Shown: positions 1 to 64,000 of the stretch, one piece after another | Layout of the letters: each line of letters opens with the position of its first letter | How positions within the stretch are numbered: position 1 is the first letter of the stretch | Translations under genes and position numbers: made by a program | Assembly (NCBI GenBank): GCA_963702475.1 | Contig: CAVPCT010000005.1 | Span: forward strand, 640,001 to 704,000 | From: an uncultured Thermoleophilia bacterium | Lineage (GTDB): Bacteria > Actinomycetota > Thermoleophilia > UBA2241 | Length of the DNA: 64,000 bases | Reading direction: 5' to 3' | Notes under the pieces: model-generated | What the model saw: only the letters and a program-made list of their open reading frames with translations | The model's database searches: none | Told to the model about the DNA's origin: nothing

Positions 1-654
1 CATGAGGGCATCTGGATCCGCCACCTGGACCGCCTGCGTGCCGCGCACGGCGATCGCCTTCACGTTCTTCGAGCCCATCACCGCGCCCATGCCGGTGCGC
101 GCCGCGGCGTGGCAGGTGCCCTGGTGCAGGTCGGCCCAGGTGACCAGGTTCTCGCCGGCCGGCCCGATGCTGATGACCTTGACGTTCGGATTGTCGAGCT
201 CATCGAGGACGGCCTGCTGTGTGTCGTAGGTGGCCTTGCCCAACAGCGCCGTGGCGTCGCGCAGCTCCACGTGCTCGTTGTGGACGTACACGTATACGGG
301 CCTCTCGGAGCGGCCGTGCAGCACCAGGTGGTCGTAGCCCGCGTACTTGAGCTCCGCCGCCCAGTAGCCGCCCATGTTCGAGTCGCCGAGCAGGTTCGTC
401 ACCGGCGACTTGGCCATGACGTCCAGACGGCTGCAGCCTGGGTACGAGGTGGCGCCCAGCGGCCCGACGCCCATGCAGAGCACGTTCTCGGGGCCGAGAG
501 CTTCCGCTCCCGAGGGTACGAGCTCGTACATCAGGGCGGCGTTGATGGCGCGGCCGCCGAGAAAGCGGTCGGAGTACGCCCTCGTCGGCTGCGTGCGGGT
601 CTCCCCCGTCGTGAGGTCGACGTGGAGGATCTTGCCTGCGTTCAGGAACGGCAT
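1..654 (-). CDS. aor: Aldehyde:ferredoxin oxidoreductase (W/Mo AOR family), N-terminal part; runs off the window edge
   Basis: Translated by hand (not in the ORF track): MPFLNAGKILHVDLTTG..FLGGRAIN..KSPVT..DSNMGGYWAAELKYAGYD..IGPAGEN..AARTGMGAVMGSKNVKAI. RBS AGAGGAGG upstream. Confidence 0.9.
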   Translation of the reverse strand, partial: MPFLNAGKILHVDLTTGETRTQPTRAYSDRFLGGRAINAALMYELVPSGAEALGPENVLCMGVGPLGATSYPGCSRLDVMAKSPVTNLLGDSNMGGYWAAELKYAGYDHLVLHGRSERPVYVYVHNEHVELRDATALLGKATYDTQQAVLDELDNPNVKVISIGPAGENLVTWADLHQGTCHAAARTGMGAVMGSKNVKAIAVRGTQAVQVADPDALM

Positions 655-680
655 GCTCGCTCCCTCCTCTCGGTCGGGGC

Positions 681-1172
681 TCAGGCCTCGGTCACGTTCT
701 GGAGATGCTCGAGGTACTTCTCGAGCCCGGTCCGCTTGCGGTGCATGCCCTCCTCGACCACGTCACCGAAGGTCAGGGCCTCCTTGGCGCAGACCTTGAC
801 GCAGTACGGATCGCCGTCGCAGAGGGTGCACTTCTCGCACACGCCGGTGACCGGGTCAACGGCGGGCGCCCCGAACGGGCAGACGTACACGCACGTGTGA
901 CAGCCCAGGCACCGCTCCTTGGCGACGACGATGGCGCCGGTCTCCTCGTTGCGCGAAAGCGCCTCGGCCGGGCACATCTTCACGCACAGGGGATCGGCGC
1001 ACTGCCGGCAGAGGACGGGGATGGTGGTGGTGACCCCTTCCTTCTGTGTCTTGACCACGTGGATCCGGGCGCGCGCCGGATTGCACTCACCGAAGTTGTG
1101 CAGGGAGCAGGCGATCTCGCACGACCTGCAGCCGGTGCACTTCTCTATATCGACCGTCACGACTCCGTACAT
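681..1172 (-). CDS. 4Fe-4S dicluster (DmsB/HycB-like) electron-transfer subunit of AOR
   Basis: Four Cys clusters: CTGCRSCEIAC, CRQCADPLCVKMCP, CLGCHTCVYVCP, CTLCDGDPYCVKVC. Confidence 0.92.
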   Translation of the reverse strand: MYGVVTVDIEKCTGCRSCEIACSLHNFGECNPARARIHVVKTQKEGVTTTIPVLCRQCADPLCVKMCPAEALSRNEETGAIVVAKERCLGCHTCVYVCPFGAPAVDPVTGVCEKCTLCDGDPYCVKVCAKEALTFGDVVEEGMHRKRTGLEKYLEHLQNVTEA

Positions 1173-1266
1173 GTGGAGGACTCTCCTTCCCTCGGCTCAC
1201 ACTGACCTGGCGCGGGCGGCCCCAGCCTGAGGGCCGGCCGCGCGGTGCGTCACGGGCGGCCCCGTC

Positions 1267-3072
1267 TCAAGGGCGGCCACCTCCTCCCGACGGCGGGCCG
1301 TCCCACGACAGCGAGAGCTCCGCCAGCTTGCCGGCGGTGGGCACGCCGCGTTCGTCCCAGCCCCTGCAGCGGTAGTACTCCTCGAGCATCGGCTCGAGGT
1401 CGACGACGTGGCCGGCGCAGGGACCCGCGGCGACCGGCTCGTGCAGCAGGCGCGCCGGCAACGTGTCGTCGGCGCGCGTGAACCCGGCGCTCAGGTTGAA
1501 GAGCCGCTCCGCGTTCCAGATGCGCTCCCCGGCGAGCAGGAGCTCGTCGGTCTCGACGGGCTCGCCGCGCATGGCGCCGAGCAGGCGCGCGAACGACGCC
1601 GGCGCCACGGCGAACGCCGCGAACTTGCAGCCCACGAGCGAGTCGAGCGCGGCGTTGAGGTCCTGCAAGGCGATCACCGGCGGCGCCTTGCCGCCCGTGG
1701 CGAACCGGTCCAGCCGCTCCGGCACGCCGACGATCTCGTACCCGAGCGTGTTGGCGCGCGTGTGGCAGCCACCGCGGTTGGAGGTGGCGAAGGCGAGGCC
1801 CTGGCCGGTCATGCCGCGCGGGTCGAAGGCCGGCAGCTCGAGACCCTTGACGCTCATGGACAGCTCGGGCATGCCGCGGCCGGCGGCGAGGCTGCGCGAG
1901 CCGCCGGCGAGCTCCTCGCCGAGCCCGCGGCCCTCCACGGTGTCGGCGATGAGCGGCAGCAGACACCCGGCGTCGCCGAACCGCGGCCCGCCGGGCAGAA
2001 GACCGAGGTCGGTGAGCTCCATGGCACAGGCGATCGTGGAGCCCATGGTGATGGCGTCCAGGCCGGCGTCGTTGCAGGCGTGATTGGCGGCGACGATCGC
2101 CTCCAGGTCGCCGATCCCACAGGCCGCCCCCAGCGCCCAGATGTTCTCGTACTCGGGGCCGCGGCCGCGACCCGACGCGCTCTCGAGGTCTCGCGCGCAG
2201 CCCACGGGGCAGCCGGCGCACGCGGTGCTCCTGCCCCCCGACGACGAGTGCAGGGACTCGCCGCTGATGGCCGCCGCCAGCTCGAAGCGGCTGTCGCGGA
2301 AGTTGCGCGTCGGCAGCACACCGGACCGGTCGAGAAGATGCACCAGGACGCTGGTGCCGAACCGCGGAAGCTGCTGTCCCGTGGCGGGGTTGGCGCGCAC
2401 GAGGTCCGCGACCTCACGGACGGCGGCCGCGAACCCCTCGGGGTCGGCGGGCGGCAGGAGGCTCGCCGGCGACGGCGCCACGACGATGCCCTTGAGTCGC
2501 TTGGCGCCCATCACGGCCCCCAGGCCGCCACGGCCCACCTGGCGGCCGCGGTCGTTGACGATGCTGGCGAACAGCACGCCGCGCTCGCCGGCACGGCCGA
2601 TCACGGCGGCCTCGCAGCGGCCGTGGAGCGACCGGAGACGCGCCAGCGCAGCCGGCGCATCCAGGCCCCACAGCTCGCCCGCGGGCCGCAGCCTCGCGCC
2701 GGCGTCGTCCACCAGCACGTACGACGGCTCGTCGCAGGCGCCGTCCACGACCAGGTAGTCGAGCCCGCAGCGGCGCAGGGCGATGCCCAGCCCGCCGCCC
2801 GAGTTGCCGTCGAACGCGGTCCCGGTCAGCGGCGACCGCGCGCTGATGCTGTAGCGCCCGGTCGCCGGCGCGGCGCTCCCTGTCAAGGGGCCCGGCGCCA
2901 CGATCAGCGGACTCCGCGGCGACAGCGGATCGACCTCGAACACGCGCCGCTGCAGCAGCAGGTGCACGCCGAGCCCGCGCCCGCCCACGTAGGCGCGGGC
3001 AGTCTCGGGCGGCTGCTCTTCGTGCTCCGCCCGGCCGGTCAGAAGGTCGACGTGCAGCCCGGTCAGCGGCAC
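1267..3072 (-). CDS. aor: Aldehyde:ferredoxin oxidoreductase, apparently intact
   Basis: YVGGRGLG, GRGGLGAVMGAKRLK, CAGCPVGC, PEYE, DAITMG, KGLELPAFDPRG, SNRGGCH motifs. GTG start at 3072 inferred from homology. Confidence 0.9.
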   Translation of the reverse strand: MPLTGLHVDLLTGRAEHEEQPPETARAYVGGRGLGVHLLLQRRVFEVDPLSPRSPLIVAPGPLTGSAAPATGRYSISARSPLTGTAFDGNSGGGLGIALRRCGLDYLVVDGACDEPSYVLVDDAGARLRPAGELWGLDAPAALARLRSLHGRCEAAVIGRAGERGVLFASIVNDRGRQVGRGGLGAVMGAKRLKGIVVAPSPASLLPPADPEGFAAAVREVADLVRANPATGQQLPRFGTSVLVHLLDRSGVLPTRNFRDSRFELAAAISGESLHSSSGGRSTACAGCPVGCARDLESASGRGRGPEYENIWALGAACGIGDLEAIVAANHACNDAGLDAITMGSTIACAMELTDLGLLPGGPRFGDAGCLLPLIADTVEGRGLGEELAGGSRSLAAGRGMPELSMSVKGLELPAFDPRGMTGQGLAFATSNRGGCHTRANTLGYEIVGVPERLDRFATGGKAPPVIALQDLNAALDSLVGCKFAAFAVAPASFARLLGAMRGEPVETDELLLAGERIWNAERLFNLSAGFTRADDTLPARLLHEPVAAGPCAGHVVDLEPMLEEYYRCRGWDERGVPTAGKLAELSLSWDGPPSGGGGRP

Positions 3073-3100
3073 GCCGGAGTGGCGCCGGCGCGACCCCGGT

Positions 3101-3619
3101 CTACTCGCCGGCGCCTGCACGCTCCACCTCCTGTGCCACGCGAGCCGCGGGACGATGTGAGGACTCCTCGATCGCGGCGTCGCGACGCCTGCGCCGGGAG
3201 CCCTCGTCCGCGTACACGTAGCGGAGTGCGCCCTGTTCGCAGACCCCGACGCACTCGGGCGCGCCCCCACAGTAGTCGCACTTCGTGCTCACACGCGCAA
3301 CGTCGTCGTAGTGCGCGTGCCCGAACGGGCACGCGACGTTGCAGGCGCGGCACCCGATGCACAGCCGCTCGTCGATGACCACTCTGGCGCCCTGCACGTC
3401 CTGGCGACAGGCCTTCGTCGGGCAGGCGCGCGCGCACGACGGCGTCTCGCAGTGGTGGCAGGTGAGGGGCGCGCAGAAGCCGTCGTCCGCGCGCCACACC
3501 TTGATGTGCGCCCGCTCCGCTGCGACGACGACCCCTGTGTGGGCCAGCGAGCAGGCCACGACGCAGAGCCCGCAGCCGTCGCACAGACGCTGGTCGACGA
3601 GGATGACCTTGCCGTTCAC
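3101..3619 (-). CDS. 4Fe-4S dicluster protein
   Basis: MNGKVILVDQRLCDGCGLCVVAC..CHHCETPSCARACP..CIGCRACNVACP..KCDYCGGAPECVGVC. GTG start overlaps the upstream stop. Confidence 0.88.
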   Translation of the reverse strand: MNGKVILVDQRLCDGCGLCVVACSLAHTGVVVAAERAHIKVWRADDGFCAPLTCHHCETPSCARACPTKACRQDVQGARVVIDERLCIGCRACNVACPFGHAHYDDVARVSTKCDYCGGAPECVGVCEQGALRYVYADEGSRRRRRDAAIEESSHRPAARVAQEVERAGAGE

Positions 3620-4710
3620 TCCGCTACCCCGGTGGGTATCCGCCCGCCCGCCGCGGAGACCGGGCGGTCGGCGCGCCAGCGCGCGAACCTGTACAGCGGC
3701 GGCGCCTCGGTGATGCCGACTGCCAGGACGCCGCAGCGCAGCACGAAGCCGCCGGCCAGTACGCTCAGCGCCGCGACCACAGCGACGGCCTCGGAGTCCA
3801 GGCCCAGGTTGACGAGCACGAGGACGAACGGCAAGCGAGAGAGCCAGGCCCACGATGCCGCCCCAGAACCCGGCACGCCAGCCGCCGGTGAGCCACAGCT
3901 TCACTGAGAGCAGGGCGGCCGGCCCACCGTGTCGCAGGCGCCACACGTAGACCGCGAGCAGCGCGGCCTCCGCGACGAGGACGAACGGCTCCGCCTGTCC
4001 AGGCCGCGCACGAGCTCGCGGGCGGATCCCGCATCGCCGGCCGCAGCGCCATACATCAGGGCGCCCAGCACGACCGCCATCGACCCCGTCGAGAGAGCGG
4101 AGGCCAGGAAGAGCCACGGCAGGACCGCCGACCTCCACGCCGGGACGTACTTCATCGACTGCAGCAGGATCCCGGTGTACACGGCGGTCCCCAGCGCGGT
4201 CACGACCGTGACCGCCTGGAGGGCGCGCCACAGCGACGGCGCGCGGCCCGGCCAGTCCGGAAGAAGGACGGACACGCCGGCCACCACGGCCCCGAGCACG
4301 ATGAAGGCAAGAAGGATGGAGAACCCCCGCGCCATCCACGACGTGCGCGGGTTGAAGCCCGCGCTCCAGCAGCGCCACCGGTTCCTGCCCAGGTGGAACA
4401 CGAGGAGCGCGGCACCCAGCGCAGTCGCGAACGGTCCCCACAGGATGAACAGCTGGGACCAGTCCCACGCCCACCCGTCGATGGGCGCGGCGTACGACGG
4501 GCCGAGCTCCAGTCCGAGCCAGCCGGCCCCCGTTGCCGCGACAAAGGCGCCGGCCCCGAGGCCGCCGAGGTACAGGTAGCCGGCGATGAGCAGCTCCCAG
4601 GCTCTCTGCGGCTCGCCTGCGCGGGGAGAAACGACGACGCGCGCCAGGAGCTCTGGGGACATGCGTGCACGCAGGTCGTGCAGGTCGAGCGTCGGGGCGT
4701 CAGCGGACAA
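3616..4710 (-). CDS. NrfD/PsrC-family membrane anchor; two apparent frameshifts (~3995, ~3838)
   Basis: QRAWELLIAGYLYLGGLGAG..LLVFHLGR..RTSWMARG..YTGILL..VPAW..LFLASALSTG; continues in adjacent frames to GFWGGIVG and LAGGFVLRCGVLAVG. GGAGG RBS 7 nt before the TTG at 4710. Confidence 0.82.
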
Positions 4711-6016
4711 GCGGGACCTCCCGGCCGGCGGCGGACGAACGGGCCCGCGGCAGCCGCGGAGCGGTCGCCGCAGCGGCCGCGCGGACGTTCCGCGCGAGCA
4801 CGCCCTCCAGACGCCGCGTGCGATCCGCCCCGCGGACGAGCTCGTCCGCGCCGACCGGCCGGCCCAGTGCCGCGGAGAGGGCCGCGGCGAAGCCGTCCGG
4901 GCCGAGCGGGTCGTCCTCGGCGCCGGCGAGACGGTAGCAGGCGCCGACCAGGGAGGCGACCGCCGCGGCGACGCCCCGCTCCGCGCCGGCCGCCGCGGCC
5001 GTCCACGCGCCCGTGCGGCGCGTCGTCGCGACCGCCTCGCGCGCGCCGACGTCTCCGCGCCCCGACTCCTCCGTCGTCGACCAGGCGTCCACGCCCGCCT
5101 GCTCACACCGCCGGGCGAGCTCGAACCACAGCCCGGCGTCGCGGCGTCGCAGCTCCGGCCACAGTGCGGTGCGCGCCTCGCGCGGCAGCACCGCGCCGCC
5201 GCGCCCGGGCACCTCGTACGAGTCCCGGCAGGACACCGGGCAGCCGGCGCAGCCGGCGCGCCGGCGCCGCCAGGCCCGCGGCAGGTCCGGCGCCTCAGGC
5301 GCGTGCACGCGCCTGCCGTACGCCGAGGTCCTCACCGCCTCGTGTGCGGCCAGGGCGACATCCAGAAAGGCCGCGGGGTCCGCGAGCCGGACCCCTCTCG
5401 TCCCGCGCACCACCACGGCCCGGCAATTCATCGCGCCGAACGCGGCGCCGGACCCGGGGTCGCCCTCCGCCAGGCCCACGTCGCCGTGCAGGGTCGCGCA
5501 GGCCTCCTGCTGCTCGCCGGCGGGGCCGGCAGAGATCACCTGCGCGTCCGGACTGTCCAACTGCGCGCGCATGAGGTCCTCGGCCTCGCCACATGAGGCG
5601 CCCCAGACCTCCCGGGCGGGGCGCAGCTCGACCGTCTCGTTGCGCACGCAGAGGTAGACGGGCCGGTCGGCACGGCCCTCAAGCACCACCGCGTCCCAGC
5701 CGGCCTGCCTGAGCTCGGCCGCCCAGCCTCCGGGCACGCGGGCGCTGCCGACGGCTGCGGACGCCGGCGACGTCCACAGCACGTGGGCGTCCCCGCACCC
5801 GGGGTAGAAGCTCCCGGCCAGAGCGCCGGCCGCGAGGCAACAGGCGACGCCGCCCGAGCGGGCCTTCCCGCGCGCGGCGTCTGACTCGAAGAGCAGGCCT
5901 ACGCAGAGGCCGTGGCCGCCCACGTACTCGCGCCCGTACCGCTCAGTGGGCACGGCGTGCCACCGGCCCGTCGTGAGATCCACACGCAGGACGCTGCCGC
6001 CGTACAGGTACGTCAC
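4700..6016 (-). CDS. Degenerate, shortened AOR-like protein (~438 aa)
   Basis: N-terminus YGGSVLRVDLTTG..YVGG..YPGC..GGWAAELRQAGWD..RPVYL..SAGPAGE and CAGCPVSC are retained. Pterin-binding motifs are eroded. GTGA overlap with the upstream gene. Confidence 0.72.
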   Translation of the reverse strand: MTYLYGGSVLRVDLTTGRWHAVPTERYGREYVGGHGLCVGLLFESDAARGKARSGGVACCLAAGALAGSFYPGCGDAHVLWTSPASAAVGSARVPGGWAAELRQAGWDAVVLEGRADRPVYLCVRNETVELRPAREVWGASCGEAEDLMRAQLDSPDAQVISAGPAGEQQEACATLHGDVGLAEGDPGSGAAFGAMNCRAVVVRGTRGVRLADPAAFLDVALAAHEAVRTSAYGRRVHAPEAPDLPRAWRRRRAGCAGCPVSCRDSYEVPGRGGAVLPREARTALWPELRRRDAGLWFELARRCEQAGVDAWSTTEESGRGDVGAREAVATTRRTGAWTAAAAGAERGVAAAVASLVGACYRLAGAEDDPLGPDGFAAALSAALGRPVGADELVRGADRTRRLEGVLARNVRAAAAATAPRLPRARSSAAGREVPLVR

Positions 6017-6564
6017 GCCGGCCGGCCGTTGCCACGCGTCATCGCGCCGTTCCCGTGCGTCACACCGCCGGCGGCCACTGAGGGTGCGGTCACGAGCTCG
6101 AGGTACGCCTCGAGGGCGGCACGCTTGCGGCGCGGGCCCTCCTCGTCGTCGTCCGCGAACGTCAGGGCGCGCTCGGCACAGACCTTGACGCACAGGGGAT
6201 CGCCGTCGCAGAGCGTGCACTTCTGCGCTGTCCCGAGTCTCCGGTCGACGGCCGGCGCACCCACCGGGCAGACCTCGACGCACGTGCGGCAGCCGATGCA
6301 CGAACCCTCGTCAACGACCACCACGCCTCGCGCGCCGTCTCGCCGGAGAGCCTCCGCGGGACACAGGGTCACGCACAGCGCGTCCTCGCACTGCCGGCAG
6401 GTGACGGGGACCGCGCGCACCGCCCCGTCGTCGCGCAGGCGAGCGACGGAGATATGCGCGCGTGACGGGTCGCACTCCCGATGATGGCGCAGCGAACAGG
6501 CCATCTCGCAGCAGCCACACCCCGTGCAGCGCTCGGCATCGACGACCAGGCGTCCGCCAGGCAC
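6013..6564 (-). CDS. 4Fe-4S dicluster protein, paralogue of 681-1172 (start uncertain)
   Basis: CTGCGCCEMAC..CRQCEDALCVTLCPAEAL..CIGCRTCVEVCPVGAPAVD..KCTLCDGDPLCVKVCA, collinear with 681-1172. Confidence 0.88.
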   Translation of the reverse strand: MPGGRLVVDAERCTGCGCCEMACSLRHHRECDPSRAHISVARLRDDGAVRAVPVTCRQCEDALCVTLCPAEALRRDGARGVVVVDEGSCIGCRTCVEVCPVGAPAVDRRLGTAQKCTLCDGDPLCVKVCAERALTFADDDEEGPRRKRAALEAYLELVTAPSVAAGGVTHGNGAMTRGNGRPA

Positions 6565-6712
6565 CCGCTCGAACAGACCGTCGGGGCCTGCGACCGTCTG
6601 CCGTCCCACGTTCGATGCTGTCCTGACGATCGGTCCACCTCTCGCCCAGGCGACACGCACCGCACATGCCGCGCCCGCCGTCGCAGGCGATCGAAGCGAC
6701 GTGGCGGGACTT

Positions 6713-6783
6713 ATCCAACCGGTTGGCACACAGCCTAGACTCTACGCGGCGGTGAGGCAACGTGGATTCATCCAACCGGTGGG
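6713..6783. promoter_or_regulatory. Pair of palindromic operators, probably TetR sites, in the divergent promoter region
   Basis: ATCCAACCGGTTGG (6713-6726) and ATCCAACCGGTGGG (6770-6783). Candidate -10s: TAGGCT (minus, 6732-6737) and TGG-TACGCT (plus, 6792-6797). Confidence 0.7.
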
Positions 6784-6830
6784 TTACGTGGTACGCTACC
6801 GGCGGCCGCAGGTGACGAGCGAGGGGCGAC

Positions 6831-7502
6831 GTGGCGGACGGACACGCGAGCGACCGGCTGTGCGCTCAGACGAACGAGGGCGCGGGCGACGCGGACCTCC
6901 ACGTGACCCACCCCACGGCGCGACGCATGATCAAGGCCGCGCGCACCATCCTCGCCCGCGACGGCTTCGCCGCCCTCACCCTCGAGGCGGTGGCGGCGGA
7001 GGCCGGCGTGAACAAGGCCTCCACACGCTACTACTTCGGCAACAAGGAGGGCCTCATCAACGCGACCATGGCCGAGATCGTCCTCGACGAGTGCGCCGAC
7101 CACAGGCCGCCCGACGCGCCGCTGGCGCCCGATGAGCGCGTGGACGCCATCATCGAGAACGTGCGGGCCATCGCCCTCGACCCCGACTCGTTCACGGGGT
7201 TCTTCGAGCTGCTGCCCCAGGCCACCAAGAGCGAGGCCATCAAGGGTCACTTCGTGCGGCTGTACGAGACCTGGTTCGACTCCAACGTCGACTGGCTCGA
7301 CCTCCGCGACCGCGAAGCGCCCCCAGAAGCACAGCGCGGGCTCGCCATGGTCCTGTCGGCGATCATCGACGGCATGGCCGTGCAGGAGACCATCTTCGGC
7401 GACGAGTACGAGCCCGAGGCCGCGCTGAGCGTGCTCAGGAGCATCCTCAGCGAGGTCGTTCCCCGCATGCAGGATCCGGAGGAGGCAGGCCGGCGTGGAT
7501 GA
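6831..7502 (+). CDS. TetR/AcrR family regulator
   Basis: AARTILARDGFAALTLEAVAAEAGVNKASTRYYFGNKEGL helix-turn-helix. Confidence 0.92.
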   Translation: MADGHASDRLCAQTNEGAGDADLHVTHPTARRMIKAARTILARDGFAALTLEAVAAEAGVNKASTRYYFGNKEGLINATMAEIVLDECADHRPPDAPLAPDERVDAIIENVRAIALDPDSFTGFFELLPQATKSEAIKGHFVRLYETWFDSNVDWLDLRDREAPPEAQRGLAMVLSAIIDGMAVQETIFGDEYEPEAALSVLRSILSEVVPRMQDPEEAGRRG

Positions 7503-7593
7503 GATGATCGCCTACGGCGGCCTCAAGTGCCACGACTGCCCCACGCCCCGGGCGGCGGACGACGCCGCGCGCGAGGAGATCGCCGCGCACTAG
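7495..7593 (+). pseudogene. Truncated remnant resembling the N-terminus of DUF3795 Cys-rich proteins
   Basis: MDEMIAYGGLKCHDCPTPRAADDAAREEIAAH*, similar to the MIAYCGLxCxxCP start of DUF3795. GGAGG upstream. Confidence 0.45.
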
Positions 7594-7634
7594 GCGGCGG
7601 CCGGCCGGAGCCGCGACTCCGGCCGGCCGCCGCC
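7593..7634. terminator. Perfect 18-bp hairpin between convergent genes
   Basis: GGCGGCGGCCGGCCGGAG-CCGCGA-CTCCGGCCGGCCGCCGCC. Confidence 0.7.
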
Positions 7635-7657
7635 GATCCGACCGGCGCCGTGCCTCG

Positions 7658-8710
7658 TCAGTCCATATAGGCGTTGAGCGGGTACGTCCTGTACTCGGCG
7701 ATCGGCTGCTTCTCCGTGGTGACGAACCCCGGCTCGGCCTCGACCAGCGAGGGCAGCCGGTTCACGATGCTGGCGCACGTGTACTCCACCGTGGCCGGCT
7801 CCTTGATGCTGCAGTGCGTGTCCGGCTCGCCAAGGATGTCCCAGTCACAGCGGTCGGTCTCGCCGGGCGCGTACACCTTGCCGATGCAGTGGGTCACGAT
7901 GACCGGGCCCTGGAACGTCTCCGTAGTGACGCAGGCGTCCATGCCGGTCGCCACGCCCTTCTTGACCGTCTCGCCGAGCGTGCTGGAGAAGAGGTCCTCG
8001 TCGTGGAACGTGGGCGCCAGCTCCTGCGTCTGCGACTTGATGGTCCAGCCCAGGCGAGAGACGAGCCACTCGTTCGAGTTCCACACGTAGGCGGGCAGTG
8101 CCTCGGCCTCGGCGATCTCCGTCTGGAACGCCTCGGGCGTCAGGCCGGCGCCGTGGACCTTGGCCAGGGCGATGCCGTAGTCCTCCACGTTGTAGCTGAT
8201 CCAGCCCTCCATCTTGTCGATGCGGTGGTGAGCCCCCGCCATCACCACGAGGAGGTTGCCCCACCACACGTCCTGGTCGCCGCAGCCGCACAGGGAGCAC
8301 CCGTGCTCCTTGGCCACCTTGTCCAGGCGGTTGGTGATGGCCGGCGACGTGGTCCACGGGTAGAAGGCCTCCTCGCAGGTGGAGATGGCGTTCACCCCGT
8401 GGCGAGCGGCGCGATCGAAGTGCTCCTCCATGTCGGTCATGAGGCTGGCGATGGCGATGATGGTGGCGTCGGCGTCACACTCGTCGAACACGGCCTCGGC
8501 GTCGCTGCGCACCGGCACGTTGAGCTTGATGCCGAGGCCGGCGACCTCGCCGGCGTCCTTGCCGACCAGCGCGGGATCGGTGTCGATGGCCCCGACGATG
8601 TCGGCGCCCTTCTCGTAGAGGTAGCGGAGGAAGATGCCGCCCATCTTGCCGCACCCGTACTGGATCACACGCAGGCGCGGCGGCAGGCCGGAGCTGGTCT
8701 TGCGTGACAT
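7658..8710 (-). CDS. NAD(P)-dependent amine dehydrogenase (2,4-diaminopentanoate dehydrogenase/DapB-like family)
   Basis: RVIQYGCGKMG Rossmann motif, LVGKDAGEVAG, GVNAISTCEEAFYPW, IVNRLPSLVEAEPGFVT. Confidence 0.75.
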   Translation of the reverse strand: MSRKTSSGLPPRLRVIQYGCGKMGGIFLRYLYEKGADIVGAIDTDPALVGKDAGEVAGLGIKLNVPVRSDAEAVFDECDADATIIAIASLMTDMEEHFDRAARHGVNAISTCEEAFYPWTTSPAITNRLDKVAKEHGCSLCGCGDQDVWWGNLLVVMAGAHHRIDKMEGWISYNVEDYGIALAKVHGAGLTPEAFQTEIAEAEALPAYVWNSNEWLVSRLGWTIKSQTQELAPTFHDEDLFSSTLGETVKKGVATGMDACVTTETFQGPVIVTHCIGKVYAPGETDRCDWDILGEPDTHCSIKEPATVEYTCASIVNRLPSLVEAEPGFVTTEKQPIAEYRTYPLNAYMD

Positions 8711-8760
8711 GAGGACCCCCTTGCTCGCAGTCAAACCGGCGGGAAGGCCGGCCGTGACCC

Positions 8761-8908
8761 CCGGTGCCCGCTCGCCCTGCGCGCCCCGGGCTCAGTTCGG
8801 CGTGCGCTCACCCCCCTCCGGCCTCGGCGGCCTTCGCAGGACGGCGCCGCGCTCTCAGCGCCCCGGAAGGGGCGCACGCGTACCGCGTGCGCCGGCGCCG
8901 GGCACCGG
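8761..8908. repeat. Intergenic palindromic (REP-like) element
   Basis: Outer inverted repeat CCGGTGCCCG (8761-8770)/CGGGCACCGG (8899-8908). Inner stem GTGCGC..CCCCTCC / GGAAGGGGCGCAC. Confidence 0.5.
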
Positions 8909-9283
8909 AACAGGCTCCCGGCCGGGCGGCCGGGTCCACGGATGCCGCTGATGTCGTCGTGACCGGCACGGACCCCTCCGGAACGCGGCAGACAGACGGT
9001 GGTGCAGCAGAGATGATCCAGGTGGCACGCTATGCCCGGCGCGGACTGCGGGCAACGGCTGCAGGCCGACGCGTGGACCAAACCTGCGACGGCGGGCGCG
9101 CCGTCATGGCAGCCTGGCAGACGGCGGGGTGTCCGGCGCGGCGAGGTGGTCGCCCGTGCGGTGCGACCCTCGGAGCAGCACCGCCGCGCCGTCGCCTTCA
9201 GCGACGACAGGCCTGCGCCGATGATACGGTTGTGGCCGCCCCGCCTGCGGCCGGCGGCCGGGGCGCACCACCCGACGCCGGAG

Positions 9284-10799
9284 ATGAGCATGAGCCCAGA
9301 GCAGACCGCGTTCGACCCCCAGCGCTGTACGCTGACCGTCCCCAACGATCTCGCCTACCTGCCGATGATCCAGGGTTTCGTGCGCGCCTTCGCCGCCGAG
9401 GCCGGGTTCCCGGCGCGCGAGGTCGGGCGATTCGACCTGCTCATGGAGGAGGCCGCGACCAACGTCATCCACGGCGCCTTCGCGGAGGACGAGAAGGCCA
9501 CCTTCGACATCTCCTGCGAACGCGTCCCCGCCGGCGTCGCAGATCACCGTCCACGACGAGGGTCTGCCCTACGACCCGTCGCTCACGCCCGAGTACGACC
9601 CGAGCGCGGACCTGCACGCCCAGACCGGCCGCGGCCTGGGCAGCTTCCTGATGCAGAAGATGGCCGACACCGTGGAGTTCCACAACCTCGGCAGCCGCGG
9701 CAAGGAGACGGTCTTCATCAAGTACCTGGAGTCGAGGGCCGTCACTGACGCGCCGCCGGCGGAGGAGCCGCCGGAGGAGGCGCCGGAGCACGTACCCCCG
9801 GCCGAGCGCGTCGAGATCGGCGTCGGGCCGCTCGTGACGGACCAGGCGATCGAGGTGTGCCGCTGCATCTACGACGCCTACCGCTACACCTACGTCAACG
9901 AGCACATGTACTACCCGGACCGCGTCGTCGCCCTCAACCAGAGCGGCGACATGGTGTCGGCGGTGGCATCGACGAGCGACGGTGAGGTGGCGGGGCACGC
10001 GGCGCTCGTCTTTCCCGAGGACACGCACGAGGTGGCCGACATGGCCGTGGCCGCGGTCAAGGCCAAGTTCCGCGGCCAGTCCATCGCCCGGCGGCTGGGC
10101 GAGTGGCTGGAGGACGAGGCACGGGCGCGCGGCCTGCACGGCCTGTTCATCGAGGAGGTGACCGTGCACACCTACACGCAGAAGTTCTGCCACCGCCTGG
10201 GGTTCACCGACACCGGCTTTCTGCTCGCCTACTCGCCGGCCACCACGAAGTTCGAGGGCATCACGGGTACGGCCGACGCGCGCCGCTCGGTGATCGTCGG
10301 CTTCAAGTACCTCGCCCCGCCCGAGCCGGCGGTCATCAACGCGCCCGGCAGGCACAGGGACGTCATCGCCGGCATCTACGAGCGCCTCGGCGCGCCGGTG
10401 TCGTTCGCCCGCGTCGTCAAGGCGGCGCAGCACGGCCTGCCGGAGCTGAACGTGAGCGTCAACACCAGGCGCTCCGTGGCCACCATCCGCATCCCCACCT
10501 ACGGACGCGACCTCGCAGGACGCCTTCGCGCCGAGGTCGTCCGCCTGCTTCGCGAGAACGTCAGCGTCATCAACGTCTTCCTCGATCTCAGCGCGCGCGG
10601 CACCGGCAGGGTGGCCGACGCGCTCGAGGAGGTGGGGTTCATCTTCAGCGGCGTGCTCCCCGGAGGCCGGTCCGGCGACTGGCTGATCATGCAGTTCTTC
10701 AACGGCGTGGTCGTCGACTACGACGCCATCCAGGTCGAGGATCCCACGACGGCCGAGCTCCTGGCGTACATCCGCGCGAACGACCCGCTCGCCAGGTAG
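9284..10799 (+). CDS. Fusion of an RsbW-like HATPase_c (anti-sigma/serine kinase) domain and a GNAT-like acetyltransferase domain; frameshift at ~9540
   Basis: LLMEEAATNVIHGAF..[fs]..ITVHDEGLPYDP..GRGLGSFLMQKMADTVEF, then AVAAVKAKFRGQSIARRL (acetyl-CoA motif A) and HTYTQKFCHRLGF. Confidence 0.8.
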
Positions 10800-10821
10800 G
10801 GAACGGGCCCGGCCGGCCACC

Positions 10822-12205
10822 ATGAAGGAGTCGCTCGACATCGCCATCGAGCTGGTGAAGAGCATGGCGGTGGTCATCGTCGTGGCCTACCTCTTCACGC
10901 GCACGAAGACCTACCACGAGGTGATGGACCGCCGCCTCGGCTGGAAGGGCCGCCTGCTGCTGATCCTGGTCTTCGGCGCCTTCTCCGTGTGGGGCACGCT
11001 GGCGGGCGTCGAGATCCTCGGCGGCATCGCCAACACCCGCGACCTGGGGGCCGCCCTGGGCGGGCTGCTGGGCGGCCCTGTCGTCGGTCTCGGCGCCGGC
11101 CTCATCGGCGCCGTGCAGCGCCTCTCCATGGGCGGCTTCGTCGCCGTGCCGTCGGCGCTCGGCGCCGTGGCCGCCGGCCTCGCCGGCGGCGCCGTCTACC
11201 TCATCTTCAAGCGCCGCGTGGCTCCGATCTGGGCGGCCGTCGCCCTGGCCCTCTTCACCGAGACCGTCCTCATGGTCCTCAACCTGGCCATCGCCAGGCC
11301 GTTCGACGAGGTGCTGGCGCTGGTCCGCGAGGTCATGCCGGCCATGTACCTGGTCAACGCCATCGGCATGGGCCTGTTCGTCTACATGGTCAGGAACGAG
11401 GAGAAGGAGCGGCGGACGGCCGCCCAGAAGGAGCGCATGGAGGGCGAGCTCACCGTGGCGCGCGACATCCAGCGGGGCATCGTGCCCAGCATCTTCCCGC
11501 CGTTCCCGGAGCGCGAGGAGTTCGACCTGCACGCCTCACTGGAGTCGGCGCGCGAGGTGGGTGGCGACCTCTACGACTTCTTCCTGCTGGACGAGCACCA
11601 CCTGTGCCTGGCCATCGGCGACGTCTCCGGCAAGGGCGTGCCGGCGTCGCTGTTCATGGCCGTGACCATCACCCTTCTGCGCGCCGAGGGGCACCGGGCC
11701 GGCGCGCCCGACGAAGGCCTGGCGCGCCTCAACAGCGCCCTGTGTCGCGGCAACGACTCGGCGATGTTCGTCACCCTGTTCTTCGGCATCTGCGACCTGC
11801 GCACCGGCGAGCTGGAGTACGCCTGCGGCGGGCACCCGCCGCCGTACGTCGTGCGCGCCGACGGACGTGTGCACGAGCTGCCGCAGGCGCACGGCGTCGG
11901 CCTGGGCGTGTCGGAGCGGGTGCGCTACGAGACGCTCACGGCGAGGCTGGAGCCCGGCGACGCGCTGCTCGTGTACACCGACGGCGTCACCGAGGCGATG
12001 TCGTTCGAGGGCGACATGTTCGGCCCCGAACGCATCGAGGAGGTGCTGGCGCGCGGCGGCGGGCGTCCTGGACGCCGGCGCGCTGCTCGAGAGCGTGCGC
12101 GACGCCGTGTGGGACTTCGCCGCCGGCGCCGAGCAGTACGACGACCTGACGCTGCTCGCGTTCCGCCGCTCTCTCCCGCCGGCCGCCCCCGCCGCTCAGG
12201 CGTAG
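10822..12205 (+). CDS. 5TM LytS-type (5TMR-LYT) sensor fused to a PP2C/SpoIIE (RsbU-like) phosphatase; frameshift at ~12060
   Basis: GIANTRDLGAALGGLLGGPVVGLGAGLIG; EVGGDLYDFF, IGDVSGKGVPASLFM, MFVTLF, YTDGVTEA; YDDLTLL in the shifted frame. Confidence 0.88.
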
Positions 12206-12525
12206 AGGCCGAGCGCCTCCTCGCGCGTCTCCACGATCTCGAACAGCTCGGAGAACCCGGAGATCTCGAACACGTCGGCCACGAACGGCTTCATGCCACA
12301 CAGCACGATGCGGCCGTCGTTCTTCTCGAGGAACTTGAGGACGGCCAGGAAGACGCGAAGGCCGGCGCTCGAGACGTACTCGTTGTCGTCGAAGTCGGCC
12401 ACGAGCTTGCGCGCCCCGCCGTCCAGCAGCCCGTCGATCTCCGCCTCAACGTCCTTGGCGCTGGTCGTGTCGACCCTCGCCGGCAGCCTGACGACGCTCA
12501 CGTCGCCGACGACTTCCACATCCAT
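12196..12525 (-). CDS. STAS-domain anti-sigma-factor antagonist (RsbV/SpoIIAA-like)
   Basis: 109 aa, EYVSSAGLRVFL with the phospho-Ser, VADVFEISGFSELFEI. Confidence 0.92.
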   Translation of the reverse strand: MDVEVVGDVSVVRLPARVDTTSAKDVEAEIDGLLDGGARKLVADFDDNEYVSSAGLRVFLAVLKFLEKNDGRIVLCGMKPFVADVFEISGFSELFEIVETREEALGLYA

Positions 12526-12567
12526 GCCATCACCCTCCTGTGCCCCGCACGGTGCCGCGCACCGCGA

Positions 12568-13071
12568 CTATCCCTGTTTCTCGTACGGGTTCGCCGGCAG
12601 GTGGAACTCCCACTCGCGGATCCCGAGGTCTTCCAGCACTCTCGCCCTCAGCTTCAACAGGAAGTAGCCGAGACGCTCACGCTCCCTCCTCGTGAGGGTC
12701 GAGAAGATGCGCCTCTCGGTCTCGCTGTCCTGCGAACGCGCCAGAACGTCTCTGCCCTCGTCGGTGAGGGTCACCTCGACCTTGGACCTCCCCGTGCCCT
12801 TGTGCCGTGCGACCAGACCGGCCTTCTCCATCCGCTTGAGCAGCTCCGTGACCGAGTGCAGCTCCCTGAACAGCTCGCGCGCGATCTGCACCGGAGCCAC
12901 CCGGCCGCCGTTCTTCTCGATGATGAAGAGGACGGCCCTGCGTTCGTTCGTGATGTCGAACCGTGCGTAGTCCCTCTCGCGTGCCCTTGCCAGCGCGTCC
13001 GAGGTCTGCGCGCTCAGCACCCAGAGATAGAAGAACTCCTCCAGCTCACGCTGCCTGTCCTCATCCTCCAT
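12568..13071 (-). CDS. MarR family regulator
   Basis: IARELFRELHSVTELLKRMEKAGLV..VEVTLTDEGR winged helix. Confidence 0.85.
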   Translation of the reverse strand: MEDEDRQRELEEFFYLWVLSAQTSDALARARERDYARFDITNERRAVLFIIEKNGGRVAPVQIARELFRELHSVTELLKRMEKAGLVARHKGTGRSKVEVTLTDEGRDVLARSQDSETERRIFSTLTRRERERLGYFLLKLRARVLEDLGIREWEFHLPANPYEKQG

Positions 13072-13251
13072 GTCAGTCAGACTCCGATCCTGGGCGGCCG
13101 CGCCCCGTTCCCACGACGGTGAGCCCCAGGCCCACCGGCACCGTCCACGCCCGGGGTGTCGCGCTCGGCTGCCGGCATGGACACCCCGTATCTTCCGTGA
13201 AGCGGGTCACGTGCGGCAAGCGCCGCGCCCCGCGAGGCCTTCGCACCCCGC

Positions 13252-15204
13252 TCACAGGCGACCACCGCCGTCCAGGAACCTGAAGGCGACCATGGTGATG
13301 TCGTCCGACTGTTCCACACCGGCGGCGTGGTCGCGCAGGGCCGCGTGCAGGGCATCCAGGATGGCGCTGCAGCTGGCCGGCGCGCCCAGCGCCAGCTCGT
13401 TCGCGATACGCTCCTCGGTGAACACCTCGTCGGCCGCGTTCATCGCCTCGCTCACGCCGTCCGTGTACAAGAAGAGGGCATCCCCGGGATCGAGCGTGAG
13501 CTCGGCCTCGGCGAAGACCATGCCGGCCCGCGCCCCGAGGGCGATGCCCCGTGTCCGCGGCAGCTGTTCCACGACGCCGTCGCGCCGGATCACGAACGGG
13601 CGGTTGTGACCGGCGCTCGCGTAGCGCACCTCGCCGGTCCTCAGGTCCACGACCGCGAGGAACATGGTCACGAACATGCTGGTGTCGTTGTCGGTGGAGA
13701 GCTCGTCGTTGAGGCTGCCGAGGATCTGTGACGGACCGCCGCCCAGCCGCAAGTACGAGCGCAGGAACGAGCGTCCGACGGCCATCATCAGAGCCGCCGG
13801 CATGCCCTTGCCGGAGACGTCGGCGATGGCGAGCGCCAGGTGATCCTCGTCGAGCAGGAAGAAGTCGTAGAAGTCGCCGCCCACCTCCCGCGCCGGCTCG
13901 AGCAGGGCGAAGAGCTCCATGTCGTGACGCTGCGGGTAGGGCGGGAACGTGCGCGGCACCAGGCTCATCTGGATGCTGGCGGCGATGCGCAGCTCGCTCT
14001 CGATACGCTCACGCTCCGCCGTGGTCACGCGCAGCTCCTCGATGCGCTCCTTGAGGTCGTCGCGCATCTGCCCGAACGAGGTCGTGAGGCGGGCGACCTC
14101 GTCGCGCCCCTTGGCCTCCGGCAGGGGCGCGTCGAGGTCGCCCTGCGCCAGGGTCTGCGTGGCCAGGTCGAGGGCGTTGAGGGGCCGTGTGATCGTCCGC
14201 GCCACGAGGAGGGCGATCACGAGCAGCGCCGCCAGCCCGATGAGGTCGATGGCCCAGGAGAGCCGGTTGAGCTCGATGACGGCGCCGTTCACCTCGCTCT
14301 CGGCGTACACGATGCCGAGAGCCCAGCCGGTGGAGGGTATCGGCGTGTACGCCAGGTACGACCGGCCGCTCGGCTCAAGCTGGTCGAGTCCGTCGAACAC
14401 CACGTAGCCGGTCTCACCCGACGTCATGTCCCGCCCGATACGGCGCAGCCGCGGGTCGTCGCGCGCCGCTGCCACGCTGAAGATCGACTCGTTCATGATG
14501 AAGGCGTTGTCCGGGTGGGCGATGAAGGTGCCGTTCTGGCTGAGCAGGAACGCGTAGCCGGTCTCCCCGAGATCCAGGCTCTGCAGGAGGTGTGAGAGCC
14601 ACATGAGCGAGACGTCGCCGGTGACGACGGCAGACACCGGCGCCGGGTCATCGCCTAGGTGCACGGGGACGGCGTACGTGGCGGTGAGCATGTCGGCCCC
14701 GTCCTCGTCGTAGTACGGCTCCGTCCACTGCGGCGCGCGCGTCTGGTAGGGGAGCTGGTACCAGTCCCCCACCTCGTAGGCGCGGCCGTCCTTGCCCAGG
14801 TCCTTCACCGCGACCGTGTCGCCGTCCATGTACGCGTACGGGGCGACGCGGCCGAACGCCTCGGGGTCGTACGCGACGGCCGACCCGACCAGCTCATCGT
14901 TGCGCAGCACGGTCCGCTGGAGCATCGCAGCCGCCTCGTCGGGCTCGGGCTCCAGGTCCTCCACGAGCAGGGCGGTACCTTGCACGACCTTCTCCACAGC
15001 GCCCTCCACCGCCTCGATGCGGCCGGCGGTGGCCTGCAGCGCCAGGGTGATGATGCTGCGCTGCTGCGAGAGAAGAAGGTCGCGCGCCTGCATGAAGGTG
15101 AAGTAGCTGACGACGGCCAGCACCAGCCCGGCGCCGAGCACGAAGAGCAGCGCGAGGCGCCGCCCGATGCTCAGCTTACGGAGCAACCCGCGCCTCCGCT
15201 GCAA
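13252..15204 (-). CDS. Membrane Cache-HAMP-PP2C/SpoIIE phosphatase
   Basis: TM, dCache (WYQLP..WTEPYYD..TYAVP), TM, HAMP (TITRPL..DEVARL), EVGGDFYDFF, ADVSGKG, YTDGVSEA, SDDIT. Confidence 0.92.
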   Translation of the reverse strand: MQRRRGLLRKLSIGRRLALLFVLGAGLVLAVVSYFTFMQARDLLLSQQRSIITLALQATAGRIEAVEGAVEKVVQGTALLVEDLEPEPDEAAAMLQRTVLRNDELVGSAVAYDPEAFGRVAPYAYMDGDTVAVKDLGKDGRAYEVGDWYQLPYQTRAPQWTEPYYDEDGADMLTATYAVPVHLGDDPAPVSAVVTGDVSLMWLSHLLQSLDLGETGYAFLLSQNGTFIAHPDNAFIMNESIFSVAAARDDPRLRRIGRDMTSGETGYVVFDGLDQLEPSGRSYLAYTPIPSTGWALGIVYAESEVNGAVIELNRLSWAIDLIGLAALLVIALLVARTITRPLNALDLATQTLAQGDLDAPLPEAKGRDEVARLTTSFGQMRDDLKERIEELRVTTAERERIESELRIAASIQMSLVPRTFPPYPQRHDMELFALLEPAREVGGDFYDFFLLDEDHLALAIADVSGKGMPAALMMAVGRSFLRSYLRLGGGPSQILGSLNDELSTDNDTSMFVTMFLAVVDLRTGEVRYASAGHNRPFVIRRDGVVEQLPRTRGIALGARAGMVFAEAELTLDPGDALFLYTDGVSEAMNAADEVFTEERIANELALGAPASCSAILDALHAALRDHAAGVEQSDDITMVAFRFLDGGGRL

Positions 15205-16192
15205 CGAACGCGTCGTAGGTCGGGCCCGTGCGTATCTGTCCCTCGCCGATCATGATCGCCTTGGTCCGTTCGTAGTCCACGCGCGCGAGCCTGCCAGGCT
15301 GCCAGGAGTCGTTCTCACCGGGAAAGACGGACGCGAGCACGTGGTCCAGCATCCAGCTCTGGTGTACGCGGTTGGTGGGGACGTGCGCCTCCGCCGTCTT
15401 GCGCATGACGATGTCCAGCGCCTCGTCAGGGTGGTCGCGACAGTACGCCCACCCCTCCATGGTCGCCGCCGCAAAGTCGGCGCACAGCTCCGGCGACTCT
15501 GCCTGGGTGGAGGCCAGCGTGTACACGCCGTCCTCGGGAAAGCCGAGACCGTACTCACGCATGGCGAAGACCTCGAGCTCGTCCGGGTCGACGCCCGCCA
15601 TGAGGATGGTGTGGTACTCGTTGTACTCCATGGCGCTGCACGCGTCGGCGCCGCCGCGCAGGAACAGGTTGACCGTGTAGTACTGCGGCAGCAGACGCGG
15701 GTGCACGCCTGCGGCGCTGAAGAACGCGTCGTACGCTGCGCGGAAGCTCATGCCCCACAATGTGACGCGCGAGGCGTTCAGGTCGGCGCGTTCGTCCACC
15801 TCGTCGCGCCAGGCCACGAGCAGGAGGTTCGAGCGGTTGACGACCTGGCAGACGTCCACGAGGGGGTCGCCGTAAGGGTCGGCACTGAGAGCGCCGCTCA
15901 GGAACGCCAGAGCGAAGTCGGCTCTGCCCTCGCGCAACTCGACGAGGGAGTCGATGTCGGGGCCGCCCGGGATCACGGTCGCGTCGAGGCCGTGCGCCGC
16001 GTAGATGCCCTTCTCCGCAGCCACGTAGTAGCCGGCGAACTGCGCCTGTGGCTTCCAGTGCAGCACGAGCCTGACGGGCCGCTGGTCCACGGCGCCCCGC
16101 GCCTCGTGGGTGCCCGGCCACAGGACCACAGTCGCCATCGCCGCCACAGCGACGGCCAGGACCGCCAGAACGCTGAGGGCGCGTCGCCTCAC
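15176..16192 (-). CDS. NMT1/THI5-like solute-binding protein
   Basis: Signal peptide; LVLHWKPQAQFAGYYVAAEKGIY..GLD..IPGGP. Confidence 0.88.
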   Translation of the reverse strand: MRRRALSVLAVLAVAVAAMATVVLWPGTHEARGAVDQRPVRLVLHWKPQAQFAGYYVAAEKGIYAAHGLDATVIPGGPDIDSLVELREGRADFALAFLSGALSADPYGDPLVDVCQVVNRSNLLLVAWRDEVDERADLNASRVTLWGMSFRAAYDAFFSAAGVHPRLLPQYYTVNLFLRGGADACSAMEYNEYHTILMAGVDPDELEVFAMREYGLGFPEDGVYTLASTQAESPELCADFAAATMEGWAYCRDHPDEALDIVMRKTAEAHVPTNRVHQSWMLDHVLASVFPGENDSWQPGRLARVDYERTKAIMIGEGQIRTGPTYDAFVAAEARVAP

Positions 16193-16627
16193 TGCCTGTG
16201 GATGACGAGGCGCAGCACGTTGCGCGCCCCGTCGCGGTGGTAGGCGACCTCGTCCATCACACGGCGCACAAGGAAGATGCCCAGACCGCCGACCGCGCGC
16301 TCCTCCACCGCCGCGCGCAGGTCGGGCTCATCGACGGCGAGCGGGTCGAACGGCACGCCCTCGTCGACGAGCTCGACGACGAAGCTCTTCTCACCCGGGC
16401 AGATGCGCACCAGCAGCTCCCCGGGCGGGACCTCGTAGGCGTACAGACAGATGTTGACGACGGCCTCTTCCACGGCGAGCTCGAGCTGCATGAGCCGCCT
16501 GGGGTGCAGACCCCAGTCGCCGGCGTGGCCGGCGATGAAGTCCGATGACCGCGGGCGTCTGCTCGACGTCCGCCACGAAGACCTGCTCCAGGAAGCCGTC
16601 GTCACGGGCCGGCGCATCGTGTGCCAC
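16189..16627 (-). CDS. RsbW-like anti-sigma factor/serine kinase; frameshift at ~16545
   Basis: LELAVEEAVVNICLYAY..DEGVPFDPL..GGLGIFLVRRVMDEVAY. GGAGG RBS before the GTG at 16627. Confidence 0.88.
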
Positions 16628-16827
16628 TGCCCACCTCCCCTGAAGACGCCGCGCGCGTGCCCCCTGCGGCGCCGCTCCCGCCGCGGCCGAGTCCGCGGCC
16701 TGTTCGTGCACTCCGCTATCGTATCGGTCGCGAAACCGCCATGGATGAGCCCGCGGCCCCCGCCTGCGCGGGACGGCAGGGAACGGACGCCAGCGTCCGC
16801 GCCGCAACAGCCGGTCCCGTACGCGGG

Positions 16828-16864
16828 CGCGCGTGGGCGGCGCCGGCGGCGCCGCCCACGCGCG
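16828..16864 (-). terminator. 17-bp hairpin after lon
   Basis: CGCGCGTGGGCGGCGCC-GGC-GGCGCCGCCCACGCGCG. Confidence 0.65.
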
Positions 16865-16882
16865 GAGGCTGTCAGGCCTGTC

Positions 16883-19599
<2,717 letters not shown>

Positions 19600-19603
<4 letters not shown>

Positions 19604-20031
19604 TCGTCGCCTCCCCCCGTCTGGATCTCGATCTTGCGGGCGCCCTCGCGCTCACTCAGCGTGAGCCGGACCTCGAGCACTCCCGCCTCGTAGGTGGCGG
19701 TGGACACGTCGGGGTCCACGTCCACCAGCAGCCGCACGCGGCGCTCGAAGGTGCCGTAGTCCATCTCGACCTGCTGGTACACACGTCCCTCCCGGGTGGG
19801 GAACGCCCGCTCGCCTCGCACCACGATCTCGCGACGGTCCACCAGCAGATCGATGTCGTCCAGAGCCATACCCGGCAGCTCGAAGCGGACGACGATCTCG
19901 CGCGTTCCCTCCTCGAAGAACGCGTCTGCGGCGGGGTTGAAGCCGCGGCCGGCGTAGGGCTGCCGGGCCGCGAGGGCGCACGACTCGTTGAAGGCGCGCA
20001 GCACCTCGTTGTGCATCTTCTCGAAATCCAC
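19600..20031 (-). CDS. Small heat-shock protein (Hsp20)
   Basis: FNPAADAF..ELPGM..VRGER..YGTFERRVRL..ATYEAGVLEVRL. AAGGAG RBS; ATGA overlap with lon. Confidence 0.9.
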
Positions 20032-20295
20032 GGGGTGACTCCTTGCCCAGGCCCCGGAGGGGCGGCGCGGCCGCGGCGCCGGGACACGTTCCTGATACTC
20101 CACGCACACCTACCCATTGGGAGCGCGCGCCTAACGACGACGCCGGGAGGAGGCCGCCCGCGAGGCGAGACGTACCACCGGCTTCGCATAGTCTCAGCCT
20201 TTACCTCAGCCTTAGAGCCATCCCACGCTCGTTCGGGCGTCCCGCCCGCCACGTCCGCGTTCCGGCACGTGCATCCGTCGCCCGCCGGCGGTACC

Positions 20296-22197
20296 ATGCA
20301 CGCCGTGCAGCTGGCCTTCACCACCGTCGACGATCTCCACGCGCTGCTCGAGCAGGCGGGCGAAGCTCTCGACTACCGGGAGGTGTGGCCGCACCTCTTC
20401 CCCGTCTCCAACTGCCCGCCTGAGCTCATGCACAGGCTCGTCGCCGACATCGTCCGCGAGGACGAGCGATTCTCGTGGGAGAGCGACGTGCATGTCGGTC
20501 TCGCGGCGTGGCGGGCGCGGCGCCGCGACCTCGCCGACGTCGCCTTCACCGTGGTCGACCTCGAGACCACGGGGGCCACGCCCGGCTTCTCCAAGATCAC
20601 CGAGATCGGGGCGGTGCGCATCGAGGGCGGCCGCGAGATCGGCACGTTCTCGGCCCTGGTCAACCCCGGTGTGCCCATCCCCGAGATGATCACCGGCATC
20701 ACCGGCATCGACGATTCCACGGTCGCCGACGCGCCGCCCATCGACGAGGTGCTGCCCCGGTTCGTCGACTTCGCCGCCCACTCCGTGCTGGTGGCGCACA
20801 ACGCCCCGTTCGACCTCGGCTTCCTGGACTACGAGCTGGGGCGCACGGAGCGCCGCACGTTCCCGCGCCCGGCGCTCGACACGCTGCGTCTGGCGCGAAA
20901 GCTCTGCCCGCAGCAACGCTGCTCGCTCAGCGCGCTGGCGTACCGCTTCAACACCAGGGTCAAGCCGGTCCATCGCGCCCTGCAGGACGCGCAGGCCACC
21001 GGCGAGCTCCTGCTCCTCTTCCTCTCCCGGCTGGAGGAGCAGGGTATGAGCACGCTGGAGGAGGTCGCGCGCTTCTGCGAGCCGGGGTCGCGGCGCAACT
21101 ACCACAAGATCACCCTCACCGAGTCGCTCCCCAACGTCCCCGGCGTCTACATCATGCGCGACCAGAATGGCGTCGCTCTGTACATCGGCAAGGCCGAGAA
21201 CCTCAAGCGGCGCGCACGCGACCACTTTCTGCAGCGTCAGGCCTACCGCGCCCGCCAGGCCCTGGAGCTGCTCGATAGGTTCGAGGTGGTCGAGACCGGC
21301 TCCGAGTTCGGCGCCCTCCTGCTCGAGCAGCGCCTCATCCACAAGCACCGGCCGGCGTTCAACTCGCATGGCACCCGGGTCGCCGGCTACTCCTACGTCA
21401 AGCTCAGCGCCGAGGAGTATCCGCGCCTGTACGCCACGCCGAACCTGCGCGACGACGGCTCGTACTACGCCGGGCCGTTCCGCAAGGCCGGCGTGGCCCG
21501 GCGCCTTGTGGAGGCCATCCACGGCGTGTACCCGCTGCGCACGTGCGCGCACCTGCCCGGCGCACGCGCCGCCGCCCGCCCGTGCCAACGGGCGCACACC
21601 GGCGCGTGCCTCGCGCCCTGCGCGCGCCCCCTCAACGGCGACTACGCCGACGCGGTAGCAGAGGTCCGGCGCGTGCTCGACGGGCACGGTGAGGCCGTCG
21701 ACGAGCGCCTGCAGCAGCGCCAGGCGGGCATGGTGCAGGCCCTGGCGTTCGAGCAGGCCGCGCGCCTGCAGCGCCAAAGAGAAGCGCTCGAGCGCTCCGT
21801 GCGCGGCATCCGCCGCCTGCGCGCCGCCCAGGCGCACGACGCCGTCATCGTGCAACCGGCGCGGCGGCGCGGCTGGGCGGCCCTGTGGGGCGTGCGCGGC
21901 GGCCGCATCGCCGTCGAGCGCGAAGTGGGCCGCACGGCCTTCGACCTCGAAGCGGCCGCCGCCTTCCTCGCCGAGCTGGCGGCGGCCCCGCCCCCGGCGC
22001 AGCCAGTGGCGGCGGGCGACGTCGACGAGCTCCTGCTCGTACACTCGTGGCTCACGAGCAACCGCGAGTCGGTGCACGTGCTCGACGCGAGCGACCTCGC
22101 GGCCGGCCGCCGCGGCGCCGGCGAGCTCGCTCCGGCGCTCCTGGAGCGCCTCCGCCTCTGCGCCGGCGCCGGCCCGGCCGCCACGGCCGGCGCCTGA
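20296..22197 (+). CDS. DEDDh (DnaQ-like) exonuclease fused to GIY-YIG UvrC/Cho-like and UVR domains
   Basis: VVDLETTG, VAHNAPFD, HRALQDA; PGVYIM..LYIGKAENLKRR; LAFEQAARL. Confidence 0.9.
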   Translation: MHAVQLAFTTVDDLHALLEQAGEALDYREVWPHLFPVSNCPPELMHRLVADIVREDERFSWESDVHVGLAAWRARRRDLADVAFTVVDLETTGATPGFSKITEIGAVRIEGGREIGTFSALVNPGVPIPEMITGITGIDDSTVADAPPIDEVLPRFVDFAAHSVLVAHNAPFDLGFLDYELGRTERRTFPRPALDTLRLARKLCPQQRCSLSALAYRFNTRVKPVHRALQDAQATGELLLLFLSRLEEQGMSTLEEVARFCEPGSRRNYHKITLTESLPNVPGVYIMRDQNGVALYIGKAENLKRRARDHFLQRQAYRARQALELLDRFEVVETGSEFGALLLEQRLIHKHRPAFNSHGTRVAGYSYVKLSAEEYPRLYATPNLRDDGSYYAGPFRKAGVARRLVEAIHGVYPLRTCAHLPGARAAARPCQRAHTGACLAPCARPLNGDYADAVAEVRRVLDGHGEAVDERLQQRQAGMVQALAFEQAARLQRQREALERSVRGIRRLRAAQAHDAVIVQPARRRGWAALWGVRGGRIAVEREVGRTAFDLEAAAAFLAELAAAPPPAQPVAAGDVDELLLVHSWLTSNRESVHVLDASDLAAGRRGAGELAPALLERLRLCAGAGPAATAGA

Positions 22198-22201
22198 GGA
22201 C

Positions 22202-24049
22202 CTACTCCTCGAGCGCGCGTCCGCGGCCGCGGCGCAGGAGCATCACGGTCGCCACAGCCATGACCAGCACGGCGACCGCGACACCCACGTACACGCCGGT
22301 CCCCACGCCCCCCTCGCTCCGCGGCTTGGGGGCGGGCTTGGGACGCAGGTTCAGGTACGTGTCGATGTTGTCGTTGACGAAGGCGACGGGACCCGACTCC
22401 GGCGGCGCCTGGGTCCAGCCCGCCCACTTGACGATGTTGTAGGCCTCGAGCTGCTGCTCGTAGTCGGTCACGATCAGCGGCGCCTCGCGGTAGAAGATCT
22501 CCGACATGCGGTCTACCAGCGGCTTGCGCGCGGCCGGGTCGATGGCCTCGGCCTGCTGCCGGTACAGGCGGTCGTACTCCTCGTTGGACCAGCAGGCGTC
22601 GTTCCAGCCGCCGATCTGGGCGGTGGTGAACACGTTGAGGATGTAGTCCGGGTCCACATACTCGCCCCAGCCCCAGATGTACAGGTCGTAGTCGGGCGCG
22701 TAGATGCCGTCGCGCTCGTTGTAGAGGGCGTCGCTGATGGCCCCGGAGTCGAGCGTGCGGAAGTCGATGCTCAGGCCGAGGCTCGACAACCACCCCGTCA
22801 CAAGCTTGCCGGTGCTCTGACTGGAAGCGTCGTCGGCGCGAGCCCACAGGCGCAGCACGATGGGCTCTCCCTCTTTGTCCAGCCGTACCCCGCCCATGAG
22901 CGGGTACCCCGCCTCCTCGAGCAGCCGGGAGGCCTTGAGCAGGTCGAAGCCTATCTGCTGGTCGGCGGGTGGATGCCAGGAGTAGGTGGGCACGTCGGGG
23001 GTGATGAGGCTCTGGCCCGGCAGGGCGTAGCCTCCATAGGAGAGCTCCACGATCTTCTGCTTGTCCACCGCCCAGGCGAGGGCCTGCCGGAACTTCGGGT
23101 CGCGCAGCACAGGGTTCCCGAGGCTGTCGGGGCTGTCGTAGCAGTTGAAGGCGATATCGTTGAAGTAGCGCAGGTCGGCGGCGTTGACGTGCAGATCGGG
23201 GGCCGTCTGCAGGGAGCGGAACTGGGCCACGGGGATGCCCTGCGCGTAGTCGAGGGCCCCGCTGCGCAGGTCCTGGGTCATGGTGTCGGCGTTCTGGTAC
23301 ACCTGGATCACGAGCTCGTCGATGTGAGGCTTGCCGTTGACCCAGTAGTCGGGGTTCTTGACCAGCTTGATGTGCTGGCCCTTCTTCGCCTCGACCGTCT
23401 GGAACGGCCCGGTGCCGATGATGGGCGGCTTGACGACGAAGTCGGTGCCGGCACGCTCGCCGGGGACCCTGCCCCAGATGTGCTGGGGGAGGATGGGCAC
23501 CCACAGGCGCAGCATGTTGGCCTTGGGTCTGGCGCAGCGCAGCTCCACCGTCTCGGCGTCGACGACCACCGCCCGTTCGATGCCGTTGGTGTAGCTGGTG
23601 AACGCGGTGAGGTCGTTGTCGATGATGTAATTGAACGTGAAGGCCACGTCGCCGGCGGTGAAGGGCACGCCGTCCTGCCAGGTCACGCCGCGCCGCAGGT
23701 GGAAGGTCCAGGTCTTGCCGTCGGGGGTGACCTCCCAGCTGGTGGCCAGCTCCGGTCGCGGCGAGAGATCGGTGTCGTACCCCACGAGGAAGTCGTAGTT
23801 GAGGTGGAAGATCTCGTAGGACGTGCCGCTCCAGCCGAGGAAGGGGTTGAGGTTGTCGGCGTCCGCGGTGGTGCCGAAGTGCGCCGTGAGCGGCTGCGCC
23901 GACGGCGACGGGCTCACGGAGGCGGCCGCGCCGGCGGGGCCGAAGGCGACGCCGGCGCACACGACCACGAGCAGCGTCGCGACGACGAGCGGCGCCGCCG
24001 GCGCGCGCAGGCCGCGGCGCGCCGCTGCCCACACGGTCGCCAGGTGCAT
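22202..24049 (-). CDS. Family 5 (peptide/nickel) ABC solute-binding protein with C-terminal TM anchor
   Basis: PELATSWEVTPDGKTWTFHLRRGVTWQDGVPFTAGDV, IGTGPF; hydrophobic C-terminus followed by RRGRGR. Confidence 0.92.
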   Translation of the reverse strand: MHLATVWAAARRGLRAPAAPLVVATLLVVVCAGVAFGPAGAAASVSPSPSAQPLTAHFGTTADADNLNPFLGWSGTSYEIFHLNYDFLVGYDTDLSPRPELATSWEVTPDGKTWTFHLRRGVTWQDGVPFTAGDVAFTFNYIIDNDLTAFTSYTNGIERAVVVDAETVELRCARPKANMLRLWVPILPQHIWGRVPGERAGTDFVVKPPIIGTGPFQTVEAKKGQHIKLVKNPDYWVNGKPHIDELVIQVYQNADTMTQDLRSGALDYAQGIPVAQFRSLQTAPDLHVNAADLRYFNDIAFNCYDSPDSLGNPVLRDPKFRQALAWAVDKQKIVELSYGGYALPGQSLITPDVPTYSWHPPADQQIGFDLLKASRLLEEAGYPLMGGVRLDKEGEPIVLRLWARADDASSQSTGKLVTGWLSSLGLSIDFRTLDSGAISDALYNERDGIYAPDYDLYIWGWGEYVDPDYILNVFTTAQIGGWNDACWSNEEYDRLYRQQAEAIDPAARKPLVDRMSEIFYREAPLIVTDYEQQLEAYNIVKWAGWTQAPPESGPVAFVNDNIDTYLNLRPKPAPKPRSEGGVGTGVYVGVAVAVLVMAVATVMLLRRGRGRALEE

Positions 24050-24139
24050 GGTCCCCCCTCCGGATGACGAGGTCCCCGCGGCACGCCGCCCCCGGCGCCG
24101 CCGCAGTGCACGAATGGTACAACCGACGGCGACCCCTGC

Positions 24140-25120
24140 CTAGGAGACGGCCGGAGGATCCATGGCCAGGCCTCCGGTCAACGCGGCGGCCGCTTCCTCG
24201 CGCTCCACCTCCTCCTCCCACACCGGCACGATGTGGAAGTGGAGGCTCGGAAGCTCCGAGGAGAGGTCCTCCTCCATGTGGCGGCCGAGCGTGTGCACGT
24301 GCTCCACCGTCTTGTCGCCGTCGAAGCCCAGCTCGATCTCGACGTACCGGCGGTTGCCGCTCTGGCGGGTGAACACGATGCCCACCTCGTCGTAGTCCGC
24401 GTAGTGGTGTGCCAGCACCCTGGTGATGGCCAGCTGCTCCTTCTCGGAGAGCGGCAGGTCCATGAGGGCGCGGAAGTTGTGACGCACAAGCTCCTGGCCG
24501 ACGTACAGCATGTAGAGGGCCATCACCAAGGCGATCACCGGGTCGATGCGGTCGCCGATCGCGGGCTGTCCCCAGGACACGAGCAGCGACCCCAGCACGA
24601 ACGCCATCAGTACGCCGCCGTCGGTGCACATGCCGATGAAGTAGTCCGCCTTGTAGGCGATGAGCAGCGGCGAGGGGTCGGCCGTGCGCTTCATGAGGCG
24701 GCGGGACAGCGTGAACAGCAGGGTGCCGGTCGCGAACGTGGCGACCACGGGGACGAGGCCGGTGAGATAGCCCACCTCAGGTGCTTCGATGAGCCGCTCG
24801 ATGGAGTCGTAGAGGACGAACAGGCCGGAGGGCACGTAGAGGGCGCCGCAGAGGAAGGCGGAGAAGTTCTCCAGCTTGCCGGCGCCGTACGGGTGCGTGT
24901 ACACGTTCTCGCGGAGCACCTGGCGTATGGCGTACACCGCGAAGGCGTTGATGACGAGCGCGATGCCCGATTGCGCGGCCAGAGCGATCAGCGCCGCGGA
25001 ACCGGCGATGATGGCGCTCGCGACGGTGAGCACCACGAGCGGTACCTCGATGATCAGGCCCAGCTTCAGCAGCCTGTACAGCCGACGAGACTCGGTGTCG
25101 TCGTGATGCGCGTGTCTCAC
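24140..25120 (-). CDS. Cation diffusion facilitator (CDF) transporter
   Basis: GSAALIA, HPYGAGKLENFSA, IDPVIAL, C-terminal TRQSGNRRYVEIEL..HIVP. Confidence 0.85.
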   Translation of the reverse strand: MRHAHHDDTESRRLYRLLKLGLIIEVPLVVLTVASAIIAGSAALIALAAQSGIALVINAFAVYAIRQVLRENVYTHPYGAGKLENFSAFLCGALYVPSGLFVLYDSIERLIEAPEVGYLTGLVPVVATFATGTLLFTLSRRLMKRTADPSPLLIAYKADYFIGMCTDGGVLMAFVLGSLLVSWGQPAIGDRIDPVIALVMALYMLYVGQELVRHNFRALMDLPLSEKEQLAITRVLAHHYADYDEVGIVFTRQSGNRRYVEIELGFDGDKTVEHVHTLGRHMEEDLSSELPSLHFHIVPVWEEEVEREEAAAALTGGLAMDPPAVS

Positions 25121-25279
25121 GGTCCCTCCCCGTCCACACCGGTTCCTCGGGCCCCAGCTGGACTGTCCTCTGACCCTGTATCGGGCGGCGATGCGGATTC
25201 CTTGTGCACTCAGGCGCCCGTTGCCTCCGGCTCGCGGCCGGGTAGGACGTGACTGACGACGACAGGAAGGCAGGCGACT

Positions 25280-26029
25280 GTGCAGCCACTCATCTCGACC
25301 GGCCGCTTCGATGCGGTGATCTTCGACCTGGACGGCGTGGTGACGCAGACGTCGGCCGTCCACGCCGCCGCGTGGAAGCGCCTCTTCGACACGTACCTTG
25401 AAGCGAGGGCCGGGGCGACCGGCGAACCGTTCATGCCGTTCGACCTCGAAGGCGACTACCGCCTGTACGTCGACGGCAAGCCGCGCTACGACGGTGTGCG
25501 CGACTTCCTCGCCTCCCGCGGCATGGAGCTGCCGCAGGGCGACCCGTCCGACGCGCCCGGCACGGAGACCGTGTGCGGGCTCGGCAACCGCAAGGACGAG
25601 CTCTTCGTGGCCGAGGTCAGGGAGCACGGCGTGAAGACGTACCCGTCCACGATCGCCCTCATCGGCGCGCTCCACGAGGCGAGGCTCGGCGTGGGCCTGA
25701 TGTCGTCCAGCCGCAACACCGTGATGGTGCTGGAGGCCACGGGGACGGCCGGCCTGTTCGACCAGCGCGTGGACGGCCTCGTGTCGGACCAGCTCGGCCT
25801 GGCCGGCAAGCCCGACCCGGCCGCGTACCTGGAGACGGCGCGGCGGCTGGGCGTCGAGCCGGCCCGCGCCGTCGTCGTCGAGGACGCGCTCTCTGGCGTC
25901 GAGGCTGGACGCCGCGGCGGGTTCGGCCTGGTCATCGGCGTGGACAGGCTGGACCAGGCCGAGGCACTGCGCGAGCACGGCGCCGACGTGGTGGTGGACG
26001 ACCTCGCAGAGGTGACGGTCGGGGCCTGA
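25280..26029 (+). CDS. HAD hydrolase, beta-phosphoglucomutase family
   Basis: FDLDGVVT, DGKPRYDGV, SSSRN, GKPDP, VEDALSGVEAG. Confidence 0.9.
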   Translation: MQPLISTGRFDAVIFDLDGVVTQTSAVHAAAWKRLFDTYLEARAGATGEPFMPFDLEGDYRLYVDGKPRYDGVRDFLASRGMELPQGDPSDAPGTETVCGLGNRKDELFVAEVREHGVKTYPSTIALIGALHEARLGVGLMSSSRNTVMVLEATGTAGLFDQRVDGLVSDQLGLAGKPDPAAYLETARRLGVEPARAVVVEDALSGVEAGRRGGFGLVIGVDRLDQAEALREHGADVVVDDLAEVTVGA

Positions 26030-26092
26030 CGCCGCGCGTGCCGCACGGCGTCAGGCCCCTCCGCCCCGGACGGACCGGTCAGACCGGCGCCG

Positions 26093-27963
26093 TCAGACCT
26101 CCTCCGAGCCGCGGGCGGCGCCGCACGAGCACCAGGACCACGATGCCGGCGACCACGGCCGCCGCCACGCCGATCCCCACGTACAGGGCGGTGTTGCTGC
26201 CTCCGCCGCTCTCGGCGGTCGTCTCGGCCACCTTGGGTTGGATGCGTGAGGAAGTTGGCGTAGCCACCGTTGCCGAACGGCGGGACGAGCGTGTTGCCGT
26301 TCGGGTCCGGGATGGCGATGTAGCCCTCCCACTCCGCCGTGTTGTAGGCCTCGAAGTCGGGCCGGTAGTCGGTGACGATGTAGGGCGACTGCTCGTAGAG
26401 GATCTGCTGCATGCGGTCGATGTACTCCTTGCGCTTGACCGGGTCCAGTTCCGCGCTCTGCTTCACGTACAGATCCTCGTACTCCGGGTCGGTCCAGTAG
26501 CTGTCGCTCCAGTTGCCGATCTGGGACTCCGTGAAGTAGCTCAGCATCGAGCCGGGGTCGAAGTCGAGGTACCAGCCCCAGATGAACATGTCGTAGTCGG
26601 GCGTGAGTACGCCGTCCTCCTCGGCCAGGATGGTGCTCGAGAGGGTCGGTGAGTCCATGACCTCGAGCTTGACGTCGATGCCCACATCCCTGAACCAGCC
26701 GACGATGAGCTTGGCCAGCTGCTGCTCCTGCGTCTCCTCGGATCGCGCGATCAGGCGCAGCTCGATGGGCTTGCCGTCGTACTCACGCACCCCGTCGCCG
26801 TCCGCATCCGTGTAGCCGGCGGCGTCGAGGAGCTGCTTCGCCTTCTCGGGGTCGTACGTGTACTTCACGTCGGCCGGCGGCTCCCAGTGCCAGTCCGGGT
26901 CCTTGTAGAAGTTCGGCGGGATGATCGTCGTGCCGGGCGTGGTTGTGCCCATGAAGACGAGGTCGGCGGCCTTCTGCAGGTCCACGGCGTAGTTCAGCGC
27001 CTGCCGGAACTTCACGTCCCTCAGCGCCGGGTGGCCCTTGCTCGGCCCCTCGTAGCAGTTGAAGGCCAGCTGGTCGAAACCGTCGGCGGCGATGACGCGC
27101 GCGGTGATACCCGGCTGGTCCTCGAGCTGCTTGACCTGCATCGGGACGAGATCGGAAGCTCCGTCGATGCCGCCGGCCTTGATGTCCTGCAGCATGGTGT
27201 CGCCGTTCGTGTAGTACGTGAAGTAGAGCTCGTCGATCTTGGGCTTGGGCCCCCACCAGGTGGGGTTGGCCACGTACTTCACGTAGTTGTTCTTCTTCCA
27301 CTCCACGCACTGGAAGGGGCCGGAGCCCACGTAGGGCGGGTCGTTGGGGTAGCCCTGCGCCGCGTCCTTCGGGGAGATCTTCGACCAGATGTGCTCGGGC
27401 AGGATCGGCAGCCAGTGGCGGATCATGTCCGGCTTCGGTTTGGAGCAGGTGAACTGCACCGTGTAGTCGTCGAGCGCGGTGGCCTCCTCGATGAGGCGGG
27501 TGTAGGAAGTGAAGTTCGCCATGTCGTTCTTGATGACGTAGTTGTAGGTGAAGGCGATGTCCTTCGCCGTCAGCGGAACGCCGTCGGACCACTTCGCGTT
27601 CTGCCTGATGGTGAACGTCCAGGTGAGCCCGTCGTCGCTCACCGTCCAGTCGGTGGCGAGGCCGGTGGACTCCTCGCCCTTCATCGGCGAGAGCGTCTTG
27701 GGGTCGTACCCCACGAGCGAGTCGTAGGTGAGGTACCAGGCCTCGAACGCCGGCGACTCGAACCCGATGAACGGGTTCAGGTTGTCCGGCTGTCTGGTCC
27801 AGCCGACCTTGTAGACGACCTTGTCCCCGCCCGGCGAGGCACTCGCGGCCGGCGAGGCGCTCTCGCCGGCCGCGAGTGCCGTACCGATGCCCCAGGCGAG
27901 TCCGCAGAGCAGCGCGGCGGCGGTGAGCAGAAGCAGGAGCGGGCGACGTCGTGTGGCGGTCAT
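26093..27963 (-). CDS. Family 5 ABC solute-binding protein with C-terminal TM anchor, paralogue of 22202-24049; frameshift(s) at ~26245 and possibly ~26105
   Basis: DNLNPFIG, GLATDWTVSDDGLTWTF, YDMFIWGW; TM ALYVGIGVAAAVVAGIVVLVLVRRR in the shifted frame. Confidence 0.88.
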
Positions 27964-28264
27964 GTGGGATCCCCCCATTCTCCGTGGTCGGCAGGCTGTG
28001 TGCCGGTGCGTATCGCTGCGCCCCCGTGCAGCGATGCGGTCCCATTCTCTCAGGCGGAGGACGACGTTCAAGGGGGCGAGGCGGCGCCGGCCGCCCGAAG
28101 CGGCCGGCGCCGGTACACGTCGAGCCGGTGCGAGAAGCGACGCGCCGCGAGTCCGCGATGTTCGCCCGCGGCGGGTCAGGGCCTTCCTGCCCCTCGTTGC
28201 CGGGCGATGCGGTCCGGCCGACGAGCCGGGCCGGCGGCCCCGTGGCAGGATCTTCCGTCCGACG

Positions 28265-28293
28265 TTTACACGAACATATGTTCGTGCTACAGT
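28265..28293 (+). promoter_or_regulatory. Housekeeping-sigma promoter with a LexA SOS box in the spacer
   Basis: -35 TTTACA (28265-28270), 17-nt spacer, TG-c-TACAGT -10 (28288-28293). Perfect palindrome CACGAACATATGTTCGTG (28269-28286) matches GAAC-N4-GTTC. Confidence 0.93.
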
Positions 28294-28340
28294 CGGGGTC
28301 CTCGTTCAGACCCTCACCGACCCTTCAGCAGGAGCAGTCC

Positions 28341-28772
28341 ATGGCAGGCGGCGGAGCCACCCCCGAAGACAGGCCAAGGACCGGCGCCGGCGGCGCCCGC
28401 CGCGAGGGCGCCACCGAGGCCGGCGGAGGCGGCGCCGGGGCGAGCGATCGGCCGGTCGGCGGCGCAGGCGGCGCGCCTGCGCCCGAGGGCGCGTCCGCGC
28501 CCGGCCGCGCGCGGCGCCAGGGTCCCTCCCTCCCCGCCCCCGTCGCCGTCGGCTGGAACGAGCGGCAGCGACGTCCCGTCAGCTTCGTGTGGCGCCGACG
28601 CCGCTACCGGGTCGAGCGCGTGCTCGAGACCTGGGTCCTCGAGACCGGCTGGTGGAAGGACGACGGCCACGTCAGCCGCGCGTACTGGCGGGTGCGCGCC
28701 GAGGGCCGCGTGTTCGACCTCCGTTACGACCGCCTCAGCAAGGCGTGGGCGCTGGAGCAGGCGCTCAACTGA
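28341..28772 (+). CDS. DUF6504-like small protein with a Gly/Ala-rich N-terminal extension
   Basis: RPVSFVWRRRRYRVERVLETWVLETGWWK..YWRV..FDLRYD..W. AGGAG RBS. Confidence 0.8.
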   Translation: MAGGGATPEDRPRTGAGGARREGATEAGGGGAGASDRPVGGAGGAPAPEGASAPGRARRQGPSLPAPVAVGWNERQRRPVSFVWRRRRYRVERVLETWVLETGWWKDDGHVSRAYWRVRAEGRVFDLRYDRLSKAWALEQALN

Positions 28773-28783
28773 GCGCGGCCGCC

Positions 28784-31700
28784 GTGAGCTTCGTCCACCT
28801 GCACACGCACAGCACCTTCTCGTTCGGCGACGGCGCCTGCCGCATCCCCGAGATGGCCGCGCGCGCCGCCGAGCTGGGCATGCCGGCCCTTGCGGTCACC
28901 GACCACGAGGGCCTGTACGGCGCCGTGCGTTTCTACCAGGCCTGCAAGGCCGCCGGCGTCAAGCCCATCATCGGAGTCGAGCTCACCGTCGAGCCGGCCG
29001 TCGGCCCCGGCGGCCGCCCCTGGGAGCCCGATCTCGATCATGAGCCCGGCGCCGCCCGTGGCCGGTGTGGCGAGGCACGAGAGATGATGCGAGACGGGGT
29101 GACGCGCCCGACGTCCGCAGCCGCAGGCGCGCAGGGCGGACAGGGGGTTGAGGGAGAGCAGCCGCCGCAGGCGGGCTACCGTGCGGGGCGGCGTAGCGTC
29201 ACCGCACATTCTGCAGGGCCGCCGAAGGCGAGCCCGAAAGGAGCGGAGCGCCCTCCCGATGCCCCCTGCCCGCCCGGAGCGCCGTCAGGGTACGGAGCGC
29301 CGAACGGGCACACGCCGCCCTTCGCCGCGCTCCCGTCCCTCGCCCCCGACGGCCACATCCGGCACCTCTCGGCGGCGGCTACGGTGCCGCCCGCCGCCGC
29401 GAACGCCTCCGGCGCCGGCGGCCACCACCTCGTGCTCCTGGCCAAGGACTACGCCGGCTGGAGCAACCTGTGCCGCATCATCAGCGCCGCGCACCTGGAG
29501 CATCCGGGCGAGCCTCCGCTAGCCAGGCTCGCCACCCTCGCCGAGCACAGCGGCCACCTCGTCGCGCTCAGCGCCTGCCGCCGCGGCGAGGTCTGGTCGC
29601 GGCTGCTCGCCGGCGACGCGGCCGGCGCCCGCGCCGCGGCCTCCGTGCTTCGCGGCATCTTCGGCCGAGAGCTCTTCATCGAGCTGCAGCACGAGCTGCT
29701 GCCCGACTCCGGCGCGAGTCTCCGCGCCCTCGACCTGCTTGCCCACGAGCTGCGCCTGCCCACGGTGGCCACCAACGACGTGCACTACACCGTCAAACAG
29801 GACGCCGGGCTGCACGACGTGCTCGCCGCCGAGGCCGCCAACCAGCCGCTGCCCAACCCGCTGGGGCGCAAGAACGCCGAGCTCTACCTCAAGAGCCCGG
29901 CGCAGATGCGCCGCCTCTTCCAGCGCTACCCGGAGGCGTACGCCAACGCCGGCCGCATCGCCGCGCGCTGCAACCTCGACCTCGGACTCGGCCGGCTCCT
30001 CTTCCCCGCCTACCCGCTGCCGCCCGGCGAGACGGCCTTCTCTCTGCTCTGGAAGCGCTGCTTCGCGGGCGCCGCCGAGCGCTACACGCCGCTCACCGCC
30101 GAGGTCACCGCGCGCCTCGAACGCGAGCTCAAGGTGGTCGAGGAGCTCGGTTTCGCCGAGTACTTCCTCGCCGTGCATGACATCGTCGGGTTCGCGCGCA
30201 GCCGCGGCATCTACTACTCCGGCCGCGGCTCAGCCGGCAACAGCATCGTCAGCTACGTGCTGCGCGTCACCGACGCCGACCCCATCGCCAACGAGCTGCT
30301 CTTCGAGCGCTTCCTCAACCCTGCCCGCAGCGAGATGCCCGACGTGGACATCGACTTCTGCTCCGCCCGCCGCGACGAGGTCATCCAGTACATCTACGAG
30401 CGCTTCGGCCACGACAAGGTCGCCATGGTCGCCACCGTCAACACGGTGCGCGCGCCCTCCGCCGTGCGCATCGTCAGCCGCGCCTTCGGCTTCACTCCCG
30501 ACGAGATCAACGCCCTGTCCAAGCGGGTGCCCTGGGGCAGCGCGGCCAAGCTCGGGGAGATGCTGGAGGAGCGCCCCGAGCTCGCCGACCACGAGTTCCG
30601 CCACCCGCACTTCCGCCGCCTCGTGAGCGTAGCCGAGCGCCTCTCCGGCTTCCCGGCGCACCTCGGCACCCATCTCGGCGGGTTCATCCTCTCGCGCGAC
30701 CCGCTCACCGACCGCGTGCCGCTGCAGTGGGCCGCCAAGGGCGTCGTGGTGGCCCAGTTCGACAAGGACGACGTCGAGACGCTGGGCCTCGTCAAGATGG
30801 ACATCCTCGCCCTCAAGATGCACTCCGCCATCGCCGAGGCGGTGCGACGCATCGAGGCGCGCACCGGCGAGCAGGTCAGCGCCTGGGAGCTGCCGCGCGA
30901 CGACCCCAAGGTGTACGAGCTCATCCGCTCGGCACGCACCGTGGGTCTCTTCCAGCTGGAGAGCTCGGGACAGCGCAACCTGGCCACACGTCTCCAGGAG
31001 CGCGACTTCGAAGACGTCATCGCCGCCATCTCGCTGTTCCGCCCGGGACCGCTGCAGGCCGAGATGATCGCGCCATTCATCAGGCGGCGGCACGGCCGCG
31101 ACCCGGTCGCCGTGCCGCACCCGGCCATGGAGCGCATCCTGCGCCGCACCTACGGAGTCATCGTCTACCAGGAGCAGGTCATCGAGGTGGCGGCCGCGGT
31201 GGCCGGGTTCAGCCTCTCCGAGGGCGACATGCTCAGGCGGGCCATGACCCACGAGCGGTCCCTGGAGGAGATGGACGAGATCGGCCGCACCTTCGTCGCC
31301 AAGGCCATGGCGCGCGGCGTGGCACAGGACGTGGCCGAGGAGGTCTTCCGCCAGCTGCGCGGCTTCGCCGCCTACGGCTTCAACAAGGCGCATGCGGCCT
31401 GCTTCGCCATCGTCTGCAATGCCTCGGCGTGGCTCAAGGCGCACTACCCGGCCGAGTTCTACTGTGGCATCCTCAACAACCAGCCCATGGGCTTCTACTC
31501 GCCGCGCGTGGTGCTCAACGACGCGCGGCGCTTCGGCCTCAAGGTGCTGCCGCTCGACGTGAACCGCAGCGGCGAGTGGTTCGAGGTGGAGCGAGGCGGG
31601 CGGGCGCTGCGGGTGGGGCTCGCCTACGTCAAAGAGATGAGCGCCGCGGCGCGGCAGGCGATCGTAGAAGCACGCGGCGACGGGACAGCCGCTGCCGGGC

Positions 31701-32951
31701 AGGAGAGGGTCTCAGGGGGGCGCTCCGCTCCTTCCGGACTGCCTTACGGCGGTCCTGCAGAGCCCCCTTCGACCCTCTCCTGCCCTTCCGCGACCGTCCC
31801 GGAAGCCGCGCTCACGAGCCCGCTCGTCGACGCGGCTTGCGGACCCGGCCGGGCGGGCGCGCCTTCGGCCGGCCCGCCCGGCGAGAGCCTGGCCGCGGTG
31901 GCGGAGGGGCCGCCGCGGCCGTACACCTCGCTCACGGACTTCATAGCGCGCACGCGCGTGGGTCGCGAGATCGCCGAGAACCTGGTACGCCTCGGCGCCT
32001 TCGACGCGCTCGGCGTACGCCGCGAGGAGCTGGTCGCGCAGGTGCCCCTCCTCTACGCCGGCGCGAAGCCGGCCGGCGCCGCGGCTCAAGCGGGCCGAGG
32101 CCGCCGGCGGCTCTTGCCGGGCGCGGAGGGACGGGTGGGGGTCGACGGAGGCTCTGCAGGGCCGCCGTCAGGCAGCCCGAAAGGAGCGGAGCGCCCTCCG
32201 GAGACCCCCACCCGGCCCGCAGCGTCCGGCTTCGGCGAGGCCGCCGGCGGCCTCGGCCTCGATCAGCCGCGGCTCGCCCTGGACGAGCAGTTCGCCCCCC
32301 TCGCCTTTCTGCCGGACTGGCCGGCGCAGCGGCGCGTCAGCATCGAGCTCGAGCTGCTCGGGCTCAACGTCACCGCCCATCCGCTGCGCTTCGTGCGCGA
32401 GCAGGTCAAGGCGCTCGGGGTCACGCCGGTGGCGCGCCTGCCGCAGGTGCCGCACGGGCGGCGGGTGCGCCTGGCCGGCGTGCTCGAGCGCGCCCAGATG
32501 CCCTGGATCCGCAGCGGCCACCGCACCATGTTCCTCACCATCGAGGACGAGACCGAGCTTGGGGCAGGTGGTGGTCTTCAACGACGTCTACCTCAGGTAC
32601 GGACGCGTGCTCAAGAGCGCCGTCTATCTGTTGATCGAGGGCGAGCTGCAGAACGACGAGGAGCACGGTCTCGCCGTGGTGGCGCACCGCATCATGGACC
32701 TCACAGAGGTGCTGGGACGGGGCGGCGTGCTGCCGACGGGGGGGCGCCGCCACGAGCCGGCGGCGGGCGCCGAAGGCGCCGGCGGTACCCCAGCCGCAGA
32801 CGGCTTCCCACCCGGGGCCTGGTCGCCGATTGCGACCGCCGGCCCCCACGCGGGAGCTCCGTCTGTCCCCGGCGGTCTCACCTCCCGGCGACCCGACGCC
32901 TGGGAGTTGCCTGCGGTGGAGCCGCGCACACGGCCGGGCCGCACGGGCTGA
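28784..32951 (+). CDS. dnaE2: Error-prone DNA polymerase III alpha (DnaE2) with three large in-frame insertions; frameshift at ~32560 in the OB domain
   Basis: FVHLHTHS, TDH, TNDVHY (PHP); GRGSAGNS, PDVDIDF, KMDIL (catalytic Asp); YGFNKAHA, NNQPMGFYSP; MFLTIEDET. SOS-regulated context. Confidence 0.9.
29134..29275 (+). repeat. Palindromic element copy A, in frame in the dnaE2 PHP domain
   Basis: Terminal stem GGGCGGACAGGGGG/CCCCCTGCCCGCCC (one mismatch). Core 29211-29250 CTGCAGGGCCGCCGAAGGCGAGCCCGAAAGGAGCGGAGCG. Confidence 0.8.
31697..31785 (-). repeat. Palindromic element copy B, inverted and in frame in dnaE2
   Basis: Perfect 15-bp stem GGGCAGGAGAGGGTC/GACCCTCTCCTGCCC. Minus-strand core 31721-31760 CTGCAGGACCGCCGTAAGGCAGTCCGGAAGGAGCGGAGCG. 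Confidence 0.85.
32132..32214 (+). repeat. Palindromic element copy C, in frame in dnaE2
   Basis: Perfect 12-bp stem CGGGTGGGGGTC/GACCCCCACCCG. Core 32154-32193 CTGCAGGGCCGCCGTCAGGCAGCCCGAAAGGAGCGGAGCG. Confidence 0.85.
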
Positions 32952-33060
32952 GACATCCGACGCCGGACCGCCTGCTGCCAGGGCGCCCAAGGCGAAGGCC
33001 CGCCGCGACGCACGAGAGTGGCGCCGGTGAAGACTCGCCTCGTCGCCGCCGCGCAGCCGC

Positions 33061-33513
33061 TCACCCGCCGCCGGATCCCAGCACGCGCATCACCGCCGTC
33101 CCGCCCAACGCTACAGCCAGAGCAAGGACGGTCGTCCACACCGCTGCCCCCACGCCGAGCCACAACACCAGCCGGCGACGCTGGGCACCGAGAGCGACGC
33201 CGATAGCCGCCGCCAGCCCCGTACCGACAAGAAGCGGGGCGAGCAGGCCCCATCCGATCACACCGTAACGGTCCCACACACGCCGCAGCCGCCCGCCCTC
33301 CCGCACTCCGCCGCGTCTGAAGCGGCGCACGAGCCAGGTGCGGAACCTGTCGCCGGCGAGCACGATCACGGCGATGCCGAGCAGGGCGCCGACCAGAGCG
33401 GCGGCCCAGACGAGCAGGACTGGAAGCCCCATGACCACCCCTGCCGGGACGGCTGCGTAGAACGACACGACGCCGATGCCGACGGTGACCAGGACCTGCA
33501 GGACGACGCTCAC
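33061..33513 (-). CDS. Small multidrug-export-like membrane protein
   Basis: AAVPAGVVMGL..RYGVIGWGLLAPLLVGTGLAAAIG; about four TM segments. Confidence 0.7.
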   Translation of the reverse strand: MSVVLQVLVTVGIGVVSFYAAVPAGVVMGLPVLLVWAAALVGALLGIAVIVLAGDRFRTWLVRRFRRGGVREGGRLRRVWDRYGVIGWGLLAPLLVGTGLAAAIGVALGAQRRRLVLWLGVGAAVWTTVLALAVALGGTAVMRVLGSGGG

Positions 33514-33515
33514 GC

Positions 33516-35447
33516 TCAGAACACCGCCACCTCGATGATCACCTCGTCGCCCTTGCGCAACCGCTCCCCGGCCACCGGGTCCTGCCCGACCACGTCCCCG
33601 GGGTAGTGACCCCAGCCGGCGACGTAGTCCGTCGACACCACGAAGCCTTCACCCTCGAGCACCGCCTTCGCGTCCCCGGAGGTCAGCCCGACCACGTCGG
33701 GCACCGTGACCATGGGCGGCCCGCTGCTCACCCAGTACGTCACCGTGTCCCCGCGGGTCACCGTCGTCCCGCCCTCCGGTTCCTGCCGGTAGACCTTGCC
33801 CTTGGTCGCCGACAGCGTCGCGGACCGGCGCTTGCGCGGAGTGAGCTGGGCCTTCTCGAGTTCCGCTCTGGCCTCTTTCGCGGTGAGGCCGGCGAGCACC
33901 GGCGCGGGGATGTGCAGCGGCCCCTTGCTCACCCACAGGTCGATCTGCACGCCCTCCTCCACCGAACTGCCGGCCTTAGGGCGCTGCCTCGCCACGGCGC
34001 CGGCATCCACGCGATCGCTCCACACGTAGTGGGTCACCGTGGTGAACCCGGCGGAGCGCAGGGAGTCGGCCGCAAGCGCCGCGTCTTCCCCGAGCACGCT
34101 CGGCACCGAGGCGCTGCCGTCCAGCACGTAGGCGTACACGGCCCATCCGGCGCCCCCGGCGGCGGCGAGGAGCAGCACGACGAGGATCCAGCGGAGCGTG
34201 TGCCGTCCGCGCGGCCGGACGGCGGGCTGCACCGCGGCCGGACCGGCGGCGGACGCACGGCGATCCTCCGGGCGCAGCTGACGTGTGCGCGCGTCGGCCG
34301 CGACGGCGGTGGCGGTCTGCACGGCCGGCGCGGAGGACGCGGACGCAGGCCCGGACGCGCGGGCACTCGTACCCGCACCCGGAGCGCCACTCCCGCCGGC
34401 GCCGGTGCCGACGGCCGCCGGCGACGCGGCCGGACCGGCGCCCGTGGCCGTGCCGGCCCCGGCGAAGGCGCCCCTGCCGGGCGCAGAGCCGGGCGCCGGC
34501 GCGACGCGGCTCCCGGTCGCGCCGGCGCCGGTCGAGCCCGTGCCGGTCGTGCCCGCAGAGGCGGTCGCCGCGCCGGCCGCCTGGATGCGGCGCCGGGCGC
34601 CGGCGGCCCTCGCGGCGCGCAGGGCGTCGGCGAACTCGGCGGCGCTCTGGTAGCGGTCCTCCGGACGCTTGCAGAGAGCCCGCATGACCACCGCGGCGTA
34701 CGCCTCGGGCACGCCTTCGGCCACCGAGCGTGGGTTGGGCGGCGCCACCGACACGTGCTGCAGCGCCACGGCCACGTCGTTCTCACCGCGGAAGGGCGGG
34801 CGGCCGGTGAGCATCTGATAGAGGACCACGCCGAGGCTGTACAGGTCGGAGCGCTCGTCGGCCGGCTTGCCCTGCGCCTGCTCGGGCGAGACGTACGACG
34901 TCGTGCCGAGCATCGCCCCGCTGCGGGTGAGAGCCGACTCGCCCACACGGGCGATGCCGAAGTCGGTGACCTTGACGGCGCCGTGCTCGTCGATCAGGAC
35001 GTTCGCCGGCGTGATGTCGCGGTGCACGATGTGCTGCTCGTGGGCGGCGCGCAACGCACTCAAGACGGCCAGTGCCAGGGCCGCCGCCTCGTCCGGCTCG
35101 AGCCGCCCCTCGCGCTTCAAACGCTGCTTGAGACTCTCACCGCCCACGTACTCCATCACGATGTACGGCGATCCGCCGGCGCGACCGCGGTCGTACACGG
35201 CCACGATGGCACGGTGGTTGAGGCTGGCGGCCGCCTGGGCCTCGATGCGGAACCGCTCGACGAACTCCTGGTCGGCGGCCAGGGACGACTTGAGCACCTT
35301 GACGGCGACGAGCCTGCCCAAGCTCTCGTCGCGGGCGAGGTAGACGTCGGCCATGCCGCCGCTGCCGAGGCGTGAGAGCATGCGGTAGCGCCCGTCGAGC
35401 GGCGAAGTCAAGGGAAGCCCGGTGTCACCGTGTGCGTTTTGGTCCAT
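33516..35447 (-). CDS. PknB/Stk1-family Ser/Thr kinase with TM segment and PASTA domains
   Basis: LGSGGMADVY, VAVK, HRDITPAN, TDFGIA, SPEQ; Ala/Gly-rich linker; TM; VPSVLG/VPDVVG PASTA repeats. Confidence 0.93.
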   Translation of the reverse strand: MDQNAHGDTGLPLTSPLDGRYRMLSRLGSGGMADVYLARDESLGRLVAVKVLKSSLAADQEFVERFRIEAQAAASLNHRAIVAVYDRGRAGGSPYIVMEYVGGESLKQRLKREGRLEPDEAAALALAVLSALRAAHEQHIVHRDITPANVLIDEHGAVKVTDFGIARVGESALTRSGAMLGTTSYVSPEQAQGKPADERSDLYSLGVVLYQMLTGRPPFRGENDVAVALQHVSVAPPNPRSVAEGVPEAYAAVVMRALCKRPEDRYQSAAEFADALRAARAAGARRRIQAAGAATASAGTTGTGSTGAGATGSRVAPAPGSAPGRGAFAGAGTATGAGPAASPAAVGTGAGGSGAPGAGTSARASGPASASSAPAVQTATAVAADARTRQLRPEDRRASAAGPAAVQPAVRPRGRHTLRWILVVLLLAAAGGAGWAVYAYVLDGSASVPSVLGEDAALAADSLRSAGFTTVTHYVWSDRVDAGAVARQRPKAGSSVEEGVQIDLWVSKGPLHIPAPVLAGLTAKEARAELEKAQLTPRKRRSATLSATKGKVYRQEPEGGTTVTRGDTVTYWVSSGPPMVTVPDVVGLTSGDAKAVLEGEGFVVSTDYVAGWGHYPGDVVGQDPVAGERLRKGDEVIIEVAVF

Positions 35448-35666
35448 CGAGGCGGCCGGCGCGGCGCCCGCCGGGTGGGCCCGAGGCGACGAGCCCGGCC
35501 CGCCAGACCTCCGCCCGGGTCGAGGCGTCGGGACATCCAGTGTAAACGAGCGCCGTGATGGTGTCGTCCCGGCGGCTTGAGCCGCTGTGCAGGGACGCCG
35601 GCGAGGCCCGCGGAGTTCGGTTCGGGCGGGCGCCGGCGGCGACCGTGAGGGCCGGCGCCATCCCGA

Positions 35667-37286
35667 CTACCCGCTCTGCCGCTCGGCCAGGATCTGCAGG
35701 GCCTCCAGCTCGTCACGCTCGAACCAGTAGAGGTCGCAGATGCTGCAGTAGTCCACCTCGACGGCGTGCTCGTAGCTGAAGTGGCGTCGCACCATGGCCC
35801 TGCCGCACCGCGGACAGGGGAGCAGGGCCGTCTGCGGCCGCCCGCGCGCGTGCACGGCGGTCCGCCGCAGTTCGTCGCCGCTGACGGAGAGCAGGTCGGC
35901 CAGCCTCTCCTGGTCGGGAGTGAACGCCGCCTCGCGGCGAGCGAGCATCTTCGCCACCTCGTCCGGCGTCACAAGGCGCCCGCCGCACGAGGGGCACACC
36001 GTGACCCGCAGACCCTCGTAGTCGGCGAGGGCGAGCGGCGCGGCGCAGGAGGGGCAGGACGCCGCGCGCCCGCTCGCTGTGGACGGCGTGCCGCGACCGC
36101 CCCCCGCCGAGGCCGCGCCGAGCGGGGCGGCCACGTGGACCGGCACCAGCGGCGCCACGGGCGGCGCGGGACGCCCTTCGGCCGCCCGCGCCGCCCCGGC
36201 CGCGGCGCGGCCCGCGTCGGCGAGGCTGACATGGCGGCCGGCGCCGCCGGCCGCCGGGGCGGGCGCCCAGTGCTCGCGTGCCCCGAACCTCTCCGAGGCG
36301 GCGTCCACTTGACGGGCGAACTCCTGGGGCGAGGCGGCGGCCAGCGTCAGCAGCGCGTCGACCCGCTCGCTCAGCGGCGGGTGCGTGCTCGTCCAGCCGC
36401 GCGAGCCCCCCTCCACCGTGTCCCGGATGCACAGCGGCGCGAGGCCCTCGGGGATGTAGCCGACGCCACCGGGATGACGGCTGATGATGCGCAGCGCCTC
36501 GGCCAGGCTCAGCGGGTCGCGCGTGTACAAGGCCGCCGCCACGTCGGCTTGCCGCTCGCGCGCGCGGCTCAGGGCGGCCGACATGACGGAGGACGCCAGT
36601 TGCACCACCCAGAGCCAGGCGCGCACGCCGACCGCCCCTATCGCCACCGGCGCGGCACGCGTGCCGGCCGCGCCGACGGCGGTCTGCTCCAGACTCTCAC
36701 CGAGCGTCGAGTAGATGCCGAAGAGCAGGCACGAGACCGTGACCGTGACGTACGTCCCGGAAAGTACATGCGCGAGCTCGTGCGCCACCACTCCCTGGAG
36801 CTGCTGGCGCGACAGCCGCGCGAGCGCGCCCTCGGTGACCCCGATGACGCCCCCGCCGTGCAGGTCGCTGAACGCGAACGCGTTCAGGCCCAGCGTTCTC
36901 ACGGTCACGCACTCGACGCGCGGCGACCCCGTGGCGATGCGCATCTCCTCCACGACGTTGGCGAGCCGCTGGTGATACCGGTCCCCAGGATCGAGCGGCG
37001 CGCAGTGCATGGCCCGCAGCAGGCGGTCTCTGGCCCCCAGCTGAGCCGCGAACCAGTAGAGCATCGAGGCCGCCGCGGAGATCCCGAAGATCAGCCCCAC
37101 ACCCCGCAGCGTGAACACCCAGCTCACGGTGTCGACGAGCGGGAAGCTGACATAGAACGCCACCGTGACGATGAGGCAGAGCACCCACACCGAGGCGAAG
37201 ACCAGCGCCAGCAGCAGCGCGAACAGCAGCCAGATCCGCCAGCGCCTCTCGCGCTCGATGTCGAAGGGAGAGCGCCGCTGCTCCAC
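35667..37286 (-). CDS. M48 (HtpX-like) zinc metalloprotease with two C-terminal zinc-ribbon domains
   Basis: LNAFAF, LQGVVAHELAHV, SRARERQADV, THPPLSERV; CPSC..CPSCGG and CPRC..CSIC..WFERDEL. GGAGGTGA RBS favours the GTG at 37286. Confidence 0.88.
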   Translation of the reverse strand: MEQRRSPFDIERERRWRIWLLFALLLALVFASVWVLCLIVTVAFYVSFPLVDTVSWVFTLRGVGLIFGISAAASMLYWFAAQLGARDRLLRAMHCAPLDPGDRYHQRLANVVEEMRIATGSPRVECVTVRTLGLNAFAFSDLHGGGVIGVTEGALARLSRQQLQGVVAHELAHVLSGTYVTVTVSCLLFGIYSTLGESLEQTAVGAAGTRAAPVAIGAVGVRAWLWVVQLASSVMSAALSRARERQADVAAALYTRDPLSLAEALRIISRHPGGVGYIPEGLAPLCIRDTVEGGSRGWTSTHPPLSERVDALLTLAAASPQEFARQVDAASERFGAREHWAPAPAAGGAGRHVSLADAGRAAAGAARAAEGRPAPPVAPLVPVHVAAPLGAASAGGGRGTPSTASGRAASCPSCAAPLALADYEGLRVTVCPSCGGRLVTPDEVAKMLARREAAFTPDQERLADLLSVSGDELRRTAVHARGRPQTALLPCPRCGRAMVRRHFSYEHAVEVDYCSICDLYWFERDELEALQILAERQSG

Positions 37287-37488
37287 CGAGGTGCTCACCT
37301 CCGGGCCGTCCGCGGCTTCACGTTCATTAACACTACGGAGATGGTTTCAACTACGTCAGCGATGGTAATATACCGCCTGCGTGGTGGAGTCCCCCTCCAC
37401 ATATCCCTCCACCGCGCTGGTACTCCCAAGTACCACCCCATGGCTCCTTTCACAAGCCCCTCTCCCCGAGGGGCTGCCCGGAAACGGG

Positions 37489-37524
37489 CGCGGGACGGCG
37501 GCGCGACAGCGCCGCCGTCCCGCG
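37489..37524 (-). terminator. Perfect 16-bp hairpin after the amidotransferase gene
   Basis: CGCGGGACGGCGGCGC-GACA-GCGCCGCCGTCCCGCG. Confidence 0.65.
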
Positions 37525-37545
37525 TACGGGGCCGTGTCCTGAGGC

Positions 37546-38259
37546 TCAGCCCTTCGGCAGCAGGCCGCAGTGGACGACGAAGTTCTCCGTGATCCTGTGA
37601 CACAGCCGGGCGTTGGCGTCGAGATTGTCCTCCGTGTCCGTGCGCAGCTTCTCGAGCCACGCCGCGTCCACGTGCTTGAGGTTCCTCGCCGCGTCGTCCA
37701 CCCAGTGTGGGGCGATGGCGGCGTCGATCTCCGGATGGAACTGCGTCGCCCAGGCGTTGCCGCCGGCGCGGAAGGCCTGCACGGCGACGTCGCTGCCGGC
37801 CACGAGGTGCGAGGTGGTGGGCACCTTGCACGCGTACTCATGCCAGCTGAAGACCGTGAACGGCGACGAGATGTCGTGCAGCAGCGCGTCGTCGCTCGCC
37901 TTCTCCACCGACACCCAGCCGACCTCAGGCGCCTTGAGCCTGAAGACGTCGCCGCCCGCAGCCTCGCATACGAGTTGCGCTCCCAGGCACACCCCCCACA
38001 CCGCCCCTCCCTCGTGGATGACGTGGCGAAGGAGCCTGACCTCGTCGGCGAGGAAGGGGAACTGGTGCGCTTGATGGGTGTGCATCGCGCCGCCGAGCGA
38101 GATGAGACCGGCGGCCTCACCGGGCCAGGCCGGCAGGGCGTCACCGTCGTAGAGGCGGCGGACTTCGAACGGGACGCCGAGCGCGGTGAGAGCAGTGGCG
38201 ATGCCGGCGGGCGGATCGTTGGCGTCGTGCTGCAAGATGACGAGAGGTTTGGCGCTCAC
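37546..38259 (-). CDS. Type 1 glutamine amidotransferase-like protein
   Basis: ILQH, SLGG, GVCLGAQL, QFHPE (Cys-His-Glu triad). Confidence 0.9.
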   Translation of the reverse strand: MSAKPLVILQHDANDPPAGIATALTALGVPFEVRRLYDGDALPAWPGEAAGLISLGGAMHTHQAHQFPFLADEVRLLRHVIHEGGAVWGVCLGAQLVCEAAGGDVFRLKAPEVGWVSVEKASDDALLHDISSPFTVFSWHEYACKVPTTSHLVAGSDVAVQAFRAGGNAWATQFHPEIDAAIAPHWVDDAARNLKHVDAAWLEKLRTDTEDNLDANARLCHRITENFVVHCGLLPKG

Positions 38260-38381
38260 GCGAGACTCCTTCTTCCGGTCCTTTGAGTATACCGCGCGCG
38301 CCGGCAGGCGACCTTGCCCCGACGGCCGGACGTCTGCCAGACTCGGCCCATGACCAGACCGCACACCACACGAGTCACTTC

Positions 38382-39236
38382 GTGAGCGCCCCCGCGGCGG
38401 ATGCGCCCGCCGTCGAGGTCGTCTCGGCCGGCAACGAGGTCCTCATCGGCGACGTGCTCGATACGAACACCAACTGGCTGTGCGTGAAGGTCACCGGCCT
38501 CGGCGGCCTCGTGCGGCGCACCGTGATGCTGCGCGACGAAGTGGCGACCATCGCGGCCGAGGTCCGCGGCGCCGTGTCCCGGGGACCTGCCCTGGTGTTC
38601 ACGGTCGGCGGGCTCGGGCCCACGGCCGACGACCGCACCCTCCAGGGCGTGGCGCTCGGTCTCGGGACGACGCTCGTGCTGCACCCGGAGGCCGAGCGGA
38701 TGATCGCCGCAAAATACGGGGAGTTCTACGCCTCGGGTCACGTGCCGTTCCCCGAGATGACCGAGAGCCGCCGCAAGATGGCTCGGCTCCCGGCCGGGGC
38801 GGAGCCGATCGTGAACCCGATCGGCGGGGCCCCGGGCGTGCTCTGCCGCGCCGGCGCCACGTGCGTCGTTTCGCTGCCCGGCGTGCCGGGCGAGCTGAAG
38901 GCGATCGTGGACGGGCCGCTCACGGGGCTGCTCGCCGAGGTGTTCGGCGTGGCGCACTACGAGGAGCGCTCGCTCACGGTCGAGCTTCAGGACGAGTCGG
39001 CGATCGCCGACCTGCTGCGCCACGCCGAAGGCGACCACCCGCGCGTGTACGTGAAGTCGCGCGCCAAGGTCATCGGCAGCGTCCGCGCGCTGCAGATCAC
39101 CGTGAGCGCGCGCGCTACCAGCGCCGGCGAGGTGGACGACCTGCTGGAGGCAGTGACGGAGCAGCTGCTCTCGGGCATCGGCGCGGCCGGCTACGCCGTG
39201 CGCCGCACGCCCGGGAGCCGGACGACTGACCGCTGA
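38382..39236 (+). CDS. CinA-like molybdopterin-binding-domain protein (no PncC domain)
   Basis: GNEVLIGDVLDTN, GGLGPTADDRT, NPIGGAPG, LPGVPGE. Start approximate. Confidence 0.85.
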   Translation: MSAPAADAPAVEVVSAGNEVLIGDVLDTNTNWLCVKVTGLGGLVRRTVMLRDEVATIAAEVRGAVSRGPALVFTVGGLGPTADDRTLQGVALGLGTTLVLHPEAERMIAAKYGEFYASGHVPFPEMTESRRKMARLPAGAEPIVNPIGGAPGVLCRAGATCVVSLPGVPGELKAIVDGPLTGLLAEVFGVAHYEERSLTVELQDESAIADLLRHAEGDHPRVYVKSRAKVIGSVRALQITVSARATSAGEVDDLLEAVTEQLLSGIGAAGYAVRRTPGSRTTDR

Positions 39237-39309
39237 AGGCGGCGCAGCCGTCGGAAGCGGGTCACTGTGCGGTGCGCCGTCAGGCACACCACACTGAGCG
39301 CCGCCGCCT
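39237..39309. repeat. Intergenic palindromic element sharing a module with the dnaE2 elements
   Basis: Inverted repeat AGGCGGCG/CGCCGCCT. CGCCGTCAGGCA (39275-39286) is identical to 32163-32174. Confidence 0.45.
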
Positions 39310-39358
39310 GACCGCCGCGCCGGCCCGCGCGAGGCGGCCCGCGCCGCCGCGGCGGCCC

Positions 39359-40699
39359 TCAGCCCAGGTGGTCCTCGATGAAGTGCGTGTTGACGTCCCC
39401 GGCCACGAACAGCGGGTGCTCGAGCACCAGGCGGTGGAAGGGGATCACCGTCTTGATACCCTCGACGATGAACTGCTCGAGCGCCCAGCGCGAGCGCGCC
39501 AGGCACTCCGTCCGGTCGCGGCCCCACACGACGAGCTTGCCGAGCAGGCTGTCGTAGTACGGCGGCACCATGTACCCCTGGTACACGTGGCTGTCGAAGC
39601 GCACCCACGGTCCCCCGGGCGGGTTCCAGCGGTCGACCACGCCCGGCGACGGCATGAAGTTCTCGGCGGGGTCCTCGGCGTTGATGCGGAACTCGATGGC
39701 GTGGCCCTGCACGCGCACGTCATCCTGGCGGATGGGCAGGCCCTCGCCGGCGGCGATGGCGATGCCGGTCTTGACGATGTCGACGCCGGTGACCATCTCG
39801 GTGACGCAGTGCTCGACCTGCACGCGCGTGTTCATCTCCATGAAGTAGAAGCTGCCGTCCTGGTCGAGCAGGAACTCGACCGTGCCGGCGCCCTCGTAGT
39901 GCGCGGCGACGGCGGCGGCCACGGCCGCGCCGCCCATCTGGGCACGCAGCTCGGGGCCCACGGCCGGGGAGGGCGCCTCCTCGATGAGCTTCTGGTGGCG
40001 CCGCTGGATCGAGCAGTCGCGCTCGCCGAGGTGGATGCCGTGACCCTTGCCGTCGGCGAGCACCTGGATCTCGATGTGGCGCGGCGCCCCGATGTACTTC
40101 TCCACGTACACGGCGCCGTTGCCGAACGCCGCCTCAGCCTCGGCCTGCGCCTGGCGCACGGCGGCCGGCAGCTCGTCGGCGGTCTTCACGATGCGGATGC
40201 CCTTGCCGCCGCCGCCGGCGGACGCCTTGACCATCACCGGCAGGCCGATGCGACGCGCGACCTGCTCGGCCTCGGCGGCGTCGTCGATGATGCCCTCGGA
40301 GCCCGGCGTGACGGGCACACCGGCGGCGGTCATGGTGGACCGCGCCGCCGCCTTGTCGCCCATCATGTCGATGGACTCGGGCGACGGCCCGATGAACTTG
40401 ATGCCGTGCTCCCGGCAGAGCGCCGAGAACGCCGCCCGTTCGGCCAGGAACCCGTAGCCGGGATGGATGGCCTGCGCCCCGGTCTGCAGGGCGGCCTGCA
40501 CCAGCGCCGGCATGACCAGGTAGCTCTGCGCGGCCGGCGGCGGACCGATGCACACAGCCTCGTCCGCGTAGCGCACGTGCAGGCACGTGGCGTCGGCCTC
40601 CGAGTACACGGCGACCGTCTGCACGCCGAGCTCCTTGCAGGCGCGGATGACGCGGATGGCGATCTCGCCGCGATTGGCGATGAGGACTTTGGCGAACAT
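39359..40699 (-). CDS. accC: Biotin carboxylase subunit
   Basis: [52 protein letters not shown]. Confidence 0.95.
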
Positions 40700-40762
40700 G
40701 AGTCCCGGGAGTATAGCAGCGCCGCGAGCGGCCGTTCGGAGGCCGCGGAGGCGGCGAAGTTG

Positions 40763-40790
40763 TCAACTACCGGGGCTCACGGGCCGATAG
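40763..40790 (+). promoter_or_regulatory. Sigma-28 (FliA/WhiG)-like promoter
   Basis: TCAA-N16-GCCGATAG upstream of the PilB/GspE-like gene. Confidence 0.55.
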
Positions 40791-40826
40791 GCTAGACTAG
40801 CCGGGAAGCCGAGAGGGAGGTCCTCC

Positions 40827-42876
40827 GTGCCCGTCGCACAGCAGAAGAAGACCATGGCCGTCATCGACGACGACGACCTCCTGCGCGACGAGCTGGTCAG
40901 GCACTTCGAGGGGCGCTACGAGGTCAGCCAGGGCAGCGGCGACGCCGGTACGCTCCGTGAGCTGCGCAGACTGCACCCGGAGGTCGTCCTGCTCGACCTG
41001 GACATCGCGGGCCGCGACGCGTTCGAGCTCCTCCGCACCATCACGTCCGACGCGGAGCTCCAGGCCACTCCCGTGGTGACGCTCAGCTCGCACGGCGGCT
41101 TCTCCACGTTCGAACGCGCCCACAGGCTCGGCGCGGCCGAGTTCGTCACCAAGCCCTTCTCGCCGGACGACCTCGCCACCAAGGTGGAGGCGGTCGTCAG
41201 CGGCCGCAAAGCACGATCCGCCGGCCGTCTCAAGCTCGGCGCCATGCTCGTGGCCAGCGGCCTCGTCTCGCAGGCACAGCTCGATTCCGCCCTGGCCAGA
41301 CAGCGCAGCGACGGCGGCCGGCTGGGCGAGCTGCTGGTCAGCGAGGGTCTGCTCTCCGAACAGGACATCGTCAACGCGGTCGCAGGCCAGATGCGCATCG
41401 GCGTCGTCGACCTCGGGCACGCCGCCCCCCAGACCAACGCCCTCGGGATGCTTCCTCGCGACTTCATCATCCGTCACCGCGTCATCCCCCTGAGCATCGA
41501 CGACTCAGGGCGCCCTTACGCTAGCCATGACCAACCCGCTGGACGTCATCACCATCGACGAGGTAGGCATGCGCATCAAGCGGCGCATCATACCGGTCAT
41601 CTGCACCGATAGCGGGTTCGACGACGCCGTGGGGCTGTACTTCACGGCGCGCGGCAAGCTCAGGGACGCGCGCCTCGAGGAGGCCGACGAGACACACACG
41701 GCGGTCGAGGACTTCGACGCCGGCGCCATCGAGATCGTCGACGGCCTGCTCACCGACGCCGTCACCATGGACGCCTCGGACATCCACCTGGAACCGCGCG
41801 AAGACTGCCTGCACGTGCGCTGTCGCATCGACGGTGTGCTGCACGACCTCAGGGAGTTCCCCCTCGACCTGCAGCCGGGCATCATCAGCCGCATCAAGAT
41901 CATGGGCAACGTGAACATCGCCGAGCGGCGCCTCCCGCAGGACGGCCGCACCACCTTCGAGCTGTCCAGCGGCGAGGCCGTCGACCTGCGTCTCGCCACC
42001 ATCCCCAGCCTGTACGGCGAGAACATCACCATACGCATCCTCGAAGTGTCCCCCCTGCCGCCCACGCTCGCTCAACTGGGGCTCACCGGCGATAATCTCG
42101 AGCGCTTCCAGAAAGCGCTCAGGGTCCCCGAGGGCGGTATCTGCATCGTGGGACCCACCGGGTCGGGCAAGTCCACCACGCTCTACACAACGCTCGAGCT
42201 CATCAAGTCGGCCGAGAGCAAGATCTACACGGTGGAGGACCCAGTCGAGCGCAAGATCGACGGGGTCGTCCAGACCGAGATCAGGCCGAGCATCGGCCTC
42301 ACGTTCGCCCAGGTGCTGCGTTCGCTCGTGCGCGCCGACCCGGACGTGATCATGGTCGGCGAGATCCGCGACCTCGAGACCGCCAAGATGGCGGCCGACG
42401 CGGCCATCACCGGCCACCTGGTGTTCAGCACACTGCACACCAACGACGCCTCGGCTGCCGTCAACCGTCTCGTGGAGATGGGCGTGCCCCGGTACCTGGT
42501 GGCGGCGGCCTGGCGCTGCTTCGTGGCGCAGCGGCTGGTGCGCCGCCTCTGCCCCCACTGCCGCACGGCCGTCAGCCTCACGGCCCAGCGCTGGCAGGAG
42601 CTCGGGCTGGGCGCAGCCCCCGGCAAGCGCATGGACATCTTCGAGCCGGTGGGGTGCAGCAAGTGCTTCGGCACCGGCTACCGAGGGCGCCTGGGGCTCT
42701 ACGAGGTCCTCGACGTCGACGACGACCTGCGCGAGATCATCGCGACCGGCGGCACCGTGCTCGACATCCAGCGCCACTCACGCACACGCGGCGTCCGCGG
42801 CCTGCGCGACGACGGCGTGCAGAAGGTGCTCGACGGGTCGACGACCTACCTCGAGCTGCTCCGCGTCACCGTCTGA
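40827..42876 (+). CDS. Receiver + MshEN + GspE/PilB-family ATPase; frameshift at ~41515
   Basis: REC (VIDDD, VLLDL, TKPF); MshEN KLGAMLVASGLVSQAQLDSALARQ..RLGELLVSEGLL; ASDIHLEP, PQDGR, GPTGSGKSTT, GEIRD, TGHLVFSTLHTND, CPHC..CSKC. Confidence 0.88.
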
Positions 42877-43010
42877 CGCGGACTTCCCGAGGCGACCGGG
42901 TAACGGTCCCTAGACGGCCGTCCCATACACCGCCGCGCCGCAGCGGCCCATACTGAGCGTCACACGGACCGAGGCGGAGCGGCGGCGAAGGCGCCTGTCG
43001 AGGCTGTTCG

Positions 43011-43056
43011 GGACCGGCGGCGCGGAGCGGGGGCTCGCACCGCCGGTCCTTTGTTC
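43011..43056 (+). terminator. Intrinsic terminator
   Basis: GGACCGGCGG..CCGCCGGTCC followed by TTTGTT. Confidence 0.65.
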
Positions 43057-43121
43057 GAGCCACCATCATCCAATCGCCGCGCTGCCATCGCCGCCTTGCG
43101 GGCGAGGCCGCGCGACGCGCC

Positions 43122-44420
43122 TCACGTACGCCTGTCGATGACCCTCTTGGCCTTGCCCTCGCTGCGCTGCAGCGTGCCGGGCTCGACGAGCTTCACCTTG
43201 GGACGCACGAGAAGCGCGGAGCGGAGCTCCTCGGTCACGCGACGCTCGAAGGCGCGCAGGTCGTCCATCCAGCCGTCGAACAGTGTCTCCGTGACCTCCA
43301 CCTGCACCTCGAAGGTGTCCTGGCCGTTCACGCGGTCGAGGACGATGAGGTAGAACGGCTCGACCCCTTCGATGGCGAGCAGTACCTGCTCGATGGCCGA
43401 GGGGAACACGTTCACCCCGCTGATGATGAACATGTCGTCGGTGCGGCCGACCACCTTGCCCATGCGGGCAAGGGTACGGCCGCAGGCGCAGGTCACGTAC
43501 GTCACGGTGCTCAGGTCGCGGGTGCGATAGCGGAGCACCGGCGAACACTCGCGCGTGAGCGCCGTGAACACGAGCTCGCCGACCTCGCCGTCGGCCACGG
43601 CCCTGCCGGTGGCCGGGTCGAGGCACTCGACGATGAAGTGGTCCTCCGCGATATGCATGCCGTCACGGCACTCGCACTCGCCGGCGACACCCGGGCCGAT
43701 GATCTCGGTGAGCCCGTAGTTGTCGGTCGCCGTCATGGGCAGGCGCTTCTCGATCTGGGCGCGGAGCTCCTCACTGCACGCCTCCGCGCCGAACAGCCCC
43801 AAGCGCAGCTTGAGGTCCTGCCAGGGCACCCCCATCTTCTCCACCGTCTCACCGATGTACAGGGCGTACGACGGCGTGGAGATGAGCACGGTGGTGCCGA
43901 AGTCGCGCAGGAACTGGATCTGGCGTGCCGTGTTGCCGGCGCTGATGGGGATCACGCTGGCTCCGGCGCGCTGCAGGCCGTAGTGCAGGCCGAAGCCGCC
44001 GGTGAACATGCCGTAGCCGAACGAGATCTGGGCGACGTCGTGCTGCCGCACACCGGCCGCGACGACGAGACGGCACACGAGCTCCGTCCACATGTCGAGA
44101 TCGGCGGCCGTGAAGCCACAGACCACGGGCTTGCCCGTCGTTCCCGAGGACGAGTGGATCTCCACGACGTCGTCGAGCGGCACCGCGAACAGCCCCACGG
44201 GGTACTCGTCGCGGAAGTCGTACTTCTCGGTGAACGGCAGAGCGGCGAGGTCGTCCAGGCTCTTGAGATCGCCGGGCCGGAACCCCGCGTCGTCCAGCCG
44301 CCGTCGATACAAGGGGACCCTCTCGTAGATACGCGCGAGCATGCCCTGCAGGCGCTCCAGCTGCAGCGCCTCGAGGCGCTCGCGGTCGATAGTCTCGTGC
44401 GTGGGGTCCCAGATGGTCAT
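43122..44420 (-). CDS. paaK: Phenylacetate-CoA ligase
   Basis: HSSSGTTGKP, FGYGMFTGGFG, YGLTEIIGPGV, RYRTRD, GRTDDM, GVNVFP. Confidence 0.92.
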   Translation of the reverse strand: MTIWDPTHETIDRERLEALQLERLQGMLARIYERVPLYRRRLDDAGFRPGDLKSLDDLAALPFTEKYDFRDEYPVGLFAVPLDDVVEIHSSSGTTGKPVVCGFTAADLDMWTELVCRLVVAAGVRQHDVAQISFGYGMFTGGFGLHYGLQRAGASVIPISAGNTARQIQFLRDFGTTVLISTPSYALYIGETVEKMGVPWQDLKLRLGLFGAEACSEELRAQIEKRLPMTATDNYGLTEIIGPGVAGECECRDGMHIAEDHFIVECLDPATGRAVADGEVGELVFTALTRECSPVLRYRTRDLSTVTYVTCACGRTLARMGKVVGRTDDMFIISGVNVFPSAIEQVLLAIEGVEPFYLIVLDRVNGQDTFEVQVEVTETLFDGWMDDLRAFERRVTEELRSALLVRPKVKLVEPGTLQRSEGKAKRVIDRRT

Positions 44421-44507
44421 GACGCCTTCCTTCAGCCAGCAACGTGCGCCCGGCCATCATACCGGGAGGGGAGGCTGCGCGCCGCGCCCGCGGACGCCTG
44501 CGGCGCG

Positions 44508-44807
44508 TCAGGAGGGACGCTGCTCGAAGACCCGCTTCGTCTGGCCCAACGACGTCTCGAGGCCGGGGACGGCGACCATGCCCCGCGGGTACTCGCGGCG
44601 GAGGTCGGTCTTCTCCGTGCAAGGCAGCTGCAGGATGTCGCCCCGCGCTTGCACGTCGCCGGGCTCGAAGCCGGCGGCGGCGAACCGGTCGCGGTAGAAC
44701 GGCACCCTCTCCCGCAGGCGCTCAGCCAGCTCGCGCAGGCGCTGCGTCTGGAACGCCTCGAGGCGCTCCCGATCCATGCACTCGCGATCCGCGTCCCGGA
44801 TGGCCAT
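44508..44807 (-). pseudogene. Internally deleted paaK paralogue (99 aa, N-terminus joined to C-terminus)
   Basis: [46 protein letters not shown] joined to [16 protein letters not shown], compare GTLQRSEGKAKRVIDRR of paaK. Confidence 0.7.
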
Positions 44808-44848
44808 GCCCGGTTCGTCTCCCGGAGACCGCGCAGCGTGAGCTGGAA

Positions 44849-44866
44849 TACCCCTACGGGTACACT
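44849..44866 (+). promoter_or_regulatory. CsoR-type operator overlapping the copA -10
   Basis: TACCC-CTAC-GGGTA (44849-44862); -10 TACACT (44861-44866). Confidence 0.75.
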
Positions 44867-44968
44867 TCGAGATGCACACCGAGGTCGTTTGGGCTCGGGA
44901 AGGATGATGATGGACACGAGCGCCGCCGAGCAGGCCCCGGACGGCGGTCACCGCGACGACGACAGACG

Positions 44969-47455
44969 ATGAGCGAGCACGAGACCTCACTGGAGCTGCC
45001 GATCACGGGCATGACCTGCGCCGCCTGCGTGGTGCGTAACGAGAAGGCGTTGCGCAAGCTCGAAGGCGTGGCGGAGGCGAACGTGAACTTCGCCACCGAG
45101 AAGGCCACGGTGAGGTACGACCCCGCCGTGGTCTCGACCGAGGACATCGTCCATAGCGTCGAGGCCGCCGGCTACGGCGTCGTCACCGCCACGGAGACCC
45201 TGCCGATCCTCGGGATGACCTGTGCCAGCTGCGTGACGCGCGTGGAGCGGGCGCTGCGCAGACCGCCGGGCGTGCTGGACGTCAGCGTCAACTTGGCCAC
45301 CGAGAAGGCCACGGTGACGTACCTGCCCGGGCAGGCCTCGCACCGGGACCTGGCCGCGGCCGTCGAGGCGGCCGGCTATCAGGTCGTCGAGCCGGCGGCC
45401 GGCGGCGAAGCGGGCGAGCCGGCCGAGGCCGCCGCGGACGCCGCCGAGGCGGCGCGGGCGGCGGCCTACCGCCGCCTCAAGCGCAAGGTCGTAGCCGGCT
45501 TCGTGCTCAGCATCATCATCTTCGTCGGCACCATGCAGCCGGAGTGGTTCCCCTTCTTGCCGTCGTGGCTGCACAACGGGTACCTGCTGTGGGCCCTGGC
45601 CAGCATCGTCCAGTTCTGGGTGGGCTGGCAGTTCTACACGACCTCCATCAGCGCGCTGCGCCACGGCAGCACCACCATGAACACGCTCGTGGCGATGGGA
45701 TCATCGGCCGCCTACATCTACAGCGTGCTCGGCGTGCTGTTCCCCGACTTCTTCATGGAGCAGGGCCTCGCCATGCCCATGTACTTCGACTCGGCTGCGT
45801 TCATCATCACGCTGATCCTGTTCGGGCGGATGCTCGAAGCGCGCGCCAAAGGCCAGACCGGCGCGGCCATCAAGGCGCTCATCGGCCTGCAGCCGCGCAC
45901 CGCCCGCGTGCTGCGCGACGGCGTCGAGACCGACGTGCCCATCGCCGAGGTCGTCGTGGGCGACGCCGTGCTGGTGCGTCCCGGCGAGAAGGTGCCGGTG
46001 GACGGCGTCGTCACGTCCGGCTCCTCGCCGGTTGATGAGTCCATGCTCACCGGTGAGCCGCTCCCGGTGACCAAGCGTTCCGACGATGAGGTCATCGGCG
46101 CCACCATGAACACCACCGGCTCATTCACCTTCCGAGCCACCAAGGTCGGCGCCGACACCGCTCTCGCGCAGATCATCCGCCTCGTCGAACAGGCGCAGGG
46201 ATCGAAGCCGCCCATCGCGCGGCTCGCCGACGTGATAGCCGCGTACTTCGTCCCGGCCGTCATCGCCATCGCCACGGTCACGCTGGTCGTCTGGCTGATC
46301 TTCGGCCCGTCGCCGGCGCTCAACTACGCGCTGCTCAACTTCGTCGCGGTGCTGGTCATCGCGTGCCCGTGCGCCCTGGGCCTGGCGACGCCCACAGCCA
46401 TCATGGTCGGCACCGGCAAGGGCGCCGAGAACGGCGTGCTCATCCGCGACGGAAGCGCCCTGGAGACTGCCCACAAGCTCGATACCGTGGTGCTGGACAA
46501 AACGGGGACCATCACGGAGGGCAAGCCCAGGGTCACCGACGTGGTGCTGTTCGACGGCGCCGGCGACCTGGACGACGACGGTCTGCTGCGGCTGGTGGCC
46601 GCGGCGGAGCGCGGCAGCGAGCACCCGCTGGCGACGGCGGTGCTGGCAGAGGCCGACGAGCGCGGCCTCGTCCTGCCCGAGGCGAGCGGGTTCGAGGCCG
46701 TCGCCGGCCACGGCATCCGCGCCGTCGTGGACGGCCGCACCGTGGTGGCCGGCAACGAGCGTCTGGCCGGCCTGAGCGGCGACCACAAGACCGGCAGCGA
46801 GGGCGCCGCGGAGGCCGTCGATCGGCTCTCGGGTGAGGGCAAGACGGTGATCACCGTGCAGATCGACGGCGCGGCCGCAGGCGTCATCGCCGTGGCCGAC
46901 ACGGTGAAGCCGGGCTCCGCGGCGGCCGTCAGACGCCTCCGCGACCTCGGTCTCGAGGTCGTCATGCTCACCGGCGACCACCGCCGCACGGCCGATGCCA
47001 TCGCCGCGTCCGTCGGCATCGACCGCGTCGTCGCCGAGGTGCTGCCCGAGCAGAAGGAGGCGCAGGTCGCCGCCCTGCAGGGCGAGGGCAAGAGGGTCGC
47101 CATGGTGGGCGACGGCATCAACGACGCCCCGGCCCTGGCCCGTGCGGACATCGGCATCGCCATCGGCACGGGCACCGACGTGGCCATGGAGGCCGGTGAC
47201 GTCACCCTCATGTCGGGCGACCTCGGCGGAGTCGCCACGGCCATCGGCCTGTCACGGGCCACGATCCGCGTCGTCAAGCAGAACCTCTTCTGGGCCTTCG
47301 CCTACAACGTCGCCCTCATCCCCCTGGCGGCCGGCGTCTTCTATCCGGCCTTCGGCATCCTGCTGAACCCCATCTACGCGGCGGCGGCCATGGGTCTCTC
47401 AAGCGTGACGGTCGTCACCAACAGCCTGCGCCTGCGCCGCTTCAAGGTGGACTGA
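44969..47455 (+). CDS. copA: Cu(I)-exporting P1B ATPase
   Basis: Two HMA domains (MTCAAC, MTCASC), [30 protein letters not shown]. Confidence 0.96.
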
Positions 47456-47682
47456 GGCAGGTCAGGACGGATCGTCAGGGTCGGCCGGGACCGCGGAGGA
47501 GCGCCGGCCGCGACGCTATCCGGCGCGGCCAGACCGTTGGCCGCGCTCCCGGCTGGCATGGTCGAGCGCGAGGTGTACTCCGCCATGTACAACAGGCTCG
47601 TGACAGAACGGCCAAGGCAGCGCCCGGATGTCCAAACTCGCGTCCCTTGTCAGCGTCCGACGCGCGGTGGGACGATGGTCTC

Positions 47683-48351
47683 ATGCTGCGACTGCTCGAC
47701 CGTCACACCATCGGCCAGGTTCTCCGCACCAAGGGCGTCGACGCCTGGGGCGTGGCCGGCAACGAGCTGCGGCTGCCACTGGCCCCGGACCTCCCCACCG
47801 CCGTGTCCATGCTCATGCGCATCGACCCTCTGGTGGTGCGCACGCTCGGCGATGGGCCGACCGCGGAGTACGCACGGGAGTACCTGCGGCTCAACGTCGC
47901 GCTCGACGACGCCGCCGGCACCCTGGCGGACGTCCTGCGCGTGCACGGACACGCCGCCGAACCGGTGCGGGCGACCATGTCGGACGGCGACAACGGCCAC
48001 CGGCCGTTTCCGCACAAGACGGCGGCGACGAGCGCCGGGCTGGGATGGATCGGCAAGACGGCGCTGTTCGTGTCGCCCGACTTCGGTCCCGCCGTCAGGC
48101 TGGCGACGGTGTTCACCGACCTCGCCCTTCCGGCCGGCGAGCCCGTGTGCGAGGGCCGCTGCGGCTCCTGCCGCGACTGCGTGGACGCCTGCCCCGCCGG
48201 ATGCGGCCGCGACGTGACCTGGCGCGCCGGCATGGCCAGGGACGAGCTCTTCGACGCATCGGCGTGCCGCCATCAGATGTCGCTGGTCCGCACCGTGGAC
48301 GAGGAGATCTGCGGCATCTGCATCGCCGCCTGCCCGTACTCGCGGCGCTAG
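47683..48351 (+). CDS. QueG/reductive-dehalogenase-like cobalamin and 4Fe-4S protein
   Basis: HKTAATSAGLGWIGK..FGPAVRLATVFTD, CGSCRDCVDACP, CGICIAACP. Confidence 0.78.
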   Translation: MLRLLDRHTIGQVLRTKGVDAWGVAGNELRLPLAPDLPTAVSMLMRIDPLVVRTLGDGPTAEYAREYLRLNVALDDAAGTLADVLRVHGHAAEPVRATMSDGDNGHRPFPHKTAATSAGLGWIGKTALFVSPDFGPAVRLATVFTDLALPAGEPVCEGRCGSCRDCVDACPAGCGRDVTWRAGMARDELFDASACRHQMSLVRTVDEEICGICIAACPYSRR

Positions 48352-48433
48352 CGAGAGGATCGCGGGCTCACGTGCGCGCGGGAGGCGCGGCCGGGGTCCA
48401 CGGACCTCGCCGCGCCTCTCGCGCGCACCGCGT

Positions 48434-48874
48434 TCACTTGAGGGGAGCCGGCCCCCTGTCCAGGATGAGCCAGGCCGTGTGCACCGGCGCATCCGGGTTG
48501 CTGCGGTCGACCCTGCCATGGACGAGCACGCGGTCACCGACGGCGACGGCGCCGAGGCTGATGACATCGGCCCCGTCGGTCCCGACCTTCATGATCACGG
48601 CCTTGCCGGCGAGCGTGAAGGTGATCTGCTTGCCGACGACTGCCTTCCTGCCCTTGATCACCTTGACCGTGAGCGAGTTCGCTGCGGTGTTGGTGGCCGT
48701 GACCTCGCCCTTGCACACGAACGGCCGCACCTTGACCTTCGCGCCGTCGGCCCTCTTGGCCAGCGCGGGGCCCGCTACCGCTGCCAGCATGAGGGCGGCG
48801 GCCGCAGCGAGCACGAGCAGCGAGGTGGCCGGACGCCGGATGCGGCGTCTGGACCCGGTGCGCTTCGTCATCAT
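48434..48874 (-). CDS. Small secreted beta-rich protein (DUF5666-like)
   Basis: Signal peptide ending ALA; KGEVTA..SLTVKV..VAVGDRVLVHG. AAGGAGG RBS. Confidence 0.65.
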   Translation of the reverse strand: MMTKRTGSRRRIRRPATSLLVLAAAAALMLAAVAGPALAKRADGAKVKVRPFVCKGEVTATNTAANSLTVKVIKGRKAVVGKQITFTLAGKAVIMKVGTDGADVISLGAVAVGDRVLVHGRVDRSNPDAPVHTAWLILDRGPAPLK

Positions 48875-48935
48875 CGTGGTCCTCCTTGTCGATACAGCAG
48901 GTGTGCGATCGCGTCCACAGCGTGGCACCCTGAGT

Positions 48936-49014
48936 AACCCGCAGCACGGCATGAAGGTTAGGGGTCATGAGAACGCCGCCGCCGGACACTAACCTCCGGA
49001 GGCGTACCGGCGTT
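48936..49014. promoter_or_regulatory. Divergent pair of ECF-type promoters
   Basis: Plus: CTAACC (48989-48994)-N16-CGTT (49011-49014). Minus: CTAACC (48956-48961)-N16-GGTT (48936-48939). Confidence 0.55.
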
Positions 49015-49027
49015 CCTCTGGATAGAC

Positions 49028-51016
49028 ATGGCAGTCAAGCCGCATGACGCACGGATCACGCGAGCGGGCGGCGGTCTCACCGCCGACCGGGAAGGCGTGC
49101 GCCTCCCGCCCCGTGAGGACGCGCGGCTCGTGGACGCGCTCCGCGCCCGTGCGCCCGGCGCGTTCGCGGAGCTCGTGGCCGACTACCAGAACGCCGTCTT
49201 CAGTCTCGCCCTCCGCCTCGTGCGTGACCGTGAGGACGCGCGTGACATCACGCAGGACGTCCTCATCAAGGCGCACGAGAGCATCCCCCGCATCGAGGGC
49301 GAGCTGCACCTCTGGGCGTGGCTGTACCGGGTGACGGTCAACATGTGCTGGGACCACCTGAGGGCGGCCAGCCGGCGGCCGGAACCGGCAGAGGACGCCG
49401 AGCAACTCGCCGCCGCGCGGCCGGCCGACGACGCGGAGCGGGCCGAGGTGGCGCGGCTCTTCTCGCAGAGCCTCGCGGCCCTCCCGCCGCGGCAGCAGGC
49501 CGCGCTCCTGCTCAAGGACGTCCACGGCCTCGGCCACGCGGACATCGCCGAAGCGCTCGGCATCTCGAAGGGGTCCTCCAAGGTCCTGCTCTTCCACGCG
49601 CGTCACTCGTTCCGCCGCGCGTACAAGGCGCTGGTCGCGGACGGCCCGCTGCCTGCGACCTGCCACATGGCCGAGCGGTTCGTGGCAGCCTCGGTCGGCG
49701 GCCGGCTGAGCGCCGCGCAACGGCGGGCGATCCTGCGGCACGCCCGCTCCTGTGCAGACTGCCGCAGTGTCGTGGCCGGGTGGCAGGGCCCGCACGCGGT
49801 CGGGCTGGCTCTGGCCCTGCCAATGGTCGCGGCTCCGCATCTCTTCGCCGCGCCAAGCTCCGCCCCGGGCGCGTTCGGCCCGGCCTTGGCAGGCGCCGGG
49901 GCCTCGGCGGTCGCAGGCGTGTCCGCGGCAGCAGGCGCCGGGGCCTCTGCGGGAGCCACAGCCGGAGCGATAACGGCGGGCGGAGCAGCCGCGGGCGCCA
50001 CGACAGGCGCGACGCTCGGCGCGGCAGGTGGAATCGCGGCCAAGCTCGCCGGCCTCGGCGTGACCAAGGCCGCGGCGGTGGTGCTGGCCGCCGGTTCAGT
50101 CGCGGCGTACGGCGGCGCCGAGGCGTACACCACCGGCGCCGCTCAGCCTCACCGGCCCCAGACAGCGAGTGCCGCGTCGCCGGCGGATGCGCGGCCGCCA
50201 CGAGCGGGGACCCGTTCGCCCCAGACGTTCGCGTCCGCCGTGACCGCCGCCACCCTTGACGGCGCGCACGTTCGGCCTCGCGAAGTCCCGAGCGACAGGA
50301 TCCGGGTGGAGAGGCAGGTCAAGGCGTCGCGCGACTGGCTGAAGCGACACATCGGGGCGTCGCGTGTCTGGCTCACGAGACAGGTCCGGGCGCCGCGCGC
50401 CCGGATTGTCGCCAGAGCCTGGCTGCGCGAGGCACGTCACCCCGGCTTGGACGACCGGCCGCTCCAGGACGTGGCCGCGAAGCCTGCTGGCTTGAGGCCC
50501 GGTGGTTCCCGCGGCCGGCTTCCGACCTCGCCGGCCGTGGCCGTCGCGGATCACGCGAGGCCCCGCGCCACGGCCCGCGCGGAGAAGGTCCGCGTGATCT
50601 GGGCCGCGGCGGCGGCCCACGGCTCCGTGGCAGGCCCTGGGTGGAGGCCGCCGCGACCGGCCGGCAAGGGATACCGCAGCCGGGAGCCCGGACCGGCCAC
50701 GGCGCACCCGGCACGGGTCGTGAACACGCTGGCCGGCACGGGCGGACCCAGGGCGGCCGCTGCGGCTGCCTCACGTCCGGCGAAGCTCCAGGCCCGCGCG
50801 CAGCCGGTCGCCCGTCCGGCGAAGCTCCAAGTCCGCGCCCGACCGTACGCCCGCACGGCTGGGAAGCCGGATGTCCTGGAGCGGGCGGCCGCGCGGCTCT
50901 CCTCGAACGGGCCGCACAGGGGCGCGTCGCCGCGCAAGCAGTCGCAGCCGCAGAAGCCCGTCACGCCGCACGTCGACCGCAAGCAGCCGAAGCCCGTCGA
51001 CACGAGGGGCGCCTGA
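49028..51016 (+). CDS. ECF sigma factor fused to a ZAS zinc finger and a long low-complexity C-terminal extension
   Basis: DAR DITQDV..WAWLYRVTVN (region 2); LPPRQQAALLL..IAEALGISKGSSKVLL (region 4); HARSCADC. Confidence 0.85.
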   Translation: MAVKPHDARITRAGGGLTADREGVRLPPREDARLVDALRARAPGAFAELVADYQNAVFSLALRLVRDREDARDITQDVLIKAHESIPRIEGELHLWAWLYRVTVNMCWDHLRAASRRPEPAEDAEQLAAARPADDAERAEVARLFSQSLAALPPRQQAALLLKDVHGLGHADIAEALGISKGSSKVLLFHARHSFRRAYKALVADGPLPATCHMAERFVAASVGGRLSAAQRRAILRHARSCADCRSVVAGWQGPHAVGLALALPMVAAPHLFAAPSSAPGAFGPALAGAGASAVAGVSAAAGAGASAGATAGAITAGGAAAGATTGATLGAAGGIAAKLAGLGVTKAAAVVLAAGSVAAYGGAEAYTTGAAQPHRPQTASAASPADARPPRAGTRSPQTFASAVTAATLDGAHVRPREVPSDRIRVERQVKASRDWLKRHIGASRVWLTRQVRAPRARIVARAWLREARHPGLDDRPLQDVAAKPAGLRPGGSRGRLPTSPAVAVADHARPRATARAEKVRVIWAAAAAHGSVAGPGWRPPRPAGKGYRSREPGPATAHPARVVNTLAGTGGPRAAAAAASRPAKLQARAQPVARPAKLQVRARPYARTAGKPDVLERAAARLSSNGPHRGASPRKQSQPQKPVTPHVDRKQPKPVDTRGA

Positions 51017-51138
51017 CGGCCCAGCGCAGGCCGCGACCAGGGCCGGCACCCGGCTTTCGGCACGGCCCCGGAAGCCCCCGAAACGGCGCAGGCGCCGTTG
51101 CGGACCTCCTCCCCCGATGCTATGCTGGCCTCACACCT

Positions 51139-51159
51139 AACTGAAAACGGTTTTCAGTT
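51139..51159 (+). promoter_or_regulatory. Zur box
   Basis: Perfect 10-1-10 palindrome AACTGAAAAC-G-GTTTTCAGTT downstream of -10 TATGCT (51121-51126). Confidence 0.88.
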
Positions 51160-51179
51160 TCACTCAGGGGAGACTCCTC

Positions 51180-51629
51180 ATGCCGCTCGACGCGGAACAG
51201 CTGGCCAAGGCGCTGAACGAACGCGGGCTCCGCCTCACCCGGCAGCGCAAGGCGGTGCTCGATGCGGTCGTTGCGGCCTCGTCGAGTCTGAGCCCGCTCC
51301 AGGTGTTCGACGCTGCCCGCAAACGCTGCCCCGAGCTGGGACTCACCACCGTTTACCGGACGATGGACGTGCTCAGCGAACTCGGCGCCCTGCGCCGCGT
51401 GCATGGTCCGGACCACTGTGACGCCTTCGTGCCCGCCGGCACCGCTCATGGACACACGGTGGTCTGCAGCGTCTGCGGCAGGGCGACGGAGTTCACAGCC
51501 TGCGACATGCACGGCATCGCCGAAGCGGCCACCAGGGAGACGGGCTACCGCATCACCGACCATTTCCTGCAGCTCACCGGTCTCTGTGCCCAGTGCGCGT
51601 CGCGGCACGACATCAGGAGGGACCGATGA
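51180..51629 (+). CDS. zur: Fur-family zinc uptake regulator
   Basis: RLTRQR, GLTTVYRT, HGHTVVCSVCG, GLCAQC; first gene of the znu operon. Confidence 0.85.
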   Translation: MPLDAEQLAKALNERGLRLTRQRKAVLDAVVAASSSLSPLQVFDAARKRCPELGLTTVYRTMDVLSELGALRRVHGPDHCDAFVPAGTAHGHTVVCSVCGRATEFTACDMHGIAEAATRETGYRITDHFLQLTGLCAQCASRHDIRRDR

Positions 51630-52572
51630 GCTCGAGAGCCCGACGGCTTCTCGGCCCGGCGCTCCTCCTGCTCGCTCTGGCAGCGGCGGGCGCCCTGGCG
51701 GCCGCCGGCTGCGGCAACTCGGACGAGAGCGACCAGACGGGCTCGCTCCGTGTGCTCACCACGGCGACGTTCCTCGCCGACATCGCCCAGAACGTCGCCG
51801 GCGAGCGCTTCACCGTGGAGTCCCTGGTGCCGCGCGACGCCGACCTCCACGCGTTCGAGCCCACGCCGCGCGACGTCGCCTCGGTGAGCGATGCCGACCT
51901 CTTCATCCTCAACGGCGCGGGCCTCGAGGAGACGCTCGAGGACACCCTGCGCACCGCGGCCCCCGACACCGCCTTCGTGGTGGCGTCCGAGGGCCTCACC
52001 CCGCGCGAGCCGCAACCGGGCGAGCCGCTGCAGCGACGAACGAGGCCGATCCCCACTTCTGGCTCGACCCCACGCTCGTCGTCGCCTACGTGGAGAACAT
52101 CCGCGACGCGTTCGTCGCCGCCGACCCGGCCGGCGCCGCCGAGTACGAGGCGAACGCCGCGGCCTACATCGCGGAGCTGGATGACCTGGACGCCTGGATC
52201 CGCGAGCAGGTGGCGACTCTGCCCGAGCAGGACCGCCTGCTGGTCATGAACCACGTGAGCCACGGCTACTTCGCCGACCGATACGGCTTTCGCATCGCCG
52301 GCGCCGTCATCCCCAGCGTGGCCACCGGCGAGTCCCCCACCGCCAGGCAGCTCGCCGACCTGACGGAGACCATCCGCTCCGAGGGCGTGCGGGCCATCTT
52401 CGTGGAGCTGGAGGAGAACCCCCAGCTGGCCGACCAGATCGCCGCCGAGACGGGCATCGCCGTCGTCGACGACCTGCGCGACCACTCCCTCAGCGAGCCG
52501 GGCGGAGACGCGTCCACCTACATCGACATGATGAAGTTCGACACGATGCGCATCGTGGAAGCGCTCCAGTGA
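51626..52572 (+). CDS. znuA: Zn/Mn ABC solute-binding lipoprotein; frameshift at ~52030
   Basis: Lipobox AAGC, DLHAFEPTP, DPHFWLDP, HVSHGYFA. Confidence 0.88.
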
Positions 52573-53345
52573 GCGACCACCCCTGCGTGTCGCTCGACCA
52601 CGTCACCGTCGAGTACCACGGCCGGCCCGTCCTCCAGGACGTCTCGATGACCGTGCCGCACGGCGGGCAGGTGGCGGTGGTGGGACCCAACGGAGCGGGC
52701 AAGTCCACGCTCTTCAAGGCGCTCGTGGGGCTCGTGCCCGTGAGGGAAGGGACGATAGGACTGCGCGACCGCGACCCGCACGCGGCGGCCGAGCACGTGG
52801 CCTACGTGCCGCAACGCGAGGAGGTCGATTGGAGCTTTCCCGTCACCGTCGCCGACGTGGTGATGATGGGACGCTACGGACGACTCGGCTGGCTGCGCAG
52901 GCCGCGAGCCGCCGACCGCGAGGTCGTCGCCCGCGCCCTTGAGGAGCTCTCGATCGCCGACCTGGCGTCGCGTCCTGTCGGCGACCTCTCCGGCGGCCAG
53001 CAGCAGCGCGTCTTCCTGGCGCGCGCGCTCGCCCAGGAGCCGCACGTGCTGCTCCTGGACGAGCCCTTCACCGGAGTGGACGTCAACGCCAAAGAGGCCC
53101 TCCTCGAGCTCCTGGAGCGCCTCCGCCGTCTGGGCATCACCGTCCTGGTGAGCACCCACGACATGCAGACCGCCTCGCAACGCTTCGCCCACGTGGCCCT
53201 GCTGAACGGCCGGCTGATCGCCTACGGCGCGCCGGCCGACGTCTTCACGCCGCCCCACATCTCGGCGGCCTTCGGCGGCCACGCCCTGTTCCTGGACGAC
53301 ATGGTCGTGATCGACGACTGCTGCCGCGGCGAGGAGCCGCGATGA
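52569..53345 (+). CDS. znuC: Metal ABC transporter ATPase
   Basis: GPNGAGKST, AYVPQ, LSGGQQQR, LLDEP. Confidence 0.92.
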   Translation: MSDHPCVSLDHVTVEYHGRPVLQDVSMTVPHGGQVAVVGPNGAGKSTLFKALVGLVPVREGTIGLRDRDPHAAAEHVAYVPQREEVDWSFPVTVADVVMMGRYGRLGWLRRPRAADREVVARALEELSIADLASRPVGDLSGGQQQRVFLARALAQEPHVLLLDEPFTGVDVNAKEALLELLERLRRLGITVLVSTHDMQTASQRFAHVALLNGRLIAYGAPADVFTPPHISAAFGGHALFLDDMVVIDDCCRGEEPR

Positions 53346-53392
53346 GGGCGCGCGGCCCAGGCGCGGCCGGCAGCCTTGCGGAAGGCCCGGCC

Positions 53393-54244
53393 GTGATCGC
53401 CTGGCTCACCGAGCCCTTCACGCTCGAGTTCATGCAGCGCGCCCTGGCCGCGTCGCTCATCGTCGGCGTCGTGTGCTCCGTGCTGGGCTGCTTCGTCGTG
53501 CTGCGCGCCATGGCGTTCCTGGGCGACGCCCTGGCCCACGCCATCCTGCCCGGCGTGGCCATCGCCTACCTGCTGGGCGCGAACCTGCTGGCCGGAGCGC
53601 TCGTCGCCGCCGTGCTCGTGGCCGCGTTCATCGGCCTGTTCTCGCGCAAGGGCGCCGTGAAGGAGGACACGGCCATCGGCATCCTCTTCGCCGCGGCGCT
53701 CGCCCTCGGCGTGGTCCTGATCAGCACGGTGCGGTCGTACGCGACCGACCTCACTCACATCCTGTTCGGGAACGTGCTGGGCGTCAGCGCCGGCGACCTG
53801 TGGCTGACCGGCATCCTCGCCGTCGCCGTGATCGCGACCGTCCTGCTGCTGTACAAGGAGCTCCTGCTGGCCTCGTTCGATCCGGTGCTGGCGCACACGC
53901 TGGGGCGCCACCCGGAGCTGCTGCGCTTCGTCATGCTCTTCCTGCTCGCCCTCACCGTGGTCGTCAGCCTGCAGACGGTGGGCGTGGGCCTGGTGGCCGC
54001 CCTGCTGGTCACGCCGGCGGCCACCGCCTACCTGCTCACGCGGCGTCTCGCCGCGATGATGGGCCTGTCGGCCGTGCTGGGCGCGGTGTGCAGCGTCGCC
54101 GGGCTCTACCTGAGCTACTACCTGAACGTGGCCTCCGGCGCGGCCGTGGTGCTGGTGGCGACAGGGCTGTTCCTGGTCGCCTTCGTGGCCGCGCCGAGGC
54201 GTGGGCTGCTCGCGCGCCGCTTCGCACGGCGCGGCGCCGCCTGA
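53393..54244 (+). CDS. znuB: Metal ABC transporter permease
   Basis: GDALAHAILPG, EDTAIG, LFGNVLG. Confidence 0.92.
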   Translation: MIAWLTEPFTLEFMQRALAASLIVGVVCSVLGCFVVLRAMAFLGDALAHAILPGVAIAYLLGANLLAGALVAAVLVAAFIGLFSRKGAVKEDTAIGILFAAALALGVVLISTVRSYATDLTHILFGNVLGVSAGDLWLTGILAVAVIATVLLLYKELLLASFDPVLAHTLGRHPELLRFVMLFLLALTVVVSLQTVGVGLVAALLVTPAATAYLLTRRLAAMMGLSAVLGAVCSVAGLYLSYYLNVASGAAVVLVATGLFLVAFVAAPRRGLLARRFARRGAA

Positions 54245-54349
54245 CTCGCGCGGGCGCGTCCGGGCGCCGATAGACAAGGAGACCGGCGCCCCGTTTCGTC
54301 CGCAGGCACGGCGAGCATAGTGGGCAGTGGAACGACTGGAGGAGGACTG

Positions 54350-54814
54350 ATGGCGGCGACCCTGGTGCTCGGCTACGACGGATCCGACTGCTCGAAGGCC
54401 GCGCTGCAGCGCACCGCCGAGCTTGCGAGCCAGATCGCGGACGCGACCGTGCTGGTCGTGTACGCCTACGAGTTCTCCATCGGCTACGTGCCCACAGGCA
54501 TGGCCGAGTCGCCGCTGCTGATGTCCGCGGAGTTCGACGATCACACCGAACTGGTGCGCGGGTATGCCGACGAGCAGGTCAAGCAGGCCGCCGACGAGCT
54601 CGGCAGGGCCGGCGTGCGCGCCGAGACCAGGGTCGAGGAGGGCCGGCCGGTCGAGGTCCTGCTGCAGGTGGCCAAAGACGCGGGGGCCACGCTCATCGTG
54701 GTCGGCAGCCACGGCGAGGGCGCCATGTCGGCCGCCTTCATGGGCTCGACCCCGCTCAAGCTGCTGCACCACAGCGAGCTGCCCGTGCTGGTGGTGCCCC
54801 GGCACAAGAGCTGA
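54350..54814 (+). CDS. Universal stress protein
   Basis: LVLGYDGS..IVVGSHG..MGS..PVLVVP. Confidence 0.9.
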   Translation: MAATLVLGYDGSDCSKAALQRTAELASQIADATVLVVYAYEFSIGYVPTGMAESPLLMSAEFDDHTELVRGYADEQVKQAADELGRAGVRAETRVEEGRPVEVLLQVAKDAGATLIVVGSHGEGAMSAAFMGSTPLKLLHHSELPVLVVPRHKS

Positions 54815-55090
54815 AGCCGGCCGCTCTCGGTGCGCGAGCGCGCCACGGAGGGCCGGCACGGGGCCGAGCTCGAGCACTACTGGTTCGCGGAGCGCGCGTT
54901 CCAGACGGACCCCTGGCGGGCGCGCACCGCGTCTGTCTGACGGACGGCCGGCCGCCGCGCCGGGCGCTCGTCCGCCGCGCCGGGCGGCCGTACCACTCAG
55001 CGGCTGCGGCCGCTCTGCGCCCCAGCCGCGGCGGACGTAGGATGCGGGCGGTGGAGCATCAGCGGTCCACCGCCGACAGAGGAGGCCACC

Positions 55091-55459
55091 GTGGAGACCG
55101 TCATCAGCAAGCTCGACTTCGTCGCCGTGCCCTCGCGCGACGCCGCTCGCTCGCGCGCGTTCTACGTCGAGACGCTCGGGCTGCGACCCGATGAGCAGTC
55201 GCCGTACGAGTTCTGGGTCGGGCAGACGTGCTGCGCCATCTGGGAGCCCGAGAAGGCCGGGATGCCGTTCGCCCCGCAGACGTGTGCCCACCTCGCCCTG
55301 CACGTGGACGACGTGGCCACGGCGAGGGCAGCTCTCGAGGAGCACGGCGTGAGCTTCCACGGCGACACCTTCGACACCGGCGTCTGCCACATGGCTCTCT
55401 TCAGCGATCCGGACGGCAACAGCCTGATGCTGCACCACCGCTACAAGCCGCGGGCTTGA
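55091..55459 (+). CDS. VOC/glyoxalase family protein
   Basis: RAFYVETLGL, LHVDDV, FSDPDGN. Confidence 0.88.
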   Translation: METVISKLDFVAVPSRDAARSRAFYVETLGLRPDEQSPYEFWVGQTCCAIWEPEKAGMPFAPQTCAHLALHVDDVATARAALEEHGVSFHGDTFDTGVCHMALFSDPDGNSLMLHHRYKPRA

Positions 55460-55470
55460 GCGACGCGGCG

Positions 55471-55512
55471 GGCGCGGCGGGCGGCCGGACACGTCCGGCC
55501 GCCCGCCGCGCC
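55471..55512. terminator. Perfect 20-bp inverted repeat between convergent genes
   Basis: GGCGCGGCGGGCGGCCGGAC-AC-GTCCGGCCGCCCGCCGCGCC. Confidence 0.7.
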
Positions 55513-55513
55513 G

Positions 55514-56401
55514 TCACTTCTTCTGGACCGTGCGCTCCGGCACCGGCACCACGCCGGCCATGTCGCCGATGACGTTCACCAGTTGCGAGTCGGCCGGCAC
55601 GATGATCTTGGCGTTCTGCCAGAACGCCTTCTCCACGGCCTCCAGCTTGCGCAGCACCTGAGCGTTGCCCACGAAGTACTGCTCCGCCGCCTCATTGACG
55701 AGCTTGATCGCCTGGGCCTCTCCCTCGGCGGCCAGGATCTTGGCCTGCCTGATGCCCTCGGCCTTCTTGATCTCAGCGCGCCGGGCGCCGTCCGCTTGAG
55801 TCTCGGTGGCGGTGGCGTAGTCGATGGCGGCGATCTTCTCGTTCTCCGCTTTGACCACCTTGTTCATGGTCTCCTGCACGTCCTGGGGCGGGTCGATCTC
55901 CTTGAGCTCGGTGCGGAGGATCTCGATGCCCCAGCTGGCGGTCTCGGTCTTCAGGGTGGTGCGCAGCTCCTCATTGATGCGCCCGCGCTCGCTGTTGGCG
56001 GACTTCAACGTCAGCGTGCCGATGATGTTGCGCAGGGTGGTGCGCGCCAGGTTGACGATCTGGTTCTCGTAGTTGGTGACGTTGTACTGCGAGGCCTTGA
56101 CGTCCTCCTCGGTGGCCTTGACCTTGAGGTACACCTGCGCGTCGACCTTGGCGTTGAGGTTGTCGTTGGTGATGATGGTCTGCGGCTGCGCCTCGACGAG
56201 CACCTCGCGGATATCCACCTGGAACATCCTCTCGATGAACGGGATGATGACGTGGAAGCCGGGATCGCAGAAGCGGTTGTACTTGCCCAGTCGCTCCACG
56301 AGGCCGCGGTGCGTGGGGCGGATGATGCGGATGCCCATGGCGACCAGCACGAGCGCCACGACCACGATGACCAGGATGATGATGAGCAGCACGTACCCCA
56401 T
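55514..56401 (-). CDS. SPFH/Band 7 (stomatin-like) membrane protein
   Basis: TM, VERLGKY..PGFHVIIPFIE, ITNDN, TTLRNIIG, WGI..EIDPP. Confidence 0.92.
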   Translation of the reverse strand: MGYVLLIIILVIVVVALVLVAMGIRIIRPTHRGLVERLGKYNRFCDPGFHVIIPFIERMFQVDIREVLVEAQPQTIITNDNLNAKVDAQVYLKVKATEEDVKASQYNVTNYENQIVNLARTTLRNIIGTLTLKSANSERGRINEELRTTLKTETASWGIEILRTELKEIDPPQDVQETMNKVVKAENEKIAAIDYATATETQADGARRAEIKKAEGIRQAKILAAEGEAQAIKLVNEAAEQYFVGNAQVLRKLEAVEKAFWQNAKIIVPADSQLVNVIGDMAGVVPVPERTVQKK

Positions 56402-56571
56402 GTGACCCCCTTGACGTGGCCGCCCGCGACCGCGCGCGGCGCGGCGACGCCGTTCGTTCGCCTGACTGCGTAGTACCCGGCCGGGAGGCTTTGTAGGCGG
56501 GCGAGGGTCGAGCCGGTCGGGCCGGCGCAGTGACCGCACGCGTCCGGAGCGACCGTCGCCGCGCGGCCGGG

Positions 56572-56730
56572 TCAGAGGCCGAGCAGGCCGGGCACGCCCG
56601 CGATCGAGTCGACGACGTGGTGCGGCGCGCCCGGGGCGGCGGCGAGCGCCGCCTCACGGAACTTGCCGGTGCGTACCAGCACGCCGGTCATGCCGCACGC
56701 CTGCGCAGCAACGACCACGGGGGTCCCTTC
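56572..56730 (-). pseudogene. C-terminal fragment of a HAD subfamily IIA hydrolase
   Basis: VVAAQACGMTGVLVRTGKFR..PHHVVDSIAG*; no N-terminal part. Lies just past the tRNA 3' end. Confidence 0.55.
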
Positions 56731-56826
56731 GATGAGGTCTGGCACGACGATCCTTCCGCCGCCTCGCTCGACAGCTGCACGGCGCGCGCCCGGCGCGGCC
56801 GCCTGGCTCGACGGCCGCTCCGAATG

Positions 56827-56915
56827 TGGTGCCGGAGGCGGGGATCGAACCCGCACGCCGCACGCGCGGCAAGGGATTTTAAGTCCCCGGCGTCTGCCAG
56901 TTCCGCCACTCCGGC
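56827..56915 (-). tRNA. tRNA-Leu (anticodon UAA), bldA-like locus
   Basis: GCCGGAGTGGCGGAACTGGCAGACGCCGGGGAC-TTAAAA-TCCCT..long variable arm..GGGTTCGATCCCCGCCTCCGGCACCA. -10 TATACT at 56924-56929. Confidence 0.97.
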
Positions 56916-57020
56916 ACGGGGCGAGTATACGTCAGGGCTCCGGCCGGTTCGTCCGCGGACGCCCGACCGCGTGTCCGTCGCGTCGGGACGGCCGGCCGCC
57001 GACGCGAGTCCCAGGGATGG

Positions 57021-57956
57021 TCAGCCCGGCGCCAGCGTCCCGCCGGCGAGCGCCCGTGCCGCGCCCTCGAGGATGTCGGCCTCGCTCACGCGTACCGCTT
57101 CGAGGCCGAAGGCGAGGCAGGCCTCGCGAGCTATGAGCGCGCCGGCCAGGATCACGTCCTCGCGGCCCTTCTGGATGCCGGTCAGGCGGCCGCGCTCCTC
57201 GTTGGTGAGCGCGGCGAAGAGCACGATGGCCGCGTCGATGTCGGCCAGCGAGAGCACGTGGCCGTGCACGAGGTCCGAGCGGTACTCGCGCAGGCGGAGC
57301 TTGTGGGCCACGAGCGTCGTGTAGGTACCGGCGACGCCGACCATGAGCTTCGTCTCGCGCCGCGTCGCGAGCGGCACGCTCTCCTCGATTGCGCTGCGGA
57401 CGAAGCCGGCCAGCGCCTCAAGCTCCTCCGCCTCCGGCGGGTCGTGCCTCACGAAGCGCTCCGTGAGGCGCACCACGCCGACATCCAGACTGCGCACCAG
57501 GCCGGGCCCGGCGCCGGGAAGGCCGGCGGCGAACTCGGTGCTGCCGCCGCCGATGTCGACGAGGACGACCGGCCCGAGCGCCGGATCGAGGCCGGTCGTA
57601 CCGCCGCGGAACGAGAGCTCGGCCTCCTGCGCTCCGGCGAGCACCCGCGACTCAAGGCCGAAGTCGCGGCGCACGCCGTCGAGAAAGGCGCGGCCGTCCT
57701 CAGCGTCTCGCAGCACGCTGGTGGCGATGAGCAGACGCCGTTCCGGAGCGGACCGTGCGAGCCGTCGGGCGTAACCGGCGAGGCAGTCGCGCGTGCGCGC
57801 GACGGCCTCCGGCGCCAGCCTTCGTGTCCTGTCGACCCCCTGGCCCAGGCGCACGACCGTGGTGACGCGCTCGACGGTCGTCACCGCGGCGGCGCCCACC
57901 TCGGCCACGAAGAGGCGGCACGTGTTCGTGCCGAGGTCGACGATCGCGACCTTCAT
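57021..57956 (-). CDS. ppx: Ppx/GppA exopolyphosphatase
   Basis: IVDLGTNT, VRLGQGVD, ATSVLRDA, DIGGGSTE. Confidence 0.92.
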   Translation of the reverse strand: MKVAIVDLGTNTCRLFVAEVGAAAVTTVERVTTVVRLGQGVDRTRRLAPEAVARTRDCLAGYARRLARSAPERRLLIATSVLRDAEDGRAFLDGVRRDFGLESRVLAGAQEAELSFRGGTTGLDPALGPVVLVDIGGGSTEFAAGLPGAGPGLVRSLDVGVVRLTERFVRHDPPEAEELEALAGFVRSAIEESVPLATRRETKLMVGVAGTYTTLVAHKLRLREYRSDLVHGHVLSLADIDAAIVLFAALTNEERGRLTGIQKGREDVILAGALIAREACLAFGLEAVRVSEADILEGAARALAGGTLAPG

Positions 57957-57981
57957 GCCGGGGCTCCTGGAGCGGGCGCCG

Positions 57982-58525
57982 TCACGCGCCACCCTTCTCG
58001 CGCCCGGTGCCCTCCACCAGCGCGGCGCAGCGCCGGTCGTCGCACCACGGGTCGGCCACCTCGGCGGCCACGGCGCGCCCGAACAGGTACGCCGGATGCG
58101 CCAAGGCGTGCGCGATGTGCGCGTGCAGGCACTTGACGGCCGCCGGGTCGCGCACGCCGGCGACGCCGGTCGCGAGAGACGCCCCGCCGTCGTTCATCGG
58201 CGCGCCGGAGCGCTCCTCCAACAGGCGCCGCCTGCGCCGGGACACCGCGGCGGCCTCGAGCAGCGAGCGCCGCAGTGCCGGGTCCGCTGCGGCCAGCTCC
58301 GTCCAGCGCCGCACGCCACCCGCGCTCTCGAGCCGCGACACGGCCGCCACGAACGTCGGGCACGTGAGGTAGTACAGCGTCGGGAAACGGCGCTCCGTCG
58401 AGGCCGTAGGGCAGGTCCTCGACCGCGGCGGGGAATGCGAACGGACAGCGCGCCACGACCCGGGCGACCGGGTGCGGGTCGCGTCCGAGCTGGGCGGCTA
58501 CGGCAAGCAGGTCGGCCGCGGTCAC
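57982..58525 (-). CDS. DUF501 protein; frameshift at ~58385
   Basis: AAQLGR..RCP..GAPFP[fs]TLYYLTCP..VSRLES..VKCLHAH; conserved synteny. Confidence 0.85.
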
Positions 58526-58563
58526 GCGGCCGCGCCACTGCTCCCGAGACGCAGCGGCCGGCG

Positions 58564-59049
58564 TCAGTTGAGCAGCGTGCGCCACAGGTCGTCGAGGCGG
58601 TCGAACACGGAGATGGACTCCCCCGAGACCGGCTCGGTCCGCCCCGCGACCGGCTCCTCGGCCGCCTCCGGCAGACCCTTGACGACGAACACCTGCGTGT
58701 CCGGGGGGCACCAGCATGGAGTCGGCCCGGGCCAGCTGGGCCACGTAGTCCTTCCTGGTGAGCAGCTCGACCTGGACCTTGTAGGCCTCGTTCTGGACCC
58801 TGGCCGCCGCCAGGGCCTCAGACTCGTGCTGGTAGCGGTCCTGCTGGGTGAAGAACGCCCGCAGCGGCGAGACGTAGAAGGACGCGCCGATGAGGAGAAG
58901 CAGGAGCACGGCGATGCGGCCCAGGTGCAGGCGCGGCGCTCCGTCGCCTCTGCGACGGGTGCTGCGTGCCGGGGGGGCGAGCCGCCTGGGACCGGCCGTT
59001 CGTCGCGCCTCGCCGTCTGTCTCTGCCGCGCCGTGGTCGCGTCCGCCAC
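58564..59049 (-). CDS. ftsB: Septum formation initiator FtsB/DivIC, with frameshifts
   Basis: TM LLLLLIGASFYVSPL, coiled coil, YVAQLAR..MLVPP; position between eno and DUF501. Confidence 0.7.
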   Translation of the reverse strand: MADATTARQRQTARRDERPVPGGSPPRHAAPVAEATERRACTWAASPCSCFSSSARPSTSRRCGRSSPSRTATSTSLRPWRRPGSRTRPTRSRSSCSPGRTTWPSWPGPTPCWCPPDTQVFVVKGLPEAAEEPVAGRTEPVSGESISVFDRLDDLWRTLLN

Positions 59050-59158
59050 CCTGCTCCTCCGTCGTCGGCCGCCCGCTGTACGCGCAGCGGCCACTCAGCC
59101 CTAGGGATTCGCGCCGCGCACCCCCTGTCCCTGCCGGCGACCGGCGGCGGCAAACGCA

Positions 59159-59195
59159 ACGGGCGGCGGCCGGATCTGGTCCGGTCGCCGCCCGT
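59159..59195 (-). terminator. 16-bp hairpin
   Basis: ACGGGCGGCGGCCGGA-TCTGG-TCCGGTCGCCGCCCGT. Confidence 0.55.
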
Positions 59196-59221
59196 GAAAG
59201 GGTCCGCTCTGCGCTAGGTCG

Positions 59222-59980
59222 TCACAGCGCCTGCAGGCTCTGGTCGGCCGACTTGCCGATCTCCGACGCGGGGTCTATGGCGACCGCCTTGGTGTAGGCC
59301 TCCTTGGCCGCCGCCATGTCGGCCTTGGCGGCCACCTTGTCGCCCTCCGACTCGGCGATGCGCGCCTTGTGCGCGAGGTAGTTGCCCAGGTTGTAGTACG
59401 CGGCCTGGTACTCCGGGAACTCCTTGACGACTTCCTTGATCTGCTGGAGGGCGGAGTCGATGTTGCCGCTGTAGAAGAGCGAGGTGGCGAAGTCGGTCCC
59501 GACGCCCGGGTCGGTCTGCTTCTTCTGCCAGGCGGCGGCGTAGGTCATGGCGGCCGCCTGGAAGAACTCGCCGCCGCCCGTGAAGTCCTGGCTCTGGAAG
59601 GCGGCGTCGCCCTTGTCGTAGAGCTCGTTGGCCTTCTGCACGAGCTCGTCGTAGCTGCCGCTCGTGACGCCCACCGGCATGGCGCCCGTGCTGCTGCCAT
59701 CGGTAGTGGCGGTGGAGCCCTCCGAACCGGAGCTGCCGAACCCGCCGGACAGCATGACCACCACGACGATGACGACCACGGCGACCACGGCGAAGCCGCC
59801 CCAGATGACGGCGGGTGAGAGACCGCGCCCGGCCGGAGGCGCTGAGGCGTGGCCGGCCGCCTCTTCGTTTCCGCCGGTGGTCTTGCCGCGCAGGGCATCC
59901 TGCACGCCGGCGAGGTTGGCGCCGCACTCGGGGCAGAACTTGGCGTCGCCGGCGTCGTTGCCGCACTCGGGACAGTACAT
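59222..59980 (-). CDS. Zinc-ribbon + TM + TPR protein
   Basis: MYCPECG..KFCPECGANL; TM; TPR AYYNLGNYL..AYTKAVAIDP. Confidence 0.85.
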   Translation of the reverse strand: MYCPECGNDAGDAKFCPECGANLAGVQDALRGKTTGGNEEAAGHASAPPAGRGLSPAVIWGGFAVVAVVVIVVVVMLSGGFGSSGSEGSTATTDGSSTGAMPVGVTSGSYDELVQKANELYDKGDAAFQSQDFTGGGEFFQAAAMTYAAAWQKKQTDPGVGTDFATSLFYSGNIDSALQQIKEVVKEFPEYQAAYYNLGNYLAHKARIAESEGDKVAAKADMAAAKEAYTKAVAIDPASEIGKSADQSLQAL

Positions 59981-60104
59981 CTTGGCGCTTCCTCCGCGTC
60001 GCTGGACTCAAGGAGACGGGCCGGACCATAAGAGGCCTCCCGAAGCAAAAGACGCGGACGGCCTCGCGGCCGTTCGCGCCCTCCGCAACACCCGTGGGGG
60101 TATT

Positions 60105-62548
<2,444 letters not shown>

Positions 62549-62572
62549 GGCCGGGCCGCGCCTTCCGTCAGA

Positions 62573-63607
62573 TCACGGGGCGGGGCTGGGGGAGCCGGAA
62601 GCGGCCGGGCTGGGCGACGCCGTGAGCAGGGCCGGGTCGAAGCCCTCAGCGTACGCGAGACCGAGCTCGGTCTCGGCGTTCTTGAGCCACTTGTCCCAGT
62701 TCTCGCTGGCCAGCTGGAACTTGAGCGTCTGGATGATGCCGTCCTTGGCCTCTTCGAACGTCTGGTCGCTGCCGGGCGTCTTGCCGGTGACCTCGATGAC
62801 GTGCCAGCCGTACTGTGTCTTCACCGGGACGGAGATCTCGTTGGTCTTGAGGGCGAAGGCAGCGTCGGAGAACGGCTCGACCATGCGCGACCGGTCGAAC
62901 GAGCCGAGGTCGCCGCCGCTGTCCTTGGAGCCCGGATCGGTGGAATACTTCGCGGCGATCTTCTTCCAGCCGGCGTCGGTGTTGTCGGCCTCGAGCAGGG
63001 CCTTGACCTCCTCCGCCTCGGCCTTGGTCTTCACGAGCACGTGGCGCGCCGTGACCTGCTCGGGCACCACGAACTGCGACTCGTTGTCGGGGTCCTCGAA
63101 GTACTTCTTGGCGTCGGCGTCGCTCACCGTGACCTTCTCGTCGACCTTGGCCTTCACGGCCTCCTGGAGCATCTGCGCCTGGAGCTGCTCCTTGAGCTGC
63201 TCCATGGTGACGCCCTGCTCCTTGAGGAGCTTGTCGAGCTTCTTCTGGCCGCCGACCTGCTCGGTGATCTGCTTGACACGAGCGTCCATGTCCTTGGCGC
63301 TCACCGTCACCTTCATCTTGGCGGCTTCCTGCGTGATGAGAGCGTTCTGCACAAGGTAGCTGACGATGCTGGCCTTGAGCTGGTCGTACTCGGCCGTGCC
63401 CTCCTTGGGGAACTCGGGCGCGCCCTCGGTCGCTGCGTACTGGGACTTGGCCTGCGCCCAGATCTCATCGAACTGCTCTTGGGTGACGGTCTGGTCTCCC
63501 ACCACAGCGATCGCGCCCGTCGGCACCGTGGTGCCGCCACACGCACCGGCGAAGCCCGCCAGAGCGACCAGGCCGAGCAGGGCCGCAGCCATGATGATTC
63601 TCTTCAT
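62573..63607 (-). CDS. PrsA-like peptidyl-prolyl isomerase lipoprotein
   Basis: Lipobox AGAC; [30 protein letters not shown]. Confidence 0.92.
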
Positions 63608-64000
63608 AGACGTTCACTCCCGGAGATAGAAGACAGATCTGAAGACGCGCGGGCGTCCAGTATAGCATCGAGGGTGGCCTCCACCCACCGCAGCAACTGA
63701 CCATCAGGCCGCTCCCTGTGGACGCTCAGGTGGCGGTCCTTCTTGAAATACGTGGCACGCGGGACCGAGGTTCGTACGCGCGCGGCCGAGTCGTCGTCGA
63801 GGTCGAGGCCGTCGGCCTGCAGGCGCCCGCCGCGCGAGGTGACGGCGCTCGCCCCGAGCTCCGCCGCCTTGAGGCGGATCGCCTGCAGGGCGAGCAGGTT
63901 CTCGACCGGCTCCGGCGGCTCGCCGAAGCGGTCGGCGAGCCCGGCCCGCACCTCGCCGAGCTCGCCGAGCGTGCGCGCCCGCGCGATGCGCCGGTGGGCG
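63604..64000 (-). CDS. mfd: Transcription-repair coupling factor, C-terminal end (partial)
   Basis: [28 protein letters not shown] domain; synteny with prsA-mazG-eno. Confidence 0.88.

Follow-up and report, generated by a model that had tools for sequence, protein, structure and literature searches.

GTAG/CGTC REP palindromes have been described in frame in dnaE2 and in other repair genes (Di Nocera et al. 2013, PMC3733652); repair genes are sometimes their sole coding targets, the repeats being otherwise mostly intergenic and lineage-restricted. Rickettsia palindromic elements (RPEs), palindromes of ~100-150 nt, are translated in frame in protein loops (PMC10969869). Another kind of system is represented by SsnA, which cuts upstream of a directional hairpin (Chenal et al. 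2025, PMC11893778). Finally, GNA-type mini-hairpins, which are much stabler in DNA than in RNA and are poorly bound by SSB, are found in the G4 origin, RSF1010 ssiA (CCGAAGG), and N4 promoters (PMC13037366, section 4.2). Repeats inside dnaE2 are already published (PMC3733652), and the hairpin family considered here is a variant of this repeats-in-repair-genes theme. Why hairpin repeats accumulate in dnaE2 and repair genes is a question raised in 2013, for which the present family offers a clean handle: a defined compensating scaffold, a folding strand, a polarity shared by coding and intergenic copies, both filled and empty orthologues, and the lack of a known partner enzyme.

The window analysed is a 64,000-nt stretch from an uncultured Thermoleophilia bacterium, and the features under study are collected in Table 1. 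The perfect box found 5′ of the two-gene unit is assigned by what we take to be the Gram-positive LexA consensus. As originally predicted, the polymerase gene retains both catalytic motifs (PDVDIDF and KMDIL), and it ends in the RPGRTG tail common to the C-termini of dnaE2 orthologues. The claim of an intact reading frame holds for the three variable loops, whose lengths are all multiples of three and which contain no stop codons, but fails at ~32559, where one extra base shifts the frame of the OB domain. The latter is probably an assembly error because the contigs of relatives in 4/4 sequencing runs lack the extra base; none of the runs contained half of the stretch, the matches being those contigs of relatives, and coverage in the RNA run is no sign of transcription. 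Indel errors do occur in the present assembly.

Table 1. Features of the dnaE2 locus (positions within the window).
Feature	Position	Strand	Remarks
LexA box CGAAC-N4-GTTCG	28271..28284		Gram-positive type, perfect; 5′ of the two-gene unit
Small DUF6504 ORF	28341..28772	+	Pfam PF20114, E 1.4e-9
dnaE2-type polymerase gene (SOS error-prone)	28784..32951	+	PHP, Pol3 core, finger, HhH, and OB domains
Variable loop A, 435 nt	28991..29425	+	PHP domain; in place of ~15 residues in T. aquaticus-type DnaE 2hpi
Element copy A, 160 nt	29124..29283	+	Outer stem, GCA/GGA loop, 16-bp stem, GA/GA loop, 6-bp stem, nested unit and core
Nested ~51-nt two-hairpin unit	29158..29209	+	Within copy A; second GNA-loop repeat family
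40-nt apical core, copy A	29211..29250	+	GAA-triloop hairpin and GCGGAGC mini-hairpin
Variable loop B, 279 nt	31640..31918	+	Within the HhH motif; 45 nt long in empty orthologues
Element copy B, 109 nt	31688..31796	-	Folds on the template strand
Variable loop C, 339 nt between anchors	32006..32344	+	HhH-OB interval; measured from anchors
Element copy C, 109 nt	32118..32226	+

The placement of the inserts in loops agrees with structure prediction. In a model built from 23 sequences, which is weak overall (pLDDT 55.7) and was used for loop contrast only, loop A is predicted with a pLDDT of ~25-32, and such low-confidence loops stand where solved DnaE structures have short links; a single-sequence AlphaFold model (pLDDT 39) was unusable. 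The element itself fills just 109-160 nt in each 279-435-nt loop. Filled loops are in frame in most genomes, and the exceptions are found at empty sites too and resemble assembly indels. Splicing or excision of the inserts is unnecessary, since the frame is kept in most genomes, and phase variation by frameshift is rejected for now on the same grounds. On the practical side, the inserts enlarge and confuse the annotation of DnaE2 in this lineage.

The 40-nt core named in the original prediction recurs exactly at 31721-31760 (-) and 32154-32193 (+) in addition to its position in copy A, and it belongs to a larger unit. In place of the proposed 12-15 bp inverted repeat, this unit is a 27-bp three-tier stem composed of a 5-bp stem, a GNA/GNA loop, a 16-bp stem, a GA/GA loop, and a 6-bp stem, with the two internal loops fixed and the tips exchangeable. 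Copies B and C fold better than their shuffles (z of -8.4 and -4.5, 0/200 shuffles each), while the first 141-nt stretch of copy A gave a z of 0.0 because it missed the 5′ arm, displaced by the nested 51-nt unit. Within the stems, 92.8% of 1339 cells are paired, as against ~50% in slid controls, and compensatory changes are found at 24/27 pairs; covariation is also seen among 16 dnaE2 copies. In some copies (L031, L004, and L043), the arms are perfected.

The strands of the element are not equivalent. GCGNAGC occurs 60 times on one strand vs 4 on the other, GNA/GNNA mini-hairpins 37 vs 6 times, and G-T outnumbers A-C (73 vs 18). The stems covary and the mini-hairpin motifs lie mainly on one strand, which suggests that the elements are made to fold as single-stranded DNA in preference to RNA. 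A structured RNA with a modulating effect on the dnaE2 transcript, as suggested earlier, would account for stems that fold well as RNA and for the many intergenic copies 16-45 nt past a stop codon, which resemble REP mRNA stabilisers. We give this reading only a slight chance: the loops are of DNA type, triloops and non-GNRA tetraloops predominating; both strands reach transcripts, the transcript lacking the conserved loops after stop codons and bearing them before start codons; the orientation varies between sites and genera; and the 7 matches to Rfam all fall under the gathering score (best E 0.25).

The present 4.3-Mb assembly contains 3 full-length matches, all within dnaE2 and none elsewhere. 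By named matches, the family was found in one Thermoleophilia family only, in 38/89 of its genomes, both in coding and in intergenic positions, with 1-16 copies per genome (the maximum, 16, in G109), although the genomes are related and the counts are therefore not independent. The 96 matches comprise 50 in dnaE2, 2 in other coding sequence, and 44 intergenic or unresolved. The predicted concentration in dnaE2 is thus borne out (50/52 coding matches), but this share is inflated because the search models were seeded with dnaE2 copies; in genus g22, the majority of copies are intergenic. The scaffold is also carried by 23/80 fetched metagenome loci. With strict filters and 26 candidates scored per genome, which is not proof of absence, none of 116 genomes from the class's other families, nor any of 140 genomes in a phylum draw, yielded a copy. 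Plasmids gave 15 weak partial matches, none spanning 80%, and viral contigs gave one pattern match without the scaffold and then none. The family, conserved as a base-paired structure, does appear to be undescribed, as had been proposed: no description was found in the open-access literature, and passages of PMC3919608 and PMC4129139 contributed nothing on inserts.

Site A is filled, in the forward orientation, in 25/25 copies from four genera, anchored by hand-chosen flanks. In one derived clade, 21/22 rows have no match in the fetched gene, and half-elements remain; orthologues with empty 45-nt loops exist as well. The longest direct repeat in the flanks is 5.1 nt vs 4.8 nt in mismatched pairs, and repeats of at least 7 nt occur in 7/50 cases vs 8% in mismatched pairs, although old copies could have lost a duplication. 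Such a distribution indicates that the elements are old, site-specific, inherited across genera, and lost by deletion; a recent threefold insertion of a mobile element in this genome is not supported.

The peptides encoded at sites A and C are similar, and at site A, changes fall at the three codon positions in the ratio 19/17/46 (third position 46/82), compared with 66/42/202 in a coding control; this third-position bias points to some peptide constraint. Selection on the nucleic acid to the exclusion of the peptide, as first proposed, is therefore not supported in its absolute form. Conserved protein loops, or assembly artefacts in view of the indel errors mentioned above, would fit these observations, yet this explanation is highly improbable. 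Copies that are intergenic or antisense already refute most of it; elsewhere the scaffold is also read in other frames, and the 45-nt-loop orthologues and the recovery of the element from so many genomes and metagenome loci oppose it too.

Both orientations are read, in accordance with the original prediction, and in genus g22, different frames are used at the same site as well. The elements are also polar with respect to their surroundings. In 52/55 dnaE2 copies, the extra sequence is greater on the 5′ side, and the side flips with orientation at B and C. Among 34 intergenic locus types, the nearest host-like gene is nearer the 3′ end in 28. Cargo near the elements includes VapBC, HigBA, YefM-YoeB, BrnT, HepT-MNT, and restriction-operon fragments; in related genomes, the elements often stand at the borders of hot spots of gene exchange, with variable toxin-antitoxin cargo on the 5′ side of the hairpin, and the neighbour pairs that flank cargo are mostly minus-then-plus.

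In the reading that we favour, with about as much belief as doubt, the three inserts are old, low-copy, family-restricted, strand-specific ssDNA hairpins of the REP/SRM kind that are processed by an enzyme on their 5′ side and tolerated in dnaE2 loops. The GNA strand, once single-stranded in a replication gap, in incoming DNA, or during SOS, would fold into an SSB-resistant structure, and a putative trans-acting enzyme would recognise the hairpin and cut or stall on its 5′ side. Repair at that side might add partial arm copies, foreign genes, or other hairpin modules, and the same repair might swap tips between element copies. The products would survive in dnaE2 because they land in tolerant loops and keep the frame, presumably being translated there into disordered linkers rich in Gly, Pro, and Ala, on which the peptide constraint is mild. 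Against such enzymatic processing, it should be noted that template switching alone can produce covarying arms. If the enzyme is found, it would add a new structure-specific activity to those that process ssDNA and reveal another way in which toxin-antitoxin systems are acquired.

By analogy, the elements most plausibly work like Ssn/SRM hairpins. Like NTS and SRM sequences, they are directional hairpins, predicted to act as ssDNA, with variability on the 5′ side where the action would fall, variable-gene neighbours, and a plausible role in gene exchange (PMC11893778). The degenerate SRM motif, in the pattern taken from that paper, is found in 0/51 copies, and SRMs are 20-50 nt long and seldom intragenic (2% in N. 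meningitidis), unlike the dnaE2 copies. The small single-domain GIY-YIG gene of Ssn has no stand-alone counterpart among the 150 listed of 170 PF01541 matches, all of which lie in frames of at least 172 aa, mostly of UvrC or DEDD-GIY-YIG size. GTAG/CGTC REPs resemble the present family in being in-frame palindromes in dnaE2, mostly intergenic elsewhere and lineage-restricted, but their stems are of 5-13 bp (PMC3733652), as opposed to 27 bp in three tiers with fixed mismatch loops in the 109-nt elements. The REP tags are rare here (GTAG near the end in 1/51 copies, CGTC in 8/51), and REP/REPIN sequences reach tens to thousands of copies, whereas the present family stays within its low copy range, with 3 in this genome, and is without RAYT. 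With RPEs, the elements share the in-frame palindrome in protein loops, translation being predicted here; however, RPEs enter many unrelated metabolic genes and encode a conserved peptide (PMC10969869), while the present coding copies are nearly confined to dnaE2 and use both orientations and several frames.

Integron attC sites are strand-specific ssDNA hairpins, conserved in structure and located beside toxin-antitoxin cargo. The likeness to the present elements extends to these features, but the attC core RYYYAAC...GTTRRRY (R′/R″) is found in 0/51 copies, no adjacent integrase was found in 5 genomes, and the cargo here, unlike that of attC, lies mainly between inverted pairs and contains fragments of genes. 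MITEs have conserved terminal inverted repeats and a target-site duplication; in the present elements the arms covary freely and no duplication is evident.

The search for a partner enzyme bears on a further alternative, which we hold to be unlikely though well worth weighing, that the elements are passive scars. A stable hairpin would stall polymerases, slippage and template switching would create the arms, partial duplications, and tip swaps without a dedicated enzyme, and dnaE2, being dispensable and loop-tolerant, would retain the debris longer. Indeed, the Y1 transposase (PF01797) expected as a cognate RAYT is absent from the present genome (0/1) and found in 2/89 family genomes, neither of them with an element match, the two transposase loci included; DUF559 occurs in 9/89 genomes, again with no element in those loci; neither IS110 nor a tyrosine integrase (PF00589) adjoins an element in 5 genomes; and Pfam revealed no partner among 69 cargo ORFs, nor do the listed GIY-YIG matches supply one. 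Some intergenic elements have parts of their arms repeated in tandem on either side (5′ side 15/52, 3′ side 11/52), which, like the common losses by deletion and the unrelated palindromic inserts at other DnaE2 loops of neighbouring lineages, is also consistent with scars. However, template switching would erase mismatches, yet GNA is kept in both outer loops in 40/50 copies across genera, and the single orientation at site A and the one-sided polarity of the flanks argue in the same direction. If no enzyme exists, the family would show to what extent host polymerases alone maintain and spread structured DNA.

It is also conceivable, though doubtful, that the elements are domesticated ssi- or PAS-like priming or restart signals, at which a host primase or a PriA-type complex starts on ssDNA, converting incoming DNA or restarting forks, with inverted pairs priming across cargo. 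The minus-then-plus arrangement of cargo-flanking pairs would suit this role. The phiX174 F-G intergenic stretch, which we take to be the PAS, contains a YGAR tandem-GA motif and GCGAAGC. The GNA mini-hairpin vocabulary is common to the present elements and to ssi signals such as G4 ori and RSF1010 ssiA, as well as N4 promoters (PMC13037366), but the likeness is at the motif level only, with no sequence or model match; unlike ssi signals, the elements are chromosomal and intragenic and were not found on the searched plasmids or viral contigs, and they are missing in 51/89 genomes and in the greater part of a large clade, a pattern hardly to be expected of a signal that serves the host. The ssiA mini-hairpin CCGAAGG is also present within the core of copy A.

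Returning to processed ssDNA hairpins, there is a small chance that the system is run by the host without a transposase. GNA/GA hairpins would then mark both the chromosomal slots for gene capture and the gene of the SOS mutasome; under stress, they would be copied, swapped, and extended by the DnaE2 complex or by neighbours of it, e.g., the DEDD-GIY-YIG protein encoded ~8 kb upstream. In that case, the mutator polymerase would itself harbour the sites on which it acts, and mutagenesis would be coupled with the capture of genes under stress.

The unit nested in copy A belongs to a second GNA-hairpin repeat family with 79 copies in the present genome. It is also nested at site A of genome G028, and contigs from 2 runs of 2 studies place it inside site C. 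The tips of A and C are 93-98% alike in 3/7 genomes, the stems there being 59-78% alike, while tip identity averaged over all pairs is equal within and between genomes (0.66, 0.64, and 0.64). Judging from these alignments, tips are evidently swapped between element copies. Pfam and NCBIfam scans of the genes beside second-family units revealed no adjacent partner enzyme. One second-family unit and a tRNA-linked integrase gene (L327) stand ~260 nt apart, a proximity that was taken as chance.

The palindromic element of dnaE2 has a conserved structure, a strand and a polarity, and it is inherited, decays and exchanges its modules. The unit is 109 nt long and consists, from the outside inwards, of a 5-bp stem, a GNA/GNA loop, a 16-bp stem, a GA/GA internal loop (context: pyrimidine-GA-purine), a 6-bp stem and a tip that varies. 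The 40-nt core on which the original prediction was built is present as three exact matches and represents one tip type only, a hairpin capped by GNA or GNNA plus a GCGGAGC mini-hairpin. Paired cells amount to 97% in 16 dnaE2 copies, with both sides changed at 15 of 27 pairs, and to 92.8% in 50 diverse copies (about 50% for slid partners), where 24/27 pairs are compensatory and GNA occupies both outer loops in 40/50. The motifs are strongly biased towards the folding strand: GCGNAGC occurs 60 times on it vs 4 on the opposite one, and 3-bp hairpins with GNA/GNNA caps 37 vs 6 times; G-T wobbles (73) outnumber A-C wobbles (18). Tandem GA and GNA/GNA loops belong to the motifs favoured in DNA. As DNA, GCGNAGC mini-hairpins are far stabler than as RNA and bind SSB poorly (PMC13037366). 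These features lead us to interpret the element as an ssDNA structure specific to one strand.

Coordinates of the element copies and associated features
Feature	Sequence	Position	Strand
Element copy A	window	29124-29283	+
Element copy B	window	31688-31796	-
Element copy C	window	32118-32226	+
40-nt core in A	window	29211-29250	+
40-nt core in B	window	31721-31760	-
40-nt core in C	window	32154-32193	+
Second-family unit (surplus of copy A)	window	29158-29209	+
Second-family unit	window	~19552-19603	-
CGAAC-N4-GTTCG box	window	28271-28284	
Extra base in dnaE2	window	~32559	
DEDD exonuclease-GIY-YIG fusion gene	window	20296-22197	+
Frameshifted uvrC	source genome G000, contig C5	~164100	-
Second dnaE2 copy	source genome G000, contig C2	~411500-414008	-
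Scaffold in oxidoreductase	locus L069	2483-2588	
Scaffold in oxidoreductase	locus L073	2559-2667	
Scaffold in oxidoreductase (judged by its stem alone)	locus L219		

The host gene codes for a polymerase of the DnaE type, with the domains PHP, NTPase, finger and HhH, and is considered the dnaE2-type copy because another DnaE, about 38% identical, is encoded elsewhere in the genome. A DUF6504 ORF lies upstream, and the pair is preceded by a perfect CGAAC-N4-GTTCG box, which we take to be of LexA type; 23 looser boxes of this type occur genome-wide. Loops A, B and C measure 435, 279 and 339 nt, all open for reading, and A and B take the place of links that in a solved DnaE are about 15 (A) and 3 residues (B) long. 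In an AlphaFold model based on 23 sequences (weak overall, 55.7), pLDDT is about 25–33 in the loops and 75–90 in the flanking PHP and HhH helices. The frame, earlier described as intact, is broken by a single extra base that shifts the OB domain; since this base is absent from relatives' contigs in 4/4 runs and uvrC of the same assembly is frameshifted too, an assembly error is likely. The assembly also bears a second dnaE2 copy, cut by a contig end, with loops B and C empty, which groups with the emptied clade and may be either a paralogue or contamination (assembly contamination 6.5%). DnaE2 of a neighbouring family (L183-L186; frames of 1400-1580 aa) carries AT-richer palindromic inserts of the TTGCA...TGCAA type in other loops, and locus L182 has yet another insert type, twice.

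A blastn search for the core across the 4.3-Mb assembly, as originally proposed, returned 3 copies, all in dnaE2. The covariance model gave 3 strong matches and one weak 50-nt match (E 0.18), and a sequence-free scaffold scan 3 matches, with 0 in reversed and complemented controls. Within the Thermoleophilia family of the source, 38/89 genomes have matches. Of the 96 distinct matches, 50 lie in dnaE2 (31 genomes) and 44 are intergenic or unresolved; the other 2 are in frame in a single FAD/4Fe-4S oxidoreductase. Further, 23/80 metagenome loci found by pattern are true members, 16 of these 23 in dnaE2; the dnaE2 shares are biased because the search models were seeded on dnaE2 copies. Two genomes of genus g22, searched deeper, yielded 16 and 10 matches, mainly outside dnaE2. 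The FAD-binding/4Fe-4S oxidoreductase, with the scaffold in frame at three loci, is the only coding host seen besides dnaE2. With strict filters and 26 candidates scored in each genome, no copy turned up in 116 genomes from the class's other families or in 140 genomes drawn from the phylum. The exact scaffold pattern over GTDB genomes hit 10 loci, of which 9 carry the label Thermoleophilia and 1 Actinomycetes; the lineage name used here is based on these labels.

On a DnaE2 tree of 69 rows, four genera have site A filled, and every anchored copy there is forward (25/25). Anchored copies at site B are 13 reverse and 2 forward, with two further reverse ones lacking anchors (one being that of the source genome), and those at site C 8 forward and 7 reverse, the latter all from g22. 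In a derived clade with 22 rows, the fetched gene gave a match in a single row. Of two sister genomes, G064 is filled and G036 has short loops with half an element at B; together with other half-elements, this shows loss by deletion. Given such losses and the fill pattern on the tree, the three copies of the source genome are not fresh insertions, and element flanks gave no signal of target duplication. Stem sequences tend to follow the site, whereas tips are exchanged between copies: within 3/7 genomes, A and C tips are 93–98% alike and stems 59–78%, and tip identity averaged over all pairs does not differ by category. The reading frame of one subtype at site A varies within g22. The idea that selection acts on the nucleic acid, not the peptide, is not supported in its absolute form: changes in site A arms favour codon position 3 (19/17/46 at positions 1/2/3; coding control 66/42/202), which shows mild peptide constraint on these arms; their variant codons are 13 synonymous and 23 non-synonymous.

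Intergenic copies occupy fixed junctions (ftsY-ffh, ubiA-ubiX, hypD-hypE, relA to a metallo-beta-lactamase-fold gene) and further fixed spots at purD, downstream of an hdr-like CCG gene and upstream of dnaE2. Beside them lies variable cargo (VapBC, HigBA, YefM-YoeB, BrnT, HepT-MNT, restriction-operon fragments), bracketed by element pairs mostly in minus-then-plus order, two being direct. In 28/34 intergenic locus types, it is the folding strand's 3' end that lies nearer to the closest host-like gene; dnaE2 copies have the longer extra sequence on the 5' side (52/55), and this side flips with orientation. Partial arm copies adjoin elements in 15/52 and 11/52 cases on the two sides. At six g22 loci (L062, L064, L088, L091, L096, L101), truncated copies of one arm or the other are stacked in tandem next to intergenic elements, resembling stutter scars.

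A trans-acting enzyme may recognise the folded strand, DNA would break or stall on the 5' side of the hairpin, and repair there would add DNA. Ssn nucleases treat their own directional hairpins likewise, acting on the 5' side (PMC11893778). Passive origin by slippage and template switching is a serious rival, as is the element being a priming signal. No partner enzyme was found: Y1 transposase, the RAYT type, occurs in 2/89 family genomes; DUF559 occurs in 9/89, without adjacent elements, GIY-YIG only as long frames among 150 of 170 matches listed, and in 5 genomes no IS110 or integrase adjoins an element. The window carries a DEDD exonuclease-GIY-YIG fusion gene, a candidate partner, and many family genomes have a GIY-YIG match within about 10 kb of dnaE2.

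Di Nocera et al. (PMC3733652) described palindromic repeats lying in frame in dnaE2 and in further repair genes, in some cases as the sole coding targets. The textbook example of in-frame palindromes is the RPEs (PMC10969869). The element fails the defining tests of REP, SRM, MITE, RPE and attC, and no description of its family was found in the open-access literature. The family is a good test case for its polarity, its link to toxin-antitoxin slots and its lack of a known enzyme.

Copy A exceeds B and C by 51 nt, and the surplus is a unit of a second repeat family. Such units (51 nt = 17 codons, two hairpins with GNA loops, often tandem) begin at or beside stop codons and are sometimes in-frame N-terminal extensions, e.g., of Lon in the window. 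Three profile rounds gave 79 matches in the source genome (E 0.01 or better; 0 in the reversed genome), forming 59 clusters, 45 of them directly preceded by a same-strand gene; tandem intervals are 51-55 nt in 17/20, and GNA mini-hairpins are split 88 vs 4 by strand. A tight pattern places the family in 21/89 family genomes, and no transposase was seen near its units. Nesting at site A recurs in genome G028, and site C of a relative holds a nested unit in contigs of two runs, which come from two studies (88% likeness; repeats can cause such joints). The nested unit is the best sign of hairpin modules moving between loci in this lineage.
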